Assembly: GCA_002269645.1 (NCBI GenBank)
Contig: NIVC01003783.1
Span: 46,363-84,138 of the forward strand
DNA from: Macrostomum lignano
Taxonomy: Eukaryota
Direction of reading: 5' to 3'
DNA length: 37,776 bases
How positions within the stretch are numbered: position 1 is the first letter of the stretch; every line of letters begins with the position of its first letter. The position numbers and the translations under genes were made by a program. The notes below the pieces were generated by a model. That model saw only the letters and a program-made list of their open reading frames with translations. It did not search any database and was not told the origin of the DNA. Of the stretch, positions 1 to 37,776 are shown one piece after another.

Positions 1-210
1 CGGACAGGGCGCGAAACAGGCGCGGCGTCTGAGCTTACAAATCAAAGCCGGCGCCAGGCAGCTGTGCAGCCAGGAGGGCAGCGGCTCGGCGGCCAGTTGC
101 AGCAGCCGCAGGAGGGCAGCGGCCCCGGCTAGGTGACTTGCCAGCAGGCCGGCCCTAGCCAGCTGCCGCGGCAGATGAGGCTGCTGCCACAGTGCGACAG
201 CCTCGAGCAG
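1..210 (-). CDS. Candidate coding exon of an unidentified gene running off the left edge
   Basis: GC-rich. Acceptor-like cgcctcttcAG (AG at 212-211) is followed by an open frame LLEAVALWQQPHLPRQLARAGLLASHLAGAAALLRLLQLAAEPLPSWLHSCLAPALICKLRRRACFAPCP, similar in composition to the other exons. No recognisable domain; the other two minus-strand frames contain stops. Confidence 0.35.
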   Translation of the reverse strand, partial: MLEAVALWQQPHLPRQLARAGLLASHLAGAAALLRLLQLAAEPLPSWLHSCLAPALICKLRRRACFAPCP

Positions 211-3200
211 CTGAAGAGGCGGGTGTAGACGGGGTCATGTAAGCCCAGTAAGCCTTGCTTAACAAGAGGACTTGATTGAAAAAAAAAACAAAAAAGATGA
301 ACAAAAGAGACAGAGACCCATAGCATCTGATTAGATTCCGTTGAGCATCCATCGATTGCATAGAGAAAAAGCTTTCGTAAGGCCGATTTTAATCCTCTCT
401 CCTAACACGAGAGTTTTAATGAATTTTGAGCATCTCAAATGGTTCAGTTCAGCAGCCTTGGATTCTGAAAGGCGAGGCCTCAATTTCCTCAAGTAATTGG
501 AGCTGCAGTTTAGGGGAAATTCTGATCATTAGGCGGGCGCGATGGACTGGAGAGAGGCGGACAGACGGAGAAAGGGGATTAAATTAAAAACAGAAGTCTG
601 TTAAGCCACCATGCGATCGATTGGAAATGGAATCCAGCGAATTGAACTGATGCCACGCCTATGCAGTCAGAAGGTAATACAAGAGATTGAAAATCCATTT
701 GAGTGAGCTTATAAAATGTACTTTCTAGTGGCAAGATTTCGTTTCCTGATGCGTGCGCCGGCAGATTAGAAAAGGCATTTTTGATCGATGAGCAAAAAAT
801 TTCACTGCGCCCGAAAAAATCCGACGTCACATATTTTTCCTAGTTTGCAGTGCAAGAGGTAGGGAGGAAGCAAAGTAGAAAGCACAGGTGAGACTTGTTC
901 CAGATGGAAATTATTATTATTCTTGTCCACACACACACGCACGAACCAATCGGCCGCGCGATTTCTCCGACCAGACCAAACCGCGAAAAAAGAGGGCTGT
1001 GTGTCCAGAAAGAAAAGGCCTGCCTCGCCTTGTTTCTCTCAGCCTCGTGCCTCCGACCTCTCTGCGGGTCGATTCTGAGAAAGCAGGAACGCCAGGGCAA
1101 AGAAAAATGCTGGAGGCAACTAACAGAGGGAGAGGCGTTCGCCTGAGTAGGGCGCTCTACAGCCCCGAGCCCCATCAAACAACAAGAGTCCGGCGGGAAA
1201 AAACTCAACTCTTCTGTCTATCCGTCTGCTTTTTCCGCCGGCAGCCGCTGGTCAGGAATAGTAGGGCCGTAGCCCCTGCCCAAATTAAGCCGCAGAGAGT
1301 TCGCTGCTTCCCATCTAGCACTGTTTTGCCGTCATCAGTGCCACCGCTTCTGCTTGCAACCCTCGCCAAATCGAAGTACTGCTCGGCGTACCACATTCTT
1401 ACGGTTCTTTCTCTCCCTTCCCAAAACTGCTCGTGGTCCCAGTCCAAGGCATTGATGGTGATTGCCTGACAAACGAACGGCACATGCAATATTATATTAA
1501 CGGCTCATGTGGTCGTCCTTTCTCTCTATTGAGCCTGTGTGCGTATGAGCGTGCACAAGATCTGGATATTTAATGTATTTGAGTTCTCTGACAAGTCTGT
1601 ATAGCCCATAGCCCAATGGCTTTTATAGCCACTGGGATGCGAGCAGAGATCTAAAAATGCTGACAACGCGGGCACCCCAAGTTAGTGAATACTTAAAGCA
1701 CTGAAGCGAAATCAGCTCCGCATAGCAACCAGCCGTCGTCTTAGAAACTTTTTTTATGAGCGCACAGCTGAGCAATAGAATCTGTTGTTATTGGCGTAGC
1801 ACAATAAGCCACTTCATGTAAAAATGTGCAGTGCAGTTGTGCAGTTTTTCCTTCGACGTAAGCCAAACTTTTTGTTCTTCGAGACTGTTTCTTCTGCCGA
1901 GACGAAGAATGCCAACTCGCGGAGGATGTCATTTTGTCTATTTTGATGCTCCTAACTCTGCCGCCCAATCGCTCAAATGTCAATTTTTTCAAACTTCAGG
2001 CTGACTTGCAATTACAAAACACACGAGTATGCCGAACCAGGGAGTTTACTTTCTATGGTAATCACTTTCACTTAGCTTTCACAAGCTACCAGCTTGTATA
2101 AAATTGTGATGTCTGTTCTCTGATGACTCCTGCATGCACGAAAGGAGTTTCGAATTTCGGAATGCAAAGCCGTAGTGCAATCGCATCCACCTGCAGCCGA
2201 AAAATAAGTCCCTGTGACAGCTGTGATCCCATCCTAGTCCAGTCAGGAGAGCGCGCACTCCGGATATGAATCAATCGATCAATACACTTCATCCAGAACA
2301 AAAATGAAGTCATAATAGCGCTCATATTTCAGCTTATGTGAGCCAGCTAGCCTATTGCCCTCGCGATTCCTTCTCATTATTGTAGCTGAACTATTTCACA
2401 TCGTATTAGAAGTGCAATAAATAAGGTAGCACTTGGTGCATACAGGATACATGAGGAGGGAAAAAATACTCGCATAACAGAGGGCAGCCAGTCGAGAGCT
2501 AGGCGGATCCAACGCTGCCTCACTGACCGTTTAGAAGTCTTATTTGCTCATTCGACTGGAAAATGAGAGACCCCCACAACGGAAGGGGTAGGCGAGAGGG
2601 AGAGAGAGAGTTGGCGCGAGTTTAGGCTCCATGGCCTGGGAGGAATAAAGCCGAACAAAAAAGAAAAGTAAAAAGTGAAGACAGCTTATTTGCACACGCA
2701 TTGCATTATCATGGCTTATATAGCTCAGGCCGCGTTTGTGAAAAGAAAACAGTAGAAAATTTAATTTCCTCCTCCCATCGACACAACCAGAGACGCTCTT
2801 GTCACTGCGCGTCAATCCTGCCTAGTTTTTTTCTTTCCTGGGCCATGCCGAGTTTCAGTTTGGCGAGGGAAAGAGAGGGGGAGCGGGACTCGGATTTGAT
2901 TGACTGTCGCGCTTTCCGGAGACGGGTGGAGCACAGATACGCTCGTAGAAGTCTAGAGCATAGCTCGTATATAGATACGAGAGATCGGGAAGACTATAAA
3001 ACATCGATGAATTTAGATCAAACAGCCATGCACAACTCTGGGCGGTAGAAACTGGGATATAGACTACCCTGAGAAAACTTTGCTACTTCCGAAAAAGTTG
3101 GAGATGGGAAGGGTGGCTCAGAAAGACACAGGGATCATTGATTATTTTATCCTCACAGTCACAGATCCATGTTAGCATTGAGCTACTGGCTTCGTGCGCA

Positions 3201-5955
3201 AAAAAAACCAGACAATACGGAGAAAAAACTATGATTATAGACAGGGAGAACAGGAAAACCAAAGGGAGATGTGAGGATATGCCAAGTAGGAAAACTGCCA
3301 ACAATGACAAGTACTGGTACTGGGGTATCTATTTCATAGTTTACCCAGTATAGTGAAAAAACCCCAAGGCACACGCTCTAAGTACGTACACTAATACGAC
3401 AAGCATATTCTAGCCAAAGGACACGAACGCAAAGTTGCACGGTCTGAATTTCACCTTGAGCTCTTCTCTTTGGAATGCAATAAATCAAACTGACTAACTT
3501 TACAATGCACTCACGATAAATAATACAATTGCAGACTAGCTTTCAGCCAGCATCACCGTAAGTAATGAGAACTATTTCTCATACGAGGAACAAGATGCAG
3601 TGTCAGTAATGTTAGAAATAGCTTTGCCTCAAGCGTGTCAGTAAATAGAAAGGAATGAAGAGTCAAGAGTAGGTGGATTGAGTCTTCTCTAGCCTGAAGG
3701 GCTTCTAAAATATTGATACCAAACTGGCCAGTTGGCGAGACGCTGAGAGGGGTTGACTTGACCAGATTTGGTAGCATCGCATTACATCCAACCCGTCCTG
3801 TCCAATCCATTCTAACAGTAGCTAGAGAAGCATGAAGTCGGGGTTAGTCTGTGTTGCTCAAGCATAAGAAAAAAGCCTCAGCTGCAACGGTCTCTTAAGC
3901 CTGAGCGCTTCCATTCACTTTAATTAATTGCCTTTCTTTTGTCAAGACAGAACGGGAATAAGCTGCTCAAGTAGAAGATAAGAATTCTCAAATGCAGCCC
4001 AGGAGGAAAGGGAAGATGTTGCTTTTTACAGGAAATCCTTTTGCTGAAAAAGAGGTCCAAGCCCGCTAATTTTCAAGATGCTTTCCTAAACTGAAGTTTT
4101 TTTGTCGCGTAGCCACTGCATAAGCCGCCTTGATTATACCACTGCTAAATTGACGCAATTATTTACTGTTGTCTTAACCAAAACACGAGTAAAGATAAAC
4201 GTTCAATAGAATAGAAACCAGTAGCAGAGCTACTCTATTGAGTCTTTTCCATGATTTTCTCCAGTGCGCTGCTACAAGAGTGCAAACAAGCTAAACAAGC
4301 AATCTGAAACCCGTTTGCTTATCCAACATAGCCGCTAGTGCTGTAACGTCACATTTAGAACTGTTTATTAGTAGTTAGAAAGTTGTCGAAAATTCAAATA
4401 AGCAGACAATCACCAAAAGTATGACAAATGAACTCATAGAAAATTAATCTGTTTGAGAAATACCAACTTGACAAATTATCAGCACGCCTGAATTATATCC
4501 ATAGTAAGTCAACAAAATGTGAACTATCTAGATAGAAAATCTTGCGAATGTAACACAGAGCTGAGGTTGTCATAACACAGATGCTATGCTCAAGATAGCC
4601 TTTATAGGTGCTCTTCCAGCCCGTCTGGCACTTGGCGTACGCGAGTAAAAAGACTAAGCTATTGAATCACAACTTCAGGGCGGCAAATATGCGGCCCATA
4701 CGAAAATGGGTGCCGAACTTTCTAGAATCTGTCATTGTGCCGCGTGAGGAATGGCGTAGACTGGATACGAGAGCGCACGAGTGGGTGCATGAGGGTAGAG
4801 AAAGGTGGGAGAGAGGCGAGATGGAGTGTCCCAGACTCCCAGAGGAACTGAGCACAGGACGGCGGAAAGCGCGGGATAGGGCAGGTCAGACTCAGGCAGC
4901 AACAGAGGATCTAGGAAGGTGCAGTAAGCGGAAACTCCTTTTTTATTCAGGAAAAATCCCTGCGGCTTACAGTGAATCAGACTCTCTCAGCTGGCCTGGG
5001 GAGCGTGAGACCGAGGACTTCGAAGGGGAACTGAAAAGGAAAGCAGGTTAGGCCAAGTCCTGCTGTAGGGAGGACGAGCAGAAGAAGCTGAAGAAAATCA
5101 TTACTGTATCAGAGTGGAGCTTTCTGACCCCGAGCCGAAGCGCTTGAAGACTGGAAGAGGAACTTGACCTGCATTTCGGACACGGTAATTGGCGGTTCGC
5201 CCCGTGTTACAAAGCCTGAGCCTTAGCCCCTTTATTATCTGCACGAATGGAATTAGACGAGGAGGCAAACGACCGACAGGTGTAGAAGCTACAGGCAACA
5301 ACAAGCCCAGAGGTTCACCAGAGGCTGGGAAAATTAGTAAACCAAAACAAAAAACTCGAGAAAAGACGTCAGAAATGGCTGCTGAGGCTTTTTATAGGGA
5401 CTTTGAAGCAGCAACATAGAGTCTGACAGCACACGCTTACGCACATAGATTTCCCAGTGCACTTTCTTTACAATGCTCCGTCCGCCAGAGGCGACGCAAT
5501 AAGGAGGATTAAGAAAAAATGAGGAATTATTTATCGGACGAGTGAAAGAAAAAATCTTTTTCAGCTAACGGAAAGAAAATCCCAATTGTAAAGCGCAGCC
5601 AGTCTTTACCAATCTGCCAGTAGTCCGGCATTCTCCCACACTATTCCTCAATTGTGCGCGAAAATCCCCGCCCATTCTGACAGGGGGAATTCCCTAATGC
5701 CTATACCGCTATAGTAGCTACGCTAAAAAGTGATTCAATTCCTTCATCAATTCTGCTAATACGCAGTCCAATACAGCAGCTGTCGATGTCTAGACTGAGG
5801 GGAGATTAAGGCGGGGCCCAGACATCTGAAAGGAAGCGGAGGTATGGGACAGGGCTACAATAAGCTTCTGTGCTAAGGCATGAAAGAAAATGGGACATTG
5901 ATTTGGGGAGAATAAGGCAGGTAAATAAGGATAGGGATGGGCGAGGCAGAAGGGA

Positions 5956-7818
5956 CTAGAGCTGAGTCTCAAAAGCGGATGCCGAGGCGGCGACAGCGGA
6001 GCCATCGGCCAAGTCATCAGCGGTGGCAGCGGCAGAGGCATCTGGCGGCACCAGCAGCTTCAGGTGCAGTAGGTAGTCTCTGATAAGCCTGGCCGCGTGC
6101 AGAGCCCGCCGAGACTGCAGGGCCAGCTCGCCGGCGGGACGAAGCCGCAGCTTCAATAGACGCCGGCCCTCGGTGTTGAAGGCTAGAACACAGTCCAGGC
6201 GGTAGGACAGGCAGGGCGGACTGGCGGGGTTGGAGCCTGGCGCCAGCAGGTGAATGCCGGACTCGCCAACCGCCAGAGTGTGGCTCGAATCCGCTTCGAC
6301 TGACAAGGCAACGCCGGCTGCGCAGGAGCCCGAGGCGGCGAGGACGCGAACGTCAAACTGAGCGCAGCCAAACAGCGGCTGGCAGGATCGGGAGCAGGCT
6401 TCGATAAGCATCAAATCGAGATTAAAGCGCTGATCGGCTTCGCTGACGCTGCCAGTTCCGCTGTTGGAAGTCTCTGCTGCTGCTGCGGCGGCTGTAGCGG
6501 CGGCGGCAGCAACTCGCCGCGGCGCAACTTGATCGCGCCAGGCCAGAGGCAGGACGCGAAGAGCGGCCGAGGGAGAGGAAGCTTCGCGGGCGGCTCGAAT
6601 GCCGCACAGTTCGGCGGCTAGCCGGGCATCCAACGGCAGCCGTCCATCGTAGACATCGGCGAGGCACTGCTGGGCGAGCAGGGCAGCCTCGGCCCGGTCG
6701 CCGGCGCCAACCAGCGGCGGAACAAAAAGGCGCTTCCGACAGACCAGGCGAACGGGACTTGAAGCGCTGGGTCCGGCCAGCTGGCAGAGCCGCTCCCAGC
6801 GGAACAGGACGTCCCCGATGCAGTCAGCTGGTCCGGTTGGCCGCTCGAGCCTGCCAAGCTGCTCGTAGAGTGCCCAGCCGACTGCGGAGGCGGCCAGAGG
6901 GATGCGGGCCAGCACGACCGTCAGAGCCTCTGAGCCGGTCAGGCGGGCATGGTAGTCAAGCCGGCGCTGGTCACCGTCAGGCAGCTGTACTGAGGCTGAT
7001 GCGGCGGCGCGGCGGTACAGCGCTAGAAGCTCCGGCGCCGATGGCGGACACAATCGCGGAGGGCGGCCAGTTAGAAGGCAACGATTGAGACAGCGCAGGC
7101 AGAATTGTGCGCACCTGCCAGCCTCGGTGTGGCCTTCCAGAGCTGCCCGATCCAGGTGGCATCGCAGGTAGGCTAGCACAAGCGGTGCGGACGGCGCGGC
7201 AATGGCGCACAGGGCGCACAGCAGCCGGAAGGCGCGCTCGCAGGCGGCCGACTGCCAGTCGCAGGTGGTCTGGCGCACCAGCAGCAGGCAGAGCTCGCTG
7301 CAGAGAGGCCCGCCGCCAATGCAACGCAGCAGGAGAGCCTGGGCGGTGCGCACCGCGGTCGGCTCGGCCAGAGATTCGACGGCCTCGAGTAGGCGCAAGG
7401 CAGCGGGAAATTTCGCGGCGGCGGCCGCCTCCTGAGCGTCAGCATGGATCAGAAGTGGCCGAGCGTCCGGTCGACCGGAGCGGCGTCTGGCCCAGTAGGC
7501 CGGCCGGTAGCTGGCCGGGTCGTGGCGCCGACCGCTGCTCCCGTTGCTGCCCGGACTGCCACCGTCGGCACCGCTGACGACGGCTGCAGGCGGCGTTGTC
7601 TGGCGTCGTTTCAGCGAGCCGCCGCAGGGTCCTCGAGCCGGCGCTGGCGGTGCTAGCAACCCGGACGCGGCAAGGTCGCGCCTGCAGCGCTGCACATCCT
7701 CGGCTAGGCGCTGCCTGTCGGCATCGGTAGTGGCGACACGTTGCAGCAGAAGCTGGCTGGCCTGCTGCAGCCGGCCGGTTGAATTGGCACAGTTGCCATG
7801 CGGATGCTGCTGCTGCAT
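5956..7818 (-). CDS. MyTH4-FERM domain protein (PLEKHH/MAX-1-like C-terminal module), single coding exon, about 620 aa
   Basis: MyTH4 motifs: ELCLLLVRQTT, RAFRLL, YLRCHL, AQFCLRCLNR, R..PPS..EL. FERM motifs follow: VQLPDG, GWALYE, DVLFRWE, RKRLF, QCLADVYDGRLP, LFGCAQF. The listed 7872 start is TTG and the first ATG is at 7818. An in-frame stop and an acceptor (tattattaacAG, 7895-7894) lie just upstream. Confidence 0.85.
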   Translation of the reverse strand: MQQQHPHGNCANSTGRLQQASQLLLQRVATTDADRQRLAEDVQRCRRDLAASGLLAPPAPARGPCGGSLKRRQTTPPAAVVSGADGGSPGSNGSSGRRHDPASYRPAYWARRRSGRPDARPLLIHADAQEAAAAAKFPAALRLLEAVESLAEPTAVRTAQALLLRCIGGGPLCSELCLLLVRQTTCDWQSAACERAFRLLCALCAIAAPSAPLVLAYLRCHLDRAALEGHTEAGRCAQFCLRCLNRCLLTGRPPRLCPPSAPELLALYRRAAASASVQLPDGDQRRLDYHARLTGSEALTVVLARIPLAASAVGWALYEQLGRLERPTGPADCIGDVLFRWERLCQLAGPSASSPVRLVCRKRLFVPPLVGAGDRAEAALLAQQCLADVYDGRLPLDARLAAELCGIRAAREASSPSAALRVLPLAWRDQVAPRRVAAAAATAAAAAAETSNSGTGSVSEADQRFNLDLMLIEACSRSCQPLFGCAQFDVRVLAASGSCAAGVALSVEADSSHTLAVGESGIHLLAPGSNPASPPCLSYRLDCVLAFNTEGRRLLKLRLRPAGELALQSRRALHAARLIRDYLLHLKLLVPPDASAAATADDLADGSAVAASASAFETQL

Positions 7819-8327
7819 CTGGCGCTGCCCGCCGGGCCTGGCTAAGAGGCCCGAGGCCGGATCAGTTAACAACCGCTCGCTGACCCGTTAGAGCTGTTAA
7901 TAATATAAATGGCGGACCCCGAGGCCAGCCTGGTGCAGCTTCAATACAGCAAATTAAGTGGAGCAGCGACAGACAAAGCTAGCGGAGTGCCAATGCGTTG
8001 AGACCGGCAGGCCGGAGAGGACATAAATTGGATGGCCAAGAGGGGGGGGTAGAGAGTTCGAGGCTGGGGAAGGATTGGCCGAGAGCCAATAAGAGTCGCA
8101 TCATAGGTGAGAATAGACAGGTCCCAAAAGTGACTACTAGTAATACTATATGCCGTGTAAAGGCAACGCGTACACTCATTTTTTAATTACTCCCTCTCTA
8201 AACTGCTGTACAGTTCGATGCGCAGCGAATCATTGCGAGCCAGGTGAGAAAGATGGAAAGTAAAAAAATCTCATACAGCCAAATGTTACACACACGCGAG
8301 CTGCTGGAATGGGGAGGGCGAGTGTTT

Positions 8328-8328
<1 letters not shown>

Positions 8329-8383
<55 letters not shown>
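8329..8383. repeat. (CT)n/(GA)n microsatellite, about 27 units
   Basis: Directly visible perfect dinucleotide run. Confidence 0.98.
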
Positions 8384-8385
<2 letters not shown>

Positions 8386-8699
8386 CTGTCCTGGCACTCA
8401 GCTTTCCTATCTGTGCAAAGAGCAATTAATTATTAGGACACCTGGAGAGCACTTGCCAAGTGATAGACAGCCAGAGAGCAATTCAATTCGATGCCTCTAG
8501 CTGAGCGAGAAATGCTAAAATAACCGAATGGCTCTGAGTGACAACTGCAGAAATCTAAATCGAACTGAAAAAATAATTTATATCAGTGAAAAGGGCTCCT
8601 TAAATGTGATGCTACTTTAACTTTTCTCCTAATGATTTGATCATATTTATATAAAATTTATTTATATGAGGGCTGTCCAAAAAACAGTGTTACTTTTCA

Positions 8700-9660
8700 C
8701 TATATCTCTTATTCTGCTAATCCAAATAACATCATTTGCACAGATTTATAGTGGCAACTCTCTTCTTCATATTAACTTTAACATGGAAACAAAAGTTATA
8801 AACTAAAATATAGCAGGACCAAGAGGTTCGTGCCCTGACTAAAATCCTCAGATCTAATGGTTACCTTCTCAGTTTTGTCAGCCGCATTATCAATGTGTCT
8901 GTCACCAAGAAAGTTTCCAGCAATATGAGATCCAGGCAACCAGAGATAGATTCTTGGGATGCTCAGTTGGTTCTCCAATTTTTTGGTAAACATTTCACTT
9001 GGCTTCAGGAAAAAACTTGAGAAAATGTTCAGCAAATGGCTTAAGTGCACTGTTGGGATTGTTTTTCACACTGAAAAGATTGGTCACTATGCTAGCAAGC
9101 TCAAGTCAGCTGTTCCACTTGCTCTAAGGGCTGGTGTTGTTTACCAATTTTGCTGCTCTGAGGATCAGTCCATTTCCTACATTGGAAAAACAAAGCGACA
9201 CCTGCACACTAGAGCTAGGGATTATTGGCTAAAAAGCTATGCAATTAATGACCATCTGCTTGTTTATAAAAAATTTTGTGACAATGAACTAATTCAGCTC
9301 TTTAATTGCTTGATAGGTGCAAATTTGACCATAAGCTTAAGATTATTGAAGCTTTGTATATCAGAATGCACAAACCCAACTTAAATGTGCAGCTTGCTGG
9401 CAATGGGATAGAGCGTGAACTAAGAGTACTGTGAGCAGAGCTATGCCTTTTTTTCTCTTCCTTCCTTCATTATGTACTTGGCACTTTTGAAATTCTACTG
9501 GACTGTTTTGACCCACTTTTGGACTTTAAAGTTTGTTTTGCTTAAATATATTGGTGTTGTGAATTATAGGTTAATTGAATTTGCCCTGATGATGTCTTAT
9601 GTTTGACAAAATGCATTGGCTAGAAAGAAAGTTTTATTTTTATTTTGTTTTTGTTGACAT
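8700..9660 (+). mobile_element. Penelope-like retroelement (PLE) 3' remnant: degenerate RT end, GIY-YIG endonuclease and 3' UTR
   Basis: Fragments in shifting frames: NSLLHINFNMETK (RT, like NSLHxNIxFTME), EVRALTKILRSNGYLLSFVSRII (thumb), GVVYQFCCS..SYIGKTKRHLHTR (GIY-YIG), KLKIIEALYIRMHKPNLNVQ, then stop at 9432-9434. Frameshifts, stops and an internal deletion are present. The left boundary is approximate. Confidence 0.88.
9583..9620 (+). ncRNA. Degenerate minimal type-I hammerhead ribozyme in the PLE 3' end
   Basis: GCC-CTGATGA-T-GTC-ttatgttt-GAC-AAAA-TGCA-T-T-GGC. Helix I is GCC/GGC, the core is CUGAUGA, helix II is GUC/GAC, and helix III is the palindrome AUGCAU. The conserved GAAA reads AAAA. 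Confidence 0.65.
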
Positions 9661-9780
9661 AAAGTATTATTTTGAATTTTAAAATGTGCATCATGTCTGA
9701 CACTTTGTATACATTTTTCATTAATGTGTATTAGAACTTATATTTTATTAGATACTTATAATATATACTTTCCTAAGTAT

Positions 9781-10537
9781 TAGTGATGGATCGAAATTCA
9801 ATTTTGATTTCGATATTCCGAAACTAATTTTGCATCGAAATAATTTTGATTTCGATTTCAAATTTTGACACCATTCATCGAAAATCATTTCGAAATTTTG
9901 TTTTTATTTTAACAATTTAGACATTGATGATCATGCTACACAAGAAAGAAAATCTATAGGAAGTGAAAGGAAGTGCGGTTCAAAGACTCAGTGGGGAGGT
10001 GAGAATTGCCTTTTCTACAAGAAAGATTGTGCGGGGCGGGGCACACACTGTTCCAAGCCTTGTGCTGCACCCACCTCAACCTCCACAAGCCCACTGGCTG
10101 AACTCATTGGCGTGGATTTTAATTGGCTAAAGACTTAAAGCCTTAATGATATAGATATAGGCTACTCGTATCTAGATCTTTAGCTTAAACAGAGTGAAGT
10201 ATAATACAACTTCTACTATATTTCTATGTACGAGTGTATAATACATGCATAATACACCAGCATTTTCTATTTCGTATTTTTAAAAAGTTAAATCTTAAGT
10301 ATTCTGGTTTAAACATATCAAATATACTTTTTATAAAACATGTAAGCTCATACATGCAGAGACAAGGTGTTAACCTTTTTGCATGATTAGCGAAAAAGTA
10401 AAAATTTGTTAAGCAAAAAAATTTCGATTTCAATTTTGATTTCAATTTTGATTCTAAAGAACCGAAAATTTCGATTCTAAGGAACCGAAAATTTCGATTT
10501 TGATTTTGATTTGAAAAATAATTTCGATCCATCACTA
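9781..10537. mobile_element. Non-autonomous hAT-type MITE, 757 bp
   Basis: Perfect 18-bp TIRs: TAGTGATGGATCGAAATT (9781-9798) and AATTTCGATCCATCACTA (10520-10537). Perfect 8-bp TSD CTAAGTAT (9773-9780 and 10538-10545). Many subterminal TTTCGA/TCGAAA motifs at both ends; no transposase ORF. Confidence 0.92.
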
Positions 10538-11299
10538 CTAAGTATGATATTTCACTAGTGACACAAAACAAAGTTTTAGCATATAAGATTCAATTAGCTT
10601 CCAAAAAGGTCCTTTATTGTCAAGATTGCAAAAAAGGTTCTTTTATTGTTGAATATTTTAATAATACCTAGATATATACTATGTAATAGGCCTCATTTTT
10701 ATGCCATTAGTTTCTAGGAATTGTGCATTTTGAAAGTACTACTATTGTTATACTGTACAAATATTATAAATATTTTCCATAAGCGAAATATTCTGTATAT
10801 TTTGAATATTATCATTTCTTATAAACTGTATTACAAAACTTTACTGTAAAAGGGAGCCTACTGGAGGCCAAGAAAAATGAATCATTTTTGTTTCCATTTC
10901 AGTTTACCTTGTCTGTCTTCTTGCTTCAAGCTTGAAATTGTTACTAGTATTTTGAAATTGAAGTCTTGTTCAATATTTATTGACTTAGTTATTTAGGTAA
11001 AAGTATTAAGAAGCCCCAAAAAGGGCCAAAATTGGGAGAGTTCAAACTGTTCTCAGAAGAATGAGAAATCCAGATCTAAAATCTGAGAAATCGCCTTTAG
11101 AAGGCAGGAATCCTACCACAGGGTAGGCCTAGAGAAGTCTAGACTCAGAGTCTGAGAAACCTGCCTCAGGGCAGAATACCCAGCAAATAAGCTGTGACCC
11201 TCTGATCCCAGGAATGCCCAGGACTGAGAGAATAATATCTTTAGAAGGGTATAGGAATAGGATAGACAGTGCTTAAAGACTGCTCAGGCCAGAAAGTAC

Positions 11300-11362
11300 A
11301 ATAGAAGTACATATGTTACCAATAGAAGTACATACACTACCAATAGAAGTACATGCGCTACC
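11300..11362. repeat. Short tandem repeat, about 21-22 bp x3 (caatagaagtaca...)
   Basis: aatagaagtaca occurs three times at about 21-22 bp spacing. Confidence 0.7.
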
Positions 11363-12829
11363 AGTGGAAAGGCAATTAATAACCAGTAGATCATTAAGAA
11401 ATAACCACTGTTACAACTTTGGTGACAGGATATTCAGTAATAGGAAATAGAAAAGCACCCATGTAACAATTACATGCCATAACTCCTTTCAGTTAGTGTA
11501 TAACAATAGGCCTACTGAACAAAATGAAAAAAAATGATTTTTAGGCCTACAAAATGACCAAAACCAAGTTAGGGTCATTCATAAATACCTTACCCTAGGC
11601 CTAGTTGATGAAATAATATGACAAAATTACTAGGCCTAGAAACCTTATCTATAATGTATTTTTAATAAAACCTACTTCCTGAAGACTTCCAAAAATATAG
11701 GCCTAGTTTCCCCTCCTAATTGAGTAGGCCTAGGCTTAGACTAAATAAGAGTCTTGGAGACTGACTGAAATCGTAGTTTGATAAGCCTACTATTATAGGT
11801 TACGATACAATTCTGCTGTATAGCTACTAGGCCGTATCTGGGACATGTATTATTAATCATACATCTTTCTCTACAGTTTATAAATAATAACATAGGCCTA
11901 GTCTATAGGAATTACTCTGGGATTATAGGGACAAATTTATTTATAGGAAAAATAATTTAACGCGGGAAACTGCATTTATGCCAGTCAAAAATATATATCG
12001 GCTACTAGGGACTTTTCTGTATATAGTCATAACATAAATATTAAGGTGTTTGTTTTGGTCGGGTCCCTGCCTCTAACTCATTGAAAAATCATTTGACGCG
12101 TGAAGCATGCCGCGATACTATTTGAATATTTAGTGCACATAAACAAAGCCGTCTGTAAAACGCTCAAATTCCTACGAGTTGCATTTAGGTCTATAAAGAT
12201 CAATTAAAACAGAGGTTTTAAAAACAGCGAAAAACATAATGAAACTCTTGCAACGAAGAAAGTTAATTGGTTGTTGAAACCGATTTTTGACCGACTGTAA
12301 TTGATTTTTGCCTACCAAGCGCAAGTTCATCGGATTCTTATGCCTAATTAAAAGCATTTCTACATGTCATTCTTGATGAAGGGTAAAGCTATGACGAAAG
12401 ATTGGTTGAGTCACACTAAAAGTGGAGGTCAAAGTCAAACAAACGCGCAGGCAGACCGCGAGACGGCGTGGTTATTTTCTGGCTTGTTTGCCTTAATCAG
12501 CAATTAGCTATAGCCGCTTGCCGTCGTCCTCTCCAATCACTCTTACTCTAAGTTTGCAGATGACTTTTGCTTTCATTTTATTTTGATGACATTTTTCGGG
12601 CTATGTGAGAGATTTTACGAATAAAATCTTTGTAATTTATTTGTCTGTTTAAGTACGAATATTTTAAATCTCAATTGAACAAGCTACAATAATAGTGAAC
12701 ATGTAATGGTATTAAATAAATGAGGCGTAAAGGCGGTGGTTCATTAATATATATTTGAGAACAAGATAGTTCGCAAGAGGGCAGAAGAAAGGTAGCCGTT
12801 TGATTGTGCATGGGTGCTTTATACTTATA

Positions 12830-12888
12830 GGCCACTGCATGGTCAGATCGTCATATATTCCACTTCGTCAGATCGGATGATGCAGTGA
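12830..12888. repeat. Fragment of the TGACGAA/foldback repeat family found at 16251-16893
   Basis: ggccactgcatggtcagatcgtcatatattccacttcgtcagatcggatgatgcagtga aligns with 16337-16389 with a few substitutions and indels. Confidence 0.8.
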
Positions 12889-12974
12889 AAGGAGCTGGTG
12901 GACTTAATTCATTTACTATTTACGAAGGTTATGGTTTTCTAAGTAAATGGAAAATTCATTATCATTCATCACAA

Positions 12975-13145
12975 AATGGAAAAGGATTCTGAAGCAGCGA
13001 CAGTAGAAAGCGTTCAGCCGCTATCCAGAAAGATTCCGCACAGCAACTAGTTAATAAGAGAAGACGTCTAGCAGGAAAGGGTACAAGCAAAGGGGAGAAA
13101 AAGAAGCAGCGTCGCAGAAGCAGCGCTATTTGAACTTTTTGACTA
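12975..13145 (+). pseudogene. Remnant of a small Lys/Arg-rich ORF upstream of the Maverick capsid gene (possible basic core protein)
   Basis: One frame reads DSAQQLVNKRRRLAGKGTSKGEKKKQRRRSSAI*, with LAGKG resembling an adenain-type cleavage context. It sits immediately before the capsid ATG. The identity is inferred from position and composition only. Confidence 0.4.
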
Positions 13146-13155
13146 GTACGCTGCG

Positions 13156-14490
13156 ATGAACTTGCTGCTTGGACCAGAAGCGCTTGCGTTGAAGAGTGAA
13201 TTGTCTATATTTGATCCACCCCATGTACAGTCAAGTGTTGTTCAGAGTTAATTTATGCATTATCAACCTCAGCACGGCTTGGCACGAGGGACTCTCAAAT
13301 TGAATTTGAACTGCCTCTTCCTGGTCATTTTTACATCAACGCTAAACTGAAAGTTTTGACAGTTGGATTCCGTGTTCGAGATTCAGACAATACAGCCATT
13401 GACGAGGCCAAAAACTACGTGTCCCTGAGTAATCTTCCTTTGGCGGCTCTTTTTCAAGATGTGCAGCTAAGCATTGGCGACACAGCTCGTCGATGGCGGG
13501 AATTTTCTCTATCCTTACAAATTAGCCTATCCTTACAAATGTCTCTAAGCCTGTTGGAATATGATAAAATTGCTCAAAAGGGACCGATGAAAGCATGGGG
13601 ATTCCGAAAAGACACTACAGGAGCAATGGCCGGATGTTGTGGGCGACTTAAATGTCGGCTGCATGCAACGGCGTGCGCTGATAGCAGACGATAGACTCTC
13701 TGTGTCATTTCGGGCCCGCTGTTTCTCGACATTTTTGGTCAGCCCGGCTATCTAATCTCAAAGCTTGGCTTGCGCATCAAGCTGATCCCCGCAGACGCCA
13801 AGTTTGTGCTACTAGCAGCAAGCATTGGCACGAACGTTCTGAAGGCCTACAATATCGGCATTGTTCGTGCAGAGCTTCGTATGCGCTATATTCAACCATC
13901 GCCCAGTGTCATTGCAGCACACACGGATGAACTGAAACGACAGAACGCTGTGTACCCGATGAATTCACTGCAGATGGGCATTCACAGTGCGGCAGGGAAC
14001 ATCAAGCTACACCAGGAAAAATCTGTTTCAAGGATATGTTCCAAAGCTACTCATAGTAGCGTTTGTGCCAAATCGCGCTTTTAACGCGAGTCTAGAATCC
14101 CTTCAATTTCGTGCATGCACACGTCTCTTTTTTGGTGTGTATGTGAATGGGGAGCCCTGCGCCGGACGGCCTCTTCAACCAAATGTACAGCAAGATGGAT
14201 GCGAAATGGAGTACACTTGGCCACGGCAGCAACCATGGGTCTGTACTTGCGAAACCGAGATATCGGTTTTGACATGGACGTGTACTTGACTGGATACTGT
14301 CTTTACGCAGAAATTTGAGTCCAGAACTCGAAGCTGGTGGTGATCCCCAGCCTATAAAAGTAGGAATGTACGACTGGAGATGAAATTCAGTACCCAGACA
14401 GCGGCAGTGTATAACGTAATAATTGGAAGTGTCTTTTACAGAGAACTGCCATTGACAGAATTTCGAGACGTTGTACCAAGTACATTATGG
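13156..14490 (+). pseudogene. Maverick/Polinton (adintovirus-like) double-jelly-roll major capsid protein, disrupted
   Basis: Reconstructed motifs in order: MNLLLGPEALALKSELSIFDPPHVQSSV, DSQIEFELP..GHFYIN, SNLPLAALFQDV, YPYK, LLEYD..GFRKDTTGAM, GPLFLDIFGQPGYLISKLGLRIKL, YIQPSPSVIAAH, NLFQGYVPKLLIVAFVPNRAF, VYVNGEP, DIGF..Y..GYCLYA, LSP, EMKFS. There are in-frame stops (one just after VVQS, one at 13692-13694) and several frameshifts. The end is approximate. Confidence 0.85.
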
Positions 14491-14520
14491 AATGTAAATG
14501 TAAATGTATGCAATGTAAAT

Positions 14521-15030
14521 CACCTTCTGCATGGACTGACTGACTCTTTTTTGCGCCGCGTATGCTCGTCATTTCAAAGTCGATTCCCTCGAGCTGTCTT
14601 TGTTGGAGTTTTTCCTAGTAACTGTCTACCAAATCTGCCTCGGCCCGAGCTGCAGCCCGGCGTCTGGGATTGCCGAACCTATACCTTCTGATTGCCAATA
14701 CCGATTCGAAAAATCTGCCAGGGAGACTGGAATCAGCACTGGAGGGCGGCGGGTTGGCGAATTTTCAATCCTCTGGGACTGCCTCCATCGCCTAATTTTG
14801 CAAACTGGATGCATGACTACAGCTCAGTGCTGTGCAGGGACAACTTGGACTTTCACGCGTTTTGCAGTTCAGCATCCAATTAACAGTCATTGTGGAGCTG
14901 TTCTATCTACAAACACTCTCTACTGGTTCGGACTTGCGCAGCTTTCTCGACTATTCGCTATCTGGGCACCCAACAAGCCCTGTTTCGTTCGATCAAGCCT
15001 ACAAACATTTGCGACTTTTTTGCGCAATGT
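14521..15030 (+). pseudogene. Maverick/Polinton adenain-like cysteine protease, disrupted
   Basis: Fragments: FVGVFPSNCLP, IANTDSKNLPG (the expected EHW is damaged), GEFFNPLGLPPSPNFANWM, VQHPINSHCG (Gln/Cys catalytic motif), LFYLQTLSTGSDLRSFL. Multiple frameshifts; boundaries approximate. Confidence 0.75.
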
Positions 15031-15652
15031 CGTTTCGCCCCTGTTGCCGCCGGCCTGGCCCGCCGATCGAGGGTTGTGGGAGGTGGCAGGCTTGCGGTCC
15101 AAGGGTTGAGCAAGAAGCTCACCCTTGCTGCTCGACTGCTGATGAGGCTTAATTATAACTGTGATTGATGAAAATTATATACACACTCACTCCAACTCTG
15201 AATATTCGAAAAAAATATGGATGAAATATCATTTTCATTCTTTTTTTCATCTTGGAAACTTTTTTGCGCAGAACTGTCGTAATTAGGAACAATCATTTGA
15301 AAATACACTAAAAGCCCCATTTAAAAGTTAAGTTGGGTGTACAAATATCCTACTAATTACGATTATGACAATACTGATCATTAAGCATCCGTGTAAATTT
15401 ACGGGTGATATATATGAGTGAGTAAACTAATCGCAAGAGGGTATATTAAAGACGTGAAAATGTTGTGGAACCTATGCACAATCACGAGCAGCATATATCA
15501 ATCAATAAAGACCATAAAAATGTGTCCAGTTTATCCGGACATTCATGCCTCTTAAGCCTTGCATCTTAATCTGTTCATTCTCCGCTATTCTTTTTTCCCA
15601 AAACTTCCTTCCTGACTAGCTAGCAGATTTGAAACTTCCCATCATATCCCGG

Positions 15653-15844
15653 CCCTCCATTCTCTCACACTATCATACCCTCCATTCTCTCACACTATCA
15701 TACCCTCCATTCTCTCACACTATCATACCCTCCATTCTCTCACACTATCATACCCTCCATTCTCTCACACTATCATACCCTCCATTCTCTCACACTATCA
15801 TACCCTCCATTCTCTCACACTATCATACCCTCCCTTCTCTCACA
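15653..15844. repeat. 25-bp minisatellite, about 7.7 copies
   Basis: Unit ccctccattctctcacactatcata, with starts from 15653 to 15828 at 25-bp spacing. Confidence 0.97.
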
Positions 15845-16094
15845 TTTTTAAACTCACATTCATATCTCACCCTCCCCCCTCTCTATCTTATTTCCTACTT
15901 ATCCTAATTTTTGTCTATTCAATTTTTTCTTTCACCCACTTTAACATGATGCAATTACATTCTTTCCACTTTGGAAGACTTTTCGAACTCAATCAATGTT
16001 CGCCGCACACAATAGTAAATGTATATTAATCAAACATTGACTGTCCTTGGGAAATCTGCAACAACGACGAAGTTATTATCAACGGGGGGGCTGT

Positions 16095-16620
16095 GTGGTA
16101 GTCGAGTTAGTGTAAACTATTTTTTTGTTTTTATTACGAGTCACTAGCTACGGCAAGTAGAACCGATAGATCGAAGGTTTTATCAATCGGGACGACAAAA
16201 CGACTGGAATTCATGTAGGATTCCAGGTAAATTATTTTACAAAGCTATTTCGTTCCTAGTCACTTCGTCATCTGATATGACGAAATGAAATATGACGATC
16301 TGACCAGTGACCCATGAATTCACCTTTAATTGATACGGTCACTGGTCAGATCGTCATATTCCATTTCGTCATATCGGATGACGAAGTGACCAAAAGCAAA
16401 GTAGCTTGAAAAATAATATGACGAAGTGACCAAATATTTAGTTATACTGGATACTTCGTCATCAACCAATCAATCTGTGCGTGATTCGAGTTAGTGTAAA
16501 CTATTTTTTGTTTAATAACTAAAAGCTGCGGCAAGCAGAACCGATCGATCGACAGGTTTTATCAATCGAGATGACAAAATGACTGGGATCATTAGGATTC
16601 CAAGTAAATATATTTAATTG
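16095..16620. repeat. Pair of diverged direct repeats of about 140 bp (about 16095-16235 and 16480-16615)
   Basis: Both copies contain tcgagttagtgtaaactattttttg...cggcaag.agaaccgat.gatcga..ggttttatcaatcg..gacaaaa.gactgg..tcat..ggattcca.gtaaat. Confidence 0.85.
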
Positions 16621-16893
16621 CCACAATAATTCACTAATATGATTGGTGGATGACGAAATGACTCTCTTCAGGTAGTGCATGTTAATTAAGATGACGAAGT
16701 GACCATAGTCGAGGTGAGCACCCCAGACACCCAGATGACGAAATGGCAGATGACGAAATGACTAGGAACCATTGATACGATTGGTGGATGACGAAATGAC
16801 TCTCTTCAGGTAGTGGATGCTAATTAAGATGACTAAGTGACCCTAATCGAGTTGGGTTGATGGACACCCCAGAGGACGAAATGACTAGGAACC
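16251..16893. mobile_element. Non-autonomous foldback-like DNA element with an internal long hairpin and TGACGAA subterminal repeats
   Basis: Ends cgttcctagtcacttcgtcatct and agaggacgaaatgactaggaacc are inverted (23 bp, 3 mismatches), with ATTT on both outer sides (16247-16250, 16894-16897). It contains a 54-bp inverted repeat (16259-16312 / 16337-16390) and a tandem duplication of the right end (about 16640-16770 / 16778-16893). Superfamily not assignable. Confidence 0.6.
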
Positions 16894-17622
16894 ATTTATA
16901 GCTTTTTCATGGAACATTCCGGAAGATTGTTTTAGAAAGGGTTCGCGCGGGAATTCAAATTACTATGTATGTATTTGGAATATATTTATCGCGGAAATTT
17001 CAAGAATGAGATATTTACTGCATGGTTGACAAGTTCGCGAATGTTTAGTACAAAGTCACTACAAACATTTTAATATAAATTTTCATCCCTGGCACGTACG
17101 AATGACCTACTGTACTTTTGTATAGCATATGCAGCTATACCTATAATATGGCGTTGTAGTTATATTATACATTTAGCCATGCATATGGTACTGTTTACAC
17201 ATAGACAACTTAAAGCAGTTAATTAACCCTTAGACCTACATGTACTGTACTAATTCGTCCTTGAGTTTGCAGTGTACATGTACAAGCATAATCGTAAACT
17301 TTCTTCTTGGGTTTATCGTTAAATTTAATTTAGAAGAGAAGATCCCTAATTGTTTATATCTTATTTCAAAGTTTAAAATGCATCGTCACAATATAAGGAA
17401 ACGTCAGCAAACGCGGATTATAATTGTTTCTTGGACTTGGGGGTGTGTACGTGGAGGAGGCCGGGAATACTTTTTCAATAAGATAGCTTTTTTCAGACGG
17501 AACAGGGGAATACAATGCTATACGGGTTGCGGTCTAGCTTTTTCATTAGTCCCTCAGGAGGTCAAAATAAAAGTAAGCTCGTATAGGTAGCTCGTATGGA
17601 ATAATTTCACAGAGCAGCTTAC

Positions 17623-17715
17623 CCTGCAGAGGCAGAGCACGTAACAGCTGGCAAACAACTGCAACAGCAGGCTTCCGAGCTGCTCGCGGCTTCTGCCTGC
17701 ACAGCTATGGGTCAT
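17623..17715 (-). CDS. Candidate orphan first coding exon with signal-peptide-like sequence
   Basis: Acceptor cattttatgcAG (17764-17763), ATG at 17715, MTHSCAGRSREQLGSLLLQLFASCYVLCLCR, then a strong phase-0 donor AGG|GTAAGC at 17622. No homology recognised. Confidence 0.25.
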
Positions 17716-18100
17716 GCTCAAACTGAGGTTACTTAACTCTGGGAGTGTGCTGGATTTTGTGACTGCATAAAATGTAGACCCCGGAAACAAAAATTCCTAG
17801 CACAAATTCCAATCACTCGCGAGCAAGCTTTGGAATCTAATAAAACCTAGCATACTTCTTGAACTGGAATATTGAACAGGCTATAATATGGAATCTGCAT
17901 GAACATGGTACGTTTAGCACGTGTCTGCAATTAATCCCCGCAATTAAAATTTCGTCCTCTTCACATCGAAAGGTTATATTTTTAAAACCTCCAAAAGTCT
18001 GATCGTAAGCGCACTGACTTACCAGGCATGCGCACATCCTAGTTTCAGTCTAGGCAGAGGTCAGAGGATTCAGATTAAATATAATCTATGGTAAAATACA

Positions 18101-19824
18101 CACTCCGTTCCGGTCGGCTATGGCCGTAAGTAGAACTTTTAGAACGAGATCTTCCTTGTTTTTTAGCTTAGATCTAGATCTAGATTTCTGGTTTTCCGAG
18201 CAGGCTGGTAGGACTGCACGTGACCGTCCATTCGATCGACGCCGCCCATGCAGCGGTTATAAGTTAAAGCTGAGCGGAACTTCTGCACTGCAGCCGCTGC
18301 TCCACCTCGGGCGATTCGTCGGAGTGGAACTTTTGATGCTGCCTCCTTTGTTTCCAGCAAATACAACCGTTTTTAGACCGCTTTCCTTTCTTTCAACAAT
18401 CTTTGCGGCCTGTACGGCACCCTTGCGCATGAAGCCGACATCATTGGGCGGCACATTTAACTGCCTGAGCTCAATCGGCACGCACGTCAGCTTGTATGGT
18501 GCAAGTCAGATGAGTATCTCGATCCAGAAGGTACTCAGCCAACCGATAGAAACCAAACCACTTGTCGACAAAAATGTGGTCGCCTTGGTTCAACAGATCT
18601 TGGCAAAGCTCGACAACAATTTCTTCGCTGAATGACAGGTCTTCGCTGTGGATCTACATCAAACCTACGATTCTCCTCCGGAGTAGCATGAACTCGAAAG
18701 TTACAAGTAGCCTGCTTCAGACTCGCAAGCACAGTGCAGCTTGATGCCGTACCTGGCGCGCTTAGTTGGAATGTACTGCTTGAAGCCTAGTCGTCTTTGT
18801 AAAGAACTAACGACTCGTCAATACTTATTTCTTCCTCAGGTCTGTAGGTGTTCATGCAGGTGTCACGCAAATTGTTCAAAAATGGACGAATCTTGTACAA
18901 CGGATCACCAGGTGTGGGATCCTCACGGCAATCATAAAAGCGAAGAAAGCCGAGCAATTGCTTGAAGCTGTCAGAGCGCTTCAGGTGCTTGAAAATATGG
19001 TGTCGAGTGGTAGCTGTCAGTACTCCAGTAGTCATTAATTTCAGTCTTCTTGTTGCTGCCCATGTACAGGTACATGCCAATCAACTTCTTGACTTCATTT
19101 GCGTTACATTCGTTCCACTGTGACAAACTCAATGGTAGGTCAACAGCATCCAATGAACGAATTGCTGCCCAGGCTCTACGGTTAGTCCACTTAGCTAGGT
19201 CTTCAAACAACGAATCAGACAGGAATAAACCTAGGAAGAAGGAAGTTGTGTTCTCAACATCGGCAGGCACTATTATTCCAGGATTCAGGCCAGGTGTTCC
19301 GAAAAACTCGATGTCTGTCACCGATGCGTCGTTCCCAACGATAGCAGGCAGCCATGACAACTCATCAGCTACGTCCTCATCAGCGTTGTCCAGAACACTG
19401 ATAAGAGGTAGTCCTCGTCGTCCGATGTCATGAGTTCAGACACTTCGTCCACTTGGGCCATTTCAAGCTCTTTGAGAACTGGTTTTAGTATCCGACTCAA
19501 ACCAGACTGAGACGGATAAAGTATCGGGAACAAAAACTTAAGGAGCCCAAGAACCACTGTAGTGGTTCTACAAGCGCGACTGTATAAGCTGTTAAAAAAG
19601 CTAGACGAGTGAGGAAACAGATCAGCTTCTCTGTTTGAACTGACTGGGGCTAGGAAAAAGCACGTTTCTTATACTGTTCGTGTTAACCATCCCTCTTGTA
19701 CAGGGACCAGTGTGCCTTCAGTCTAGAAACAGGCTACTTAGATGTACAGTTTTGTTTCTTTTTCTGCCCTAGTCGGCTGAATCTTTTAATAAGCATTGCT
19801 TACCATGCCGACCGGAACGGAGAG
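18101..19824 (-). mobile_element. piggyBac-family DNA transposon, degenerate and internally deleted
   Basis: 18-bp inverted repeats CACTCCGTTCCGGTCGGC (18101-18118) and GCCGACCGGAACGGAGAG (19807-19824), 1 mismatch, enclose a piggyBac transposase pseudogene. No TTAA flanks these repeats. Confidence 0.8.
18160..19461 (-). pseudogene. piggyBac (PGBD4-like, DDE_Tnp_1_7) transposase pseudogene
   Basis: Fragments: MAQVDEVSELMTSDDEDY, FFLGLFLSDSLF..LAKWTN, EVKKLIGMYLYMG, DYWSTD, DPLYKIRPFL, ISIDESLV (D1), FKQYIPTKRARYGIKL, LLNQGDHIFVDKWF (D2), YNRCMGGVDRMD (D3), YQPARKT. Frameshifts and stops are present, and the C-terminal cysteine-rich domain is missing. Confidence 0.92.
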
Positions 19825-19960
19825 AAAAAATATCTATGGCTCAGTCAGAAGCCAAATAGTCTATGGTAAGCACGGCTTAAATAAGTAATTAAATAAAAAG
19901 TTATAAGAAATCGTGCATGCGCATGTACTTCATCAACAACCACAGAGCAGAGAAGCCACC

Positions 19961-20122
19961 ATGCTAGAAGACGAAGACGTTGTTAGCAAAGCCTCGCAGA
20001 CGACAAGTTGGCGGACACTGCTGGGCGTTTTCTGCGCGGCTGCCGTTGTAGGATTCTGCGCTACCTCTGCGATCCTCATGCTGATGTCGCGGACTCGAGG
20101 AGCTGCGGGTGTTGCGAATTGA
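19961..20122 (+). CDS. Candidate 53-aa single-pass membrane micropeptide
   Basis: ATG in a perfect GCCACCATG context. MLEDEDVVSKASQTTSWRTLLGVFCAAAVVGFCATSAILMLMSRTRGAAGVAN* has one hydrophobic segment of about 23 aa. No homology recognised. Confidence 0.3.
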   Translation: MLEDEDVVSKASQTTSWRTLLGVFCAAAVVGFCATSAILMLMSRTRGAAGVAN

Positions 20123-21062
20123 ACTGCTGCTGGAAGTCCCCAGCTGGCATGTGAGCTGAACGAAAGTCGATTGACATGCTCCACGCCACAGTTGGTCATT
20201 CTGCAGACAAAATGATTGCCGATGGCAAGCATATTCATTTATCCATTCCTCTGTTGCGTGCATGTGATACACAAATGATACTCACACGATTTCATATTTT
20301 ACCGTACGACATCAATATGATTCAATCATTTTAACATGTCTCGTCTATGAATCACTTCCCCGTAAAGCAATCTGACGTTTGAGAAGACGTTTTCAACGTC
20401 CTGTGCGACGTCGATTACTTTATTAAGAACAAAGTACTTTTGCAAGACTTCCGATTTTCAACCGACGTTAGCAAAAGTACCTAAGATGGGGAAAAACAAC
20501 ATATCTGCAAAAAAAATATATATGTTTTTGTGCGTCTGAATCCGTCATGAATGTAATGTAGAAAAGTACGCATCTGCAATGGAATCGAATGAGTCTAACC
20601 ATATGATCCCTTGCTAAATCTCTAAATATCTGGAACTGTCCTATACATCTTTTTTCTAACTTTGGGAAATCAATTTTACACAGTATGCATGATAAGAAAT
20701 TTATATAATTGTTTTACTTTAGCTACTTGATTTACAAGTATAGTATGTGCAACATTGATTAGCTACATTTCTATGTGACGGAGCTGTGGTTCGTATTTAA
20801 ATGCCCATTTTTATCAACGTATTCAATATTGTTTTGTAATTACCGTACAAAAGCAGATTGTGAAAATGTTTTTCTACAAAATTCATCTGCCTAAAAACTG
20901 GATCATTTGGCAAGTTTGTCACGAATTTGATCAGAAAGAATATTAAAAACACTTCTGTTTGTGGTATTTCTTTAAACCTAAAAAGCCTTTGAAAAAAGCA
21001 GAATGACTGTGACATGTATTAGCAGGAGTTCAAAGTACGTTTTAGACAATCGCGCATCTGTT

Positions 21063-21390
21063 GCAAATCCAACTCAGATTAGATCAGCAAATCCAACTCA
21101 GATTAGATCAGCAAATCTAACTCAGATTAGATCAGTAAATCCAACTCAGATTTGATCAGTAAATCCAACTCAGATTAGATCTGCAAATCCAACTCAGATT
21201 AGATCTGCAAATCCAACTCAGATTTGATCAGTAAATCCAACTCAGATTAGATCTGCAAATCCAACTCAGATTAGATCTGCAAATCCAACTCAGATTTGAT
21301 CAGTAAATCCAACTCAGATTAGATCTGCAAATCCAACTCAGATTAGATCAGCAAATCCAACTCAGATTAGATCAGCAAATCCAACTCAGA
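21063..21390. repeat. 24-bp minisatellite, about 13.7 copies
   Basis: Unit gcaaatccaactcagattagatca with variants (gtaa, tttga, atct), starts from 21063 to 21375. Confidence 0.97.
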
Positions 21391-21437
21391 GCGGTAAAGC
21401 GTGCCAACCCAGTTCTCTGGCCGGTGTTACACTTTAG

Positions 21438-21735
21438 ACTATCCGGGTTTTTTTTTGTCTGGCCCGGATATCCGAACGCACCTACGATATCCGCCCGGAT
21501 ACTGCCAAGCAAAAAACCTGCTTTGTTTTTCTTCCCGGATATCTTGAGCTGCTTTGCATTGTCCGGGCACTTTGAGATGTCTCTCCCGGACATCCTACGG
21601 CACTGACTCTGCTATCCGGCCCGGAGATCACTAGAAGGGAAGTTGTCTTAGGACATCCGACTGTAGGTTGAAAGAGAGGGTCTGTCTGCGGAGACAGAGG
21701 TTTGCTTTAGGACATCCGGCTACTGATATCCGGGG
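21438..21735. repeat. Cluster of about 10 CCGGATATCCG-like motifs, probably a degenerate non-autonomous DNA element
   Basis: Repeated cccggatatccg / ggacatccg / gatatccgg variants in an otherwise AT-rich context. No clean TIR or TSD found. Confidence 0.45.
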
Positions 21736-24434
21736 TTTGGAATAGCAAAATTTCGAAATCAATTTTCACAAAGTAGAAAAAAATTGCTACTTTTTCAATT
21801 GGCAAACATCTGCATCATGCATCTTTAACCGAGTATATTTTCAATCACTATTTCTCATTTCCCATACTCCAAAAAGAATTAAATGAAAGCTACTATTGTC
21901 AACCGAAAAACAGTTTGTTACTCCATTCACCAATCTAATTCGATAAATCAAATACTGGCGATCCGCTGAATGAAGCGTGATGAGTCACAGCCTTCTTCCG
22001 ATGCTTTGATTGGGATGCTTTCCGTTTTCAAATTTTGAGAAACCAGCCAGCTGATAAGTGCGAGCTATTTTTGCCGAGACATTTGATGATTTGGTAGACC
22101 CGCTAACTCCAGCAGCTTAACCTGCTCGTCGCTAAAAACATAAAAAACACTTTATTTAGCGTTACTTTGGCCACCGAATGAATTTTTTTTCCAAAACGTA
22201 GGACGTGGACAAGAAATATATTCCAACTATCTGAAAGAATACTAGGTGTATTATAATTTGCGCAACCCATTACTTTGCGGGTTATTAGCTCGTACACTGA
22301 TATTCATGACATGTACGCTTGTACGGTACTTTTAACGACAGTCTATTATCGATTTATTTTTAGACTGCATCTCATCTGCCCCTCCCAAGCAGTGACCTTA
22401 CATGTACCTGCAGTAATAGGGATACATGGATAATCGTTGCCCGGATTTGTCTGCCGTTACCAACACAGGACTTTACCTCCAGCTGGTGTCACAAATGCTT
22501 TACCGAAGTCGGTATGATATTGAAAATCTCCTCTCATCCTTTGACCCTACGTATTTTCGGTTCTCTCTCAGTACATACAGTATACATACAAGGGTACTAT
22601 CCTACATATTAAATAATTTTTCCTCAAATTGTTTTCATCAAACATTTGATGCGAATAGTTTAATATTAAAAAAATAAGAAGACTAAAATTATGACTAACA
22701 TGATAAGATCGAACTATTGAAGTTATCGAAACAGGCTAATTTTCATTTTGTTTTATTCTTTCAAAAATTAAATTGTTTTTGTTTTACTTAAAGTAGTGTG
22801 CTTTAAAAATGAATATTTAGAATAGCTCTTGATTTTATGCGCAAATTGTCTGCATGCGGGTTGGGCTTGTCTTGGGGCAAATATCAAGGACAACTAAAGC
22901 AGATATGTATGTTACTTAAGTAGTCCTTGGCAAATCTACTGTTAATTGTTCGGAAAAAGGAAAGGTTATTGATTCACAGATATAGTTAGCTTAGCAACAT
23001 AAGTACCACATAGTACTGCTAAATAATATATTCTGTACTGTTGCTTACTTTAATAAATTTCTTTGGTGCACAAAACTGCACAGAATATTTACCGTAAACT
23101 CGCAACACGGGTTCGTGCTGCCTTACTTTCCTCTGAAACAAAAATTCCGCGATCCGCAAAATCAAAAATTCCACTTGAAAGAAGGGCATGCCAGCATGCA
23201 ACCAGAAGTAGAAAGTGACAATAGCTTAAATAGCTTACTTTTTAGGCGCGGCTGGCTTCCATATCCACAGTATTGTCTAAGAATGGGCCAAAACTTGGAT
23301 AGCTTTAGCAACGCAGATACGACATTTCATACGACGGCAAGGCTAACAGGATGCATCGCAACACGGTCAAAATTGCAATGAGTGTACAACAGGCAAACGA
23401 AACGTCAGTCATATTATCCTGTGCGTGTAGTTTCTCACGTTTTGTTTTTATGTCCCCAGCTGTTTGACCTTTTCTACAGTCTGTTCGTTCGCGACATCGA
23501 TTAATTTAAAAACAAAAATAGACAGAAAAATATTTGAAAAATGACCAATCCTTGCATATCCTTAGTCGGTAAATTGAATTCATCCCGTGAGTGCGCGCTC
23601 TCCTGTGCAGCAGCTGGGGCTGCTAGCTGTGGCATCGAAGACTGCTGTCATGATCCTTTAACTTTAACTTTAACAGCAGCTGCGCCCGTGACATTTTACT
23701 TCGATGCAGGTCGCCAAGATCCTTTATACTCCCCTTCCTTGCTTAATCTTGTCCATATAGAATGTAGCCAACAATTTTCTACCGGAGAGTGAGTGTTGTG
23801 GACTTTCATTATCTTGTGCAGCAGGAAAAGTCGCGCAAGGCTGAAGCATCCACTTTGCTGAACTCGTAGATCAAGATTGACTCCGCGCGGCCGTCTGCCG
23901 TCCTTGCAGCGCATTTGCATTTGATTTCCCGGACTTGCCATGCCACGCTGAACCCGACACCCGCTGCTGGCCCACGAACAAATATGCTAATTTCGTGGGA
24001 GAGTCAATATATATTCTGCATCTCTCTCGTTTCGATTCTCTCAAATTTATTTCCGGGCTTCAGAAACTTTTGCCTTTCTTCCACTATCAATCACAGATTT
24101 GCCAACAACATCAAAAAGTTTTTAATCATTTTTCTGACTAAAACTAAAGCAGAAACCATTCGCTTTGTCGCAAAACCTTGATATCGAACTTATAATTTAG
24201 CGGTGAAAATGTCCGTGGAATAATTGTGTTAAAATTCACTACTAGTTTGAAATTGACTACAAAACAAGTTGTTTTGAAATTACAGAAAATTTAACAAAGA
24301 ATAGAAGAGAACTATCTGCAATATTAGTGAACTCGAGATACAATCAAACGAGTCTATGTCCATACGAGCTGAAGAGTCTTATCTTTAGACAGCCAATTAT
24401 TGTCCTTTCAAAGCCATTTGTCTTCTTCAAGAAT

Positions 24435-25775
24435 CTACAATTTCAAAGGCAGCAGGCTCAGAAAAAGCGTCAGGGCCAGCGAAGTCAGCAGCTGAGGCGC
24501 CTGAACGCAGAGTTGAGCTGCCCCGCTGACCTGACAGAGCTCCCGGTTGCCATCATGGCAGGTCAACTGGTGAATGGCGATGCCAAGTGGCCAACTGGCT
24601 GAGTAGCCCCTGATGCTGTCCGTGATTAAGAGCGTTTGGTTATCCGCGAACCTGTAGCCTTCGGTAAGCAGAGTTGCCACGTAGACACTGTTCATGCAGA
24701 GGTACGGCTCGTACTGACCAGTGACTGGTGGATTGACGCACACTGCCCGAGCTGCTTGGGCTAGTTCGCCGACTTTGACGTTCCCTGGAACCGAGCTGGA
24801 CAAGAAGCCTGTTCTATTTAACATAAAGGCAGTGTAGTAGAAGGAGCTGATGGCCACAAAGTTGCCCACTCTGACCCCGGGCGGTTGGTGCACGGGCACG
24901 ATACGCAGCGGGATGCGAGCGATCTCAGAGCACAGACGGTGCCGATCGGAGCCGGCGACGCCAGCTTCGCCTCCCACGTTGATTGAAACTGTGCCAAAGC
25001 TGAAGGTGGACCGGTAGGCCGGGTTAAGGCATGGCGAGGTGTACAGGTCCTTATTTGGTTCGCTACTGTTGTGGCCGAACATGTATAGAGCGGCCTGTGA
25101 CATACCCAAGCCGAGGTAGCTGTGCTGGTGTAGGACGTAAGACTTTCCGCGAACGGTTTTGAACACCTTGCGATATTTGTCGTTCGCGTTGTCAGTTTTG
25201 GGCACAAAGGTGATCTGTGTAGAGCCGCCGCCGAGGTCCAGCATGCCGAAAGTTTCACTGCCGGGCTTATCGAAGGAATCCATGAGGAAGTTGACGGCTA
25301 CCCAACCAAATTCTGCCTCTTCCTGGCCGCTGATGACGCGCACAGCACGCTTATCACTGCTGGGCACCAGGAAGCTGGACCGACGGAGAATCTCGGCAAC
25401 AGCGCGGACGACACGGTCTCGCTGTTCAGGCGTCAGCAGGCGCAGGCCAGCCGTGGCGCGCACGATGACGCTGGTTTCGGCGTGGTACTTAGTGGGAACT
25501 TTCTCAGTAGCAAATTCCATCAACGGCTTGAGGTTCTCACGAAGTCGGGGAAGTGCATTAGGAAAGGCCGATAGGCCGGGATTGACTTTCTCCTCCTCGA
25601 GGCTCTCGATGCGCAGACCAGTGGAGTGGCTGAAGTCGGTGCGGAATGAAAACACATTGATGCGGGTCCCCGTGCTGCCGGCGTCAAGCACCAGAATGTA
25701 CTTCTTATTGGACGAAACAAGAGGCGCTGCTGTCGGCAGCAGGAGCAGCATCGGCAGGATCTTCGGCAGCAGCAT
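24435..25775 (-). CDS. GDA1/CD39-family nucleoside phosphatase (ENTPD5/6-like apyrase), single exon, 446 aa
   Basis: All five apyrase conserved regions: LDAGSTGTR, ATAGLRLL, GQEEAEFGWVAVN, LDLGGGSTQI, SWPLG. It has an N-terminal signal peptide (MLLPKILPMLLLLPTAAP) and a hydrophobic C-terminus. The listed 25814 start is TTG; the first ATG is at 25775, 5 nt after acceptor tttctctacacAG. Confidence 0.95.
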   Translation of the reverse strand: MLLPKILPMLLLLPTAAPLVSSNKKYILVLDAGSTGTRINVFSFRTDFSHSTGLRIESLEEEKVNPGLSAFPNALPRLRENLKPLMEFATEKVPTKYHAETSVIVRATAGLRLLTPEQRDRVVRAVAEILRRSSFLVPSSDKRAVRVISGQEEAEFGWVAVNFLMDSFDKPGSETFGMLDLGGGSTQITFVPKTDNANDKYRKVFKTVRGKSYVLHQHSYLGLGMSQAALYMFGHNSSEPNKDLYTSPCLNPAYRSTFSFGTVSINVGGEAGVAGSDRHRLCSEIARIPLRIVPVHQPPGVRVGNFVAISSFYYTAFMLNRTGFLSSSVPGNVKVGELAQAARAVCVNPPVTGQYEPYLCMNSVYVATLLTEGYRFADNQTLLITDSIRGYSASWPLGIAIHQLTCHDGNRELCQVSGAAQLCVQAPQLLTSLALTLFLSLLPLKL

Positions 25776-27317
25776 CTTTGCTGTGTAGAGAAAGTTTCTT
25801 TCGAAAACGTCCAATGCAGTTGAATTTAGCTAAGCGTTCGGTACAACATATGAACGCATTCATTGGCCAGGCAATTCCCTGCCACTGCGCCTCTCTGTGA
25901 ATGGACCAAAGTCATTGCAAATTTCCTTGTGACATTTTCAACACTACGGTTCACATCACGGGCGTTTCTGCCTGGTTGCGCGCTGGATAAATAATGATAG
26001 TAAGCAGCAACATAAAGCTAAATTGTGCCTGCAGCGGTTGGTAGCTCAGCGATGGGAACTCGACCGAATATCTCGACCTCGGGGTCATAAATTCATAAAT
26101 TAGCTGGTTAGAGGAGAGTTCCCAGTGCAGTGACAGCTATTAGAGTGGCTGATCTACGAAAGTGAGGAGCTAGATACTGCATGAGAATTGCACTTGGTCG
26201 TCAAATTGGATATCCGAATTAGAATAATCGAGTTTTAGAGCAAATGTCACATTTTAAATTGTGCAATTTCCTGTCCAAATTTGTTATTCCGCTTTTTTTG
26301 ATAACCGACACTGCTGGTATGAACGCTTGCCAAGTCATGCTTTGACGGGTCCACGAACTCTGTGAATAGACAACTGCAAACTGCAGCAAATTTGAATGCA
26401 ACACACATACACACTTACACGAAAGACTTGGAAAGCCTGTTTATGGCATGAACCTCTTTATGTTTATCCATGCGCTAGCCAGCCTCGCCTCTCGAGCCAT
26501 AGGACTCCAACAACGAATAAAATCGGGCCGTTGTAAACACAGGCCATGGCTGCATCTGTAATACGCTATTTCCTCAGGTATGAAGCTCAAGGCACTGTCT
26601 AAGCCCATAAAACCTGGCTGCTACACTACCAAATCGGCTTATCAAAGTAAGCCGTGGAAATAAAGTAAAATTACAGCAATCACTCCATCCTAGATTGACT
26701 TTCGCGATCGATTCAACTTCGCTACCTAATTTGTAATTTCATAACATGTTCACCTCATCAAACGAAAAACGAGCGCACCTATGCCCCAATAATATAAGTT
26801 TCAATTTTTCTGACTGAATCACAAAAGGTTGAACGTTCGGAACGTTCGGCATGGGTTCTAATAAGAATCGATTGGAAGCTGTCAATCACCACGCTGTGGA
26901 CTTCTACAGTCAGCAATTCTATAGGTCCTTAAGCAAGATAAACTGCACTTTAGAGGTCGTTGGGGCTCATACCCTCGATGGCCATCTTGGCAGAAAGGCG
27001 GAAAACCGGAGTTATTTGAGTGCAATAAAGTCTTTTTTCAATACGCACCAGTTTCCTGCTTTTAGAAGAAGTTGACGCCACTGTCAAAGAAAAACGATCT
27101 GACCCGTACACAAAATGATCAGCACTCATTCGATGGCAAGATTGTGTGAAAAAAGACTGGTCAAGTTAATTGAGACATGATTCGAAAGTTTGCTGTCTTT
27201 TTTGCTTATTTAGTAATAAAAAATTGCAAAAGCAGTTCAGTAAATTTAATATATTATTTGATTCAATTCGATTTTAAGATGATGGATTAGAGTTGTCGCT
27301 CGTTTTATATTCAATTT

Positions 27318-27615
27318 TTACACTTGCACAGAAGTTATTGCTGAAGGCGGCTCCTTGCCGCTTCTTTCCAGTGGAACTGCGTCACTGTCCACCGAATCTC
27401 CTCTGTCGTGACGCTCCGTAGTCTCCGAGGTCTCAATCCGCTGCGCAGGATCTGAGTGTACATCTCCGTCTCTACTATTGTTGGATGTTACTCCGCCTTC
27501 CTCCACGAAGACGGTTGACTCGGCTTTCTCGGCGTCCGACTGTGGAATCCTTGCGTCCATTGCGGCCGCGCAGGTGCAGTGGCTCCACGTGTTGCAGCCG
27601 GTTCGGAGACGATCG
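27318..27615 (-). CDS. SLC1 exon 9 (TM8 and acidic C-tail, stop)
   Basis: ttttatttcAG|DRLRTGCNTWSHCTCAAAMDARIPQSDAEK...SAITSVQV*. Confidence 0.9.
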
Positions 27616-30600
27616 CTGAAATAAAATGTTTAATACAAGCAGCGTTCGCAGGCTCCAAATTGAATTGGGCAAGACGGTGGTCAAGCAACAAGAAGGCAAT
27701 TAGGAATGTCGCGCACACGCACAAGGTTGACTTTGACTTTCTCGTCGTCCGGCTTGTACTCACTGTGCCTTTGGGGTCGGCCCTCTTAGGAGGGATTGCA
27801 CAACATACAGTGATGCTTATACTGCAGCTCACTGTGTGTGCCTTTGGGGTTGGCCCTCTTAGGAGGGATTGCACAACATACAGTGATGCTTATACTGCAG
27901 CTCACTGTGTGTGCCTTTGGGGTTGGCCCTCTTAGGAGGGATTGCACAACATACAGTGATGCTTATACTGCAGCTCACTGTGTGTGCCTTTGGGGTTGGC
28001 CCTCTTAGGAGGGATTGCACAACATACAGTGATGCTTATACTGCAGCTCACTGTGTGTGCCTTTGGGGTTGGCCCTCTTAGGAGGGATTGCACAACATAC
28101 AGTGATGCTTATACTGCAGCTCACTGTGTGTGCCTTTGGGGTTGGCCCTCTTAGGAGGGATTGCACAACATACAGTGATGCTTATACTGCAGCTCACTGT
28201 GTGTGCCTTTGGGGTCGGCCTTCTTAGGAGGGATTGCACAACATACAGTAATCTTATACTGCAGTCGAGCTACAGGTCAATCTAAACCGTACTAAGCCTA
28301 CCTAAGCCTCGCATGCAGTTTATTTACTTTCCTTTGACTAAAAGCTTACAGAATGAACTCGCCGGTATAAAGCAGCGACACTCCAGCGTCCGGAATGCCC
28401 AGATTGGACAGGATGCCGATAATTACGATGATGCTGGAGCTCGGCACCGAAGGTAGGGACAAGCCGGACACGCCCGCAAGGAATCTGGAAAATTTTAGGA
28501 CGCTGAAACGACTATGACGATACAGTAGTGCGTAATTTGCAACTCATATATACGAGGATTTATTGCTGAGGATATGCACCAACTTACTGCAAGTAGGAAC
28601 GCAAGGATATGAGAAAATTACAGATTGGCTTTGAGGCAGCGTAAACCTGCAATGCTGCTTTTGGGCCTTACAAGTATATAGAAATATTTGCAGGAGGGCT
28701 CTGGGTACCTTGTCGCAATTCCTTCCGGTGACATTCCGGAGACAATTCTGCATATTTCAACTCACTCCTGGGCACATGCAAGCGCGCCAACACTGTACGT
28801 AAGCACGCACTCATACGCATGCTCACACAGGGTGTGCAGACGCCCTGACTTTCTAATCGTCAGGCATGTACACTCTGTTTGGGGGGGGGTACGCCAGTTT
28901 TTGTACACAAGACCCGAATCAAACCAGGGGTTGTGGCGAGTCAGCTACTCCGCTTTACAGGTGAAGGGCTTCGAATCAACAAAATTAATTCTTAAGTAAC
29001 TTTCTTACACAATTAATATGTAGTTTCCAAAGCTAAGTGGCGTGCCAGTCAGCTGAGCCAAGAATGTCACTGAGGCGGCTATGTAGGCGCACGACCCGTC
29101 CGAGTTGGTGTTGCAGCACAGCGGCAGGATGAACCGGGAGATGCGAGGGCGGAGACCCGCGTTGTCGGCGCATTCAAGCATCACTGGCAGGGCTGAGACG
29201 CTGAATAAAGTGCGAGAGGTGCTAAGCAGGAGTGAGGGAGGTGTTGCAGGAGTGAGGGAGGTATTGCAGGAGTGAGGGAGGTGTTGCAGGAGTGAGGGAG
29301 GTGTTGCAGGAGTGAGGGAGGTGTTGAGGGAGTGAGGGAGGTGTTGCAGGAGTGAGGGAGGTATTGCAGGAGTGAGGGAGGTGTTGCAGGAGTGAGGGAG
29401 GTGTTGCAGGAGTGAGGGAGGTGTTGCAGGAGTGAGGGAGGTGTTGCAGGAGTGAGGGAGCTTTTGCTGGATGCAGGTGTAAAAGAGGTGTTGCAGGTGT
29501 AAAAGAGGCGTTGCAGGTGTAAAAGAGGCGTTGCAGGTGTAAAAGAGGTGTTGCAGGTGTAAAAGAGGCGTTGCAGGTGTAAAAGAGGCGTTGCAGGTGT
29601 AAAAGAGGCGTTGCAGGTGTAAAAGAGGTGTTGCAGGTGTAAAAGAGGTGTTGCAGGTGTAAAAGAGGTGTTGCAGGTGTAAAAGAGGTGTTGCAGGTGT
29701 AAAAGAGGTGTTGCAGGTGTAAAAGAGGTGTTGCAGGTGTAAAAGAGGTGTTGCAGGTGTAAAAGAGGTGTTGCAGGTGTAAAAGAGGTGTTGCAGGTGT
29801 AAAAGAGGTGTTGCAGGTGTAAAAGAGGTGTTGCAGGTGTAAAAGAGGTGTTGCAGGAGTGAGGGAGGGGTTGAGCTGGAGTTGGAAGCTTTTAGTTTCA
29901 GGCCAAAGTTTTACGTGGCTTAGAAAGCAAAGCAATGATATATTTTTTTCAAGTACTTCTACAATACTTTTTTTAAGAACAGGTTAACACTAGCAATCCA
30001 GCCCGTTTGGGGAGCGCAAAAATGAAAATGAAAATATGGCTGAAAATAACAGAGAATGGACCCATGCTTCCAGTAAGCCTTGACATCCCAGCAATTCCCC
30101 ATGAGCCTTGACATCCCAGCAATTCCCCATAAGCCTTGACATCCCAGCAATTCCCCATAAGCCTTGACATCCCAGCAATTCCCGAATAAGTCTTGACATC
30201 CCAGTAATTCCACGTAAGCCTCGACGTCTCAGCAATTCCTCTAATAAGCCATGAAATCTTAGAAATTTTCCCACCAAGCCTTGGAGTCTGAGCAATTTCC
30301 CATAAGCCTTGACATCCCAGCAACTCCTCCCATTAGCCTCGACGTCTCAGCAATTCCCCCAGCTGTTAGCCTCATCCCAGCAATTCCCCCAGTAAGCCTT
30401 GACATCCCAGCAATTCCCCATAAGCCTTGACAATGACATCTTAGCAGTGAAATGTGTAAGCGTTGACATTTCAACAACCCCCATAAGCCTTGAAATCTCA
30501 GCAATTTCCCATAAGCCTTGACATCTTGGTATAAAAGAGGTGTTGCAGGTGTAAAAGAGGTGTTGCAGGTGTAAAAGAGGTGTTGCAGGCGTAAAAGAGG

Positions 30601-33090
30601 TGTTGCAGGTGTAAAAGAGGTGTTGCAGGTGTAAAAGAGGTGTTGCAGGAGTGAGGGGGGGTTGAGCTGGAGTTGGAAGCTTGTAGTTTCAGGCCAAAGT
30701 TTTATGTGGCTTAGAAAGCAAAGCAATGATATATTTTTTTAAGAACAGGTTAACATTACTTAATCTACCTGCTATTAGCGCTGAATGCCACCAGGTAGGC
30801 CTTCATCATTTTCCAATAAAAAGGAAACGGATTACGACGGGCGAAAGCCAGAAACAAGGCCAGGTGCACAATGAACTGATTGATAGTTAAAGCTGCCACC
30901 ACTGTACCAATGAAGGTGCCGAGACTGATGAAGGTCTGCTCCATGTCCTGAACCTCGGCCAGTGATTTTGCTATGAGGCTCATCAAACCAAGCGGAAGAC
31001 ACCTGTTTGGTAAGGAATTGGGGTGCGAATGGCCTTGCTGTACGAGCATTCTTGCCCGAACATTATTACATATTTCACCTTAGTTTCAGACAGGGGTTGA
31101 GCTCATTCGGACTCACCAAATGACTTTGCTCAGCAGCAGGATAGTCGCCCTTGTAACCGCGTCGAAAAATTCTCGAAAGGTCTCCGCACTTCGACTACCC
31201 ATAGCCGATGTGGCCAGTCCGAAAAGTACACTCACAAAGAGTGCTCCAAGGATGTTCATGCCGCGGCTGGTGCCGTTCTGTCGAACAAAAACTGTGCTAC
31301 CGTTTTGCAACTGCGGAGTGTAGACTGTTTGGCTCTGAAGTGGACAACATTTCAGAAAGTATAACTAGCAGCCTAAGATATCAGCATGCCTGTGAGTTTT
31401 GGCATCAAATGACTACCCTCACTCTCCCTTTGATCTGCTTTGCTTCCAGTTGACCCTGGGCATCTCAGCAATCCCGCATGACCCACACCAATTCAGCGAC
31501 CCCCCCGTGAGCTTTGTGATCTCAGCCATTCTCCCCAACAGTCAGCATTTCAGTGATCTCCCATGAGCCTTGACAACTTAGCAAATCCCCAATAATTAGT
31601 CTTCTATGTTCGACAGGCGATTCTTTTATGGTTTAACCCTAACTCCAGCCTCAAAATCCCAGCAATCCTCCCACAAGTCTTGACGTCTCAGCCATTTCCC
31701 ATGAGCTTAACATGTGCCAAGCCCATACCCAAAATAATGACGCCACACAGGAAATCGAGTTCAGATCCTCTTGGTATCAGAGACGGTTCGATACCGCTCT
31801 GGCAAAGCCCCTCGGATTTAGTCTTTCAGTTTAGCCTTTCGCCTGTTATCCAGTAAACACGATTTTTGCACTCAATATAATTTCCAAGTTAAGTTTATAC
31901 CGTCTCGAAAGCCATGGTGATGATGTTGTCCGGTATCAGGTTTCTAAAATGCAGTATAGGAGAAACATAGTGCTCTGTTTATTGTAAAAAACTATCGAGT
32001 AAAGAGTGCCTTAATTTCAGACGGCTCAACCTGAAAAGATCCGTCAGGATGTCAGATGTGGTGAGTCTGCTAACGGGAGGTTCGCCGCCGCCGCCGCCGC
32101 CGCCGCTACCGCCTCCTTCTTGATCCGAAGAGCCTTTGTGCGACGGGGTTGAATGGGGTTGGCAATTTTAGCCCGTATTTGACAAGCCTGATCCCCCCCC
32201 CGCTTTCACCTCTATCTGGTGCATCCAGTTTTCACCTGGCTGAATGAGTACAACGAACAGCAGTCCAAGCAGAGCGCCGATCAAGTTCGTGGTGACAATG
32301 TACAGCATGGCGAGCCCGCCCATGGTGCCGTTGGCCTTGATGCTGCTACTGGCGGTGATTTTGATCACACAGGACACCACCAGGGGTAGGATGAGCAGCT
32401 TGAAGGCTCGGAGCACCAGCTCGCCGGGGAAACCTGAGTTCAGAAGTAGATTGTTCTATCATATTATCGATCAATTTCTGGGACTGTTGCATCCCATCCT
32501 CTCTTATTCAGTCCCATATACCTCTATTTCATTTTGTCGCATCAAATCTAATCTTACCTCCGTATCTCAATCTAACTCAACCTAATCGCTTTTGACTCCT
32601 CATCACCTGATCAGGAGTCCAAGGGCATAGTGAGGGGGGATATGGGCCACCTGTTGCTAGCGCCCCTGGTTCTAAAGCCCCTGGTGCTAAAGCCCCTGGT
32701 GCTAAAGCCCCTGGTGCTAAAGCCCCTGGTGCTAAAGCCCCTGGTGCTAAAGCCCCTGGTGCTAAAGCCCCTGGTGCTAAAGCCCCTGGTGCTAAAGCCC
32801 CTGGTGCTAAAGCCCCTGTTGCTAAAACCCCTGGTGCTAAAGCCCCTGGTGCTAAAGCCCCTGGTGCTAAAGCCCTTTTGCTAAAGCCCCTGGTGCTAAA
32901 GCCCCTGGTTCTAAAGCCCCTGGTGCTTAAGCCCCTGGAATCCCTCACCGATCCACAGCAGCAAGGTGTCGCCAGGCTTAGCAAAGTATAATCCAATGCC
33001 GAGCCCAATTCCAAGCACAACGCCAAGCAGAGTGGCAATGAGAAGCAGATTTTCCCTCAGGAATTTTCCTGCACCGCTTCTGACCGTCAT
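27318..33090 (-). CDS. SLC1/EAAT-family (dicarboxylate/amino acid:cation symporter) gene, 9 coding exons, 520 aa
   Basis: Exons: 33090-32949, 32433-32236, 32133-32031, 31943-31901, 31334-31117, 31002-30769, 29200-29009, 28484-28350, 27615-27318. All introns are GT-AG with consistent phases (1,1,2,0,2,2,2,2), totalling 1563 nt. Motifs: ENLLLIATLLGV, FPGELVLRAFKLLILPLVV, RNLIPDN, GMNILG, RFILP..NSDG, VP, LDRLRT. Confidence 0.92.
27759..28264. repeat. 73-bp tandem repeat, about 7 copies, in SLC1 intron 8
   Basis: Unit ccctcttaggagggattgcacaacatacagtgatgcttatactgcagctcactgtgtgtgcctttggggttgg, starting at 27781, 27854, 27927, 28000, 28073, 28146 and 28219; the internal copies are identical. Confidence 0.98.
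28350..28484 (-). CDS. SLC1 exon 8 (HP2, start of TM8)
   Basis: ttttccAG|FLAGVSGLSLPSVPSSSIIVIIGILSNLGIPDAGVSLLYTGEFIL|GTAAGC. Confidence 0.92.
29009..29200 (-). CDS. SLC1 exon 7 (HP1 end, TM7)
   Basis: tttattcAG|SVSALPVMLECADNAGLRPRISRFILPLCCNTNSDGSCAYIAASVTFLAQ...YILIV|GTAAGA. Confidence 0.92.
29226..29860. repeat. Compound 20-bp minisatellite in SLC1 intron 6
   Basis: About 12 copies of gcaggagtgagggaggtgtt (29226-29460), then about 19 copies of gcaggtgtaaaagaggtgtt (29473-29855). Confidence 0.97.
30074..30527. repeat. Diverged minisatellite of about 28 bp (aagccttgacatcccagcaattccccat) in SLC1 intron 6
   Basis: Repeated aagccttgacatcccagcaattccc variants. Related degenerate copies occur at about 31455-31720 in intron 4. 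Confidence 0.9.
30530..30755. repeat. Second copy of the 20-mer array plus its unique tail of about 110 bp (duplicate of about 29760-29989)
   Basis: gttgagctggagttggaagctt.tagtttcaggccaaagtttta.gtggcttagaaagcaaagcaatgatatattttttt...aagaacaggttaaca occurs twice; this copy lacks about 25 bp. Confidence 0.92.
30769..31002 (-). CDS. SLC1 exon 6
   Basis: aaacAG|WCLPLGLMSLIAK...RRNPFPFYWKMMKAYLVAFSANS|GTAGAT. Confidence 0.9.
31117..31334 (-). CDS. SLC1 exon 5
   Basis: cacttcAG|SQTVYTPQLQNGSTVFVRQNGTSRGMNILGALFVSVLFG...LLLSKVIW|GTGAGT. Confidence 0.9.
31901..31943 (-). CDS. SLC1 exon 4 (43 nt)
   Basis: cattttAG|NLIPDNIITMAFET|GTATAA, matching RNLFPxNLVxACF. Confidence 0.85.
32031..32133 (-). CDS. 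SLC1 exon 3
   Basis: GSSDQEGGGSGGGGGGEPPVSRLTTSDILTDLFR|GTTGAG. The acceptor (cacaaAG) was chosen for phase consistency. Confidence 0.78.
32236..32433 (-). CDS. SLC1 exon 2
   Basis: ctcAG|GFPGELVLRAFKLLILPLVVSCVI...LYIVTTNLIGALLGLLFVVLIQPG|GTGAAA. Confidence 0.92.
32656..32937. repeat. 15-bp minisatellite, about 19 copies, in SLC1 intron 1
   Basis: Unit gctaaagcccctggt, beginning 11 nt after the exon 1 donor. Confidence 0.97.
32949..33090 (-). CDS. SLC1 exon 1
   Basis: MTVRSGAGKFLRENLLLIATLLGVVLGIGLGIGLYFAKPGDTLLLWI-G|GTGAGG. Confidence 0.9.
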
Positions 33091-34493
33091 GTCGGAGAGC
33101 TGCTCCAAGCAGAGTTGAGACCACAGGACTCAAAGCCTGCTAAGCTGTAGGCGCCGGCAGCGAGTAAGTAATTTCGCGCTGGAACAGCTGAAGCAATTTC
33201 GAGTGCCTGCCAGATAAGAACCGCACCGAGGCACACCTGTCAGCTCACCTGTTTCGTATCTCTCTAATCGACGCTAGATATTCGAAAGTAACAAATTGCT
33301 AGCTGGTGTCACCGATTATCACTCCCACCCACCCTCGGCCCCACAAAACAGCGCACACCGCAGCTCAGTGAATATTGAGATAACACTCACAGAGCAATCA
33401 GAACTAACTCTTAAAGTAATTTATGAACCTTTCTTGTTTGTACAAAGAATTAAAAAACTGCAAAACAAACAAAAACTTGGGTGCTGGCTTCATACAAAGC
33501 TGTAGGCAGACAAGGACCACTGTGTAGTATAACAGGACGTAAAACTAACCACTGCATTTGATCGGGGCAGTGAAGATTCTTCTTTTTTGTTTCATAAGCC
33601 AAAATTTGTATTCACTGACTGTGTATGTATTTATGTCGAAACTAATATGCATTGAAAAATAGAATTATACCTACAATAAGGTCTTATAATAATAATACCT
33701 GCACGCAACATCTTTATTACATATATATTTCTTTTATGAAGAAACAAAAACGTCACTACTCAGCTATATAAAATGCAACATTCTTCACAGAGAATGGACA
33801 ATCTTCACTGTCCCAAATCAAACTCAATCACTGAATTTTTTCAGGAAATTGGACTTTCAAAAATATACGATCTTTGAATTTCACATCCTGTTATACCACA
33901 GTAGTCCTTGTAAGCAGAACGCAGGGATGAGGCCATGATAAGACGCAGAAGAGATGCGCATACTACTGTTCAGTAGTTTTTGAGGGACATTAGCTAGCAA
34001 TGGCAATATTTCTAGAATTATGAGTCAACTATTTCAATAAGGAAATCAATAATTCTTACTTTTAAACATAGGGAATAAAAAGAAAAAATGGAAAAAGGAA
34101 GCAATAGACCACAATGGATTTTCTCTTGGCTCCACTTAACAAATAAAGCTAGTCAAAGCTTTCACTGCTGAGACAAGTTAGTCAAAGAAGAAGACAATGT
34201 CTGCTGCAAAAGCAGCCTGACTGTAGCCTCTTGCCCGCTGGCTAAGAAGTAGAAACGTAGAAAAACACTGGCAGAAAATTCTCGCAACACCGTCGCTAGA
34301 GAATCGGCAGTCGCATTTCCAATGCATCATCTGCTTTCACTCCCCTGCGCCCGGTCTCCTGTCTCTCTTCCTTCATCTCCAGCTCTCCGATTTCTCCAAT
34401 AACCAGCTGTCGGCAAGTTGTTGAGCCAACAAGGTCAGGTCCGGTGTGGGTCATAAAACCCTCACCTCGCCCTCGGCCTCTCGCCAACTCCCT

Positions 34494-34495
<2 letters not shown>

Positions 34496-34560
<65 letters not shown>
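34496..34560. repeat. (CT)n microsatellite, about 32 units
   Basis: Directly visible perfect dinucleotide run. Confidence 0.98.
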
Positions 34561-34562
<2 letters not shown>

Positions 34563-35307
34563 CTCCGTCCTTTTTGCGCGCTTTCAAACTCTGGCTGCTG
34601 TTTATTCAATCCAAGCCCATTTTGCGCTTGTTTTCCATCCATCAGTTTCCGCGTCTCACCGCCTCTCTAAACAGCCTCCGGCATCGCCTGTTGAAAATCG
34701 AACACCGGGACAGAGTGAGTGTTAGTTCCGATACTAGCTAGAGATTTCACGGCGGCAAAGATCAAACGCAACGTTGACTGTGTCAATTGCGTTCATTTGC
34801 TGTTTTCCCTTCTCCTGTCGGCTTTTCCGAATCCTTGGTGGAAAAGTCAGCTAGTAATGTAGGCTGCGGGGCACTACCGGGCGGATCGACTCCATTCAGT
34901 TAAAAACTACAGCTCTAGCCCTGTGTCAGCAGCTCTAACGCAACAAGTCAATGTAGGTCCGTTTTGCGCCCCGAGATTTGCAGGCCCAGCCAGTGCAGAG
35001 CAGCAGAATTCTGATTGGCTGCGAGCGGGACGTCAAATCCTGTTGCACAGAGAGTCAAGTAAAATACACTGAAATTGAACCAAAACATGATAAACATAAT
35101 TCAGCCAACCAACCTGACTTTGCATTGTTAATGCGACAGGAAATTAAATCCAATCGAATACACTGTACGGTTGGCTAAATTTTAAGCATGTCATCTGTCT
35201 CAGGTGCAGAGAGTTCAGGATTTCATTATTATTGGCGAAAATGAATTAGAACAAACAAATGCTTCCAGCATCGGAGACTCAGATCTCCATCGTGGACCTG
35301 CAGCATT

Positions 35308-36040
35308 ATGCTGTCCGGGGAGCCCAGTGTCGCAGTTCAGCAGCAGCCGCACCAGACAGACGTGGAGCAAGCAGCGGCTGATGACGCTGCAGATCCTGAG
35401 CAACTGCAAGCAGCAAGAGCAGCAGGAGCAGCAACTGCAGCCTCAAGCATCCCGACGCCAGAAGCTGTCGCGGCAGGAGCGCGAGAGTTGAAACGACGTG
35501 AACGTCGCCGACGTCGGATCCGTCAGACGAAAACCTTCTGCAAGCGCTTCCTGGCCTTCGTGTTCAGCCACATTGGCCTGTCCGGTCTTATTGTTGCTTA
35601 CACATTCGTTGGCGGCTTGATCTTCCAGGCCATCGAGATGCCGCACGAGAGACAGCTGAAGGAGCGGGTGCGCAGCTATCAGGAAGCCTGGCTCAAGGAG
35701 CTGCGGCTTGTCTGCTCCGAGCCAAAGGTCGCTACGCAAGCGCCGACTACCACAGTGGGCGACACAGCGACAACAAGCGCGACTGCAGTTGGTCTGCTGA
35801 ACATCAGCAGCGGTGAGGGGCGAATCCCGATGGCGGCAGCACTGGCAGAGGCGGCCACTGCGACCGAGACCAGTCAACAGCTGCTGCTGCGCGTGCTCAA
35901 TGACACTGTAAACCGCATAGTTGCCAACGTAACCGTGTTCGTGAAGGACGACGGCTGGAATGGGAGCTTGTCTGAGCGGGATTACACTTGGAACTTTGCA
36001 GGGGCGCTGCTGTTTGTGGTGACAGTCATCACCACCATTG
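35308..36040 (+). CDS. Two-pore-domain (K2P/TWIK-family) potassium channel, first coding exon (N-terminus, M1, cap, P1); the rest is outside the window
   Basis: Basic cluster KRRERRRRR, M1 FLAFVFSHIGLSGLIVAYTFVGGLIFQAIE, and pore helix WNFAGALLFVVTVITTIG. The exon ends at G|GTGAGT inside the TIGYG filter, a typical K2P intron position. A probable 5' UTR intron lies at 34715-35203. Confidence 0.92.
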
Positions 36041-36281
36041 GTGAGTTGCCTAATTGGTGGGATCCTTAGCATTCTGTGAGGTGGCAGTCATCACCACCAT
36101 TGGTGAGTTGCCTAATTGGTGGGATCCTTTGCATTCTGTGAGGTGGCAGTCATCACCACCATTGGTGAGTTGCCTAATTGGTGGGATCCTTTGCATTTTG
36201 TGGAGGTGACAGTCATCACCACCATTGGTGAGTTGCCTAATTGGTGGGATCCTTAGCATTTTGTGAGGTGGCAGTCATCAT
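36023..36281. repeat. 62-bp tandem repeat spanning the K2P exon/intron junction, 4.2 copies
   Basis: Unit cagtcatcaccaccattg|gtgagttgcctaattggtgggatcctt(a/t)gcatt(c/t)tgtgaggtgg, starting at 36023, 36085, 36147, 36210 and 36272. Confidence 0.97.
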
Positions 36282-36747
36282 TCCGATTGGAGAGCCCAAC
36301 TGTACTCAAGGACCACTGACAATAAAAGGAGAATCCCAATTTCGTTTCAGAATGCACCAGTGCAATAGGATGTTTCCTTGTTTAGTACCAAAATTGAAAA
36401 TCGCTCACTGTCTTTAGGAGACCAAATGAAGCTTCTATGCATTTGGTCTCATAGGTTGTGATTTAGGAAAACAATGCTACTTGAGACTGACAAACGAAAA
36501 TCAAGAACCAGACAGCTTTCATCTCACTGATTTATTTGTCTAAGAGCGCAAAAAAAAATATTGTCACTTTTCTGGTCCCCAATACTCTAGTAGAACTTTG
36601 TGATAATTTACTTTCAAAAACTTGTACATTAGACTCCATTAAAGGCCAACTCTTACCAATATGCATATTGGAATTCTATTTTATGCATTCTAAGCATACT
36701 AGAATGTTAGTAATCGTTTAGAAGAGTAGGTATTTAGTGTTGAAAAT

Positions 36748-37193
36748 ATGACAGTTGTTGCTGTTGGAGACCCCGAACTGTTATTGAGATGACAGTTGTT
36801 GCTGTTGGAGACCCCGAGCTGTTATTGAGATGACAGTTGTTGCTGTTGGAGACCCCGAGCTGTTATTGAGATGACAGTTGTTGCTGTTGGAGACCCCGAG
36901 CTTTATTGAGATGACAGTTGATGCTGTTGAGACCCCGATTATTGAGATGACAGTTGTTGCTGTTGGAGACCCCGATCTGCTATTGAGATGACAGTTGATG
37001 CTGTTGGAGACCCCGAGCTGTTATTGAGATGACAGTTGATGCTGTTGGAGACCCCGATCCTATTGAGATGACAGTTGTTGCTGTTGGAGACCCCGAGCTG
37101 TTATTGAGATGACAGTTGATGCTGTTGGAGACCCCGATCTGCTATTGAGATGACAGTTGTTGCTGTTGGAGACCCCGAGCTGTTATTGAGATG
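36748..37193. repeat. 41-bp minisatellite, about 11 copies, in the K2P intron
   Basis: Unit gatgacagttgttgctgttggagaccccgagctgttattga with small indels. Confidence 0.97.
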
Positions 37194-37776
37194 AAGATCA
37201 ATTTTCGTATTATCCGCAAGCTGCCAGCCGCAGCTTCTAATTGAATCGCGATTCAACAGCAGCTCACTGCTAAAGGCTTCTCTTGTACAGAAAGTGCAAC
37301 AACAGCATCATTCATTCCTTCTCTATTTCTGCCCCATCGCGGCCTGTTTGCTCAGTTGTTCCGCAGCCGCACGGAGGACAAACAGCCCCCCCCCCCTATG
37401 AGCCTTAGCCGCCATCCCAGACTCTTTCCAGTCTCGCGTCATACAGAAAACACGCGCCCCAAGACCCGGCCTTCATCAGTGCAACCGATGAGATTTCTGA
37501 GTCGAGCGATGGGGCTCTGCTGTCAATCAATTCCTGCGCACCCAGGCGGGCGAACATTCGCAGAGAAATATCGCGGATAATAAAAAAGCCATTGTGCGAA
37601 TGGGCGGTGGGCTGGGGGCGGACTCGGCCGTGCGCTGAGACGCCGCCCAGCTAATTTCGAGTGTCGCCGTTCCGCCGCTTCGCTTTTTCTTTACTCCTCT
37701 CTGCCCTGTCCCCCCAGCTTTACCTACTACTGGTCCGTACGAGTGAATCAATGTAAGCGGAACAGCTGTCTCCAGT

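Follow-up and report, generated by a model that had tools for sequence, protein, structure and literature searches.

Features of the window

The window, the whole stretch of 37,776 nucleotides that was analysed (C3783:46363-84138 of the Macrostomum lignano genome, G000), contained at 12889-15357 a segment that we identify by its sequence as the rightmost 2.5 kb of a Maverick/Polinton. The G+C content was 47% over 13-15 kb of the window versus 37-40% on either side. On the plus strand, the relic is composed of a remnant of a basic core-protein gene (12889-13146), which has lost about its first 20 codons in the alignment to family A, one of the related families A-E of the same genome; a major capsid pseudogene (13156-14496, 3′ end approximate), assigned through frameshift-aware alignment and the fold of an intact relative; and a pseudogene of a clan CE cysteine maturation protease (14487-15056, ends approximate), assigned through alignment and a family profile. 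The right terminal segment or terminal inverted repeat (TIR) occupies 15046-15357, with an uncertain inner edge; it ends in CTACTAAT and holds a GG-rich ORF. A piece of a MITE end of about 60 bp (12830-12888) abuts the relic and marks its left break, while on the right a target-site copy TACGAT is expected at 15358-15363 from the 6-bp duplications of target sites (TSDs) in the sister families. Its counterpart would have disappeared together with the left end.

The sequence-only reading had placed three consecutive plus-strand remnants, broken by stops and frameshifts, at 12975..15150. These were found in the order claimed and the module does lie there, but the core gene starts upstream, with homology from 12888, and the element reaches 15357. 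The view that only the structural module survives holds for this locus: no other Maverick gene was detected in the window, in the 20 kb upstream or in four stretches flanking the sister loci (157 query ORFs), although the lost genes exist elsewhere in the clade. Searched alone, none of nine window fragments matched Pfam at E≤1, so the assignment of the relic depends on intact relatives; a profile of the protease family matched the pS273R protease of African swine fever virus (ASFV).

Outside the relic, an open frame of 643 codons that encodes MyTH4 and RA-like domains (5959-7887, minus strand, 67% G+C) represents a host gene that is also present at the sister loci, and a single-frame gene at 24438-25829 on the minus strand encodes a GDA1/CD39 nucleoside phosphatase (E 8e-68). 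An ion-channel exon was found at 35245-36066 on the plus strand, presumably similar to a two-pore potassium channel. The window also contained a remnant of a DDE_Tnp_1_7 (piggyBac-like) transposase (18974-19435, minus strand), a weak GIY-YIG remnant (8950-9381, plus strand) and numerous minisatellites across 15-37 kb.

Capsid gene

Through frameshift-aware alignment, the capsid, protease and core remnants all aligned to intact family A proteins. The capsid remnant at 13156-14490 covered residues 1-440 of the 441 in family A with 261 of 439 positions identical (59%, score 1136), and its frame was interrupted by a stop at 13249 and by 11 frameshifts, the first near 13295 and the last near 14352. 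Five of six invariant positions and 20 of 22 listed near-invariant positions were kept, and the identity to the capsids of families A-E was 53-59%. Compared with the family A gene, the identity by codon position was 0.71/0.78/0.40, which indicates that the families diverged under selection, before the insertion. The distance to the intact families thus lies mostly at third codon positions, and to call the fragment old was an overstatement.

The family A capsid was modelled from its natural sequence with a 61-row alignment (the query and 60 of 66 hits) at a pLDDT of 87.8. The model matched the capsids of Sputnik, an iridovirus, PBCV-1 and mavirus at E 5e-16 to 1e-13, and also MELD-virus, virophage and adomavirus models. 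Identities in the fold and protease matches to virophages and large DNA viruses were 7-14%, and one uncharacterised protein labelled as bracovirus reached 26%. The capsid of this intact relative is thus a double jelly roll (DJR) in the predicted structure, and the relic gene, through its 59% identity to the modelled protein, would have coded a capsid of the same type. As a sequence, either alone or as the 61-row profile, the intact family A capsid found no match in Pfam or PDB. Among its 66 hits, the best named protein (fish) showed 35% identity, and unnamed proteins showed 86, 84 and 48%.

A quick IQ-TREE search was carried out with 76 rows, comprising three relic copies (with X at the breaks), 11 own-genome capsids from 96 matches and 62 of the 66 hits; the four left out were partial or over-long. 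The relic formed a long branch in a 13-row clade together with families A-E and two unnamed proteins (SH-aLRT 98), so that the capsid phylogeny that had been called for puts it inside this clade. The quick tree singled out no one family as the sister of the relic.

Protease and core genes

The protease remnant at 14533-15020 shared 80 of 157 residues with family A in the frameshift-aware alignment, with a score of 265 versus 31.7 ± 3.6 (maximum 41) in 30 shuffles. Its aligned part contains four frameshifts. Of the catalytic residues, Gln and Cys are kept, the place of His is hit by a frameshift and Asn stands in the place of the acid. The capsid and protease motifs quoted earlier are present, but EFF.PLG carries this Asn where ten of ten aligned proteases have Asp. 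A profile of 10 natural proteases matched ASFV pS273R (6lj9, E 1.3e-10), the best solved match, with His, acid, Gln and Cys aligned. Peptidase_C5 was matched weakly, by three of the 10 members and under the Pfam cut-off (best E 0.032), and adenovirus protease was absent from the 15 PDB matches of the family profile at E≤10. The name adenain is therefore right at clan level only, and the protein is classified by sequence as an adenovirus-like cysteine maturation protease at the level of clan CE.

The core gene aligned to family A at 12888-13126 with 24 of 76 residues identical and a score of 63, versus 26.9 ± 3.2 (maximum 35) in 30 shuffles. It is broken by one stop (12990) and at least one frameshift (near 13078), and its YEGYGFLS motif and FxLF C-terminus agree with the family alignment. 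Eight intact homologues are rich in Arg and Lys, contain GG motifs and are coded next to the capsid gene; the family had no relevant Pfam match. These features suggest that the basic protein is a core protein. Its Gly-Gly motifs may be cleavage sites like those of adenovirus pVII/pX.

Ends of the relic

The right terminus CTACTAAT at 15350-15357 contains the (ACT)2 motif with one mismatch. The segment 15046-15355 matched eight other loci at 82%, with a common end base followed by CTACTAC/TACTACT. Six of the eight are copies of a single larger repeat, and there the segment forms the left end of another relic. About 870 bp inside that relic lies a PolB fragment of only about 45-60 codons, oriented as in intact elements. 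Being a right end here and a left end in other relics, the segment behaves as a terminal inverted repeat. The intact families end in TACTACT, 816-1343 bp past the capsid gene. Compared with the TIR of family A, the terminal segment gave no alignment beyond chance (score 33, shuffled maximum 37).

One matching locus, at C362, was considered as the TIR of an adjoining family E element and rejected, since C861 has the identical segment without that element. A stretch of 45-50 bp from the terminal segment (15043-15092) recurs at 86-91% at three loci without a Maverick end or gene nearby.

The GG-rich ORF had been proposed, speculatively, as another small core protein. We discarded this candidate: its sole Met is residue 39 of 46, it matched only terminal DNA of relics and nothing in the intact elements, and it is very likely terminal-repeat DNA, not a gene, to judge from these comparisons. 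The spacer between protease and end held no ATG ORF above 49 codons in four intact families.

The homology on the left begins at 12888; this lies some 20 codons inside the core gene and directly follows the MITE end of about 60 bp. This piece is 88% identical to several loci, including a full MITE copy at C291 and window 16337-16772. A search of the window, of 20 kb upstream and of the sister flanks found no left TIR. Judging from this adjacency to the MITE end, the left break would most simply be due to a deletion, which is its likely cause. The idea of transport of the relic within a MITE is unsupported: the full MITE at 16337-16772 is missing from both sister loci. This 435-bp MITE, with many copies at 90-97%, was inserted beside an older related repeat.

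Intact sister families in the same genome

A DNA search of the genome, with 21 of 21 candidates scored, found two loci at 95-97% (C1135 and C3264). Seven further loci, those of family A, matched part of the capsid gene at 67%, and there were 11 short matches at the 3′ end. Family A comprises at least seven loci (C1975, C4619, C4948, C2158, C137, C1704 and C4976) that are 99.7-99.97% alike over 3.3 kb; it is a young Maverick family, and some of the seven may be alleles or assembly duplicates. Its element is 17.46 kb long and has TIRs of 191 bp; its ends read AGTAGT..ACTACT, and the copy at C1975 shows the TSD CATGTT. The pPolB (PF03175, E 2.5e-25) also carries an endonuclease VII domain (PF02945, E 3.8e-10; L027:3701-8134), a pairing common in arthropod elements. 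The further genes are those of a deoxynucleoside kinase, a dUTPase, an A32-like ATPase, a 340-codon ORF behind the ATPase, which from its position and a motif is the putative minor capsid (penton), and an integrase (rve and chromodomain); the rve and A32 matches were below the Pfam cut-offs (Pox_A32 E 0.0034). The structural genes encode a basic protein of 171 codons, a capsid of 441 codons and the protease. No OTU match was found in family A at E≤0.5.

With the family A capsid as query, at least 96 matches were found (95 of 479 candidates scored). Families A-E (e.g. C1975, C2529, C593, C3758 and C362) have the common order core-capsid-protease-end, and all five contain the ATPase. Perfect 6-bp TSDs were detected in three families (A, CATGTT; B, CAGGTC; C, CTTATA). 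Besides A, the clade includes at least four multi-copy families, and more distant groups were seen at about 30%. The Maverick/Polinton identity is thus upheld, as the families around the relic possess pPolB, an integrase, an ATPase, TIRs and TSDs of 6 bp.

The search for intact copies in the source genome, also suggested earlier, revealed these related families with TIRs and TSDs and no intact member of the relic's own sub-lineage: with the relic fragment as query (150 of 277 candidates scored), no intact copy was found, and identity fell from 98-100% at three loci to at most 71% in short pieces and at most 62% over the full length.

Two rearrangements were noted in family A. At C4619, the flanks at 71 and 17528 differ (TATAAC on the left versus CATGTT on the right) and each matches the flank of another copy, which suggests that the assembly is chimeric here or that copies so nearly identical have recombined. 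At C4948 (1-14584) and C2158 (1-1738), a different Polinton-like element, with a divergent PolB, a protease, a DJR-like ORF and an end CTACT, takes the place of the left arm up to a point just before pPolB, likely as a nested insertion.

Considering these families, we might ask whether the parent was the polymerase-less capsid segment of a two-part Polinton that has lost little at the left. The family C element at C593 (L105-L106) has TIRs, the TSD CTTATA and an integrase while most of its pPolB is missing (deleted from about residue 287 to 1428), and the relic with the PolB fragment has the same end sequence as ours. However, a full-length pPolB was present in cis, with ATPase and integrase, in four of the five sister families examined (A, B, D and E), the end-sharing relic has only its short stretch of PolB codons, and the relic in the window is broken inside the core gene at the MITE piece and misses even the integrase. 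A two-part parent is for these reasons very unlikely, and a complete parent that lost its left part remains the strongly preferred reading.

Sister loci, age and decay

C1135 and C3264 carry the flanks and host genes of the window at 97-98%, and are therefore alleles or duplicated chromosome copies; the relic is likely one insertion seen at three sister loci. Window 14502-15635, with the protease and right end, is missing at both. Private changes in the three relic copies amounted to 9, 19 and 17 substitutions in 1595 columns plus 12 indels, and the flanks were similar. Among the 12 capsid breaks of the window, the stop and three of the frameshifts occur in each of the three copies, two breaks are common with one sister only, four with the other (one ambiguous) and two are private. 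All three pairings thus have common derived changes, which indicates recombination among the versions or mixing in the assembly. Only about a third of the breaks predate the split, so the insertion is probably at most about twice as old as the divergence of the sisters; by this rough count of small numbers, its age would probably exceed that of the 2-3% divergence by little.

Over 17200-20600, C1135 and C3264 do not differ by any substitution, with 58 changes private to the window and 0 to either sister. The neighbouring stretches do not show this pattern, which would fit a haplotype mosaic or an assembly collapse. The alignment to the sister loci was interrupted at 9660-10641 and 20641-22391, which are probably polymorphic insertions.

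Domestication of the capsid or protease gene by the host might be considered from the near full-length capsid homology, kept at all three sister loci, and from raw, uncorrected pairwise pN/pS values below 1 (0.34 and 0.49). This signal was gone in a spectrum-matched test, in which 10 of 32 variable sites were synonymous versus 8.0 ± 2.4 expected (P 0.26), and selection on the capsid frame was rejected as the synonymous share is at chance level. Every copy has 8-11 frameshifts and one to three stops, the four breaks common to all included, and the protease is deleted at two of the three loci. The relic decays neutrally, and a domesticated gene is excluded for practical purposes.

The excess of frameshifts over a single stop could also be produced by long-read assembly errors in an intact element. 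Contigs from the independent runs X1, X3 and X4 matched long pieces gap-free (e.g. 14236-15676 with two other letters and 0 gaps), 10 runs contained 77-92% of sampled words, and nearby host ORFs had 0-1 indels among the sisters, while the indel share of non-coding flanks was like that of the relic. The breaks are real and not a sequencing artefact, which leaves hardly any room for an intact element here. The depth of the X1 contig over the protease was 40 versus 90-125 elsewhere; depth is not copy number, and the lower value is in line with the loss of the protease at two loci. Run X11, guessed to be RNA, covers non-coding parts too.

Comparison with known elements and viruses

Polintons are described as encoding a DJR capsid, penton, ATPase and protease (PMC4028283), and Mavericks are defined by (AGT)2..(ACT)2 end motifs and a 6-bp TSD, with 134 intact elements and the vast majority of copies degraded (PMC8097293). 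The ends and TSDs observed here agree with these definitions. With animal Mavericks/Polintons (adintoviruses; Orthopolintovirales), the relic shares the DJR capsid, cysteine protease and (ACT)2 end, and the sister families further share pPolB, rve integrase with chromodomain, ATPase, TIRs and 6-bp TSD; the relic differs in that only the right 2.5 kb is left, and the sister families in their dUTPase and deoxynucleoside kinase genes. Compared with families A-E, the relic is alike in gene order, capsid identity, end motif and clade, but is a separate sub-lineage whose terminal sequence is unalignable with that of family A. Compared with ASFV pS273R and adenovirus protease (clan CE), the motifs NTD..PG.HW, F(D/N)xxG and Q..CG are in common, whereas the relic has a broken His position and a changed acid position.

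Adintoviruses are divided into Alpha and Beta classes, with a chromodomain in the integrase and degraded copies widespread in animals; Alpha is characterised by OTU and pfam03175 PolB, and virion modules are of the Mayetiola or Terrapene class (PMC8502044). Orthopolintovirales insertions in flatworm genomes (bioRxiv 10.1101/2025.04.19.649669) and a Maverick expansion in Dugesia (bioRxiv 10.64898/2025.12.11.693146) are reported. A pPolB2 may contain HNH and VSR inserts, the HNH insert being unique to pPolB2 of terrestrial nematodes and oomycetes (PMC10748475). The available part of PMC6431247 contained nothing specific, and our literature search, with repeat libraries (Repbase, Dfam) and supplements outside its scope, found no description of this clade.

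A chance entry of another DJR virus (adenovirus, virophage or integrase-less Polinton-like virus) would fit the fold and protease matches to virophages and large DNA viruses, but the low identities of those matches given above (26% for the one bracovirus-labelled protein), against 53-59% to integrase-bearing Mavericks of the same genome with the same gene order and end motif, make it exceedingly improbable.

Proposed history of the relic

We conclude with high confidence that the relic is the broken right end of a Maverick/Polinton, which was likely inserted once and likely lost its left 14-17 kb through a deletion up to the MITE fragment, and that it is now decaying neutrally. According to the sister families and the literature, the parent element would have been inserted by its integrase with a 6-bp target duplication and replicated in a protein-primed manner by pPolB from the terminal repeats. 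Its icosahedral DJR shell would have been filled by the A32-like ATPase, and its basic core protein trimmed by the protease. After this single insertion the left part would have been deleted, and the remaining right end, now drifting without constraint, itself provides none of the parent's functions.

We might speculate, with considerable reserve, that a sixth sub-lineage of the clade has left the relic as its sole trace with capsid-coding sequence, having been brought into the germ line by a fairly recent separate infection and not copied from the resident families. As several sister lineages in this genome are intact and young, the clade may then circulate as viruses.

The novelty of the relic is low: it is an ordinary genomic fossil, one more extinct branch of a Maverick clade that is itself unnamed, and alone it matters little, degraded Mavericks being common. 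Its three versions can serve as a small clock of neutral decay rich in indels and of the mixing of haplotypes. For asking whether Mavericks of animals form particles, the intact and nearly identical sister families offer the more useful resource.
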